Assembly (NCBI GenBank): GCA_951406725.2
Contig: OX597822.1
Location: 11,284,001-11,348,000, forward strand
Source of the DNA: Octopus vulgaris
Taxonomy: Eukaryota
Direction: 5' to 3'
DNA: 64,000 nucleotides
In this document: positions 1 to 64,000 of the stretch, piece after piece
Layout: every line of letters starts with the position of its first letter
Position numbering within the stretch: the stretch's first letter is position 1
The notes under the pieces: model-generated
Seen by the model: the letters and a program-made list of their open reading frames with translations, nothing else
Told to the model about the DNA's origin: nothing
Databases searched by the model: none
Program-made: the position numbers and the translations under genes

Positions 1-321
1 TTTCCACCAATCACAGTCTTGATAATTTTTTGTCCTTATCTCACTTTTGTCGCTGTCTTCATTCAAACTTTATAAGCTATTCACTTCTTTTGCCCTCTCT
101 GCATCTTCACACACTTTTTCTATACACCTTTTATGCTCTCTCTCTCTTTTCTATTACCTCCCCTACCACTCGTTGCTCTCTCCTTTTTCTTCGAGTCACA
201 TCTTCATTCTTCTCTATCTCTGTACACAATCTTCAGTATAAATGATGAATTATCTTATCTGAATTCCTCAAGTGTTTTTATTCGTTCTAATAGTTATTCC
301 CCCATGATGCCTTCTACACTT

Positions 322-1375
<1,054 letters not shown>

Positions 1376-1774
1376 GATTATAGGGAAACGGAGTGTACCA
1401 AAAAGCCATTTATTGTCACATCATAGTGGGCGTGGAACGACGCAATATACCCAGATGCAACACACAGTGCAAAGAAGACATCTCATGTGTATAATATGCT
1501 TGTAAATGCGGAAGTTTACATTTCAGTTTCGATGCAGTTCGGGTGGATATGTTTAAAAAAAACCCCGTCCACTCGAAATGACAGAATCTCTCAATACAAT
1601 TGTTTAAGGATGTTGAACAAACTACCCATGTTTCCAAAAGTGAATTATTAAAACTCCCAAAATCCCTGTCAAACACGGCTATGATGCTCCCCTACTGCTT
1701 CTGCTCCTGATCAGAGATGCACATATCGTCAGCCACTAAGGGACATGGTCAACTGGTTAAGGTCAAACAATAAT

Positions 1775-2150
<376 letters not shown>

Positions 2151-2217
2151 TGAATCCTAGGGCAAAGAAACTCATAGTATACTGGTAGGCCGTTAAACCA
2201 AACTCAATAGTTTGTTC

Positions 2218-3500
<1,283 letters not shown>

Positions 3501-3836
3501 GGCATTTAAAAAGATATTATATATCTGAGCAGGCTTCTTTGCACTGTGCGTTGCATCTGGTGTTCTTGCATCGTTCCACGCCCACGTGGAAGCAGAACGT
3601 CATGAAGACGAAACAACTGTTGTGACAATAAATTACTTTTTGTTACACTCCGTCTACTCTATTAATCTTTAATATGTACCTTCCGTGCACCTTGAAATTC
3701 CTGGAATTTGATCCAAAGTATCATTGATGATGCCTAGTAGCCATAAGTAGTGAACGTGCTTTACGGACGCACGACCGGGGACTTACTCTGAAGCAAGGCT
3801 TCTAATAGTTATTCCCTCATGATGCATTCTACACTT

Positions 3837-3837
<1 letters not shown>

Positions 3838-3931
<94 letters not shown>

Positions 3932-3987
3932 CCTATCTATCTGTCTGTCTGTCTGCCTGTCTGTTTGTTTGTCTGTCTGTCTCTCTC

Positions 3988-4032
<45 letters not shown>

Positions 4033-4198
4033 TTATCAATCTATACACACAAGCACGCGTACACAGGCATATATGTGCAAAACAAAATGGAAAGAAGAGT
4101 ACTTGAATACCAAAGGTAAAGTAAGTTACTATTTAATTAAAGCAGAAAAAAAGTAAGTTTGCGAAGTGCTTTCCAGCTTTAAAGGAATAGGGCGTGCA

Positions 4199-4275
<77 letters not shown>

Positions 4276-4322
4276 CTATCTCTTTCTCTCTGTATGTATA
4301 TATATATATGCATAATTATTTA

Positions 4323-4404
<82 letters not shown>

Positions 4405-4405
4405 C

Positions 4406-4437
<32 letters not shown>
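3838..4437. repeat. (TATC)n/(TGTC)n/(TA)n/(TG)n microsatellites
   Basis: Direct tandem repeats. Confidence 0.9.
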
Positions 4438-4440
<3 letters not shown>

Positions 4441-5099
4441 ATATATCATACTTTGATACTGCTTGGAGTGAGATGTTCGTTTAGAGGTTGCTGATATTTA
4501 AAACAAAGTGTTAATACTTCTGGTATGCAAATTAGTTGCTCCAGTTTCCTGTAGCTGCTATATTTGTCGAGTATATGATAAACAAATCGGTCAAATTTGA
4601 TGAGAATCCAATAAGATTCGATTCGCAAATTGATTCAAGTTCTTTGTTTTTACTTACTTTAGTCATTAGACTGCGGCCAGGCTGGAGCACCGCTTTGAAG
4701 AGCTCAGCCGAACAAATCGACTCCAGTATTTCCAAGCAAATCCGCTTGGACTGAAGTTTGGCGGAAGTGAAATTTTATACATAGAACGTATCCCTATTAT
4801 TCGTATGCTAAAGGTGATGATGATTTCGAGGACAGTGAAAATCTCTAAAACATTCTTCAAAAAATACATGCATACATATACATCTATAGTACCATACATG
4901 CATACATAAATATGATACATACACGCTTACGTACATGTATACATACGACAACTGATACTTACATAACATACATAATAACATACAAACACAGATATGGTAC
5001 ATACATACCTACTTACATACACACGATACATACAAACCTACACACAATATGCATATATACATATAGTATATACGTACATATTAGACATACGTGGTGATT

Positions 5100-5370
5100 G
5101 CTCCAACTTCTCAGATGATTGCTCTCTCATTGTACTTCCTCCTGGCCAATGATGTTTCTGATTTTCCATCCACGACCTCTCAGATGAACATTCAATCCCG
5201 CTGCTTTGTAGCTGTGCGTTTCCAACTGGTTAAGTTTGTATACGTCGCTATTCTTCAATCCCCAGAAGACGTTCGGTAGATGTAACTCCGAATGACAAAT
5301 AAGGTGACCATAAAGCGATATGGACTTCATCGGATTACAGTGATGCAACGTAAGTACCACTCTCTGGGTG
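5100..5370 (-). mobile_element. Possible degenerate RTE-type LINE endonuclease fragment
   Basis: Minus-strand peptides VFWG..., GLNVHLR weakly resemble RTE APE motifs FWSG / GINERLM. Confidence 0.35.
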
Positions 5371-5517
5371 TCCGTCGTTATTATTTAGTAACAGGACGAA
5401 GCGAGAAGGCCGGCTCACGATCACGGGAAACCGCAGGGCTTACGTAAGTGTTCCTCTCCTAGAGGTACGCTGTGACAATAGCGAGGGGTCTCTCACTACC
5501 GGCGGGTTATATTTACA

Positions 5518-6235
<718 letters not shown>

Positions 6236-6599
6236 AATATTAAGTAGACCATATAGCTGGGACCTTGACAAGTGCTACTAATCCGGGTCTGAGTGGGCAT
6301 GAGAACAATAGGGGCCACGAGGTGGTTCTACACACGTCAAAACCCTTGAACTCGCGAAGCAGTGTCCCGCTACTCTATAAAGTTGAAAGTCGTAGCCAAG
6401 ACATACATTACATAACCAAACAGTATGAGGGTTGCTATTTCAACGAAGTCAATTCCAAAACACTGTCAAACTAAAAAGTTCGTTAATCATGCAAGATTCA
6501 GGAAATAATCTAGTGTGAATATTAATTTCGTTACAAAGATGTTGCTACCGTAAAGAAGAGAAAAAGAAGACACCTACAAGAAACATGAACAAAACGTAC

Positions 6600-6674
6600 G
6601 CGCACACACACACAAACCCACACACGGACCTACGCAGGCGCGCACTCACACACACGCATACACACTCTTTCTCA

Positions 6675-6705
<31 letters not shown>

Positions 6706-6964
6706 TCTCTCTCTCCCACACATACAAGCACACACCTTCACACGCATACATTCAAACACACACACACACTCTCTCACGCATACACTCTCTTTCTCTCATA
6801 CAACAAACACACACACACTGTCACATACACTCTCTCTCTCCCACACATATATGCCCACACTTTCACATACACACACACTGTCACATACACACTCTCTCTC
6901 TCCCACACACTTTCACACACGCACACACACATACACACACACACACTGACACACACACCTCACA

Positions 6965-6995
<31 letters not shown>

Positions 6996-7000
6996 ACACA
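6600..7000. repeat. (CA)n/(CT)n compound microsatellite
   Basis: Direct. Confidence 0.9.
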
Positions 7001-7419
7001 GACCACGCATACAGAATCACTCACAAAAATAACCAAAATAACCCCAAGAAGAAAAACGTTTATAAACCCACCTTTTTCAAAATACCGCTTCAATACTCCG
7101 AAATCCTTTTGGCTTTTGGTGTTTTCAAAATTCTTCTTTTCCTCCTGTTTTTTTTTTTTTACCGTTTTAGGTGATGTTTGGTATATATTTATATTTTATG
7201 TTTTTCATTTTGGTAGGGATATTTATTTTCTGTCTTCTTGTTACCGTAATTCTCAAGAATTCCTGCCTGAAGGAGTTGAATATTTATACACTGGTATCGG
7301 TTAATTTCTTCACTGATCTGTGAAATCAGGAATGCAACCGACTGGAATTGAAAAATCTTGTGTTCTTCCATTTCTCCATTCCTTATCATCATCATCTTCA
7401 CCACGAAATTTTCCTCATT

Positions 7420-7653
7420 CGCTTCTTCTCCTTCTTCTTCTTCTTCTTCTTCTTCTTCTTCTTCTTCTTCTTCTTCTTCTTCTTCTTCTTCTTCTTCTTC
7501 TTCTTCTTCTTCTTCTTCTTCTTCTTCTTCTTCTTCTTTTTCTTTTTCTTCTTCTTCTTCTTCTTCTTCTTCTTTTTCTTCTTCTTCTTCACCGATACTA
7601 CTACTACTACTACCACTACTACTACTACTACTACACCACCACCACCACCACCA

Positions 7654-7741
<88 letters not shown>

Positions 7742-7746
7742 CACTA

Positions 7747-7833
<87 letters not shown>

Positions 7834-7865
7834 TTATTGCTACCACCACCACCACTACCACCATA
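7420..7865. repeat. (CTT)n then (CTA/CCA/CTG)n trinucleotide repeats
   Basis: Direct. Confidence 0.95.
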
Positions 7866-8422
7866 CGTATATATATATAAATATGTATGTATGAATGTAT
7901 TTGTATGTGTGGTGGGTTGTTATAGTACCAGTACAATGTCCTGGATACGACTACCACTTCAATAAAAGAGAACTCAATAGATTTATGAAATGTCAATTTT
8001 ATCCAGGACACTGAAACTACAGTCTACGCAATAATATTTACATATATACGTATGGGCATGCATATATATTTGTATTTATACAGACAAACATGTACATACG
8101 TATACAACAAATACACATACTTTAACACACACACACTCACAGAAAAATATACATACATACATACACACTTTTATATATTTGCAGGATAAGCTGTTTCGTT
8201 AATACTCTTGAGATTTTCGAGTTTGAATAAAGTTAAAAAGCAACGTAAATGAAGTTTGTTAAAGTGGTAACTAATTCAAAGTGGAAACGAAATAAAATAG
8301 AACTTGTAATGTTCATATACATCAATTCAGAGTCAGCGTTGATGGATTAACAGCCGTTAATAATAGGGAAGGTGAAAAACTATTGTTTAGCTGTTGAATG
8401 AAAAATGTTAGATATTATATGA

Positions 8423-8484
8423 AAGAGTTATGCGCTAACACTCTAGCTGATAAAGAGTTATGCGCTAACACTCTAGCTGATAAG
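8423..8484. repeat. Two-copy ~30-bp tandem duplication AAAGAGTTATGCGCTAACACTCTAGCTGAT
   Basis: Exact adjacent repeat. Confidence 0.9.
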
Positions 8485-8614
8485 TATGTGTATACGGAGT
8501 CAAATAATAATGTTAGTGATGTGGGATTATATTGATCTGTAAAATGTATGACCAATTCAGCATAACACTTTTAAACTGAAAGATTAAGAACCATTAATCG
8601 AGAGAAGACCAACC

Positions 8615-8985
8615 CGGTCAATTGCCGATCTACCAAAACTTTCCTTCAAAAAAACCTAATTCGTTGATAAAGATATTAGTGTACCAACGTTTAGTTATCA
8701 CCACTGACAATGCTTACGTAGGTATGACCTCAAACTCATTTAAAGCAAGAAGTTATTCGCACATGCATTCCTTTTAGAACCACGACATAAGCAAAACTTT
8801 TCTTCATACATTTGATCATTCAAGATCATACCATCTTAAACGAAGTATACATTCCAAAGCTAAATTATGAGACAGGAATAATAATCAATGCAATCTAACT
8901 ATGGAGGGAAACCATATCTTTCATGCAAAGACACTTTTACTCAACATTAAAAATATTCCAAACTGCATTCATGGAAATTTTATAA
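8615..8985 (+). pseudogene. Penelope-like element GIY-YIG endonuclease relic
   Basis: From 8676: LVYQRLVITTDNAYVGMTSNSFKARSYSHMHSF*, later KRSIHSKAKL*DRNNNQCNL and ..CIH; matches PLE EN pattern VY..YIG.T..FK.R..H..SF..WSI..CNLC..C.H, with stops and frameshifts. Confidence 0.75.
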
Positions 8986-9282
8986 GCAGACCACTTCTCA
9001 CATCACATGCAATGGCCAGTACCGAAAGAAATACCGCAAAGCATCCGTTTCAAATATAGTAATTTCTAATTTAGGTACAAGTCCTGTAAATTTTGCTGAG
9101 AGTCTGTTACTTACTGACATATACTACCTGTAAGATACGAGGCTGTTAGTCAACGAAATCAACCCCACTAATAATATAATTTGTCGAGGAATAAAAGGTA
9201 AAGCTGAATATTCTTACAGTTCCGTTAGGTCCCTACGCTGGATTTACAGTATATTCTATCGACCCCCAAATGAAGAAAATGA

Positions 9283-9525
9283 TGGCAGGTGTCCTAGTGG
9301 TTAGAGTCTTGCACTAATATTCACGAGATCGTGAGTTCGAATCTCGGACCGGCTGTTGTTGAGGAAAACACTTGATTTCACGCTGCGACAGTCCAATGAA
9401 CTGTAAATGAGTAACTTTGCGACGGACTGGCGTCTCATTCAAGGGAAATCTTGAGATCTCGGTTACTTATACCTCATGGGAACCGGATGATCGGCTTTAT
9501 GAGTCATAAGAATTTATTCGGTAAG
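9283..9525 (+). mobile_element. tRNA-derived SINE (family C-like)
   Basis: A box GTCCTAGTGGTTAG, B box GAGTTCGAATC, body ...GCGACGGACTGGCGTC; relatives at 14965, 32490, 54822. Confidence 0.65.
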
Positions 9526-9526
9526 T

Positions 9527-9576
<50 letters not shown>

Positions 9577-9588
9577 GTGATGGTGATG

Positions 9589-9620
<32 letters not shown>

Positions 9621-9715
9621 GATAATGATGATGATGATGATGATGATGATGATGGTAATGATGATGATGATGATGATGAAGATGATGATGATGATGGTGG
9701 TGATGATGATGATGA
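9527..9715. repeat. (GAT)n microsatellite
   Basis: Direct. Confidence 0.95.
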
Positions 9716-10755
9716 CAAGAGTGTAAGACAATATTTATCTTGGTGGGCTTTGAACTCAAAAGACAGCCATTTGGAACGAACACCACGGATCCACCGCCCT
9801 GGATTGGTTCTATATTTAATCATACAACACATTTCTTCCTGGAATATTAGATACTTTAATTATGTATGTAAACACCATGTTTTTACACCCTTACGCAAAC
9901 ACACACACGCACGCACGCAGACACAGACACATACACATATACACACAAAGAGAAACACATGCAGACACATTAAAATGACACCTTAAAATCACTTAAGACC
10001 ACCACCCTTGAGTTAGTAATATCCTCAGTATTGCTCTGAGTTCACAGAACCATCTCCAGATCAAATGTTCAGAACTACGCCAGTTGACTTCTTCCTCCAG
10101 ACTGTACACCCAGGTCTTATTCTTCCTTCATTTTAATGATACCTCATGGTCGTATGTCTAGAATTCACAGCCCCAAGGAAAGATGAAGGACAAAGTGATC
10201 TTGTGTGTATTCGAACTTAGATGGTATGAAATAGTAACAAATGCCATGGAGCATTTTATCCGACATTCTAACGAGTTTTCCTGTTCGTTCACAAATACCC
10301 ACAAAACTCTATCGTTATGGCAGATTCTCATTATGAAAGGATTCTCCCTTCGTAAACGACAGATTAGGGTAGTGGTTCTCAGCCATTCTTTTATCTATGG
10401 GTCCCTTTGCTTATTATTCTGTCTCAGAAGCTCCCACACTAGTGTTTAAAAACTAGTTTCATGCATACTTTTTTTTAAAATTCCTCTTTTGTTTTTACTT
10501 ACATATTTTGAACTCTGGAAAACGTTTTAGAAAGAAACGTTAATGTTTGTCTTTTTGCAATAAATACATCTAAAGCATAACCTTTCTCATGGACCCTTAA
10601 AAAAAGTATTGAAGATCTCCAGTTTACTGCATTGCTTACGTGGTCCCCTAAATATTTTACATGAAACCCCAGGGGTCATATCGGCCTCGGTTGAGAAGCA
10701 ATGGATTAGGATTCCGCAACGTTTGCTGAACAACCTGTACAAATGATTACTTTTT

Positions 10756-11137
10756 TACTCTTTTACTTGTTTCAGTCATTTGACTGTGGTCATGCTGGAG
10801 CACCGCCTTTAGTTGAGCAAATCGACCCCAGGACTTATTCTTTGTAAGCCTAGTACGTATTCTATCAGTATCTTTTGCCGAATCGCTAAGTTACGCGGAC
10901 ATAAACACACCAGCATCGGTTGTCAAGCGATGCTGAGGAACAAACACAGAAACACAAACATATACACACACAAATACACACATATATACGACGGGCTTCT
11001 TTCAGTTTCCGTCTACGAATCCACTCAGGGCTTTGGTCGGCCCGAGGCTATAGTAGAAGACACTTGCCCAAGGTGCCACGTAGTGGGACTGAACCCGGAA
11101 CCATGTGGTTCGTAAGCAACCTACTTAACACACAGCC
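10756..11137 (-). mobile_element. tRNA-derived SINE family A, near full length
   Basis: High similarity to rc of 46813-47214. Confidence 0.9.
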
Positions 11138-11559
11138 TTTCGTTCATAATGGTTAAATGTTTCTACTGTATATTAGCTCGCTTATTCCGTCAAATCGCTT
11201 GTGAGTTTCTCTGTGCGAACTGAGCAAGGGTCTTTACGGGTCATCGTGGGTGCTCTCGAATCCCCATATCAATCCTTGCTACCAACATTCTTTCCAATGC
11301 CTGGAATGGTCCGTCGGAAACGACGCCGATCTGTTCTGGATATAGAGCAGGTCAAAACTAACATTCTCAATTTAGTCTACGATCATTTTGACATCTGACA
11401 CGTGGCACAGCGTGCACCTATACAGCAAGTTGTATGATGATACAAAATGCAATGGAGGTAACTTGCTGTAAGGACATAAATATTAATCCGTAAACCTAAA
11501 CGTCTTCTAAACCAGTGAAATAAGAATCACCCTTTATCCTGAAGGAACAACTTGCTTGG

Positions 11560-11725
11560 CGACATTTCATCTGTGTTCATGTTCTGAGTTCAAATTCCGC
11601 CGAGATTGACTTTGTTTTTAATTCATTCGGGGTCGATAAAATAAGTATCAGGTGAAACACTGGGATCGATGTAATAGACTTAGCTTCCAAAATTGCTGGC
11701 CTTGTGCCACAATTTGAAACCAATA
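11560..11725 (+). mobile_element. SINE family D (Nin-like domain) partial copy
   Basis: GTTCTGAGTTCAAATTCCGCCGAG...TTCGGGGTCGATAAAATAAGTA, like 45123-45352. Confidence 0.75.
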
Positions 11726-12221
11726 AGTTTAAATCTTTGTAAATTTCAAAATACAAATAAAAAAACGAAGCGTGCACGTATACACACACGCACACACACA
11801 CACACACGCGCGCGCACACACACAGGGTAGAAATATATTAATAAGTGAATATACTCTTTTACTTGTTTCAGCCATTTTGACTGCGGCCATGCTGGAGCAC
11901 CGCCTTTAATCGAGCAAATCGACCCCAGGACTTATTCTTTGTAAGCCTAGTACTAGTTCCATCGGTCTGTTTTGAAGAGCCGCTAAGTTACAGACAAGCA
12001 TCGGTTGTCAAACGATGTTGGGAGGACGAACACAGACACACAAACATATACACACAAATACACACATATATACATATATATGACAGGCTTCTTTCAGTTT
12101 CCGTCTACGAAATCCACTCACAAGGCTTTGGTCGGCACGAGGCTATAGTAGAAGACACTTGCCCAAGGTGCCACGCTGTGGGACTGAACCCGAAACCATG
12201 TGGCTGGTAAGCAAGCTACTT

Positions 12222-14285
12222 TATTTCATAAAATTTGTCATCATAGATAGTACAAAGATTGTGTAGCTTTGCGGGCTGGACAAATACATTAATGAATGAA
12301 AATGAAATAGAATGAATAAATGAGAGACGAAACCCAACACCCGCCGATTGGATTTTCCTCGAAAACATATTTTCTCTTTTAAAAAATCAATATGAGGTTT
12401 CAAACCTCTTACAAGAAGGAGGCAATAAAACCTCTTACTTAACATGTTTTTTTTTTAAACACACAATTGAGGTTATAAACCACTACAAATAATAGGTTTC
12501 AAACCCTATAACGAGGGTCTTTCACCTCCTACTCTTCGATATATCCATCGATATATTCATCATTATCTTCAATGCCGCTTGAGTTCCTGTATCCCGCCAT
12601 TTCCCATGCCTCACTCATGTAGGACATGTAAGTCGTGTAAGGGTCACCCGGCCATATGCGACACTCCTCCCCAAATTCTTTAAGCCTTTCCCACAAGGGA
12701 AACCTTATGACCTCCACAGTTATCTGCGGAGGCCATTCGGGATCCCGTGTGAAGGGCACCCACTGTCTCTTTATATTCTTCTACTATTTTTTCCGCCTCC
12801 CCGCCCTTATAGAAAGAGATAATTAATTGATCATCTTTAAGGGTGGGGTGGTTTCTTCCACCGTGGGTGGCACAACTTCGGGACATGAAGACGGCACATC
12901 ATCTCTCCGCTGAGATGACCCGTTCTTCTTCCTTCTTTTTTTTCTTTTCTTCCTGACTTCGGGAGAGTGGAGCTCTTCCGCTTTGTCCGGAGACTCTCCC
13001 CCACCTCCCGAAGCCTTAGGTTCTATCGGCGGGCAACTATTGTTGCCCGCCTTCTTCCTTTTTAATCCTTTTTGAGTTGAGGAGGCTGAAGCCTCCCCGA
13101 CCACATCCACCTCTTCAATTGACCGGGTAGGGGAGGTGGCATCTAGTGACTGTTCCAAGACCTTACTATGGTCCTGGGGGCAGTTCCTTTTAATGTGGCC
13201 TGGCTGCAGGCACGAGTGACACTTGGGGGGACGTCCCTCAAGTATCACCGGGTACCTGCAGCCAGCCATTTTTAAGAAATCTGGAAAAATCAGATCTGTT
13301 GCGGCCCATGGATTCCACAGGGTCAAAATCGCTTTTGACCCTTCCCAATCGACCGCCGGCAATACACTTACATTTAAGAGCCTGGGCCCGCCATCACCCA
13401 GTCCCCGTCGGATGGTATCTTCAATCCAATCCGCTTCGGTGCCTGGGGGCAACCCACATACTCAGGCTCTTATTAATTTCCTCCCGCAATATGACTGGGT
13501 GAACAGAATTTCCTTGCCTTCTAAAGGCTGACTCGCAAACTGGCGAACCTTTTCCCCGTTGTCAAATAGCAACCATACGGTTGCATGTTTGACACCATGG
13601 GATATATATTTTAAAGAGGACAAATAGTCTTGAAGTTCATTTTTTATAACTTGTTTTGGGAAGACGGTGATGGAATTAAGAACTTTAGAATAAGTTCTAA
13701 GCACCATCGTCTTCTCCTCCATATCTTTTAACCACTGCTTAGGCGGGTTAATTTCCCACTCTAAGACAGAGTTTTTCTTTTTAAGTTCCTTCTCTGCCAT
13801 GTCAAAAAACAGTTCAAAAGTAGTTCAAAAGACAGTCTGCCAAAAAATTAAACCGAATAAAAATAAAACAAAATAAAAGAGGAGGAAAGGAAACTGAAAT
13901 TAAAATAATGAAAAGAATGACCTAAAATTTAGAAAGAAAGAAAAAATAGAAGGGAAAAGTAAAAGAAAAACCTCACAAATAGCACAGACAGGCAATCCTT
14001 TGTATAATACTCCAAAAAGGTAATCCAAATGGTTTATTCTTGAAGTTCGGAAAAATTGTACTTTTTCTGGCGAGCTACGCCCACTAGAATTTACAAAAAA
14101 GAATTTTCATGCAAAAATTCTCAATTCACCGTTACGGTGATGAGAACCCAGTATTTTGCTCGCTATAGCGAGCTATTATTGACAATTTTCTTTTTGTTCT
14201 TTTTCTATTCACGGAGTCCAAAAAACTCACATCTTGTCACTGTAACAGTCCAGACCAACTAGTGTTGCATTCTGGGTAACCGGAA
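12222..14285 (-). mobile_element. Non-autonomous ORF1-only non-LTR retroelement (HAL1-like, L1/Tx1-type ORF1)
   Basis: 15-bp TSD GTAAGCAAGCTACTT at 12207-12221 and 14286-14300; 3' end ...TTTTATGAAATAA; gag-like ORF; no EN/RT motifs seen. Confidence 0.8.
12823..13800 (-). pseudogene. Gag-like ORF1 with CCHC zinc knuckle, one in-frame TGA
   Basis: ORFs 13462..13800 and 12823..13452 are in the same frame (RA*VCGLPPG); CHSCLQPGHIKRNC = CX2CX4HX4C; basic KKRKKRRKK tract; possible frameshifted extension to 12529. Confidence 0.8.
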
Positions 14286-14339
14286 GTAAGCAAGCTACTT
14301 ACTACACAGGCACTCCTGCGCCTAGACTGTCATCTTTTG

Positions 14340-14560
14340 TGTTTTACTTACTCCAGTCATTAGATTCCGGTCATGCTGGAGCATTGTTTTGAAGATTTTC
14401 ATCGAAATAATCGATTCTTGTATTTAATTTGATACTTTTCTATCCAGTCTGGTGCGCATTCTATCATTATCTTTTATCTTTTGCCGAACCGCCATGTTAC
14501 AGGGACGTAAAGAATCCAACACCGGTTGTAAAGTGGTAGGGTTGGAAGAAACACAAACAA
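14340..14560 (-). mobile_element. Diverged SINE family A 3' part
   Basis: GGTCATGCTGGAGCA...TTTGCCGAACCGCC...GGGACGTAAA. Confidence 0.7.
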
Positions 14561-14900
14561 TAATACACACACACATATACATATATATGCCTGTCTCAAA
14601 GTCGTAAGACGCCCCGTGCCATTCCTGTTTTTATTCGTTACTGTTTCCAATTTTATCTTCGTCTCTTGTTTTCCTATTCATCTCGGTTGTCACATTCTTT
14701 CCTTCTACCAAGGAAATCTAATGCCCATAGCTTAGCTTTTCCTTGGGGTTGGCCGTTTTGGAGCAAATCTCAGAATTAAACAGCCGAAATTTGCCATGAT
14801 GAATCGGTTTCTGACTGAAGAATGAAGGCTCTGAATGACTGTCTGTTTTCCGTGTTCGTCAATTCGTGAATTTCACGTTCTTTATATAAAAATTTTATTC

Positions 14901-14960
<60 letters not shown>

Positions 14961-14964
14961 ACAA

Positions 14965-15170
14965 CGTGAGGCCTAGCGGTTAGGGTATTGTACCCACGCT
15001 CGCCAGAGGCATGGTGGGTTCTTGAGCGAAAGACTTCCTTTCACGTTTCTCCGATATATTCAACTGTAAATAGATAACCCCACGACGGACTAGACTATCC
15101 GATCAGAAGAAAATGTCGGCCTCCTTGCCTGGTGGCCAGCGGAGGGAATTCATTCGAAGCTAAAACAAGA
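14965..15170 (+). mobile_element. Diverged tRNA-SINE (family C-like)
   Basis: GGCCTAGCGGTTAGGGT head; CACGACGGACTAG body. Confidence 0.55.
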
Positions 15171-15283
15171 TGCATACTTCTATATAATGCATGGTGAATT
15201 TATGGAAAAGAGACCCATAAAAAGCAAAAATTTACTTAAAAATGGAGGAGACAAGTTGTTAAAATAGGTAAGAAGTTTAATTT

Positions 15284-15397
15284 TGCAGACTATCGTTTAG
15301 TACAGGGATATAAAAATAAAGATGCAAATTCATGACAGAATTAAATTAAAATAAATCAATTAAATTAATTAAATATATCAAGGTACTCTTCAGTGCA
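15284..15397 (-). ncRNA. Hammerhead motif with long AT-rich loop II (G12 mutated)
   Basis: rc: TGCA CTGAAGA GTAC...GTAC tAAA CGATAG TC TGCA. Confidence 0.6.
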
Positions 15398-15645
15398 GGA
15401 AGTATAAACAAAGCTACAAAGTACTTGAGAAGGAAAATAGCAGAAAAATTAGGAGTTTCATATTTTTATACTCGTGAGAAAGAGATGTGAGTCATGTTGG
15501 ATATTTAACCATAATTAAGGGCTATGATGGTTATTTGAAGATATGAATAAAGAGGTATCAGAGAGGGTTCCCTTTATAGATGAGTATGGAAATTAGAAAA
15601 TTTAACTCCAAATAAGTAGTGTTGGACAAAATATGTGTTAGAAAT

Positions 15646-15918
15646 GGTCAAAGGCTCACAGATTTTTAATATTCTCCCAAAGAGTCTGAGGAACTTGCAC
15701 AAATTAGATGTAGCGGTTTTTAAATCAAAGCTGGACCTCTTCCTGTCGAGAGTCCCAGATGAACCTACCTCACAGCAAGAGGTGTAAATGAGGGTAGCTA
15801 TATCAAACTCCATTCTTCACCAAGTGCCACATATTAGAGGAGGCTCTTAGTAATAACAGTGTAGCACAAAACGGCGGTGCATCAGCATGGCCGCAGCTCT
15901 GAGCGGAAACTAAAAAAA
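15646..15918 (+). mobile_element. 3' end of CR1/L2-group LINE (ORF2 C-terminus + 3' UTR)
   Basis: KGSQIFNILPKSLRNLHKLDVAVFKSKLDLFLSRVPDEP; ends GGCGGTGCATCAGCATGGCCGCAG...GAAACTAAAAAAA. Confidence 0.75.
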
Positions 15919-16463
15919 GAATGGAAACAAATGGTAGGAGAAATAGAGAGGTAAAAACGGTTAAAGATAGAATATGATGTATAAAAAGACGGATGCTTGC
16001 ATAAAAACTAATATTCGTTAGTATGTATTAAATATAAGGCAGAAAAAATAAGTAAAAACAGAAAAAAGTTGTTGATATTTCGATAAAAATAGTATATATT
16101 TGCTGTGACTCTAAAGATGTAAAAAAGTGAAATTGAAAAAGGGAATAAAGATAGGAATACGAAAAGAAAACAATAAATGTAGGGAGATAAATGAGCTGGG
16201 AAAGAGAAGAGTAAATAAATAAAAAAAGGTATATTTTATTGAAGTATTGATGCGTCAGGTTATACGGTAAACGTCTTTAGGTATACATACGAATTTATTT
16301 TCAAGGTAATAATCTAGCTTAGTATTGTGTGAGAAGGATATGTAATGGTAGTAGGGTCGTAGAGGCATTCAATTTATAGGGGTGTAGTGCCAGTTATGAA
16401 TATAAAAAGATATGAGTAGGAGGGTGCACATAAGTGTACAGAAATTTATAGATAATATAGAAG

Positions 16464-16745
<282 letters not shown>

Positions 16746-16749
16746 ATAT

Positions 16750-16990
16750 GCATATGTGGGCACAGGACGTCAGAAAACATAAACAAAAAATTACGAAGTA
16801 CGAGGACATGGAATAAGGACTTTTTTTTGCAAGCAACGAAGGAAACTAATGGTAAACAAGTCAAGCAACACAAGGAACGACCGTTCATCGGTTGTCGGCT
16901 GTTTTTCTAGTCCGTATTTCGAGCAATTCACGCCTTCGATAAAACAGTTGCTCCCGCAAAGTAAATTAAATAGAATTTGCGATCTTGCGG
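16750..16990 (-). mobile_element. TA-associated PLE-like 3' end fragment (relatives at 17705-17780, 27900-28100, 14780-14900)
   Basis: Shared motif GCAAGCAACGAA.GAAAC.AATGG.AAACAAG..AAGCAACACAA.GAA.GACC.TTC; abuts (TA)n. Confidence 0.5.
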
Positions 16991-17557
16991 AGGGTTAAGA
17001 TTAGTGACAAAACAGGACAGCGTAAACAAACAGGAAGGGCTGTTAAGCCTAAACGAGGTTGTGGTGGCGAACGCGAAGGAACAAATCTGGACAGGAGACA
17101 GAGAACAATACGTCTTCCCTGTTCATCTAAAATAAGAAGAAAGAAAGGCACACAAGTTAGGAGAATAGCTGATGATCACGTGGGGGCCACGCAAGCAAAG
17201 GAGGTAGAGTGAGGGAGAGAGAGTGACCATCAGAGAACAGTGAAGGGGAGAGGAAAAGATTTGGAGACAGGATAAGAGCGAAAAAGAGGGAGAGAGGGAG
17301 AAGGGGAGGCAAAAGAAAGGAAGAGAAAAAACGAAAGAGTAGAAGGATAGAATAGAGGGAGAAGAGGAGGCAAAAGAACAAGAGAAAGGAAGAGAGAAAA
17401 CGAAAGAGCAAAAGGATGGAATAGTGGGAGAAGAGAAAAAAAACGAAAGAATAATAGAAGAGTCGCATCGGAGTTATTAAGATAAAACTTAGTTGGAAAA
17501 GGATGCGTGGCGTTCAATCATATAATAATATAAATAATATATATATATGTGTATATA

Positions 17558-17618
<61 letters not shown>

Positions 17619-17789
17619 ATATATATATATGTATATATGCTTATATACATATGTATACGTACATACTTACATGTATACGTATATATATATATATATATAT
17701 ATATAATAGGGCTTTTTTTGCAAGCAACGAAAGAAACAAATGGAAAACAAGAGAAGCAACACAAAGAAAGACCCTTCGTATGTATATAC

Positions 17790-17838
<49 letters not shown>

Positions 17839-18432
17839 GCACACACACACATACATGTAGGTAGGTTCGCACACTTAAATAAGATAGCCTTAATTCTTAA
17901 AACAATCCAAACATTAACATTAGTTATACAGAATATATTCATACCCTTTGGTTTTCAGTATTTCTTTCCCTACCAGGCTTGACCGCAGTTTGACCTCGAT
18001 TTATTCCAACGGACTTTTTCGTCGGCCCACCCCACTGACGTCAACGCACATTGAGAGACAGTTTGTGCCATTCCATGGGCTCCTAAGGAGCGTTTTGTTC
18101 GAATTGCTTGCTGCGCATTTGTTTGGAGATTTAAATTCCTGGATTTCCCTGAAGAGAAAGCTGCAAAATGGTCTCCTTATTCAATCCGAATTTGGAAATT
18201 TGCGGCCTTTGAAACATGTGTAGAAAATAATAAAAGGAATTCTGTAGAATCTTCGTTCAGCTCCATTTCTTCCCTTCACTAAATATATTAAAATTCAATT
18301 ATCCGCGCTAAGGCACGGTTGCAACACCCCATGGTCGTAACTTCAACCGCGTTTTTTCTGTTGTGATTTTTGCTACCCAGGTATCGGTTAAATTTTGAAT
18401 AATCCGTAACAAGATAATTCATTTATCCATTT

Positions 18433-18485
<53 letters not shown>

Positions 18486-18487
<2 letters not shown>

Positions 18488-19162
18488 GGGTGGCTACAAA
18501 GTAACGGAGCATGGGAGATATAAAGTATACTTTATTAGCAATGAAGTAGGTAATCCACTACAAATCTTCAAAGTGTTGGCCATGGAGCTCTAAACAAGTG
18601 TTCAAGCGGAATTTGAAATTACGATGAACCCTCTCAAATACTCCTTCATTGCCATTGATTTGTTCACACGCTTCAACAATTTGTATTCTTTTCAGAATAC
18701 GCAAGGGATTTAATGTAGCCCCAGGAGAAAAAGTCCATGGGAGTTAAATATGGTGACTGTGGTGCCCATTCAATTGACCCGCCACGCCCGAGCCGTCTCT
18801 CTGGAAAATGTTAATTCAGAAAATCATGAACCTGTAATGTATAATGGGGTGGAGCCCCATCCTCCTGAAACCAAACAGGATTTGTCCCTTCAAGTGAATG
18901 AATGTAAGACGTCATCTTGTTGCCAAGCTAGTCCAGATGCAAATCACTTAGCACAGACCCCTAAAAATAAAATAGTCCAATTACTTGATTGTGCCAACTC
19001 CCACTCCACGCCATTACCTTGTCCCCGCCTTGTTGATTATCTACCTCCATCCAATGAGGATTGGTTTGTGAGTAATATTGGCAGTTGTGAAAAGGGAAAA
19101 AAAAAGAGGTTGTTAGCAATTTCGCATATTGCAGGATGGTGTATGTCTTTATGGCCAGCCTG
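18486..19162 (-). mobile_element. Internally deleted Tc1/mariner element, DD41D (rosa/Visitor-type)
   Basis: TIRs CAGGGTGGCTACAAA / TTTATGGCCAGCCTG+TA; minus-strand FQEDGAPPHY...EWAPQSPYLTPMDFFSWGYIK with 41 residues between the Ds. Confidence 0.85.
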
Positions 19163-19170
19163 TATATGTA

Positions 19171-19990
19171 TCAGGTCATCCCATAAGTTCTGTCCGATTT
19201 TACCTTTTTTTAAGATTGAATGAAATTTAATAGTATTTTAGAATGTCTAATTGAATTAAAAATTATTATTATGCATTTGTGTACATTTAAACTAACTAAA
19301 TATTATTTTACAGAATAATAGAATTAAAATTTCTATGACTAAAACGCTTTCTAACATGGAAGTATCCGGCACATAATGCTTTATGACTACAAAAAAGGAA
19401 ATTCTGCAGCCGAGGCGACTCGAAACATATACTCAATTTATGGAAAAGAATGTTTGAATGAAAGAACTTGCAAAAGATGGTTTGCAAAATTCAAAAATTG
19501 GAAATTTCAGCCTTGAAGATAAAGATCGAATAGGGCGTCTAGATGAGTTTGATAATAAGCTCTTTGAGGCATTACTTGAAGAAAATCGTGCATTATCAGT
19601 TAAAGAATTGGCAATAAAGATTAGTTCAAACCATACAACTGTTCATCGTCATCTTCAACAACTAGGAAAGGTTCCTAAACTTGGAAAATGGGTGCCTCAT
19701 GAATTGTCAGAAAGCAACCGCAAATCCCGAGATGACATCTGCTCTTCTCTGTATTGTCGCGAACTCATTTCACCCTTTTTGGATAGACTTGTGACTGGAG
19801 ACGAAAAATGGATCTTCTATAGAAATATTAAACGACGTAAACAGTGGCTTGGTAAAAGGGGAAAAGCTCAACCACTACCGAGAAGGGAACTTCATGGGAA
19901 AAAGTTGTTTTCTATATCTGGTGGGATTGCAAAGGAGTAATTCACTTTGAATTGTTACCACCTAATGCAACAATCAATGCTTAAGTCTAG
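19171..19990 (+). mobile_element. Mariner transposon, 3'-truncated
   Basis: TA + TIR TCAGGTCATCCCATAAG; transposase with WVPHEL and TGDEKW motifs. Confidence 0.9.
19356..19990 (+). pseudogene. Frameshifted mariner transposase (includes ORF 19458..19940)
   Basis: RHIMLYDYKKGNSAAEATRNI..., LGKWVPHELSE..., LVTGDEKWIFY, WWDCKGVIHFELL. Confidence 0.85.
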
Positions 19991-20285
19991 TTGCGTTAAT
20001 TATTGGTTGTCGCAAATTGTCACATTACATGTATATATATACAGTCTTTGGTATATATATACAATACTTTGACAGCAAAAATTAAAATGGATTTTTTATA
20101 CATCTCAGAATATTTTAAGTTGAAGGCGAGAATGTGTTGTTACTAACCTGTTTGTTTTAGCAGAAAGGTTGAATTGAGAGAAAAAAGGTTGTACCCAGTG
20201 TGGTGTATACTCCCCTTCAAGCATCAATGGTTTTGGGGTTATCAGGAGGTTAGTATGCCTGCTGGTCAAGCAGTGTCTGTTTGTC

Positions 20286-20318
<33 letters not shown>

Positions 20319-20840
20319 ACAACACACACACACACACACATAGTATACAAACACATATATATGTGTGTGTATATTATATATAAATACATGTTATATTTGT
20401 GTGTTGTGTGTATATAGTATATATGTGGGTGCGTTGTGTGTGTGTGTTCTGTGTGTGTGTGTGTGTGTATGTGGTGTGTGTTTGTATACTATGTGTGTGT
20501 GTGTGTGTGTTGTTGTGTGTGTGTGTGTGTGTATATATGTGTGTGACAAACAGACGCTGCTTGACCAGCAGGCATACTAACCTCCTGATAACCCCAAAAC
20601 CATTGATGCTTGAAGGGGAGTATACACCACACTGGGTACAACCTTTTTTCTCTCAATTCAACCTTTCTGCTAAAACAAACAGGTTAGTAACAACACATTC
20701 TCGCCTTCAACTTAAAATATTCTGAGATGTATAAAAAATCCATTTTAATTTTTGCTGTCAAAATATTGTATATATATACCAAAGACTGTATATATATACA
20801 TGTAATGTGACAATTTGCGACAACCAATAATTAACGCAAC
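19990..20840. repeat. Large near-perfect inverted repeat (~365-bp arms: 19990-20354 / 20477-20840)
   Basis: Arms are reverse complements with only about 2 visible substitutions; mirrored ORFs 20105..20389(-) and 20399..20725(+). Confidence 0.9.
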
Positions 20841-20946
20841 CAAATTTCCAATAATATATTTGTTTTATCCTTTTCTGCCGATTTTTCCAAATATTCTCAT
20901 CACACTATTGAACTTCTCTGTTCCCAAACACTATATTTATACATGT

Positions 20947-21087
20947 AATGTGACAATTTTGTATAAAAAAACTTTTTTGAATTCATAATATCCAATGTGA
21001 CAATTATGTAAAAAAACTTTTTTGAATGCATAATATTCAATGTGACAATTATGTAAAAAACTTTTTTGAACCCATATTATTCAATGA
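20947..21087 (+). repeat. Three ~45-bp tandem units AATGTGACAATT.TGTAAAAAAACTTTTTTGAA..CATAATATTC
   Basis: Unit starts at 20947, 20994, 21039. Confidence 0.85.
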
Positions 21088-21098
21088 TACTTTTAATG

Positions 21099-21143
21099 TT
21101 ACTTTTGACAATCTTTTACCAAAGAGTGAAACCGGTTAAGTAA
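21099..21143 (+). ncRNA. Minimal hammerhead motif, U3-A8 core variant
   Basis: TTACTT TTGACAA TCTTT-tacc-AAAGA gt GAAA CCGG TT AAGTAA; 6-bp stem I, palindromic CCGG loop. Confidence 0.65.
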
Positions 21144-21341
21144 ATAAACATCGTTTAAATTGCATTTTCAAACCTTTTTTCTTATATAATCCCACTCGTG
21201 CGATACCCCACAACTCAACTTTTATATATATATATATATATATATAATTTACATAATTTATACATTTTAACTTTAAAGGCACTTTTCTTGATATGCTGGC
21301 CATTGATAAAATTTTTTTCCCGAAAAATTTTTTATCCTATA

Positions 21342-21402
<61 letters not shown>

Positions 21403-21969
21403 AGGGGTTTCCATACAGTTTCTCTTTACGAAATTTGCTCACAAAGTATAGGGCAGTTCGGGGCTACAGTGAAATACGTTATTTATCAAAAGTGCCGCGT
21501 AATGGTACTGAACTCAAGAGCATATGTTTGCAACGTGAGCTCCTTAACCAGACAGCCATGCCTGCATATATAAAAGGAAAACTGGAAAGAACAAAGAAAT
21601 ACATACAGGGTAAAAATAGTCATCGATTAAAGACGTATAAAAAGACGCAGAGAGGGAAAGACAAGAAAGATAATAATACAAAGCAAAAAACAAACAAACG
21701 AACAAAACAACATATAAAGAAGAAAAAAATGTAATTCACCAAGAACAAAAAAAAAAACTACAACACTAACAATAACAACAACAACAGCAACTATGCAGGT
21801 AAGATATGGAAAACTAATTCCTTAGGCCAGACACTGGAGGACAAACACAAACAACAAAATAAACAAGAAAAAGAAACACAAAGAACAAAAGAAAAGACAA
21901 GCATTAACAACAAAGAACGGAATAATAACTCACTGTATATTTAACTGACAGCGGCTGTTATGGTTAATA

Positions 21970-22025
21970 TGTATGTATATTTATGTATATGTATATATAT
22001 ATATATATATATGTATACATATATG

Positions 22026-22059
<34 letters not shown>

Positions 22060-22074
22060 CATATATATATACAC

Positions 22075-22109
<35 letters not shown>

Positions 22110-22680
22110 AAATATATGTAAGTGTGTACATATATATGTATATATATCTTTATATATATGTATGCTTATATATATATATATGTATACATATATATGTTCA
22201 TACATATATGTATGTATATATATGTATGTATTTATACATATATATGTATATATGTGTATATATATAGATGTTTATATATATCTATATATATATGTGTTTA
22301 TATATATATATGCGTATATATATATATATATATTTATATACTTATATATATGTGTGTATGTATATATATGTATGTATATCTATGTATGTGTGTATATATT
22401 GACTTATGTGTATTTATTTCTCTTTATACCCACGGAGACGCACACATGAACATCCACAAACTGTGTATATGTGTGTATATGTGAATATAAAATCTATATT
22501 GTAAATAAAAACTGAGAAATAATTTGCCGGTTTTTCTCTTTTTCGACCGTTTCTGATATTTTCTTTTATTTTTTCCGAAGGATTTTTTTTCTATATATTA
22601 TTCTCTATTTTGTTATCTGTACTGTCAAAGTGAATATTTCTTCTTCATCTTACAAGAGAATAAAAGACCGAAAGAATGAC

Positions 22681-22741
<61 letters not shown>

Positions 22742-23033
22742 ACGCACATACAAAGAATAACGACAATAAATATATAAAATATTTAAAGAATACATATAAA
22801 AACATATCGTGCGACTACATACTTATATTGCAATACAATTCTAGACATAGAGAAAGGAAGATACACATACATACACACACTCATGCACGCGCACACACAC
22901 ACACACACACGCGCAAAATGGAACGAAATTCTGGAAGAATAATCGAACGGCCGCCAGTCATAAATTTGCTCTGACGAAACAAACCGAAATAGCCGCAGTA
23001 AATTGCCAAGTGTGTGACGGCAAAGATAATACT

Positions 23034-23091
<58 letters not shown>

Positions 23092-23117
23092 TTTATATTT
23101 ATGTTTATATATATTTA

Positions 23118-23160
<43 letters not shown>

Positions 23161-23223
23161 ATATATATATATATGTTAACCATATACATTTATATATATG
23201 TATATATATATAAATATGTATGC

Positions 23224-23258
<35 letters not shown>

Positions 23259-23341
23259 CACGTACTTATATATAAAAGTGTTAAACTTTTATATACATAT
23301 ATATATATACTATATATACGTATCCATCCATCCATACATAT

Positions 23342-23374
<33 letters not shown>

Positions 23375-23388
23375 GTATTATGTGTGTT

Positions 23389-23447
<59 letters not shown>

Positions 23448-23475
23448 ATACACACACATACACACACACACATAT
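21970..23475. repeat. Degenerate (TA)n/(TG)n/(CA)n microsatellite tracts
   Basis: Direct; explains all YI/IY ORFs. Confidence 0.85.
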
Positions 23476-24484
23476 ATAGTCGTGGCTCCTTATCAAACGT
23501 ACTTTGGTATCAGTGAATACTTGCTTTCACTAGTGGCCTTGAGGTGTTCAAGTAAACCACAAGTAGAGAGAAAGAGAAAGAGAGAGAGAGAGGAAGAGAG
23601 AGGGAAGGTGTGAGAGAAGGACAGAGAGAAGGGAGGGAGAGAGGGGGAAAGAGAGAGAGAGAGCTAGAAAGAGAGAGTGGAGGAGAAGAAGAGAGAGGGT
23701 AGGTGTGAGAGAGAAGGACAGAGAGAAAAGAAAGAGAGAGGGGAAAGAGAGAGAGAATGAGATCTTGTCGAGTGTCCTATTGAACTAGGAGAAATTTCAC
23801 GACGTGGCAGCAGGAAGATAGCTTGCGCTGCATCAACATTATACTTCATCCATGTCCCCTGAGAGGATGAAATACAAAGTTGAGCTCATCGTAATATTAA
23901 ATCTGAGCACAATGAGCCGGATGTAACGGTGTAGGGCAAGCTCTTCCAATACTCTACAGAATTAACCAATCTAATTTATGTATGTGTATATGTATGCATG
24001 CATGTATGTATATTCACTTCTATTTGTAATTATTTGAAATCTTCCCTGTAAGAAAGGATCTAGTTTCCGACGAAGATACAAAGCCCTGTCATCGAAATGT
24101 ACATAATATAAGCAATGTCACATGCTAAACTTCATAATGTCTTGCACATTTTTATTATTACTCTTAGTGATTGTATTTCTAATGCGTAACTTTGTTGATT
24201 TCCATTTCTGAAAACCCTAACCTATCCAAATTGTCAGGTAGACGTTTAATAGCAAACGCGAGTGCCCCAGCTACAGGTATAAATGTGAATAGATTTTTGG
24301 CCTAAAATGTACGCATGTATGTCGGGACATGTGTGACTGTGTGGTAAGAAGCTTCCTTTACAACATATGCTCTTAAGTTCAGTCCCACTGCATAACACCT
24401 CGAGCAAGCATCGTCTGCTCTAGCCCAGACCAGAAACTTGTGAGTGGATTTGATGGACGGAAATGGCAAGAAGCTCGTTTTTTG

Positions 24485-24521
<37 letters not shown>

Positions 24522-24612
24522 TATAGTTGAAATTTATAGAAAAACAAAAGACGAGGACATGTGTATGAACAACAAGCAAGTGTATTGGTTTGACGCACGG
24601 GAAAATGAAAAA

Positions 24613-24650
24613 GTCTTTTACGTAACGAGCCTAGGCTCTTCAACAGAGAT
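24613..24650 (-). ncRNA. Hammerhead-like motif, CUGUUGA variant, in short TA-flanked element (24530-24667)
   Basis: rc: CTGTTGA A GAGC-ctag-GCTC GttA CG TA AAAGAC; homologous to 55283-55320. Confidence 0.5.
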
Positions 24651-24673
24651 AAATAACAGAAAATAAATGTGTG

Positions 24674-24753
<80 letters not shown>

Positions 24754-25010
24754 AGTGTGTGTGTGTGTGTGAGTGTGTGTGTGTATGTATATATATATAA
24801 ATATATATATATGTATCTATATTTATATTTATATATCTATATATCTATCTATCTCTCTCTATCTATATATATATATGTATATATATGGGTACAATAAATT
24901 CAGGGTGAATACTTGATAAATATAAGCACCTATATATGCCAGCTAGTAGCATAGGTGATAGGATATATGTATCAAATGAAATAAATGAAAAACAAGACAC
25001 AAAGGATGTT

Positions 25011-25103
25011 GCGGTACATATGTTTCGGGCTTTATAGAACAATTTATTCTTACATCAATGCATAATCGATATAACAGATAGATCAAAAGCCTTCTTCAGC
25101 CGC
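25011..25103 (-). ncRNA. Type-I hammerhead ribozyme motif
   Basis: Reverse complement of 25330-25422; core intact. Confidence 0.8.
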
Positions 25104-25329
25104 GTGCCATTGCTACACCAAAGACCTGTATCACGTTATAAAAGGTTTGAGAAAAAACCGAGTATCATTGGGAAAGTATGTTTGTAAATCTTCATAGGCG
25201 TACATGGTACCATTAGACTCCAAAACAAATCGTCCATACCGTTTTTTCACTCGATATAGAATCTATATACTCGGTTTTTTTCTCAAACCTTTTATAACAT
25301 GATACAAATCTTTGGTGTAGCTATGGCAC

Positions 25330-25422
25330 GCGGCTGAAGAAGGCTTTTGGTCTATCTGTTATATCGATTATGCATTGAAGTGAGAATAAGTTGTTCTATA
25401 AAGCCCGAAACATATGTACCGC
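25330..25422 (+). ncRNA. Type-I hammerhead ribozyme motif with long loop II
   Basis: GCGG CTGAAGA A GGCTTT...AAAGCC C GAAA CATATG TA CCGC. Confidence 0.85.
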
Positions 25423-25498
25423 AACATCCTTTGCGTCTTGTTTTTCATTTATTTCATTTGATACACACACATATATAAATATATATATATATATATAT

Positions 25499-25636
25499 GT
25501 AGCTTGCTAACCAACCACATGGTTCCGGGTTCAGTCCCACTGCGTGGCTTCTTGGGCAAGTGTCTTCTGCTATAGCCCCGCGCCGATCAATGCCTTGTGA
25601 GTGGATTTGGTAGACGGAAACTGAAAGAAGCCTGTC

Positions 25637-25713
<77 letters not shown>

Positions 25714-25921
25714 TGTGTCTGTGTTTGTCCCCCTAGCATTGCTTGACAACCGATGCTGGTGTGTTTACGTCTCCGTCACTTAGCGATTCGGCAAAAGAGA
25801 CCGATAGAATAAGTACTGGGCTTACAAAGAATAAGTCCCGGGGTCGATTTGCTCGACTAAAGGCGGTGCTCCAGCATGGCCGCAGTCAAACGACTGAAAC
25901 AAGTAAAAGAGTAAAAGAGTA
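25499..25921 (+). mobile_element. SINE family A
   Basis: Near-identical to 46813-47214, with internal (TA)n(TG)n. Confidence 0.9.
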
Positions 25922-26121
25922 TAAGAGTATATATATATGAAAAGCAGGATTTATTCACGATCAGAGTTATTCAAAAACCGATGTACTACTGTATATAGAT
26001 GTATGAACTTACGAAGACATGTGTATGAACTACAAGCAGGTGTTTTAGTTTGACGCTCGGGAAAATGAAAAAGTTAACATTTCCAGCCTACGCTTTTGAA
26101 TAGAATAAGAGAAAACAAACA

Positions 26122-26179
<58 letters not shown>

Positions 26180-27261
26180 GAAATCATACAGATAAACAGA
26201 TTAAATGTATCAGCTTGTAATTGATATACAAAATAGATATATTTGTATACATGCAAACAGAAAGAAAGCAAAGACTACAGATTTGCAGACGATGAATATT
26301 TAAGCATAAATATATAGATATTTATGTGTTACTAGATCAGACTTACGAAGAGTACAAGCGACAGTGAAAATTAAAGAGAGGGAAGTAAGGTGCTATAAGT
26401 CCAACAGCTGTTTCTAAGGGTTCGGAGATCCATCATAACTTTGGTAGATGTAGTTCACGAAAATATGTAGGCATTAATGGATGCAAATAGACATGGGATA
26501 AATCGAGCTTCTGTCATGAAGGTAGGAAAAATCTTACATGTGAGATCAAGATGCAGAGAAGTTTATAGTCTTGCTCTCCAGATTTAAGCATTGCGCCTTT
26601 TAACTTTCCGAGAAGGAGGTCCAGGAAAGACCGGGAAGAGAACAAAAGAATAAAAAGAAAAATCCAGGACACGTGTATATTATGTTCTTGTTTCACTCCA
26701 GAGCAAAAAGTAGAGGAAAATATTCTACGTCACGCCTTCCAATAATATTCTGCACTACTTGCATTGAGAGTTTGCCAGCCTCTTTTCTCTATTATCTCAG
26801 GAAAACCAAAATACACTTTTGTAGCAAAATATGACAAAGAAATTCTTTCAAGCAAGTCATACGAAATCGAGTGATTTATTATAGAATTTAGAGCCAGCGA
26901 CGGAAGTTACGAGATTCCGTATACGTTTATGAAAGCAATGCAAACGAAGATAGAAAATAGGTGAAATGCGTAGATTCATATTTCGGAAGCTATTGCCCTT
27001 TTCTTCTGTACTACTTCGAATTTATCAACTATCTACGAACACACTGCTTAATTACCCGCTAAATTTAGTGGTGTAACATTATTGGATAGACTATTTTATA
27101 TAAGAAACATTCCTGGCCACGTGGTTCTTACATACTTATTGCTTGTAATTGCTGGTAGGGACACGATGTTTCGTTTTGCAACCATAATATACTACCAAGT
27201 ATATTAAAGGTTTACAATCAATACTGTGTCCCTACTAGCAATTAATACACACACAAACAGC

Positions 27262-27311
<50 letters not shown>

Positions 27312-27631
27312 ATGATATTTATAAACAAACCCGAAAGGCTTTGTAAGTTACGGAGAGAAAGATACTATGGAAAACTCATAGTGCAATAATAGGTGTATGA
27401 TAATATATGATAATAATATCTATTCTCAAATTTGAAGCGAGAATTTTTAAATACAAAGAAATCTCTGAAAATGATGAGCTAATCGAATCCACAACTCAAC
27501 GCTTACTCGGGTAGTTGCACAACCGATTGGTGAAACTTTCACCCATCAATTTTCCGTTAAATTTAATTAATATAGGCCATTTAAGCGATGGATTGTGGTT
27601 TACAGTTGTACATACATATACACACATATAG

Positions 27632-27729
<98 letters not shown>

Positions 27730-29794
27730 CAAAACTGGGAGGAAGGTAAGTGGATCAAAACGACGAATCGAATCGACCCTGACACGAACGCGACGTCAGA
27801 CAATAATGTAAGAAATAAAATATATGCATACAAATATATATGTACGTACCTACATCTACATGTATATATACATGCATATATAAATATATATACGTGAGTA
27901 CACGACACTGCAACTAGACGTAGAACTCAACGAAAAACGAAAACGGACAAGCCATATTTTTACAACAAAAAAACAGAGACGAAACGGAAACGGGAAAAAC
28001 GATATTTTTTACAACAGAAAAACAAGGTACAGGACAAACCACACAAGGAAAAATCCCCAGTTCATCAGTTGTCTCTAGCTAACTCAAGCGTGTTTATATA
28101 TAAATATTTACTTGCTAAACGATGAATATTTCAGCTAGCTACGAGAACTTATTCGCTTTCGTATATCAACTATTTTCGAAATCTTTCGTTAACGATCTGG
28201 AAACGAAACCGGGACATTTCTGCAACAGATAATTCTGTCTCCGTTGTTATGAACAAATATCCAATATTACGTTATAAACTAGTATCACATTCTTCATAGT
28301 AAGTTATGGCTCTCCCTCCCTCCCTCTCTCTCACACACACGTATATGTAAATATATATATATGCGTATGCATGTAAGTATGTATTTATGCATGTGTGTGT
28401 GTGTGTGTCGGTGTCTGTGTGTACGTGTGCACGTATTTGTATGATATAGATAGATATAGATACATATACACACACATATATATAGAAATATATATGCATA
28501 TATACATGCGCGCGCACACATACATATATGTATGTGTATGTGTGTGTGTATGTGAGTGTTTGTTTTTGTGTGTGAATGATGACGTCAAGGGCTATCTGTG
28601 AGAGGAAGGATTTTGTAAATGTCTTCATATAATTCATCAAAATGGGATTATTGTAATAATAGCTTTAGAACTAAGGATTAAACGGTTTCCATAACTTGAT
28701 AGATATTGTAAGAAATACTGGACGAAATATTAGCTTTCTAATTCTCTCTTAATATATTTTCCACAGTCTTTATATTGTTTATTATATTTCTTCCGCCTTC
28801 TCTTGTTTCTGTTGTTATTATGATTATTGCTGTTGTTGTTGTTATTGAATGTTCAAGTTAGCGGACGTTTATGTCAGAGCTCTGCGAAAAAGTAATTTTT
28901 AACCGGATTAAATTATTGAAATAAATAACAAAAAGAAAAGGTATCGCATTTTTAGCTCCAGTTTTATTAACGGAAGGTTTTCAGATTGCCAGACGTTCCA
29001 CCTACCGGATTATTCGGGATAGAAAAAACTGTCTGTCCAGATATTTTTAACTGCTTATGTATATTGTGGCATATAGCCATTTGTATTGTTTGTTATTCGT
29101 GGTTGAAAATAAATGGCCTCAAAAATGGCTGAACGAGGTGTTCGTCACAGCGATGGTGACGGCAATAGGCGCAATAATGAGAACAGATATGCCCCAGTAT
29201 TATTTTTAAACACGGAAACAGATTTAAGCTAGAAGAAGACGATATAGACACTAAAGGAACAGACAGCGATTCAAGCTTAGGCATTTATACTCGCAGAATG
29301 GAAAACGCAAAACGAATGACTTTGAAAACAATATTTTAAAGAAAAAAAGTTTAAAATAGCAAGAACTGAGATGACATCATCACCACCATCATCATCAACA
29401 GCAATAGATAAATAATAAAAGCATTCCATTTTTTCACAAGTGTCGTGGACAAAAAGGCGACTCGATAGAAGCCGTTTCATAGAACAGGAGAACGAATAAA
29501 TGAGGTTTGTGGAGAATGATTGCTTTCTTGCCCGAAAGAAATTTGTTCAGAAAAGATGAAGTGTTTCATAAAACTATTTCAAATATTGGGAAGATCTTTA
29601 TATCTGTTTGAAAAAAACATAATGGAGAGAGGGAGAGAAAGAAAGAGATAGAAAGAGAGATAAAGAAAAAGAGGGGAAGAGAGGGAAAGTGAGGAAGAAG
29701 AGTAAGAGAGAGAGAGAGAAACAGAGGAGGAGAGAAAATGAGGGAGAAAGAGAAAGGGATAGAGAGAAGAAGAAAAAGAAGTGTGTGTGTGAGA

Positions 29795-29839
<45 letters not shown>

Positions 29840-31744
29840 AAAGAGAAAGAGTGTGAGCCATGGCCGAAGGGTGCAAAATTTGTGTTCTTTCAACCGAGTC
29901 AAGACGTAGAACAAGACCTGATCAAGCAAAGAGAAATTAGGAACTGATGCATGACAACTATTTTAATAGTCTGGCATCGAAGTACATGTTTTATGAATGT
30001 AAGAATTACTGTTAGATATTTTGGGGCGGCTTTTATATTTGGGTTTGTGCTTACCTTAGTGCAACAGTACGGCCATGAGGTGAGCGTGGAGGACCTCCAT
30101 TTCCTGGTAACCCAGATAATCACAAGGCTATCTCTGGGTTGTACCTAAGAAAAGAGCGGAGGAAGAAATATTGAATCTGATAGGGAAGAAGGCCAGGTGG
30201 TACACGTTTGATAGTAAATACTATATGTAGGCCTTCTGCAAAGATCTGTTTTTGATTGAAGACAAAGGGAAATCGAAAAGAAGTGACAGGAGGATATGAG
30301 ATAGGATCAACGAAGCAGTTGGTGGAAAAAGATCTAAAAGCGGGTAAATCTAATATTGTACTAATAGGAGAGAAAAAGGGGAACACCAATGGACCCTAGA
30401 AGATGAATGGTTTTTGGAAACAGTAGCTTCAGTCCATTGACAATTAAACAAGAGCTGTTTAAGAGATGGCTTCAAAACTTGGACTAGTTCTGAGGACTCT
30501 ATGTACAGAAGATGATCAGAAAGTAACTGGATCGAAATAGTAAGAGCCATGATTTTAATTAGGCGGTGGATTTTCATCTCTTTGTAAGACGGTTGCCTTT
30601 GGCACTAAATTTATAACTATTTTCAATATTTTGCGTTTTTGCCACATTCGCCATTAATCCATTTGTAGGACACCTTCTTGGAAATTTAAGATCAATAACA
30701 ATACGTATTATTGTTGTGGTTATTTCGTGTTTGCAGTGGAATGTAGTATTTATAGAATTTAGAATGTCATTTCTCACGTATTACGTAATGAAATAAGCTG
30801 TATTCTTCGTTTTATATTCGGGACAACATAAGACATCGCTTCGAGAAATTGAACCTTTAATATTTTTTTCAGGTAGAAAAATGTCTGTCTTGAAAATTTT
30901 TGCCTATGTATATTTCCATCATAGTGTCCTTTGAAACTTTGTTCATATTTCAAAATAGCCACACTGCTGGTTGTAGGAAGAAACATACATCACAATGGTA
31001 CAATAACTTAAACACAATCTTTAGTGTTTCAAGAGTGTGACCAGATTAAAATCGATGTAACATAATATCTAAGCAAACAGATATTTTCAAGGACAAGCAT
31101 TAACTTAAAACAGTACAAAAAAGCAAAGGGCTCCAATCTTCAATATCTATGGAAGAAACTGTAAAATAGTGAAAGCTTCAGCAAGTGGCAGCAAATCCGC
31201 GTAACTTAAAAAAATCTTTAGAGAAATGTAGTTGTCTCTTGTGTTCCAAACACTAGAGAGAATTTTTACGTGACTAGAATGAAAAATTAGAAAGAACCCT
31301 GTCTCGTCTTGAGTAACATGATCAGAGCAGAACGCACAAATGCGTGAGTTAATTATTCAAATCCGAGGTTCAAGAGAGAGGTTAAGCAGAATCTGAGCAT
31401 TGCAGGGCTCTCTACAGGGTGGTACTACAACATATCTCGAGGAAAATCACAACGAAGAGATTCAAGACGTTGGTGATAACGTAACACATAGGGGTAGATG
31501 GTGGCGTGAATATGACCCGAGTTAAGATGCAGTCTGTAAGACACCCAGGTCCTGATACCTCTCAACCATATTACTAACTCAGAGTAAGCCCAATAGAGAG
31601 AACGTGAAGGTTTTCTTTTCAGTAGAGCTGGAAAGATAGTGAACGAGAGAAGAGAACAACAACAACAGCAACAGAGATGGTAACAACTAATGCAGTAAAG
31701 GGAGCCTGTTTCTAGCAAGAACCCTCGATAGAAACAGTTCTATA

Positions 31745-31835
31745 TTTAAGAGATGAGGAATTATGTACATTATTTACATTATTTACATTATTTATATTTG
31801 ACCAGTATTTGTCCTCATCTTGCTTGTTGTTAACA
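31745..31835 (-). mobile_element. Family B SINE 3' tail (inverted relative to the 32025 copy)
   Basis: rc of AACAACAAGCAAGATGAGGACAAATA...ATGTAAATAATGTACATAAT. Confidence 0.75.
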
Positions 31836-32024
31836 CCTCCCCCTGTGGGATGAAATTAAAATAATAAACAGAAAATACGAAAACTGAAAGAAGTAGCACA
31901 TATGCTAGGACACAACAACCTCCTAAGCAGACCGAGTGCAGATATGAGCAGCAAATGGGAACCGATATTTAGGAAGGATAGGAAAATATTAGATTTATAA
32001 GCCCTAAAGTTCACACCATAATTA

Positions 32025-32136
32025 CCCACGGGCATATGTCGTAGTGGTTAAGAGCGCGGTCTACTAACCCCATGATTCCGAGTTCATGGGGTTAGTAGCT
32101 CCATGATTCCGAGTTCGATTCCAGGCAGTGACCTTA

Positions 32137-32174
<38 letters not shown>

Positions 32175-32310
32175 CAACAACATCGAAAATGAGAACCCGG
32201 ATTTGAAATTTCCCCGAGACACCTGATGTATATCAGCCGAGACGTTGTGTTAACAATAAACAAGATGAGGACAAATATCCCTCAAATGTAAATAATGTAA
32301 ATAATGTACC
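32025..32310 (+). mobile_element. Family B SINE (HHR damaged by deletion)
   Basis: CCCACGGGCATATGTCGTAGTGGTTAAGAGCG head, (AAT)n, GACACCTGATG-TATATCAGCCGAGACGTTGTGTT. Confidence 0.85.
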
Positions 32311-32677
32311 CTCGCTGGAAACATTACAAATACTTCTTAATAAGAACACAGGAATTTTTCATACAGAGATAGATCTAGGAAATATGCGGGTATGGATATA
32401 CACAATTTCCATCAATTTTTAATGATGCCTGAACGATAAATGAGTAAAGGGGCGTAACCTGTTCGTTGTGGTGGTTCACCTATGAGTGCAAGATAATGGT
32501 GCGTTGTGTCCTTGTGCGAAACACTTCGGCTACGTTGTTCCATTGCGCTCAACTGTAAACGAGTGAGCCTGGTGTGTCGTTCAGGGAGGATGATGTGAAT
32601 TCGGTCACTTAAACGACATGGAAACCGAGCAACCGGCCCTAGGCGTCCCGGGACTTGAAAAGGTTATGTCAAAGGGT

Positions 32678-32901
32678 CTGATGATGATGATGATGACAAT
32701 AATGTTGATGATGATGACAATTATGCTGAGGACGATGACGATTATGATGATGATGGTAGTAAAGATGATGGTGATGATGGCAATGATGATGATGATGATA
32801 GTGATCATGCTGGTAATGAAGATGATGAAGGTGGTGATGATGATGCTGATGCTGATGATGATGATGATGACGATGATGATGATGATAATGATGATGATGA
32901 C

Positions 32902-32955
<54 letters not shown>

Positions 32956-33017
32956 AATGATGATGATGACGATGATGATGATGATGATGATAATGATGAT
33001 GATGATGATGATGGTGG

Positions 33018-33051
<34 letters not shown>
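32678..33051. repeat. (GAT)n microsatellite
   Basis: Direct. Confidence 0.95.
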
Positions 33052-33052
<1 letters not shown>

Positions 33053-33825
33053 CATAAATGACAGAAATAAACCTGGTCAGGACTGAAAATAGATAGTATC
33101 TGGCCGTACCACAAAAATCGTTCAGTCCGATGATCTACCGATTCTATCAGGCAAAGCTGATGTCTTCGGTTGCTGAGAGATTGCTGAGATTTGCCAATTC
33201 CTTATATTTTTGGCTGTCATGGAATTTTACTTTTAAAGGATTAACGAATATTAATTACGTTTTCGTGATATTTCTCTGGAGGGAGAAAAAAAACTCCAGA
33301 AAATAAAAAGGAATTTTGCTTATCATGGAAAAACAGGAATGGAATAATGGTATAGCGGGCACTCTCACACACACACACACACACACAATCACTCATTCGC
33401 TAACTCACGCCCACACACATAATCACTCACACACTCATACACACACTCACACCCACTCGCACACACACTCACTCACACACACACACACACACGCTCGCAC
33501 ACACACACACATCACACACACACACACGCACGCACACACACACACATTCACTCACTCGCATACACACACACGCACACACACGAACACGCGCGTAGACACC
33601 GCACATACGTACATACCCACACTCTCTGTCTGTCACTCACACACACACATATATCGGCGTAGGAGTGTCTGAGTGGTAAGTTTGTTTGCCAACCACATGG
33701 TCCTGTGTTCTGTCCCATTGCTTGTAACCTTGGGCAAGTATCTACTACTAGAGCTTCGACCAAATCCTTGTGACTGAATTTGGTTGACAGAAATTAAAAG
33801 AAGCCCGTCGCGTGTACATATGCAT

Positions 33826-33862
<37 letters not shown>

Positions 33863-33871
33863 CAAAACAAT

Positions 33872-34379
33872 ATTTTTTTCGAAAGAAATTTTATCCTCAT
33901 TAAATATAAATTTAAGCGTTCACTTCCGGACTATCTCACTCTGTGAGAGCCTCAATTGAAATCGCACGTGTCTTGAATGGGCTGGAGTATTTCTATTTTG
34001 GATGTATTTGGGGTACTTAGTTGTGCTCATGACTTAGTATTTGCTTCATCCATGGGTACGAGTAAGTATCTCATTTATTTCTTCTGCCACATGTATCACT
34101 GACGAAGAGAGGGCTCTTAGTAGCTAACTCTGAAATCGGTCCGATATGGTAATAATGGAATTTTTTAGAAATTTCTGTCGACCTTTTTTCGAGTAGCGTG
34201 CGTTTTGTGAAAAAATTATATGGCTAATGGACAATATGTCCAATTTTTCGGCATATTTGGCATTAGAAATTTTTTCGTTTGCCCTCATTTATGAATTGTT
34301 TATAAATTTAACCTTTAAAGGTATTTTTTGATATGCTGGCCATTGATAAAATTTTTTTCGAAAGAAATTTTATCCTCAT

Positions 34380-34387
<8 letters not shown>
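33872..34387 (+). mobile_element. Terminally redundant 479-bp HHR element (retrozyme/pLTR-like) in (TA)n
   Basis: ~36-bp direct repeat ATTTTTTTCGAAAGAAATTTTATCCTCATTAAATATA at both ends (offset 479); same tail at 21262-21345. Confidence 0.75.
34094..34147 (+). ncRNA. Minimal hammerhead motif
   Basis: TATCA CTGACGA AGAG...CTCT GAAA TCGG TC CGATA. Confidence 0.7.
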
Positions 34388-34454
<67 letters not shown>

Positions 34455-34530
34455 GCAGCGTGGAAGGTGTTTGTAAGCCATTTAAGAAACAAACAAAAGC
34501 CGTTCGATTCACTTTAACATTTAAGTTTAA

Positions 34531-34580
34531 TTTGTCAAAATATTTTCGTCGCTAACATCCGCGACCTGTTCACTGACAAA
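34531..34580 (-). ncRNA. Minimal hammerhead, G3-C8 covariant core
   Basis: rc: TTTGTCA GTGAACA G GTCGC...GCGAC GAAA ATAT TT TGACAAA. Confidence 0.8.
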
Positions 34581-34603
34581 AAATCCGTGCTGCATCACGG
34601 ATT

Positions 34604-34654
34604 TTTGTCACTGAACAGGTCGCGGTCTTATAGCGACGAAAATATTTTGACAAA
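34604..34654 (+). ncRNA. Minimal hammerhead, C3/C8 mismatched copy
   Basis: TTTGTCA CTGAACA G GTCGC ggtcttata GCGAC GAAA ATAT TT TGACAAA. Confidence 0.7.
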
Positions 34655-34727
34655 TTAAACTTAAATGTTGAAGTGAATCGAACGGCTTTTGTGTGTTTCT
34701 TAAATGGCTTACAAACACCTTCCACGC

Positions 34728-34797
<70 letters not shown>

Positions 34798-36198
34798 TAG
34801 TTTTTTTATGACAACCTCACGTGTATAGCTCACGCACAAAGAACCCATGTACGTTCTTCAGGGGGCAACCATACCATCGGACTTAAGCAGTTTAACTACA
34901 GGACCAAATTTAAAAACGGGGCAAAATAAACCCAATATTGGAAGGGATTATGTGGAAGATACCATTAGGCAGAATGTAAATCTCAAGATGCGACGATCGA
35001 ATGGTGCAAAATCGACATTTACAAGGTTTTTCTCATCTTGGGGTTTGTCGGATTCGGGTGGCATAGTGGCTGTTATGTTCCGAAATCTTTGAATCTTGAA
35101 ATACGAGCATTGTTCCTAGATCTGAGTGGTATGTTGATGGTTCTGAACATGAACGGTAGAGGTGGTGCTTTTAGATATATCATTATAATTATTACTATTA
35201 TTATTATCACACAACCCTCTATCAGTCGGGCAATGGGATCGGTGGATGTTCCACTTTAGAAATTTATAGAGGATTAGTGGCGGGGAAGTGCGACGACGTT
35301 CTCGTGGAAACTCTGAGTGCCGGCGAGAACGAAAAGGCTTGTCGGCTCCGAAGGATTTTCCAGTCAGGAACTATCATGGATAATTTCCAGATGCCCTTAG
35401 CCTGGCAGTCCTACAGGGAGGCGCTACCGGATGTGCTGTCAGACGGTCTTGTTGGAGGGGCGTGTAGAGTGACGAAACCGTTCTGCACGCCTTCGTTCTG
35501 TTTCCAGGCATTGCTGACTTGTGGGGTTATGTCAAACAGCTGCTGTTAAGTGTGGGACGGATCCATCTGACAGCCGAGGCTTTAGTGATGATCGTACCGC
35601 CGCCCACGTTCAATCGGCCAGGCAAGGCAGTTTTCATTTGACTGGTGGCTGTGGCGAAAGGGGTTGTCTGGTGGACAAGGCTTAAAGGCATGAGGACAGA
35701 TACATTCCTCTTTGTTTGAGTTCTCATTGACATCAAATTTCACTTGAAAAGGAAATTGAGGGTGGAGAGGGAAGTAATGACCTCGAGTGAGTTTATCGTA
35801 AGGTGGGGGCAAGTTGCGAAAACGGCAAGAGTGGATGGTAGCTCTCTAAGTAGAGACCTGTGAGTTGGAGGGAAGGAATTGGGGAGGGCACTTGTTCTTG
35901 GGGTTTCAGGGAAATTTCGAACAGTAGGGTTCCTCGATGATCCCTAGTGGCCTTCTTGTATCAGGAGGGCCACATCTCTATCATCTTCTCCCCATTTTTT
36001 TACTACGTTTATTATTATTATTTTTAAACCTTTGTATGCTATGCGCATGTCACTTATTTTCCAGTGTATACTTTTTTTGTATCATTTTTTTAAACATTTC
36101 ATTATATGTAAACCTCAACACTGCCTTTGTATTGTCCCCTCATCCTTCGCCATTGTGGCAAATAAACGAAATCATCATCATCATCACCATAATCATCC

Positions 36199-36230
<32 letters not shown>

Positions 36231-36346
36231 CTTCTTCTTCTTCTTCTTCTTCTTCTTCTTCTTCTTGTATGAATGGTTCTCGCGGGGCGCGAAACATCTA
36301 CCTGGTCATACTCTTTTGTATCACTAGTCATGCAGTTACCATATTT

Positions 36347-36433
<87 letters not shown>

Positions 36434-37179
36434 CCCGTATACATACATACACACATTCATATTCTATTATTCTTTCCATGCATCATTTTTGGCTAACGAC
36501 GAATTCCGTCTAAAATTCAGTGAGGAATAGAATTGGCAGATTATGCTTGCACCAGAATAATATCCTATTATACTCTACAATAGAATAGAACAGAACAGAA
36601 TACATACTCAATATTAGCAGAAATCGGGGTATTGTCGTATGCAGCAGCCTGGTAAATACATTGATATTTGTTTTCTAAAACATGATATACAATCGTTAAA
36701 TATAAAAAGAAAATATATTACAGATATAGTAGAGATGGGTAAGAGCAGGTAATTGAATCTGCAGCGTTATGTATACACAATTGATCTCTGTAGATTTCTG
36801 GTTCAGAGTTCTTTGAGGGTGTCTACAATCTGCGTGTAATATATCATATCAAATTCTATATGAATACATATTTACACACTCTAGCATGTATATAAGTATA
36901 TAAACATGCATAAATACATTCATATATATATATATATATATACATATGTATATATATATGTATGTATATACACATACGTGCATACATTTATTTATATGGC
37001 ACATGTGTGTATATCTGGGGAAGACAGGGGTGAAGTCTGTACTAACAGGAATTCTACAGAGAAATTCATGAGTTTAGATAGATTTATATGCCAAAGGGAG
37101 ACGAGTGCTATGATGTTTTGGGTCTAACGAAGTGTCGTTCTTAACAAGAGGTCAAATTCAGTTTATATATATACAGAAT

Positions 37180-37465
<286 letters not shown>

Positions 37466-37884
37466 CTTAAACATACTTTGTAAATTTGACTTTACTGTTT
37501 TCAGCCTGAGGTTGAGTCCATGCTAGGTCATCGCCTTTAGTATGACGAGGTTTTTGTTTCCCGTTCACATCCGGGTTTCCCTTTGGAATTGTTTCTGGTG
37601 AAATTGCTAGTTGGACAGAGCTGCTCTTGCTTGTGTTTCCTGTGTTACAAGGTGAATTCATCTGGTATCTCAATGATGGCTTAGCAGGCCGAAACTTCCA
37701 AATCACATATACATGTACACAAGATGCGGCTGAAAGATTGCTCCGATTTCAAAGGTTAATTAAAAAAACAAACACACGAAAATACAAGGAGAAAAAAAAA
37801 CCGATACTCTCCACTCCAGGGTATGAAACCGAAAAAATGGCTTTTAATGAACTTCGTAGAAATACAAAGTTTCTTCAGGCATTT

Positions 37885-38275
37885 ACTCTCTTACTCTTTT
37901 ACTTGTTTCAGTCATTTGACTGCGGCCATGCTGGAGCACCGCCCTTAATCGAGCAAATCGACCCCGGGACTTATTCTTTGTAAGCCCAGTACTTATTCTA
38001 TCGGTCTCTTTTGCCGAACCGCTAAGTGACGTGGACGTAAACACACCAGCATCGGTTGTCAAGCAATGCTAGGGGGACAAACACATACACACACACACAT
38101 ATAAATATATATACATATATACGACGGGCTTCTTTCAGTTTCCGTCTACCAAATCCCCTCACAAGGCATTGGTCGGCCCGGGGCTATAGCAGAAGACACT
38201 TGCCCAAGATGCCACGCAGTGGGACTGAACCCGGAACCATGTGGTTGGTAAACAAGCTACTTACCACACAGCCAC
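37885..38275 (-). mobile_element. SINE family A
   Basis: rc of 46813-47214. Confidence 0.9.
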
Positions 38276-39100
38276 TTTTTTTTTTATTAAACTTTGAAAT
38301 CGGGTCAACCTTTCTGCTGCAGCCTATATATAATCGTGTGTGTGTATGCACACACATGCATACACACGAATATACACATATAAGCGGCATAAGAGAATTA
38401 TTCACACGTCTTATATGTACTTCCAAAACAACAACAACAACAACAAAAACGAATGAATGCAAATGCGGGGAGACGATGCTGGAGTGTTTCCTTTAGAAGT
38501 GCAGGTCTAGGCAGATATAATAAGGAGGGTAGCAGTTGCCCATGCATCAAATCTTCGCACTCCACTTCCTTAACGTTGTTCAATGGTAAATAGAGATTGG
38601 CCCCAGGGTTGTGACAGGAATTGCCAGAATAAATATTGAAAGCAAAGTTGGAATTCCTTAGGGACCTCAGTTTCATTTATTTTCTCAGAGTTTAGTGCCG
38701 AAGCATTTCACATGGATAATATTACCCCAAGGTAGTAATGGTTTGAAGTCAGAGTTTTAAATGAATTACCTTCTTAGTTGATGAGTTCTCTATACCTAAA
38801 ACATTGCTTTTAAAACGCAGACATACGTCTTTGTAACTTGTAGTGGCCAATGCAAACAATCTCCCCTCTCTACGCCCCTCATGTCCAAGGGAAGGACAAG
38901 GACCAGTAAAGAATAGCACTAGCGCTGTCACAGAATGTAGAGCAACGTTGAAGACAACGCTGAACTGCCTTGGGGACTACAACACCGGATAATTTCGCAG
39001 GGTTTATTCCGTAGCCTTTCTCATCGAAGACAGAGTTTACCCTGTTTTAGATGAACTACCTTTTTTGCTTCAAAGGGAGTCAGTGTACGTAAAACATTGG

Positions 39101-39251
39101 TTTTAAGGCGCTAAGCACTCGCATTCACCTCTTTCATCAGTACAAACAGCTCGCCATCTTTGCAATAAGGTAAACGACTAAATTTGATTTACGTATGTAC
39201 CAATTTGTCTATGTATTTATATTTGTATTTATGCGTATATATACATATATA

Positions 39252-39317
<66 letters not shown>

Positions 39318-39737
39318 TTTTTTTTTTTTTTTTGTACTTGTTTCAGTCATTTGACTGCGGCCATGCTGGAGCACCGCCTTTTGAGTACAGCAGGGATCAC
39401 CACTAAATCAAATTTAGTCGTTTACCTTATTGCAAAGATGGCGAGCTGTTTGTACTGATGAAAGAGGTGAATGCGAGTGCTTAGCGCCTTAAAATAAACA
39501 CACACAACGCCCGGTCTGGGAATCGAAACCGCGATCCTCCGACCGCAAGTCCGCTGCCCTAACCACTAGGCCATTGCGCCTCCACGTATACATATATATA
39601 TATATGATATATATATATCTACATCTCTCTATATATATATCTACATCTCTCTATATATATAATGCGCATACACATTATGTGTCTAACTCTTTACGTATGT
39701 ACCAATTTGTCTATGTATTTATATTTGTATTTATGCG

Positions 39738-39802
<65 letters not shown>

Positions 39803-40112
39803 ATGTGTATTCTTTTTTTTTTTTTTTTTGTACTTGTTTCAGTCATTTGACTGCGGCCATGCTGGAGCACCGCCTTTTGAGTACAGCAGGGATCACCACC
39901 TCCTGCCGGAGCCTCGTGGAGCTTTTAGGTGTTTTCGCTCAATAAACACACACAACGCCCGGTCTGGGAATCGAAACCGCGATCCTCCGACCGCAAGTCC
40001 GCTGCCCTAACCACTAGGCCATTGCGCCTCCACGTATACATATATATATATATGATATATATATATCTACATCTCTCTATATATATAATGAGCATACACA
40101 TTATGTGTCTAA

Positions 40113-40116
<4 letters not shown>
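39101..40116. repeat. Tandem duplication (39189-39690 / 39691-40116) with a 91-bp inverted copy of the left flank (39101-39191 / 39404-39494); includes SINE A tail and family C head
   Basis: Exact matches visible. Confidence 0.85.
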
Positions 40117-40198
<82 letters not shown>

Positions 40199-40503
40199 GC
40201 ATTTATGTCTATGTTTATGTGTGTGTGTGTGTATGTGTTTGTGTGTATTTATTGCATAAAACGTGTGCATGTCTATTTAAATGCGTATTTAGTTGTTTCC
40301 GTATGCGAGAATGTACGTAAATAGAGAGAACATAACAAATGTTAACTCGTAGTTGTGAAGGTCTTTTTCGTGGTGCCTCGTTTGGTGTGTAATTTTGTGG
40401 TGTATGTAAGAGTGAGAGAATAAGAACGACCGAGAAAAAAAAATGGACCGATAATGGCGGTAAAGAGACAAAGCTATCATCACACGATGAGCATCACACA
40501 CAC

Positions 40504-40560
<57 letters not shown>

Positions 40561-40562
<2 letters not shown>

Positions 40563-40745
40563 AATTAAGGACTGAACACGAAAAAGTAGACAGTCAACAT
40601 GCTAGATATAGACGTCAAATCGCCATTCTCCACAAAAGATTATGTTCTCAGATCAAGAGAACATAATCTATTGTGGAGAATGGCGATGTGACGTCTATAT
40701 CTAGCATGTTGACTGTCTACTCTTTCGTGTTCAGTCCTTAATTGG
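40561..40745. repeat. Palindrome, 89-bp arms, 7-nt loop, TA-flanked
   Basis: 40561-40649 / 40657-40745 with 3 mismatches. Confidence 0.9.
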
Positions 40746-41055
40746 TATATATAAATATTTAATCTTCGGATTCTTTTTTAATATGCTAGACCACAGGTTT
40801 TAATTGATAAATATTGATTTCTACCCTTAATTAATTTTATATATATATATATATATGTAGCTAGCTAGCTAGATAGCTATAGACGTCAAAATAGGTTTCG
40901 GTACTATTTTATTTGAACGCGTATTAATTACATGAGTCACCTTTGCCTTCCATATTGTTGTCTCCTCCTCTTACTTCCATTTTTTCTCTTTCGCTCCCTC
41001 ACATATGAAAGTAAATTTACTTTCCATGTTGGGAGCTATAAAAGCACACACACAT

Positions 41056-41086
<31 letters not shown>

Positions 41087-41149
41087 CACACACACATACA
41101 CACACACATAAATACATTCATACATACATATATTTATACGTCTTTTATC

Positions 41150-41500
41150 TTTTATTGTTTTCAAACATTAGACACCGGCCATGCTGGGGCACCGCCCTGA
41201 AAATTCTTCAGTCGAATGAATCGAGCCTAGCTCTTGTTTTTCAAGCCTGACATTTATTCTATCGGTCCAATTTACTGGACCGCTATGTTACAAGACATAA
41301 ACACACCAGCACCGGTTGTCAAACGGTAGTGTTGGAGAAACACAGATAAAAAAACACATACACATATATACACACAGACTCATACACACACACACTCATA
41401 TATACATATACATACAACACGCTTCTTTCAGTTTCCGTCTATCAAATTCACTTACTCGGTATGGCTGGGCCCGAGGCTATAGAAAATGACATTTCTCCAA
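41150..41500 (-). mobile_element. Diverged SINE family A
   Basis: CGGCCATGCTGGGGCACCGCC...CTTTCAGTTTCCGTCTA. Confidence 0.75.
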
Positions 41501-42119
41501 TAAAAAATGTAAATTTTTAATTATTTTCTGAGATTTTACAAAGACAACAATAATCTTGTAGTTGCGTAGCAGACTTCTGGCGTATTCGCCCGTTTCTCAC
41601 CTGCCATCAATATGCATTGTTTTAATCAAGAATAGGTGACAGCACGAATTGTAATTCCTTTCTATAGAAATAACCCTTAGAATTAATCCTAAACATAAGT
41701 AAAATGTTGTTAGGAAACGTATCACGATCCTCCACAGTTTCTAGCTCTGATGGAACCTGGAAGTGCTAATTTTATCGTCCTTTTTCTCTCATATGTACTG
41801 AGGAGAGCGACAGCATAGCTGCGGCCGGTGACCGCTAAGTGTTGTATGCCATTAGCCACAAATAATAATCTCTAATTCGAGCCTACTCTAAGCTACTAAG
41901 AATGGGTGTGGCAACTTCAAACCCCCCCCACCACCACCACACGCGATATACTGGCGGTTGCACGGGCGCGAAAGCTACGTTGTTATCCTCATTCCGTAAA
42001 TGGCTTTTAACGAGTGGAGAACTGAAACATCCTGGGGTACAGAGGATTCGCAATCTAGACTAGGGTCTGAAAGTTTACCACACCATATTGTGTTACTCAA
42101 TGGTTTCTCTGCTTTGTGG

Positions 42120-42313
42120 CAGAAGTAGGAAGAAAGAGTGAGAGAAAGTTGCGGTGAAAGAGTACAGCGGGGTTCACTACCACCCACAAAGGAGCCTCGT
42201 GGAGCTTATGTGTTTTTGCTCAATAAACACTCACAATGCCCGGTCTGGGAATCGAAACCGCGTTCTTACAACCGCGAGTCCGCTGCCCTAACCACTAGGC
42301 CATTGCGCCTCCA
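42120..42313 (-). mobile_element. tRNA-derived SINE family C (OR-like), 5' part
   Basis: rc head TGGAGGCGCAATGGCCTAGTGGTTAGGGCAGCGGACTCGCGG...GGTTTCGATTCCCAGACC. Confidence 0.8.
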
Positions 42314-42876
42314 CTGCTGTTGTTGCTGCTTTTGTTGTTGTTGTTGTTACTGTTGCTTTCCCTACTGATACTTCTGTTAATGTTTTTAATTACTTCTGCG
42401 TCTGTAATATTGATATTGCTAGTCTGAGATGACTGCGAGAAGCAGTTTGTCTTTAACAAACCTCAGCTTCCTTGTTGATCTCTGCTGGCAAGGACGAAGC
42501 CATTTTGAAAACTTTTGTATGCATCGGAAGATATTTATTTCTTTTAAAGTTTTGCCTCGTAAGGCAAAAGAAACGACTGATCAGGCCCTTGTGATCCTGA
42601 ATTGTGTGAATTCAGAAAAAAGGGAGGACAATTAAATCTACAAAGACAAATCTCTCTAAGAAAAAAAAAAGGTAAGCAAGACACAGACTCGGAGTTTGTC
42701 CAACTTAGGCTATAAACAAAATAATCTCAACAGCAGCATCAACAACAACAGCAAACAAACATACAAACAACAAACAACTACAACAACAATAAAAATAAAA
42801 CTAGCGACAATGATGATAATGATAATAAAAACAAGAGCAGCAGAGCAACAACAACAATAACGACGATGACGACGAC

Positions 42877-42915
<39 letters not shown>

Positions 42916-44229
42916 AATGTTGATGCTGCTGGTGATGATGTTGGTGGTGATGATGATGATGATGATAATGATAAATTTCTTATTACCTGAAGCAAATAAG
43001 CTGGTACAAGATGATAACGATTGTTGATCTAAATAATGAAGTGGATTTTATTCCTTGAAGTCTCGCAAATAAAACAAAAAAAAAATGTGGACAGGGGAGG
43101 GATACGGTTCTATACAACATGTAAGCTTTACGCCTACAAAATAAGAACAATAACAAAAGACAATAAATAAAGGACAGAATCTGAGCGTTACATTTTATTA
43201 TTCAGAGAGAAAGTATTCCTGATAGATAAGTAACTTTGGATCCCAACGCTAGCTAATTAAAGATGATTTATTCTTAAAATATATAAAAATAACAACAAAA
43301 ACAAAACAAAAACAAATAAATTATATATATTAGGCAAACGCAAGCAACAATAAAAAAATATTAAAGAAAATAAATGCAAACAATGGAAATAATAGCATTA
43401 AAGCCATAAATATTTAAACACGTAAATCACACCGATAAATCTAAGACATTGGCGACGGAAACAGTGCAAAATCGAAGCTCAGTACGTTGACTAACAAAAG
43501 CCGAAGTAGGAGGACAGAAAACGAAAATGTGGATATAAGTGGATGCGGGGAAAATTGAAGTGTAGGAAACACTGAAAAGGTGAACATTTTGAATCTGACA
43601 ATAATCTGAATGTGGAAATAGTTAATGAATTAAATCGATAGTATATCTATAGATCTTGTTATGGTCATATGAAGGACACTCCCATACTGACAGAAAGATA
43701 AAACTTTATGATAAAATCGCAACTACAGCAAATAAGTGGTGGGCAAACTCAGTGGTCTTAGTTTTACTGTAAGTAGATTAAAACAACAAACTTCTTTATC
43801 ACCAAGAGAAATCAAACTATCTTTGTATCGGTCACAAAGGAAAGCGGTTTGTTTCGAGAGAGGTTGGTACTTGAAAGAACTCAAAAGCAAACATCTGAAG
43901 CAGAGTAAAATATGCGGAAAATAATCATGCTAAGCATAGGAAACAGAACCCTCTGGAATCTTTAATGGTATGAAAAAGGTGGAAACAGAAATGAAAGCAA
44001 ATATATAAAGTGATATTGCAAAATGCAGCAGAATTATAAAGTAATAAAATAAGAAATTATGTAAAGAACGTCTAAAACACACATTCACACGCATGTACAC
44101 GCACACACACACACAAACACACACACACACACACACACTCTCACACACAAAGACACACGCACACACATACACAAAATACTTCGTTTTGCGAAACGAGAGT
44201 AATTCTTTGAAGAAAACATGAAAACATTT

Positions 44230-44910
44230 TTTACTCAAAATTCAGATGATTTTACCAAGAACTAGGTAAAAAAGAAAACACGAAGCGAATGTAGTGCGAA
44301 AATCCACAGAGGTACAAGTAATTTTGGGGTGTTTGTGGACAACTGATGGATCGCCAAAAGTGACCATTTCAAAATAATAAGCACAGCCAAAATATAAAAC
44401 AGTATAAGCAGTAACCGAGGTACTATAGTATAAGGACAGACCATGGAAATGAAAAAAGTCAAAATCCCAAATAAAATGTTTGCCTCTGTGCGGCAAGCAT
44501 ATCTGGTATCGATTAACAAAAAGTGAGCTCTTCTGCAACATGACAACTCAAGACATCATACCACTCGAACGACCCGAATTAACTCGGGAAACTTGAAGGA
44601 ATCGAACTGATGTCAGATTTAGCATACAGTCCGGACCTAGGTCCGTCCCCCAGGTTTTTAGTTGTTCCGATCAATGGCTCAATTCTTGCGCTCGAGACGT
44701 TTCATCATCAAGATGAGACGGAAGTTTATACGTAAGAGTTCTTCATATCGAAGGTCAAGAACTGGCATCAGCGTGGGATCAAAGAACTGGCTAAAAGAAA
44801 GGTGGCTTCAGACGGTACAACACGATGGCCTCTTCTTTGAATGCCAGGATGCTTTTGTTGTAACTTGACGGATAAAGCAAATAAGCTACCAGAATATAGC
44901 CAAACGTTTG
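44230..44910 (+). mobile_element. Degenerate mariner transposon (catalytic C-terminal half)
   Basis: LLQHDNSRHHT, AYSPDL.PS, LFRSMAQFL, W..TVQHDGLFFE. Confidence 0.75.
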
Positions 44911-45122
44911 ACTCAACCCGTGAAAATATCAAGTAAACCATTGAGTGAAAAAACTTGATGGTTGTGTGAAGGAAAAAGTCCTGATTCCTCAGGTACAAGA
45001 AAATTTGAAGTCCCCAATTCAAGAGAACCATTCCATATCTAGGCAGGGTTGATGCTGTACTCCATTTCGCACCTTATCAAGGCAGGGCTCAGAAAATGAG
45101 ACTAAAACTATACTGAAAGACA

Positions 45123-45352
45123 GGCGGCAAGCTGGCAGAAACGTTAGCACACCGGGCGTAATGCGTAGCCGTATTTCGTCTGCGGTTACGTTCTGAGTTC
45201 TAATTCCGCCGAGGTCGACTTTGCCTTTCATCCTTTCGGGGTCGATAAATTAAGTACCGGTTACGCACTGGGGTCGATGTTATCGACTTAATCCGTTTGT
45301 CTGTCCTTGTTTATTCCCTCTATGTTTAGCCCCTTGTGGGTAGTAAAGAAAT
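45123..45352 (+). mobile_element. SINE family D with Nin-like central domain
   Basis: GGCGGCAAGCTGGCAGAA head; GCCTTTCATCCTTTCGGGGTCGATAAATTAAGTACC. Confidence 0.8.
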
Positions 45353-45561
45353 ATATACTGAAAGACATACCAACAATTGACATAGACCGAGAGATTAAAG
45401 TTAAATTGCTCAAATATTGTTGTTAGAGAAAAATTGGAAGGGGAGTTGCCTCGTAATCGATCTATCAATTCCAGTAGATGAGAATATATATTTGATAAAA
45501 GAAAAGAGAACGAGAATGAGAAAAACGAAGCTGCTGGTTATAGCGACAGCTAGAATATACA

Positions 45562-46447
45562 CAGGGTGCGATGGGCGAATCGTCACCATCTTATATTTTA
45601 ATTTCGCGCATGAGCTTCGTTTGGGCTTGATTTTGTCGACTGCACAGTATAGTAGGGTCAGTTGCGCACGTCAGTGAGAAAAACAGCATCATTACGCAAT
45701 TCACTCAGTCAGAAATTTGGAAACGACATGCTGCACTGCTTGGCTTTCGCGCCGGAAGTTCCGATACGAACATTCCAGAGTGTTTAGGTGTCAATCTGAG
45801 GATAGAGCAATCTGAAGACATGTACCGAGAGTGATAAAAACCAAACATCCAGTTAACATCATGATGTTTGGAGTGATCGCTAGTGATGGTGACGTTATGC
45901 CTACATCCATCTTCCTACACGGCATCACACTCAACACGGAGGCCTACATCAAGTGCTTGAAGGAGGGAGTGCTACGCTGGGTCGAGTGGATTGCCGCCGG
46001 AAAATCCTATGTCTGACAACAGGACTCTGCACCATGCCACACAAGTTGGAGAACCCAGTCATGACTGTTACACAATTTCTGCGATCACACCACCCCTAAC
46101 ATCTGGCCACCTAACTCCCCAGACTGCAACCCCCTTGATTATTATGTGTGGGGCGCAGTTGAACGAGAAACCAACAAAACTTCTTGTAACATCAAAGATG
46201 AACTGAAGGCAGGGATCATTTCAACATTCACCAGCTTAAACAAGTAGGCTGCCCAGGGGAGTTGCAAGAAATTCCGAAGGCGCCTGGAGCTGTGGTTGAA
46301 GCCAATAGCGATTTTATTGAATAAATTTATTCTTTAGTATTTCAAGATATTCTTATGTAATTTTGGTAAGTATATCTATTGACATGAGATGTCAGTGTTA
46401 TTTTCACTGTTTCATAATTTAGACTACAGTTTAATCACCGCACCCTG
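45562..46447 (+). mobile_element. Internally deleted Tc1/mariner element, DD37D (maT-type)
   Basis: TIRs CAGGGTGCG / CGCACCCTG+TA; QQDSAPCH...WPPNSPDCNPLDYYVWG with 37 residues between the Ds. Confidence 0.88.
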
Positions 46448-46448
46448 T

Positions 46449-46479
<31 letters not shown>

Positions 46480-46722
46480 TATAAATTGAGGATATAATCA
46501 TTAAAATAATCATACCAGTGGCCAGTGTATGAGAAACACCATATCGATAAAATTAATATTTAAGTATATAATTATACTTACAATTAAAGGCGCTGGAATG
46601 CCGATGCCTATATACTAGAAGTAAATGTCAAATATCTACAAACCACTCTAAATATGGTCTCTTTTACTGCACATGGCCGAATACGAGGAAATGGACAAGA
46701 AGACTTATAAAATATTAGATAA

Positions 46723-46781
46723 CTCTATATCTTAAGATTTCGTGTTATGCAAGAAAAATTATTTTACAATCTTCAGTAGAA
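46723..46781 (-). ncRNA. Hammerhead motif
   Basis: rc: TTCTA CTGAAGA tTGT...ACAC GAAA TCTTAAGA TA TAGAG; palindromic helix III. Confidence 0.65.
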
Positions 46782-46812
46782 GTATTGTACGAAAATATTT
46801 ATCGGCATGTAT

Positions 46813-47214
46813 AAGCGCAGGAGTGGCTGTGTGGTAAGTGGCTTGCTAACCAACCACATGGTTCCGGGTTCAGTCCCACTGCGTGGCATCTCGGGCAAGT
46901 GTCTTCTGCTATAGCCCCGGGCCGACCAATGCCTTGTGAGTGGATTTGGTAGACGGAAACTGAAAGAAGCCTGTCGTATATATGTATATATATATATGTG
47001 TGTTTGTGTGTCTGTGTTTGTCCCCCTAGCATTGCTTGACAACCGATGCTGGTGTGTTTACGTCCCCGTCACTTAGCGGTTCGACAAAAAGTGACCGATA
47101 GAATAAGTACTAGGCTTACAAATAATAAGTCCTGGGGTCGATTTGCTCGACTAAAGGCGGTGCTCCAGCATGGCCGCAGTCAAATGACTGAAACAAGTAA
47201 AAGAGTAAAAGAGT
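46813..47214 (+). mobile_element. SINE family A, full-length reference copy
   Basis: A box GTGGCTGTGTGG, B box GGGTTCAGTCCC, internal (TA)(TG), LINE-like tail, (TAAAAGAG)n end. Confidence 0.92.
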
Positions 47215-47539
47215 ATGTATGTATATATATATTTTTTCACTTATATATTGTCGATATACTTCTAATGAAGGGTGTAAAGTAGTTTTTATTGCAGAACACA
47301 AATTTTTAAGATATAGACTTGTCCAAAACTTTATTAATCTTCTTGACCATTTCCTCGCATTCCGTCTTGTGCAAAAAGAAAGAGATTATAATTAGAGGGG
47401 TTTGTAGATATTTGACATCTACTTCTAGTGTATGGCGTCGTCCCTCTAATATCCTTAATTATAATTATATATCTATTATTATATACATATATATTATATA
47501 CATACAAGCATATAAAGATATATATATATTTGTATTTTT

Positions 47540-47729
47540 TCATTTGCTTCAGTTGTTTGACTGCGGCCATGCTGGAGCACCACCTTTAGTCGAGTAAATC
47601 GACCCAAGGACTTATTCTTTGTAAGCCTAGTACTTATTCTATCGGCCCCTTTTGCCGAACCGCTAAGTTACGGGGACGTAAACACACCAACATCAGTTGT
47701 GAAGCGATGATGGGTGGGGACAAACAGAG

Positions 47730-47760
<31 letters not shown>

Positions 47761-47910
47761 ACACACATATATATATATATACGACGGGCTTTTTTCAGTT
47801 TCCATTTACTAAATCCACTCACAAGGCTTTGGTCGGCCCGAGGCTATAGTAGAAAATACTTGCCCAAGGTGTCACGTAGTGGAACCGGAACCGAATCCAT
47901 GTGGTTGGTA
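47540..47910 (-). mobile_element. SINE family A
   Basis: rc similarity to 46813-47214. Confidence 0.85.
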
Positions 47911-48182
47911 ATCGTGAGTAAAACTGGTTAGACCGAAGCTGTATGGAAGCATGCCGAATGGATTGCAATCGAAAGGAGCAGCCTTGTCATCGTGTCACCC
48001 TGGGTCTGTTTGAGAGATACATCTCTATTTTTTGTACGAAGTGTATCCGTCTGTGGAACACTCAGGCATTTAAATGAGATGGAAATTCAGTTGACCGAAT
48101 GAGTGAAAACTCTTCGTCGAAGCCGACGGTAATCTAGCCATCCATCCACGCGAGCGCGCACACACATGCACAGAGAGGTTGG

Positions 48183-48253
<71 letters not shown>

Positions 48254-48844
48254 ATCCATGTAAGTATGCCAAACAAGCTCGTAATTATACACGTACGTAC
48301 GTTACAGGAAATATCATTGTTAGAGACTGCATTTCTGCTTTATAATGTTATTTCAATATTGTTGCAAACGTTAAACATTAAAAAATATATGCTCCTAGTC
48401 AAACAAAACCGCATCCCTGTTGTGTCATGAAAGTACACAAAAACTATAAGAACAGCTGAAGAAGAAGACGAAGAAGAAGAATAACAACAGCAATAATATT
48501 AATATACAAATAAAAAAAAAAAAATGATGATGATGTTGGTGGTGGTGGGGAATATCCGAAATGATATGCCAAGCGTGGTATTGTTGTACACCTGAAGGTT
48601 CAGGAATCAACACAATGAAAGCTTATGGGAAATAACAGCCTCTCGGAATTGGCAAGAAAAAAAATCTTTGACTTCTGTTTAAATTACTTATTTAAGCATT
48701 AATGATGAAGTGCTAAACAGTACACATGATAAAGGTTTAGCTAGAGTTCATTGAATATACATATACATACATACATTACATACATACGTACATACACACA
48801 CACACACAGACACACAGACACACACACACACACATATATATATA

Positions 48845-48878
<34 letters not shown>

Positions 48879-49799
48879 CATACATCCATATATATATACA
48901 TACATCCATATATATATACATACATATATATATGTATATATATATCTATATGTATATATGTATATGTATATATATAACGTATATATATTTGTGTGTGTCT
49001 GTACACACACAGGAGCAATACAATGGATGTTACTTGAGGGAGAAATAATAGCTACTTTGAAAAGCAATAACATGTGGAACTCCGCCTCTCCGACTCCAAA
49101 ATAATACCGACCCATCCAATATCCTGCTAGCTAATTATATATAATAATAAAAAAAAAATGGGTATCTTTATTGCTCAAAATATTGGCTGCTGTTTATGTT
49201 GTGGATATTACCACGCCGCTGATATGGAAATGATATCAAAAGTATGTGCTGCGTATGGATGTAAACGAGGCAATTATTAATAAACGAGGCTGTTATGCAA
49301 ATAAATGAAAATAGAACAGAAAAGATATGTAAAAAAAAAACTGAAAGGAGCTCGGTATGTATTGATTACCGAAAAAGCCCTTCCGAAACCTTTTGCAGAT
49401 TGTTTGATATTGAAAGCCTTCTATATAAATAAAGTGGCATTAATATTAAGGCTGTATATCAACGACGCCATGATGTAAACATTTACTTCCAAAGTAAGAA
49501 AAAGAAAAAAAACATACCTTAAGAATATATAAATGGTAAAGTATAGAAAGAAAAACCAACCGTTCTATTTCCCAAAAGTGAGGATATTTTGAAGGAGAAT
49601 ATTTCACTATCCTGTTTTTATCTCTAACTATGCTAACAAACCTGATGAAATAAAACCACTTACGGATAAACGTGCTGTGAAAACAATCCGAATGTCTCTA
49701 CATACTCCATCAACCTGCCTGAAATAGCAGCAAGTTATATCTCTCTAACTCCACCAAAGTTTTGTAAGGCGAAGGTACAAACTGATAATGTATTTCTGG

Positions 49800-50085
49800 A
49801 TATCACGCAATCACGTGATCAACCCGACTATCGGATGTTGTTATACAACGATAGTCACAATGAGCTTTGCATCGTTTTGACTTCCGAATGATGATAATCC
49901 GCTGACTGGTTGAGTAGGCCAAGATTTCCACTGATCGGAAAGCTTTTTGGCTGCAGACGATTGGACTGGAACAAAGTGAAATGGAGTATTTTGTTCAAGA
50001 ATACAACGCGCAGTCGGTCTGAGAATCGAACCAACAATCTCACAGTTGCGAGTGCAATGTGCTTAACCACAGAACCACGCGCCTA
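49800..50085 (-). mobile_element. Diverged tRNA-SINE
   Basis: rc head GGCGCGTGGTTCTGTGGTTAAG...GGTTCGATTCTCAGACC. Confidence 0.6.
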
Positions 50086-50317
50086 CATATTTCTAGATAA
50101 AACGGACTAAAATAAAAAGCAGTTTGTTTTTCCACTCCTGGAATGCATTTCGCATTGGATACTATAGACGACCGTAGCAATATATATCCTTTGGATATAG
50201 TAGTAGTAGCAGCAGCAGCAGTAGTATTAGTGGAACTGGCAGTAGTAGTAGTGATGGTGGTGGTAGTGGTAGTAGTAGTCATGGTGGTGGTAGTAGTAGT
50301 AGTAGTGATGGTGGTGA

Positions 50318-50354
<37 letters not shown>

Positions 50355-50573
50355 AGTGGTGGTAGTTGGATGGGGATAATGCGCTGTAACAGTGCGCCGC
50401 TGCAGCTCCCCTTTGTTGGCGATTCCCTTCTACTCCTGCCGGGCGACACCTTTGCCCCACCCAGGCGACAAACTTGGGATGCATTTGTTTGGGCAGTGAT
50501 TGTTGGTGAGGGTTTTTTTACGAGGTTGGAGTGCAAACCCTCCTTCAACCTCTTTAAGTCGCCATTTTACAAC

Positions 50574-50639
<66 letters not shown>

Positions 50640-50659
50640 AACGTTGGGTCTTTTCTTAG

Positions 50660-51030
50660 ACATTCTGGTCTCCAAACAACACCAAAGCAACGTGAAAGGA
50701 AGTGTTTAGCTGCAAAGTACAACATGCTTCCTGGTCCGGGGATCGGACCCACGATCTAGCGATCGTGAGTGCGACATTCGAACTCCTACGCTACGTATCT
50801 TCTTTTTCTAAAGCTAAAGTTACCTTCTCAAGTTATGCCTACTCATAAGAGCCGATTGCCCGGTTCCCATGGCTTATACATCCCTCTCACCTGGATGGAA
50901 CGCCAGTCCGTCGCAGGATTAACTCATTTTTGCCAGCTGAGTGGAAGGGAACAACATGAAAGGAAGTGTTTTGCTGGAGAATATAGCGCAAAGTCCGGTC
51001 CAGGACTCGAAACCACTAAGCCACGCGCAT
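50660..51030 (-). mobile_element. Two diverged tRNA-SINE fragments
   Basis: Repeated AACATGAAAGGAAGTGTTT..GC..A.TA.A.C motif; GGAACGCCAGTCCGTCGCAGG body. Confidence 0.6.
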
Positions 51031-51174
51031 CCCTCCACGCGTATCCACCCGCACGCGCATCCACCCCCACGCGCATCCATCCCACGCACCTCTCCCCCAC
51101 GTGCCTTCACGCAACGTGTCTCTACGCAACAAATTTCTCCCGCACCTACCCTCGCGCTTCCCGTTGCGCGCCTG

Positions 51175-51251
51175 CCCACGGGCATATGGCGTAGTGGTTA
51201 AGAGAGCGGCCTACTAACCCCAAAATTCCAACTTCGGTTCCAGGTAGTGAA

Positions 51252-51349
<98 letters not shown>

Positions 51350-51368
51350 CAACAACAACAACAACAAC

Positions 51369-51412
<44 letters not shown>

Positions 51413-51575
51413 CAACAACAACATGGGAAAATACCTTAGGAATGAGAACCCAGGTTCGAAATTTTCCCAAGTCACCTGATGAAGGCTGGATGGTATATCA
51501 GTCGAAACGTTGTATTAACAACAATTGTGATGAGGACAAATAACCGTCAAATGTAACTAATGTAAATACTGTAAA
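51175..51575 (+). mobile_element. Family B SINE, most complete copy (tRNA head + (AAT/AAC)n + HHR tail)
   Basis: A box TGGCGTAGTGG; microsatellite 51255-51422; HHR 51471-51516; tail ATGTAA.TAATGTAAATA. Confidence 0.88.
51471..51516 (+). ncRNA. Minimal type-I hammerhead ribozyme motif
   Basis: GTCAC CTGATGA A GGCTG-gatggtatat-CAGTC GAAA CG TT GTATT. Confidence 0.75.
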
Positions 51576-52177
51576 TAATCCGTCGTAGGATCACTCATTT
51601 AGAAGCAGATGAACAGTAGCAATGTGAAATGTAATGCTTCATTCAAGAACGCAGCGAAACCAGTCGCCCGACCCGCGAATGGGAATCGACGATCTTGCGT
51701 GCCACACCCTGACTGACCTCGAGGCCACGCCGATCTACTCTTTGTACCACTGGGCAGAACGATTTATTTAACAGATAAACATTTCTGAAGTAAATATAGT
51801 GAAACGAGTAAAGGCCATTGAATAGAAAAAGCTTATAAATTTCTAAAGGGAAATTGCAGAGAAGAGAAATGGAGAGAAGAAACCAGACAATGGAGAGTAA
51901 GCATCGCAGTAGAAGAGAACGGAAAGGAAGCTCTATGAACGCTAACAATGGCTAAAGATCTTCAGTGTGTCTACTTTTAGATGAACAAGTCAATACCGTT
52001 GACCAGAGCTACCATGATATTACGAAAATATAAGATATTTTGAAGAAGATGCTAATGTGAAAAGGAGATGACGTAACCGACGACGACATCAAGAATCGGC
52101 CATCTTGTGTCGGATTTTTCCAGTCAACGCAGAGAGATAGCTGGACTTGCATTATGTCAGCATTATGAAAACATTTG

Positions 52178-52481
<304 letters not shown>

Positions 52482-52699
52482 TAGAAAGAAGAAAGAGATG
52501 AAGCAGCTAAGATAGAAGAGAAAGCGAAAAAGAGGGAAAAGGAAAAAAAAAATAGAAAAGGAGATTTAAGAAGGAAGAGAAGAAGATAAAGATTAAAAAT
52601 GAGGATACAGAACGCTGCACCGAAAACCAAATAAAACGGAGAAAGAAAACGAAAACGATGGCAAAGTACACCTGCTCCATGGCCACTACATGAAAAACG

Positions 52700-53230
52700 A
52701 ACAGGTGTGGCTATGCGGTAAAAAGCTTGCATCCCAACCATATGGTTCTGGGTTCAGTCCTACTGTGTGGCACCTTGAGCAAGTGTCTTCCACTGTTGTT
52801 GGCAGGCGGAAACTGAAAGAAGCTCGTCGTGTATATATATATTTTGTTCGTTGCAGTCACTGACCGCGGCCATGCTGGAGCACGGCCTTTAGTCGAACAA
52901 ATCGACCACAGAACTTATTCTCCGTAAGCCTATCGCTTATTCTTTCGGTTTTTTGCCGAACTGCTAGGTTACGGGACGTAAACACACCATCATCGGTTGT
53001 CAAGCGATGGTGGTGGGGACAAACACAGGCTCACGAGCATACACACACACACACAAACGCACACGCACACATACGACGGGCTTCTTTCAGTTTCCGGCTA
53101 CTAAATCCACTCACAAGGCTTTCGTCGACCCCAGTCTCTAGTAGAAGACACTTGCCCAAGGTGTCACGTAATGGGACAGAACCTGGAATCATGTGGTTGG
53201 TAAGCAAGCAACTCGTATACTACACGGCCA
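52700..53230. mobile_element. SINE family A head (+, 52700-52830) and copy (-, 52845-53230)
   Basis: Similarity to 46813-47214. Confidence 0.8.
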
Positions 53231-53261
53231 CTCATTTAATATATATGAATAAATATATATA

Positions 53262-53925
53262 TCTATATATATAAAACTCAACTTGTGTGTCTGTGTGTGT
53301 ATCTGTGTGTGTGTCTGTGTGTTTAACTTCCCGGCACATCTCCTCCTAGCCAACAAATCGTAGAACCACCAAAAATGAGTCATTTAAAGTTTAGGCAAAC
53401 GAAAATTGAACTGCGCTATTTCTGTTCGGAAATTCATCTCGCAAGTGAAAAAATCGATAATGTGTTTGTTTAGGCCTTATCCCATGCATTGAATAGTGAA
53501 CTTTACTCAGTCAGCTGTTTGACGTGAACTGTGTTCACCACGCGTGAAAAGTTGCATGAAAAATAAAAAAATCAAGATATAAAAACGAATCGCCGTAAAC
53601 ATTGTAGAAATTCGGCAAAGAAAATGAATTTTCGGAATGTAGCCTGGAGGGTTTTTTCGTATTAATCGTTTGGACTTTGTGAACACATACCAATTGTTTT
53701 CATAACATTTTTAACGCTTTGAATTAAATGTGACCATTTTGCGTTGAGTCTGCAGTTTGAATCACTTTAACCAAATTTTAGCAGGCCGGATTTTTGATCA
53801 TCACGATACATCGCCAGCGACTCCCTGAAACTCTCCCCTGAAATCCCCGTTGAGAAATTTATATATATATAACTCAACTTGTGTGTCTGTGTGTGTATCT
53901 GTGTGTGTGTCTGTGTGTTTAACTT
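53262..53925 (+). mobile_element. Helitron-like non-autonomous element, 5' part, with repeated 5' end at ~53861-53925
   Basis: A|TCTATATATATAAAACTCAACTTGTGTGTC start; same ~60 bp recurs at 53861. Confidence 0.6.
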
Positions 53926-53975
53926 TTGGATCTACCAAGTTTCATTATTAAGGATGGAAAGTAGTGTGTAGCAAA

Positions 53976-54366
53976 TCTCTATATATATAAATCTGAAGTT
54001 GTCTGTGTGTGGCAGGTTTGGTAGCCTTCAACTAACACTATCTCCTTCGAGACCCTGCAGCACAAGTTGACCAAAATTGAGAGTATGATAGAAGAAGGCT
54101 TGCTCTTCATTCTGTATAAGATAAAATTCAAATCGGACCATGTTAACACCCAAAAGTATTTACATCAAAAAGGTGCTTTTTTTCTATGAAAATCCATATT
54201 TTCTACGATTTTTGACTGCTGGGTCACCACTTTTCGGTGTATTTCAACTGGAAAAATGTTCTCTTGAGGAGAATAACAAGTTGCATAATGCAAAATTTTT
54301 ACTTTTCAAAAATTCCTACTCTAAAGGGTCGAGACAAACCCAAGCAACACAGGGTGATACTGCTAG
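53976..54366 (+). mobile_element. Non-autonomous Helitron
   Basis: A|TC 5' end (TCTCTATATATATAAA), subterminal CCCAAGCAACACAGGG hairpin remnant, 3' CTAG|T. Confidence 0.8.
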
Positions 54367-54384
54367 TATTTATATATAATGGAC

Positions 54385-54540
54385 GCTGGCGCAGCTGTGT
54401 AGTAAGAAGCTTGCTTCCCCACCACATTGTTTCAGGTTCAGTTCCACTGCGTGACACCTTGGGCAAGTGTCTTCCACTAGAGCCTCGGGCTGACCAAGGA
54501 AAAGCAGGAAAAAGAGATTTAAAAGATATATATGTATATA

Positions 54541-54590
<50 letters not shown>

Positions 54591-54815
54591 TACACCTATC
54601 TAATTTTTTGTATTTGTGTATATTTGTTCCCCACCCCATCATTACTTGACAACCGATGTTGGTGTGTTTACGTCCCGTGTAACTTAACGGTTCCACAAAA
54701 GAGACCCATAGAATAAGTACCAGGCTTAGAAAGAATTAGCCCAGGGGTCGATTTCTTAGACTAAAAAGGCGGTGCTCCAGCATGGCCGCAATCAAAACTA
54801 CTGAAATAAATAAAA
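54385..54815 (+). mobile_element. SINE family A
   Basis: Similarity to 46813-47214. Confidence 0.85.
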
Positions 54816-54821
54816 GACTAC

Positions 54822-55110
54822 GATGGCGCTTGGTCTAGTGGTTAGGGTGTTGCACTCACGATCGCGAGATCGTGGTTTCAATTCCTAGACAGAGTAGTGC
54901 GTTGTGTTCTTGAACATGACACATCATCTCACGGCTGCTCTGTGATGACTTCCACACCTGAGGTGTGGCACACCGTGCACCTGTTCCGACAACGTCGATT
55001 TGATGGAGTGAGGGAGCTAATGTGCGGCACCAACATTTGGCCATCATAAACAAATTATTTATGCAGGTCGTTCGGCTAAAGCTGAACGCTCCTACATCAT
55101 CTTCGACGGC
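54822..55110 (+). mobile_element. tRNA-derived SINE (family C-like head)
   Basis: TGGTCTAGTGGTTAGGGTGTTGCACTCACGATCGCGAGATCGTGGTTTCAATTCC. Confidence 0.7.
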
Positions 55111-55282
55111 AAAGTCCATCATACATACACACACACACACACCTTGAGCAAGAGTATTCTACGATAGCCTCGGGGCGATCAAAAGCTTGTAAGTGGATTT
55201 GGTAGACGGAAAATGAAAGAAGCCCGTCGTATATATTAGCACCAACAGTTTTTTTTTAATTCTCTGTTTATTTCATCGCGTT

Positions 55283-55320
55283 CCTTTCTGTTGCAGAGCG
55301 TAGGCTCGAAACGTACAAGA
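55283..55320 (+). ncRNA. Hammerhead-like motif, CUGUUG variant, in TA-flanked element 55240-55412
   Basis: CCTTT CTGTTGCA GAGC-gtag-GCTC GAAA CG TA CAAGA. Confidence 0.55.
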
Positions 55321-55419
55321 CTTTCTCACATTCCCCAGCGTTAAACTAATACACCTGTTTGTTGTTTATACACCTGTCTTTTGCTTTTCTGTAAGTTTTA
55401 ACTATATATATATTCCTTT

Positions 55420-55730
55420 ATTCTGTTATTTGCTTCAGGCATTTAACTGCAGCCATGCTGGAGCACAGCTTTAAAGGACATTAGTCGAAGAAATCGACCC
55501 CAGGACTTATTCTATCGGCCACTTTTGCCGAACTGCTAAGTTACAGGAATGTAAACACACCAGCATTGGTTGTCAAGCGATGGTGGGGGAGGGACAAACA
55601 GAGACACACACGCATATACACATGTATATATACGACGGGCTTCTTTTAGTTTCCGTCTACCAAATCCACTCACAAGGCTATAGTAGAAGACACTTGCCAA
55701 AGGTGCCATGCAGTGAGACTGAACCCGGAA
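55420..55730 (-). mobile_element. SINE family A
   Basis: rc similarity to 46813-47214. Confidence 0.8.
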
Positions 55731-55759
55731 TCACTGCTACGGGAAAAGAAACCAATAAA

Positions 55760-55813
<54 letters not shown>

Positions 55814-57293
55814 ATATATATATATACATATATATATGTATGTATGTATGTATGTATATATGTATATATATATGTATGTGTTTGTGTGTGTGTGTGTGCG
55901 AATGTGTATAAGTGGACTGTTTACTGCTACGGGAAAAGAAACGAATAAAATATGTACTAGGTACTATTCATTCGACTAAAACCTCTTCAAAGCTGTGCCC
56001 CAGCATGGCCGCAATCTAATAACTGAAACAAGTAAAATATTAAAGATATTTTGCAAACACATGCAAATGGTGATTTAGAAAAGGTTAAATACAGTTAAAA
56101 GAAACAACGGTGAGACAAGCCCCTTTTCTCTCCACAATGTAATGGAAGTCGACCCTCAAATATTTTGAAAGGCATTTTTAGTAAAACTGGAATAAGAAAT
56201 TTTCGTAACGTAATGCAGCAGGGAAATTATTTTCTAAGCCGGAGCTCTGTAAACGCGTGCGTTCACATAAACATTCATAGCTAATAATAATCCTTGCAAA
56301 CAAGAAAAAAATACGATAACGAAGGAGAAAAAGGGAAAAAAATATGATGACGAAAGGAGAAGAAGAAAAATGAGGTGGAGGGAGGGGAAAAAAAGAAGAC
56401 TTTTAATTCAATTTCGTGATATTCCGGTCGATCAATTTGTTGTTATATTTCCTCGCTGAAATTGGTATCATCGTGATATTTAACAGCATCTTACCCCAGC
56501 GAATCAAGATTAAGGTGTATTAACCAATCCCCTTTTGCCAAGAATATTTTATGAGTAAACTTTATTTATTTTTAATCCTTCATTTAGATTCATTCATGCA
56601 CAACTTATTCGATTAATTCGATTATATATTTTTTTTTCCTTTAAAGGTCTTTTTACACATGCATTTACTTCGCAGAAAGCAGAAAATTGAAAGCAGAAAA
56701 AAATAAAACAGAATCAGAAAACGATTCGACACAAACACCAAAAAAAAAAAAATTCGAATAATCTTGAAGAAAAAAGCATAAACAACATCAACGGAAGAAG
56801 AAACAAGGAAGGCTTCTTATCGCTAGTCACGGGAAAAGAAAAGATAATTCAAATGACGGGAAAAAGAAAAAAAAAGACGCCATTTTGCCTTCCGCTTAAC
56901 ACGTTTGGAAAATTGTTTTTATATATATATCGAGTAATATTTGGCAATTTAGCAAGTGCTTATTGATGAATTTGCCGCACACCTGTGATTTACTTCATTG
57001 CAATATGTATTAATATGGACCTTCTTGAAAGCAGAAGTGGTAGGAATACAAGCCTTTGGAATTGAAATTTTATAGCATTTCTTATCAATCTGCATCCCTT
57101 TTAGCATTTTACATATACACGTGTTTTTCCATGTAATTATTAGAATTCTTCATATAGAAAAAAAAGAGCTCTTTTCTAATAGAGAAAGAAAAGCCCGTTT
57201 CTGGAATTTGGATAATTATGACTGCGTTGAATGAAATTTGAGCTGAATTTTAGAAAAAGTCTTTGTATAAATTTACTGCTCCGTTTAAATATC

Positions 57294-57892
<599 letters not shown>

Positions 57893-57899
57893 TGCTTGG

Positions 57900-58330
57900 C
57901 TTGCCTATCATCCATCGCCTGTCCCGTTGAATCAAGAATCGTGACCTGGTTGAGATACTGTAAACTTCAGATATATGTAATAAAGCTGCAGGTTTTGATT
58001 GTTTTCCCCCCATCAAACCAGTATTTTCCTTCTCGGCCAGAAAATTCCTCAGTGTTATTTGGAAAGCAGCTTCATAAATACACCCAGCCTAGAATATTTC
58101 TCTTAAATATACGTCAAAGACTTCTGCATAACCTCGATACCTTGCAGCGATATCTAATTATTAATTCTCTTGGTATCCATTTTGATATTCCCCTCGCTGC
58201 CTGCATATTATGCAAATGTTCCCCAGCATTGTAGAAGTTTCCAAAGTTAATTCCGTCGTAAGCTTTGCTGCTGTTATTTACGCAGTGTTCTTCTTGAGCG
58301 TTTTTAATGCGTTAATTAATTCATATTAAA
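57900..58330 (-). mobile_element. Possible degenerate RTE-type RT fragment
   Basis: ELINALKTLKKN...DGI...AGEHL weakly resembles an RT N-terminus; heavily decayed. Confidence 0.3.
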
Positions 58331-58689
58331 ATCCTTCATTTTGTTTGTTCTTTCATGTCCAATATTCGACAATAATAATTGGAGATCCTTCCGAAAAGGA
58401 ATTCTCTCGAGGGAGAAACAGTTTTTCATAATCATTTGGTAAAAAGCTATTGCAGCTGCATGGTCTTCGGTTCAATACCTTGAACAATTGTCTTCTGCTG
58501 TAACCCCGGGCCCACCAATGCCTTTGGAATATTTGGTTGCCGTAAATTGTATTCAAGCGTATAGCTCGCACACACACACACACACATACACACTCACAGA
58601 TACACACACACATACAGACACACATATACCAATATAAGTGACTGGCAGTGCTATGTATATCTATATATATATATATATTTAATAATGAT

Positions 58690-58895
58690 TTCAAATTTTG
58701 GCACAAGGCCAGCAATTTCCCGGAAGGAGGGAAGTCGATTACATCGACACCAGTGTCAAACTGACAGTTATTTCATTGATCCCAAAGAGAATGAAAAGCA
58801 AAGTTGATCTCGGCGGAATTTGAATGCAGAACGTAAAGACGAACGAAATGCCACTAAGCATTTTACCTGGAATGCCAAAGATTTTGCTTTCTCGC
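58690..58895 (-). mobile_element. SINE family D
   Basis: rc of 11560-11725 / 45123-45290. Confidence 0.75.
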
Positions 58896-58946
58896 CGCCT
58901 TAATATTTTGGGTTTTCCCAGAAATAATGCGCTTTTCTTATATTTG

Positions 58947-59946
58947 TTTCCCATTCAAACTGCCCCAGCCTTTGGAATGTCATCCACCCTGTATGTGGCC
59001 GAGCATTATCCTGATGGAAGAACACTTTTTTGTCTTGAAACCAAAGATGGTCGGTTCTCTTTTAGCTCTGACTTAAAGCGCTCAAGCTGTACGCAGTAGA
59101 TCTCCTTTGTTATCGCTTGGTTTTGGTTTAAAAGTTCAAAGTGAACTAAGCCTTTCATATCCCACCAAACAGATAACCTTATGTGGGTGAAGACCTTTAG
59201 TCTGGGATGCCAGTGTTTCTCGGCGCTTGACATTTTTATAGCGAACTCATTTCTCATCACTAGTCACTATTCGGTCCAAAAACGGTTCATTCGTGAGACG
59301 TGACAGCAAAGAAGAGCACACATTACTCTCTGCACGCGATTAGACATGGAAAGTTTTTGAGGAACCCATTGGTCTAATTTGCTGACTTTTCCGATAGCAC
59401 GCACGATGAGCAAATCCGAGCTTCTCTGCTAGCTTCTCAACTGTAACAATGGGATTTTGTTCCACTAGGGTTTGCTGGACGTCTTTCTCGAGCTCTATAG
59501 ATCTTCCAGGACGAGGCTGTAGTTTCTGGCTCGGAATTTCTAGAACCACTGTCGACATTAGCTTATGCTTCCAGGACGAGGCTCGTCTTCTAGTCTGTAG
59601 TTTCCAGCTCGGAATTTCTGAAACCACTGTTGACACTGTCTAACGCTTATTGTCCGATCCACAAATACTGCATTAATATTCCTCACATTTTCCGTTGCGT
59701 TGTTGCCTTTATTGAACTCATAAAGCAAAATATGCCGAATATGCTCTTTTGTCAATTCCATTATAGCTTTGAAAAAAAATAACTGTTAAAATTGAACTGC
59801 ACTCGTCAAAACTTCCACTAATAATAAGTACAAGGTAAAATTACTACCTGCTTTTATAGCAAGTTGATGCAAATGGCTTATCCTGTTCCCCTCTGACTTT
59901 TAGTTCATGCAATTGAAAAAATGTTGTTAATTATGGGATGACCCAA
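58947..59946 (-). mobile_element. Mariner transposon relic with internal ~60-bp tandem duplication
   Basis: TIR rc TTGGGTCATCCCATAA (related to 19171); MELTKEHIRHILLYEF..., WWDMKGLVHFELL, FHQDNARPHT. Confidence 0.88.
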
Positions 59947-60116
59947 TATATACACGCATACATACTTCATACATTCATCCATATATACATACACATGCAT
60001 ACATATATATACATATATTTATTTATATATAAAAAATTACTTTACTCTGCTATGTATTGAGTACCTTATTTACTGTGGTTAACCCCGACTCAACCCGGGA
60101 CCTACATATATATATA

Positions 60117-60489
60117 TGGATGGATGGAAGCACTCCGTCGGTTCTGACGATGAGGGTTCCGGTTGATCCGAATCAACGGAACAGCCTTCTCGTGAAATTA
60201 ACGTGTAAGTGGCTGAGCACTTCACAGACACGTGTACCCTTAACGTAGTTCTCGGGGATATTCAGCGTGAAACACAGAGGTGACAAGGCCGGCCCTTTGA
60301 AATACAGGTACAACAGAAACAGGAAGTAAGAGTGAGAGAAAGTTGTGGTGAAAGAGTACAGCAGGGATCACCACCATCCCCTGCCGGAGCCTCGTGGAAC
60401 TTTTAGGTGTTTTCGCTCAATAAACACTGACAACGCCCGGTCTGGGAATCGAAACCGCTGCCCTAACCACTGGGCCATTGCGCCTCCAC
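60117..60489 (-). mobile_element. tRNA-derived SINE family C (OR-like), near full length
   Basis: rc head TGGAGGCGCAATGGCCCAGTGGTTAGGGCAGCGG; 3' end ...CCGACGGAGTGCTTCCATCCATCC. Confidence 0.85.
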
Positions 60490-60752
60490 ATATATATATA
60501 TATATTTGCTATTGTGCTAAACTGCCCTATACCCAAATGTGGCCAAATGCATTTTGATATTTATTTTTACTTGCAATACCCGGTTCTTTTGGTCGAACAA
60601 TCATATCTCCAACTGCTTCAGACGCAAATATATCAAAAATTATCAAAAGTGTAGTGCAACGGTTTTGCTATGGAATGGTGAAAGTATTTCTTCGTTTTCT
60701 GAAAAAAACAACGGTTTGGACTTACGACCCTTTCGCATAATAACAACGATAT

Positions 60753-60833
<81 letters not shown>

Positions 60834-60949
60834 TGCATGTGTGTGTATGTGCGTGTTGGTTTGATTTTGTTCCCGTAAACTGGTCATTAGGGATGATTCC
60901 TGCAATTTTCTACAAAGCATTTTCTTTTTCCACTCCAGGTCTTCAATTC

Positions 60950-61450
60950 ATGTTTTGAAGCTGCGGATTTCTCACCAACGGTGTAGAATCCCTGTATATT
61001 TTGGCAAATCTCTGTATCGGTCATACCTTGTCTCCCGTCAATTCTATTTCACCTATACACCACATGACGGTATTTAATGTGAAATTTTGTATCGAAGTTG
61101 TTGACATCTTCGCTTAAATGGGCTTCCAACTTTGAGATATTTCATTACAACGATGCCAGAACCTATCTGTTCGGTGGAATTTGTTCTATAACCAAATATC
61201 GATTGACTGGAAGGTGTTATATATCTTCATATAGCCTCTAGCGATATCATCAATAACGTTTAACATGGGAATAATGTTTTTCGTCTACCGTCGTCGAAAA
61301 TGGTCTGTTGTCTAATGATATCTCGGAGAAATTGGAAAAAATTTCTTCCTGAAGTGTGGCTTGAAATTGTTTTTAAGCTGTATATAAATTCTACTGACAT
61401 CTCTGTCCGATCACTTTCATACCAAGATATATGGGACCTACGTGACAGTT
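60950..61450 (-). pseudogene. Penelope-like RT N-terminal relic
   Basis: rc peptides (read through frameshifts) TD.GSGIVVM (~61150-61172) and LPKIYRDSTPL (~60975-61008), resembling DKGSG.VV and LPKIHK..PLRPI. Confidence 0.5.
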
Positions 61451-62334
61451 ATGGTATCGGCAGCGACGGCGATGTTTTGTTTACGTGTTTACAGCTCTCT
61501 CCTATGCTAGCTTTTTGCTGTCTTCTAAAAATCAACTATAAATCAACTTTGTTTACATTTTTATCGCTCTCTGCTATAACATTTGCCGTCTGCAGAAAAT
61601 CAACAAACATTACAGGAGTCGGAATAACAACTGTTGTCTGCGACAGTTATTTTTGGCCAACAGAAGATATCCGTTTTCGAAGCTACTTATCTGTGTAACT
61701 GTTTATTTTTGGGTAGACGTTGTCCCAGGAAGGCTTTTAATTTCTATATTGTAATAGAAGTATTTTAACTGCATTTTTGCTTTAAATGGAAAGCCAAACA
61801 AAATAAAAAAGAGTCTTTAGTCCGTCTTAGAGAGTTAAAGAGTTTGGTTATACTGTTGGTGACACTTTTAGTTTTGTTACTAACAACTTCGGCCAAGATC
61901 GTAAAATCGAATTTCCACGAGGCGAAAAGTATTTTACGTATTTTTTACTGAATACCTTTAAGTTATTGATTAAATAAAGCTATTGTATTTATAATCATCC
62001 TCCCCTAAAAAAAACCCTGTTTCTCATTTTGGTGTAGAGATGACTAGATGGTTTAGAAGCTAGTTTGCAGTCACGTGGTTTTGATCTCATTGCGCCGTAT
62101 TATGAGCATGGGTCTACTACTAAAGCCCTGACCGAGCAATGCCTAGTGAGTGGATTTGCTCGACAAAAATTGCGTAGAAGACCATCATCAGATATATATA
62201 TATATATATATATGTATGTTTGTGTGTGTGTCTGTGTGAGTGAGTGTGTGTGGTGTGTGTGTGTGTAGGAGTGTTACAGCTCAGTAACAGAACTAAAACA
62301 ACCTCCCTTGAAGACCCAGTGATATTCAATCAAG

Positions 62335-62840
62335 CCTTATGCATAGGACTCACTGAAACACACTTATAACCCGACATCGCAGATGTGGTACCGCGAAGCA
62401 ACAGAAAAGGCAGGAGCCATGATGGAGTTGCAATGTACATCAGTCTGTCGCACGCAAACTCAGTGTTAGGCACACTAATTCTACATAGAAGACAAATCTA
62501 CACAGTTATATTTACTGCATATCATCCATAAGATATCCCAAATCACACAAGTCTATTCGAAGACTGTCTTGCAAGAATAAAAGGGGTCTTAACCAAAATA
62601 GAAGAACGCATCAGTATACTTTTCATGAGAGACTTCAACCTGCTCAAGGTGAAATGGCCTGAAGTTCCTTTCTTCTTAGGAATGATGCAATGTGAGCTAA
62701 GTCAGATGGAATCCCTGCTCAACATCATCGACAATTTATATATGATGCGAATAACACTCCAATCAACCAGGGAAAGCAATCTACTTGATCTCTGCATCAC
62801 AAACAATGTGGATCTCATCCGTAATGTTATTCAAGATTGA
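62335..62840 (+). pseudogene. CR1-group LINE APE endonuclease relic
   Basis: CIGLTETHL, DGVAMYI, MRDFNL..VKW, TRESNLLDLCITNN. Confidence 0.8.
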
Positions 62841-63019
62841 GAACTTTATTTTAAATCTGATTTAAAAAAGGGTTTTCTATCCTCAAATTTTGAAACTTAT
62901 AACAAGACTTCTTATTCCATAGCAAGTGTTTCTGCCGAATCGTTTCGCTGCCTTCTTTTTTGAATTATGGTGTTTCAATGGCTTCTGTTAGACTCTCAAA
63001 TCATTTATGCTTTATTTTG

Positions 63020-63370
63020 CACGTGTTTCAGTCATTGGATTGCGGTCATGCTGTGGCACGGCCTTCATGAGTTTAGTCGAAGAAATCAATCCCAATACTG
63101 ATGTTTTTTTAAAAAATCTGGTACTTTTTCTGTCGGCTTCTTTCAGCAAACCGCTAAGTTATCTGGACATAAACAAATCAAAACCAGTTCTCAAGCGGTG
63201 ATGAGAGACAAATACAAATACGATGGGCTTCTACGCAGTTTCTCTCTCTTTAATTCACTTACATGACACTAATTGGCCCGGGGTTGTTGTGAAAATATCA
63301 CTTGCCTAACGCACCGCGCTATGGGACTGAACCCCAAACCACATGGTTGAAAAGCGAGTTTCTTAACCGT
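63020..63370 (-). mobile_element. Diverged SINE family A
   Basis: GTTTCAGTCATT..., GGGACTGAACCC. Confidence 0.7.
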
Positions 63371-64000
63371 GAAGTCGTTCTTGCATCTACTCCACAGCCA
63401 TACCTGCGCCTATATATTTTTTTGCGTTTACTCCATCCCAGTTCTGATAGTTTTTCTCTACTGCTTCCGGTCAGTCCTTGTTCGTTATTTTTTACGCTGA
63501 ATCTTAACTATCTCATTTGAAGCTTTCAGCATTTTCGTTATTTGGTAGGCCACAGTTGATTGTTACGTTGAAGATGATTGTCTTGGTGGTGGTGTTGATG
63601 GTGTTGAGGGAATTATCAGCGTTTTTCATTCAAATATTTCCCAATTTGTTGTATCCGCGTTATTGTCAAACCGCCATTTTCTTTTAGCATTGCACAGATT
63701 TGTTTTTTTCCTTTATTTTCCTTTCGTCTCAACTGATAATAAGTATTTCGACATAATCTATTATCTTCGAAATGGTTTTGTTTTTCTAGCTGCCGCTGTT
63801 TTCGTTTGCCTTTATGGATATCCAAACTGATAATTTTGTTGAGTTGGATTTACATCTATCTATTTTCGTGATATCCTCATGATAATTTTTGATCTTTCCA
63901 ACAATACAACAACATAAACAAGCACAAAAAAGTATTTATCTATTAGACACTTAGTTGGTTCCTTAGTTGTTTAATCTTCTCAATCAATGTCAACTTAAGC

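Follow-up and report, generated by a model that had tools for sequence, protein, structure and literature searches.

A probable Penelope-like insertion in Octopus vulgaris with inverted, hammerhead-bearing terminal repeats and a long helix II insert

Penelope-like elements (PLEs) are known to leave inverted 5′-truncated copies and to use (TA)n targets (PMC8557442; Craig et al. 2021); head-to-head inversions with palindromes at the junction have also been described (PMC3846280; Arkhipova et al. 2013), and a tail of 30–40 bp on one end only is an optional feature of the insertions (PMC3846280; PMC8557442). Metazoan PLEs carry dual minimal hammerheads on opposite strands, 100–700 bp apart, marked by an extra nucleotide that separates positions 9 and 10.1 and by a palindromic helix III (PMC4209133; Cervera and de la Pena 2014). 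In Poseidon of Anolis, cleavage by the hammerhead depends on protein, and insertion in vitro does not require the hammerhead (PMC11167929; Frangieh et al. 2024); the axolotl hammerhead HHR_Amex2 has weak activity on its own, which dimerization improves (PMC7229834; bioRxiv 10.64898/2026.07.22.740005). Penelope-like families have been annotated in Octopus vulgaris itself (PMC13282606). These sources are cited from excerpts, and comparisons with them extend to those excerpts only.

Within a 64-kb window of the O. vulgaris genome (64,000 nucleotides of contig OX597822.1; coordinates below are those of the window), we find what is very probably an ordinary, inactive Penelope-like insertion, in which a 295-nt 5′-truncated minus-strand copy stands head to head with a 199-nt inverted copy, both ending at the 3′ end of the family by a TA microsatellite. 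A first-pass annotation had described inverted arms of ~198 bp around a ~100-bp spacer, and the arms indeed measure 198 nt (left, 24968–25165, minus strand) and 199 nt (right, 25267–25465, plus strand), with 101 nt between them (25166–25266); there is no third arm copy in the window. The locus resembles EN+ PLE insertions (PMC3846280; PMC8557442) in its head-to-head inverted copies, 5′ truncation, junction palindrome, terminal repeat of ~200 bp, and TA-microsatellite target; unlike those in the excerpts, it has no ORF by which to place its clade, no clear target-site duplication, and no one-sided 30–40-bp tail, both arms stopping at the identical base. The inverted-partner layout is thus one already known for Penelope-like insertions.

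Each arm contains exactly the motif read in the first-pass annotation, GCGG-CUGAAGA-A-GGCUUU-(52 nt)-AAAGCC-C-GAAA-CAUAUG-UA-CCGC. It reads as a type I hammerhead on the minus strand in the left arm (25011–25103, predicted cut after 25015) and on the plus strand in the right arm (25330–25422, predicted cut after 25418, with a partly decayed insert at 25348–25399). The conserved core (CUGANGA, GAAA, and UH) is present in both arms together with helices I–III, and the motif ends 43 nt short of the arm end in both, near the 3′ end of the terminal repeat. These are the only two matches to a hammerhead descriptor in the 64-kb window, and 60 block-wise Markov shuffles gave none; Rfam matched neither motif at its gathering threshold or at E ≤ 10, a level at which there were 12 sub-threshold matches, all non-hammerhead.

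With metazoan PLE hammerheads (PMC4209133) the motif shares its type I topology, 4-bp helix I, extra nucleotide after A9 (the A at 25341), palindromic 15.2–16.2 segment, and occurrence in opposite-strand pairs 100–700 bp apart, and a possible bulged nucleotide in helix II recalls the D. virilis-type variant of the same source. It departs from the 6–8-bp helices given in the excerpt of PMC4209133 in that helix II holds a 52-nt insert with a predicted inner hairpin of 10 bp, and in the base of helix II, which is either an A·C mismatch or a G-C pair with a bulged C; the G10.1-C11.1 pairing requires that bulge and is 3.4 kcal/mol costlier than the register closed by A·C. Animal non-LTR retrozymes (PMC7229834; bioRxiv 10.64898/2026.07.22.740005) are likewise short non-coding units with a type I hammerhead in an animal genome, and axolotl HHR_Amex2 is alike in two respects, since its helix III has 2 bp and a tetraloop and the base of its helix II is weak. 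However, the retrozymes in these excerpts are head-to-tail tandems of 150–450-bp units, each with a hammerhead, whereas the pair here is inverted, its family extends upstream beyond the unit, and it is known from DNA sequence rather than from circular RNA. Poseidon (PMC11167929) also combines a pLTR hammerhead with an AT-rich target, but there stem II is where the ORF begins; at the present locus the motif gives rise to no long frame with an ATG start, and an open frame terminates a short way upstream of it.

Folding, suggested as a check in the first-pass annotation, gave a different answer for each arm: the hammerhead is the free lowest-energy fold of the left motif (−15.5 kcal/mol) but not of the right, where it reaches −11.8 kcal/mol under constraint versus −13.5 for the free fold. 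The helix III segment, CATATG, is palindromic, and a dimer helix through it is predicted at −7.0 kcal/mol versus +2.4 for the lone hairpin. A 2-bp helix III with a tetraloop can permit some monomer cleavage (PMC7229834), and by analogy the present motif may cleave as a monomer too.

The surrounding repeat family was examined in contigs of 4 of 24 listed public runs, aligned on 25110–25476 at 80% likeness (682 records in run X1, 206 in X3, 488 in X5, and 41 in X13); they represent organisms A, B, and C, with X13 taken, as a guess, to be RNA from A. In each of the four runs the sequence proves to be an abundant repeat. Summed contig depths, which are not copy numbers, range over the left-arm part and spacer from ~2,000 to 26,000 in X1, 350 to 1,440 in X3, and 7,800 to 33,500 in X5, and stand at 65, 7, and 115, respectively, in the junction bin (25266–25278). 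Depth is unbroken from 25110 to ~25262 in every run, collapses over 25266–25278, and recovers over the right arm; in the three DNA-like runs most bins of the spacer and arms exceed the junction bin ~50- to 400-fold. Loose contig ends in X3 and X5 indicate that the family runs on past 25262. The element therefore reads along the minus strand from ~25262 to 24968, and the spacer is its upstream part, so that spacer and left arm together form the longer 5′-truncated copy (24968–25262, minus strand, ~295 nt, reading leftwards). The ~100-bp spacer of the first-pass annotation is accordingly present, but it belongs to the family and is no foreign linker: up to ~25262 it continues the left arm, in minus orientation, and then come four fold-back letters. 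In X1 the summed depth peaks several-fold above the spacer at 25396–25434, the 3′ half of the hammerhead (~203,000 versus ~20,000), which suggests either numerous copies of very short length or sister families whose insert is a different one.

A plus-strand frame over the junction had been considered as a reverse transcriptase (RT) motif, which by eye we took it to resemble; it was rejected, the spacer being a minus-strand copy and the frame crossing the junction.

The junction itself lies in a perfect palindrome (25254–25268) with a 7-bp stem and a 1-nt loop, expected by chance within ±5 nt of a given point in ~0.4% of mononucleotide shuffles. At least four further joints from the spacer or left arm to the right arm, with other breakpoints, occur in one contig each at depths of 44–60 (25158>25417, 25245>25352, and 25257>25407 in X5; 25209>25449 in X1), so inversion points vary between insertions; none of the joints listed runs head to tail. 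The locus's own junction is bridged by one X3 contig (25211–25328, depth 4.9, six other letters, one gap) and thus exists outside this assembly, in organism B as well, and is not merely an assembly product. Together with the collapse of depth, the palindrome, and the adjoining TA tract, the further joints support the earlier reading as a Penelope-like pLTR with an inverted 5′-truncated partner. One of the X5 joints, 25158>25417, restarts beside the predicted cut at 25418, in a single contig with 27 letters between the two sides.

These features would fit a course of events in which the element's endonuclease cut an AT-rich target and reverse transcription stopped after ~295 nt; the new strand would then have folded back over a few bases, leaving the 7-bp junction palindrome, and synthesis would have resumed ~100 nt away at a 2-nt AT microhomology to yield the inverted arm. 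The hammerhead would be cargo of the element's terminal repeat, serving the RNA of the parent element, with cleavage that would probably be weak for the monomer and improved in a dimer formed through the self-complementary helix III segment.

A CA/TA microsatellite follows the right arm directly (TA-rich run, 25466–25499); the left flank has just a short ATATA, and a long TA tract stops at 24886, ~80 nt off. The pair had been placed inside (TA)n, a position our coordinates do not bear out, since the insertion lies at the left edge of the CA/TA tract, its likely target. No clean target-site duplication was found at the locus, where a short ATATA is present in both flanks, displaced by 5 nt in the right one; in microsatellite insertions such duplications are often not discernible. 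The 3′ loose ends of the family reach AT repeats in all four runs (the listed ends include 25445 and 25450). Both arms carry a 9-nt tandem duplication in the 3′ tail (25441–25460), and loose contig ends at 25450 suggest that some family copies are without it.

An open frame on the minus strand (25131–25262, 43 codons and a stop), which ends 27 nt before the hammerhead, is possibly the end of the parent ORF. As a short and therefore weak query it gave no phmmer match among 1.84 billion representatives, no candidate among longer proteins, and no Pfam family. No parent RT/GIY-YIG gene was found, the 43-codon frame being all there is at the locus; the assignment to PLEs, which is likely, therefore rests on the non-coding anatomy.

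A Pfam scan of 150 of the 214 frames in the window (the 43-aa frame and the longest 149 of 213 complex frames, a set that small exons would escape) returned transposon-type families and two sub-threshold stray matches only, and no host gene is evident around the locus in these frames. Copies of a SINE-like repeat flank the locus (25500–25920 and 24377–24474) and appear to resemble an octopus SINE. Decayed transposon pieces elsewhere in the window (12826–13824, minus; 19458–19937, plus; 59009–59785, minus; 62532–62837, plus) comprise a zinc-knuckle frame, two mariner-type transposase pieces, and a weak LINE endonuclease match.

The two arms differ by nine substitutions and one indel, an extra T in a T-run. 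All nine lie outside the core and stems, which total 41 nt, with four in the insert and five in the flanks; the chance that core and stems escape is 0.12 for the substitutions and 0.09 with the indel added, so this sparing is no evidence of selection. The first-pass annotation had observed that the differences avoid the core, and as a count this holds, though it is not significant (P about 0.1). The left arm is near the family majority sequence: the majority has the left-arm letter at 25308, 25322, 25350, 25379, and 25382 in the contig variant rows, and at two further sites, judging by the lack of variants where these are mirrored on the left; at 25434 the left-arm letter is a minority variant in the family. 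About eight of the nine substitutions are therefore private to the right arm, the shorter inverted 5′-truncated copy (P 0.04, or 0.07 without 25390, a site absent from the 40 of 48 variant rows listed), as is the T-run indel. Equal ageing of both arms explains this excess poorly; chance, conversion, or assembly error are candidate causes. Both arms share non-majority letters at 25325, 25327, and 25425, as expected if they were copied from one template. Relative to the left arm, the right-arm changes include three A>G, three G>A, and two transversions; the three A>G, in the insert, had been considered as fossil ADAR edits, an idea dropped because of the G>A changes and transversions alongside and the very small number.

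Among the 40 of 48 family variant rows listed there are no variable sites in 21 core and helix III positions, two in helices I–II (both retaining a wobble pair), four in the insert, and five in 23 nt of 3′ flank, with P about 0.1; variants across the family thus spare the core relative to the loops, as the earlier annotation had anticipated, but at a level that chance could give.

Two other origins were weighed against that of a PLE insertion with an inverted partner. One is a non-autonomous element of the fold-back or MITE-like kind, spreading as a fixed inverted pair with a fixed spacer, which would account for the near-perfect 198-bp inverted termini, the lack of a coding gene, and the length of ~500 bp. 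Against it stand the ~50- to 400-fold drop in depth at the junction relative to most bins of the spacer and arms (three DNA-like runs), the continuation of the family beyond the junction in the direction of the spacer, and the different breakpoints of four other junctions; the contig data largely refute this origin, and we consider it highly improbable. Alternatively, a single truncated copy could have gained its second arm later, by local inverted duplication during DNA replication or repair and independently of integration. The fold-back palindrome and microhomology at the junction would equally fit template switching in replication, and the change between the arms is uneven; but each arm ends where the 3′ end of the family lies, host flank was not duplicated along with it, and similar junctions turn up again in other copies of the family, so that a later duplication seems very unlikely.

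A further possibility is that the locus works as an RNA element of use to its host, transcribed and self-cleaving in both directions and edited by ADAR, along the lines of the functional inference in the first-pass annotation. The cores of both hammerheads are intact, the junction is found in organism B too, and repeat-directed editing is widespread in coleoids (PMC9068888, in the excerpt seen). Read-through RNA from either strand is predicted to pair 192–193 of the first 199 nt arm to arm at about −330 kcal/mol; the long dsRNA expected in the first-pass annotation is thereby supported, and, were it transcribed, ADAR could plausibly act on its duplex of ~192 bp, as on that of any close inverted repeat. 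The same fold, however, is predicted to block the hammerhead in the same molecule: on either strand transcription reaches the antisense arm before the hammerhead, and the motif is therefore predicted to be trapped by its own complement. In this model long dsRNA and self-cleavage would exclude each other in one molecule, and the claim that transcription in either direction yields a self-cleaving RNA is left unsupported; a hammerhead could be exposed only if transcription began within the spacer or close to it, and since the two motifs are on opposite strands, no dimer would form within one transcript. The sparing of the core is within chance (P 0.09–0.12), the hammerhead is no longer the fold that the right arm prefers, and no host gene is evident in the 150 of 214 frames scanned, from which small exons would escape. 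With the hammerhead locked in an arm–arm duplex, no host function is expected at the locus, and a working RNA element is very doubtful. In X13, A>G changes were counted at 5 places and T>C at 6, versus 4–5 and 2–5 in the DNA-like runs, counts that have no bearing on editing because contigs drop rare variants; the share of the locus's words in any one run is at most 0.27, and RNA specific to the locus did not come to light.

Read as an inactive PLE insertion, the locus itself matters little and is useful mainly as a pointer to an abundant family with a long, probably folded helix II. In the left arm the insert (25034–25085, minus strand) is 52 nt long and has a predicted 10-bp hairpin at 25050–25074; on right-arm coordinates, 25359–25368 pair with 25374–25383 over the same predicted 10 bp. 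Two common family variants inside the hairpin, at 25363 and 25366, both keep pairing, an outcome with P 0.36 because 12 of 20 possible transitions would do so. Loose contig ends at 25386 occur in all four runs (at least 10, 3, 4, and 2 records) and are best read as a variant shorter by 6 nt, in which the hairpin is fully Watson-Crick, although these are clipped ends and not aligned deletions. Conserved structure in loop II across the family, raised in the first-pass annotation, thus finds agreement in the variants but weak statistics.

Other common variants lie at 25351 (28–36% of depth) and 25397 (49–73%). Combined, the two would add 5 bp to helix II (fold −20.1 kcal/mol) and give the insert a z of −2.6 against 500 insert shuffles, or −3.4 with the shorter variant, values that are circular in that the variants were picked after the pairing was seen and their linkage was assumed. 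The 25397 variant breaks a second hairpin in the left arm's own fold, and the inserts of the window itself fold no better than shuffles (z −0.4 on the left, +1.5 on the right). It is plausible on these predicted folds that "loop II" is a structured extension of helix II; that the insert is a conserved, interrupted hairpin of ~46–52 nt selected as RNA structure, and so a distinct hammerhead architecture, is a tentative suggestion that we regard as rather less probable than not being so. If it were true, the insert might, for instance, bind the protein of the element or act as a switch controlling cleavage, and the architecture, present in very many copies and at least three related species, would have been missed by Rfam and by short-loop descriptors. 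Should the structure prove conserved and the motif cleave, counts of animal hammerheads made with short-loop descriptors would be too low, and the family would offer a many-copy test of the ribozyme's role in PLEs.

No description of a long helix II insert in PLE hammerheads was found in the literature searched; Lunse et al. or supplements may hold one, and relaxed descriptors with longer loops and half-cores 35–50 nt apart are mentioned in the excerpt of PMC8557442. In metagenomes, a degenerate long-loop pattern gave 108 matches, 4 of them with UH and a helix I of at least 3 bp, and an exact 20-mer pattern gave none; the matches were treated as chance rather than as relatives, none having a palindromic helix III or blastn similarity to the element.

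A second repeat family in the window has a minimal hammerhead (3392–3456 and 51468–51532, both plus strand), with CUGAUGA-A, a 6-bp helix II, and a loop of 8–9 nt. Helix I or III appears degenerate in each of its two copies, and neither copy matches the hammerhead descriptor. Both directly follow an (AAT)n tract, and they provide a within-genome contrast to the long-insert family.

Follow-up and report, generated by a model that had tools for sequence, protein, structure and literature searches.

The repeat that recurs in this microsatellite-rich stretch of octopus DNA (the window, 64,000 nucleotides at G000:C9:11284001-11348000 of a 2.8 Gb genome) raises the question of whether a tRNA-like head, an (AAT)n tract and a hammerhead ribozyme form a short element of their own or belong to something larger. 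A preliminary description of the window had counted about five copies of one architecture, interpreted as a chimeric SINE. Head, AAT/AAC tract, hammerhead and ATGTAAATA tail are indeed co-linear at 51173-51579(+) and 32025-32309(+), where the described architecture is borne out. The other three positions read differently: the forward head reported at 3136-3500(+) is absent, a partial head lying inverted at 3091-3137 instead; the head at 1775-2150(-) is represented only by head nt 35-82; and the tail at 31745-31835(-), counted as a separate copy, is the inverted arm of the 32025 insertion (31735-31836(-)). The window therefore holds about three insertions, whose parts are as follows.

51173-51256 (+): tRNA-derived head of the pLTR, A box at 51187-51197, B box at 51231-51241
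51174 (+): G, predicted Pol III start, positioned from the family's 5'-end pile-up
51255-51423 (+): (AAT/AAC)n tract within the pLTR
51422-51579 (+): pLTR tail, equal to the 5' coding end of the ORF, ATG at 51442-51444
51471-51516 (+): minimal type-I hammerhead, core and palindrome intact, helix I with 3 of 5 pairs
51511/51512 (+): predicted hammerhead cut
31722-31735 (+): left copy of a decayed 14-nt target-site duplication, matching 32309-32322 at 12 of 14 positions by eye
31735-31836 (-): inverted pLTR-tail arm with the 30-nt extension (about 31735-31765)
31834-32000 (+): Penelope ORF 3' end (C-terminus of the GIY-YIG domain), broken, stop codon at 31998-32000
32001-32024 (+): 24-nt spacer from ORF stop to head, weak hairpin with the head start
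32025-32137 (+): tRNA-derived head with an internal inverted duplication
32138-32309 (+): AAT tract and pLTR tail, hammerhead with a 12-nt deletion
32309-32322 (+): right copy of the target-site duplication
3091-3137 (-): inverted partial head (nt 34-82), AAT tract at 2880-3090 next on the minus strand
3138-3500 (+): (AAT)70 and pLTR tail, no forward head, hammerhead at 3395-3440 with broken palindrome
1770-2149 (-): partial head (nt 35-82), AAT tract and degenerate tail

In the copy at 51173-51579 the B box is mutated, and the tail lacks the 30-nt extension, stopping at the earlier of the two sites where 3' ends fall. The insertion at 31735-32309 is flanked by the direct repeat with 12/14 matches, and its two arms, 31735-31836(-) and that at 32025, enclose the 3' end of a Penelope ORF (31834-32000, 88% to ORF nt 2110-2312), which had been overlooked earlier. 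The segments at 1770-2149(-) and 3091-3137, given the private variants that they have in common, are likely to be parts of one complex insertion.

The repeat unit as the pLTR of a Penelope element

Head, AAT tract and tail together constitute the pLTR of a Penelope/Poseidon-type element, since the end of its ORF runs into the head, the tail runs into the ORF, and the encoded protein resembles RT–GIY-YIG proteins. In the window, the 190 nt 5' of the 32025 head translate as the ORF end, with the stop 24 nt from the head. Among genomic loci picked by the ORF end, 29 of 30 run into a head, and 29 of 30 reach 50 to 1,500 nt upstream into the RT frame; loci picked by the ORF start carry the tail directly in front in 25 of 30 cases, and one locus (L162) is a partial tandem of the form ORF3'-pLTR-ORF-pLTR. 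The order of the element is ORF stop, 24 nt, tRNA head, (AAT)n, ATG, hammerhead, tail and rest of the ORF. The reading frame starts at the ATG 5' of the hammerhead, and in a natural copy (L164) no stop interrupts the frame between the pLTR ATG and the far side of the hammerhead; this copy matches the homologue P0009 at 46% over 127 aa, with the hammerhead-encoded peptide included. In 134 of 141 copies, length differences in the variable ATGTAAATA unit come in multiples of 9, so that the reading frame is kept; slippage alone would give the same steps.

The single ORF comprises about 835 codons (RT plus GIY-YIG), and the column majority of 48 ORF copies is open for 783 codons. Its RT domain, of PLE type, matches PF00078 (E 1.4e-10), and the homologue profile matches TERT chains. 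The GIY-YIG C-terminus is similar to P0025 across the PF01541 region of that protein (36% over 151 aa, E 3e-25); a direct Pfam search of the family's ORF gave no match to the GIY-YIG domain, and an endonuclease profile match was obtained to endonuclease II (E 0.006). The similarity to an Anolis protein (P0087) extends at 37% over 569 aa, near gap-free across the RT–EN linker, and the element would thus differ from Neptune/Nematis in having no extra Zn-finger linker between RT and EN. Head-less sister families, such as those from which P0001-P0016 come, are 54-68% identical. A single-sequence structure model reached a pLDDT of 32, too low to be informative. When the genome was searched at the protein level for a second Penelope family, all 30 fetched loci came from the family with the pLTR head itself; relatives were not found among viral contigs. 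Penelope ORFs with pLTR hammerheads also occur in many metagenome-assembled prokaryotic genomes (L249-L289), most likely as mis-binned animal host DNA. Separately, five loci (L128, L132, L135, L140 and L147) have a recurrent ORF breakpoint at nt about 384-396, near a stretch similar to the 3' end of the pLTR; RT may have a secondary start there, or switch templates.

The anatomy of the insertions was read from 89 loci, which contain 97 of the 100 exact hammerhead matches encountered first on contig 1. Head-to-head pairs are present at 42 loci, the remainder being mostly single arms, and the 30-nt extension is found on exactly one arm in 37 of the 42 pairs. There are two clusters of 3' ends, at tail positions about 139-158 and 180-185, approximately 30 nt apart. 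Direct repeats of at least 8 nt (8-15 nt) flank 13 of 36 scorable pairs, against a mean of 0.5 and a maximum of 3 under shuffled pairing, and the insertion sites are AT-rich. The pLTRs, partial tandems, inverted copies and 30-nt tail at one end are the marks of a PLE, such insertion features being described for PLEs in the available text of PMC8557442. Head-to-tail arrays of complete units were not seen in the loci inspected. At five further loci (L444, L451, L485, L486 and L487) nearly the same fold-back junction at the tail end is followed by the ORF start; these may be a small derived subfamily or duplications.

The tail carries a minimal PLE-type hammerhead, as had been proposed, which matches the motif given in the accessible part of PMC4209133. 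Stem conservation was likewise upheld: in an alignment of eight control Penelope hammerheads with two of the family the helices covary (82.8% of cells paired, 27 double changes), and none of 500 shuffles scored as high. Of 70 copies selected through their head or ORF, 25 are intact by every hammerhead criterion. Inspection by eye shows a defect in each of the four hammerheads in the window: the 12-nt deletion (32025), a broken palindrome (3395 and 1775) or helix I with 3 of 5 pairs (51471). The suggested Rfam check returned no hammerhead in the window at the gathering threshold, and at E 5 neither a tRNA nor a hammerhead match was obtained on four loci. Across 267 arms there is no 5'-end peak at the predicted cut (tail 91), with two ends at 91 and two at 92; 3 of 102 ORF-start copies begin 1 nt after it, a weak hint. 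Any genomic footprint of the predicted self-cleavage would hence be weak at best, and the single hammerhead in short copies is probably not cut. Cofolding of two hammerhead copies gave no clear helix III dimer.

Derivation of the head from a tRNA, with A and B boxes, is confirmed by end-to-end alignment to genuine tRNAs of the genome, with z scores against shuffles of 8.1 for Gln-CTG, 8.3 for Arg-TCT and 6.6 for Ser-GCT. An origin from tRNA-Asn, which the head had been said to resemble, is not shown by the isotypes sampled, a set without Asn in which Gln, Arg and Ser score best and are not separable. Both boxes are kept in the head, the tRNA stems are not, and there is no cloverleaf fold (z +1.3); ARAGORN reported no tRNA in the window at its default threshold and noise at a relaxed one, and Rfam gave no tRNA match there at the gathering threshold. 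A tRNA profile matches behind the ORF in 5 of 7 of the family's own copies (E 2e-4 to 0.06), and has no match at E below 1 on the sense strand behind 68 control PLE ORFs, these controls being taken from metagenome and genome contigs (75 regions in all with at least 150 nt behind the ORF). The tRNA head inside a PLE pLTR is a new feature; no published tRNA or Pol III promoter in a PLE pLTR was found, and Repbase, Dfam and deposited libraries may hold the family.

Transcription start and the origin of the short copies

For Penelope elements, a promoter within the pLTR is as a rule no more than a presumption. The octopus family has a recognisable promoter type at that place, and its thousands of insertions point to the probable site at which the RNA begins, which makes the promoter question directly testable. 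Of 97 hammerhead anchors, 59 have a head on the same strand within 450 nt, and 38 begin in the tail or the AAT tract or are interrupted. Among 70 head-bearing arms, 59 begin at -1..+22, as do SINE copies that start at their head (base-level calls give 60, including L337, an internal deletion that runs on), none start at -17..-2, two start at -18/-20 and eight beyond -39, so that 11 extend past this wall. Under an estimated background truncation of about 0.0025 per nt on either side the wall is essentially impossible, the sample being the contig 1 matches and the two arms of one pair not being independent. Genome-wide, the head pattern has 3,919 exact matches vs 929 for an equally long spacer pattern just upstream. 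The wall coincides with a T/G step 13 nt 5' of the A box, and 13 nt before the A box is a usual distance for a Pol III start. The concentration of starts at -1..+22, with none at -17..-2, fits Pol III initiation, and the head is probably an internal Pol III promoter, with a Pol III start behind the short copies.

Longer copies bear on the same point. All 81 exact pLTR-ORF junction copies include 10 with a head, of which 7 start at -2..+18, 2 at +31/+37 and 1 runs on; RNAs that had started at the head would appear to have entered the ORF, because these 7 copies begin there. When followed up, the 7 contain only about 12-860 nt of ORF and none is full length. In a partly overlapping set picked by ORF similarity, 4 copies pass the head into upstream ORF vs 2-3 that start there.

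The reading that best accommodates the above is that of a pLTR in an autonomous Penelope element, in which the tRNA segment likely serves as a Pol III promoter whose transcripts give the short copies. At a master locus, Pol III would initiate in the upstream pLTR, 13 nt 5' of the A box, and its transcript would extend into the ORF; the Penelope protein, by analogy with Anolis, would bind the 5' RNA of the ORF, and reverse transcription would begin internally, at the tail sites of the RNA. If primed in the first pLTR, it would copy about 300 nt back to the RNA 5' end and yield short copies; if primed in a second pLTR, it would yield ORF-bearing, 5'-truncated copies. The available text of PMC11167929 reports for the Anolis element that both strands are cut and extended in vitro, that RT begins at two internal sites which define the tail, that ORF RNA beyond the start site is required, and that hammerhead cleavage is dispensable. 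Mobilisation by a Penelope RT/GIY-YIG protein, as suggested in the preliminary description, is in this respect supported. A comparison of 96 short with 45 ORF-linked pLTRs found the commonest letter identical at 202/202 columns; one column reached the Bonferroni level, mainly via gaps, and the frequent variants resemble CpG decay. Given 0/202 diagnostic columns, the short copies are probably by-products of the master RNA; they contain no ORF sequence past the tail and are therefore probably dead ends, not a self-propagating SINE. The notion of a chimeric SINE with a borrowed tail gives way to that of an autonomous element's own pLTR (29/30 loci; 0/202 columns), and the head does not lie outside the partner element, as it would in a non-autonomous lineage.

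Alternatively, the element may be transcribed by Pol II or by read-through, the head being a tRNA-SINE passenger in the 3' UTR at which a hairpin stalls the RT or snaps back the cDNA. This explanation, though rather unlikely, is the most probable of the rivals. It draws on a hairpin that spans -11..+15 across the junction, whose stability of about -7 to -8 kcal/mol places it in the top 7% of ORF windows, on fold-backs in 18 of the 70 head-bearing arms, on 5' ends that are spread over 24 nt with no single-base peak, and on a spacer between ORF and head that resembles an old inverted copy of the head start. However, the equally stable hammerhead helix (-8.3) shows low truncation; ends occur up to the 5' side of the hairpin's loop and cease at -1/0, and the 5' strand of the hairpin (-11..-2) is kept in no arm. 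The wall is also seen in arms without fold-back, 42 of 52 unflagged arms ending at -1..+22, with a flag that misses some fold-backs. Moreover, the two boxes have been kept in the head and the tRNA stems have not.

An independent self-cleaving tRNA SINE, with masters of its own and parasitic on the Penelope protein, is largely refuted and has become a very improbable account. Its appeal lies in the Pol III-type head, in a ratio of short head-to-tail units to ORF-linked ones of about 4:1, in a commonest form without TTTT (19 of 141 copies have one) and in the slightly lower divergence of the short copies (5.9% vs 7.4%). Against these stand the facts that the unit is the autonomous element's own pLTR, that diagnostic variants are absent (0/202 columns), that 7 head-started copies contain ORF sequence and that 5' ends show no pile-up at the cut (positions 91 and 92 account for two each of 267 arms); a template requirement like that of Anolis, which needs ORF RNA past the RT start (PMC11167929, in its available part), also disfavours it. 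A donor SINE with another body was not seen among five tail-less heads, as all five continue into AAT and unrelated DNA, with other repeats in three. Least probable of all is a cut by RNase P at a tRNA-like fold in a longer RNA, which would explain ends clustering near the tRNA +1 position (8/70 at +6) but is opposed by the absence of a cloverleaf fold in the head (z +1.3) and by 18 arms that begin at -1..+5, upstream of tRNA +1.

If Pol III starts at the head, it is conceivable, albeit doubtful, that it reads the whole autonomous coding element of about 3 kb end to end from the captured tRNA promoter, through an ORF purged of TTTT, to give an uncapped mRNA, possibly with hammerhead trimming of its 5' end. 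Such an element would be the Pol III counterpart of R2, which is transcribed by Pol I, and, if true, a coding transposon running on a polymerase thought unsuited to the task. The 48-copy column majority contains no TTTT (synonymous-shuffle mean 2.65, P 0.037; mononucleotide P 0.017), with P 0.27 for GGGG. The ORF copies, 54.5 kb in all, contain 17 TTTT runs vs 64 expected, each common to at most 3 copies, and GGGG is also scarce (16 vs 60 expected). Control PLE ORFs at 83 loci of at least 1.2 kb show no depletion (624 TTTT seen vs 620 expected); none of the 14 controls of at least 2 kb, some of them redundant, lacks TTTT, and the 2 of 83 that do (1.4 and 1.9 kb) have no head. The lack of a common TTTT terminator in the ORF hints weakly at a Pol III able to read the whole element; an ORF free of such terminators is what that reading requires, and its significance in this one family is modest. 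In favour of such a reading, copies that enter the ORF start at the head; against it are the restriction to one family, the scarcity of GGGG as well, and that no full-length copy starting at the head was found. Contigs from four runs and four organisms were compared with one copy, and a single X1 contig spans the ORF end and the head, contigs being unable to show RNA start sites. A related PLE at L183 (WLWD01002751.1; 48% to P0009), with an ORF free of TTTT over 1.9 kb, a T-rich 3' UTR and no tRNA head, is a counter-example for the TTTT argument.

Relation to described elements

The closest described relative is Poseidon of Anolis carolinensis (PAc), which, in the available portions of PMC11167929 and PMC8557442, shares with the octopus element an RT-GIY-YIG ORF, a hammerhead pLTR that overlaps the ORF start, 3' ends at two sites separated by 30-40 nt, copies that are inverted or in partial tandem, and AT-rich targets. 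Relative to PAc as presented there, the octopus pLTR adds a tRNA-derived segment with A and B boxes, an (AAT)n tract and a sharp 5' wall, and the ORF is without a common TTTT. The ribozyme itself, known here from sequence, does not differ from the minimal hammerheads of metazoan PLEs as characterised in the accessible part of PMC4209133: an extra base between 9 and 10.1, the G10.1-C11.1 pair, palindromic 15.2-16.2, a short helix I, and mostly truncated copies, often on opposite strands 100-700 bp apart.

Other systems combine some of these components. A Pol III-type promoter with a type-I hammerhead has already been described in the schistosome elements Sm-alpha/Sj-alpha, which are non-coding tandem units freed by cleavage and for which the portions of PMC6765202 and PMC8490949 available name no autonomous parent; the octopus unit, in contrast, is part of a coding element and gives no clear sign of cutting. 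Similarly, the TRIMp3 elements Cassandra, Helenus and Ajax carry a small-RNA-derived Pol III promoter in their terminal repeat, proposed in the available text of PMC10886601 to stem from a SINE insertion; these are non-autonomous LTR elements whose autonomous partners are argued there to need Pol II, whereas the octopus autonomous element itself has the segment. Non-LTR retrozymes also consist of short hammerhead units from PLE pLTRs (PMC7229834, bioRxiv 10.64898/2026.07.22.740005, as far as their available text goes), but form head-to-tail tandem arrays, while the octopus copies are dispersed singles or head-to-head pairs (42/89 loci) and do not form head-to-tail tandem units that each hold a hammerhead. 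No tRNA or Pol III promoter was found in the available text of these two sources, nor the pLTR-tRNA-head architecture in that of PMC13282606, PMC6962438 and PMC4824008. The octopus family illustrates how a single autonomous element can give rise, as a by-product, to hammerhead repeats that look like SINEs. This route may be relevant to how Sm-alpha-like elements and retrozymes originated, and the case is a warning that such short copies can be mis-filed as SINEs.

Family size and AAT tracts

A single hammerhead 23-mer has 5,415 exact matches in the genome and its reversed control has none; with copies about 6% from the column majority, arithmetic from this count suggests approximately 22,000 arms genome-wide. 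Three arms in 200 kb of evenly chosen DNA extrapolate to about 40,000, with a wide margin. The proposal that the element seeds AAT microsatellites holds for the individual copy, yet the family accounts for few of the tracts: every copy has an AAT tract, and 4 of 5 long AAT tracts in the window adjoin the element, but in the 200 kb of evenly chosen DNA only 1 of 26 does, and 0 of 8 near tRNA genes. Targeting of microsatellites was considered and rejected, with 1 of 47 flanks being microsatellite and the flanks AT-rich (79%).

Other elements are often inserted in the pLTR AAT tract. At L044, L088, L089 and L098, further elements with RT-like coding fragments lie in or beside it, and the tract may be a landing pad that disables copies. 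A different repeat of at least about 545 nt, flanked by (AAT)n, is present at 2327-2860(-) and 1587-1770(-) of the window and at L003, L039, L055 and L092; it often sits within the pLTR AAT tract and is, at a guess, an AAT-targeting non-LTR element or a derivative of one. One motif recurs in both flanks of the 51175 copy (50850-51170 and 51580-51720) and in the flank of L474; the two flanks resemble fragments of another interspersed repeat. Elsewhere in the window, a 373-nt inverted repeat (19983-20355 and 20475-20847, 95% complementary, 119 nt apart) is MITE-like or an inverted insertion pair, and two further inverted pairs, 38009-38276 with 46822-47089 (268 nt, 96%) and 25683-25921 with 37884-38122 (239 nt, 92%), probably represent other young repeat families.
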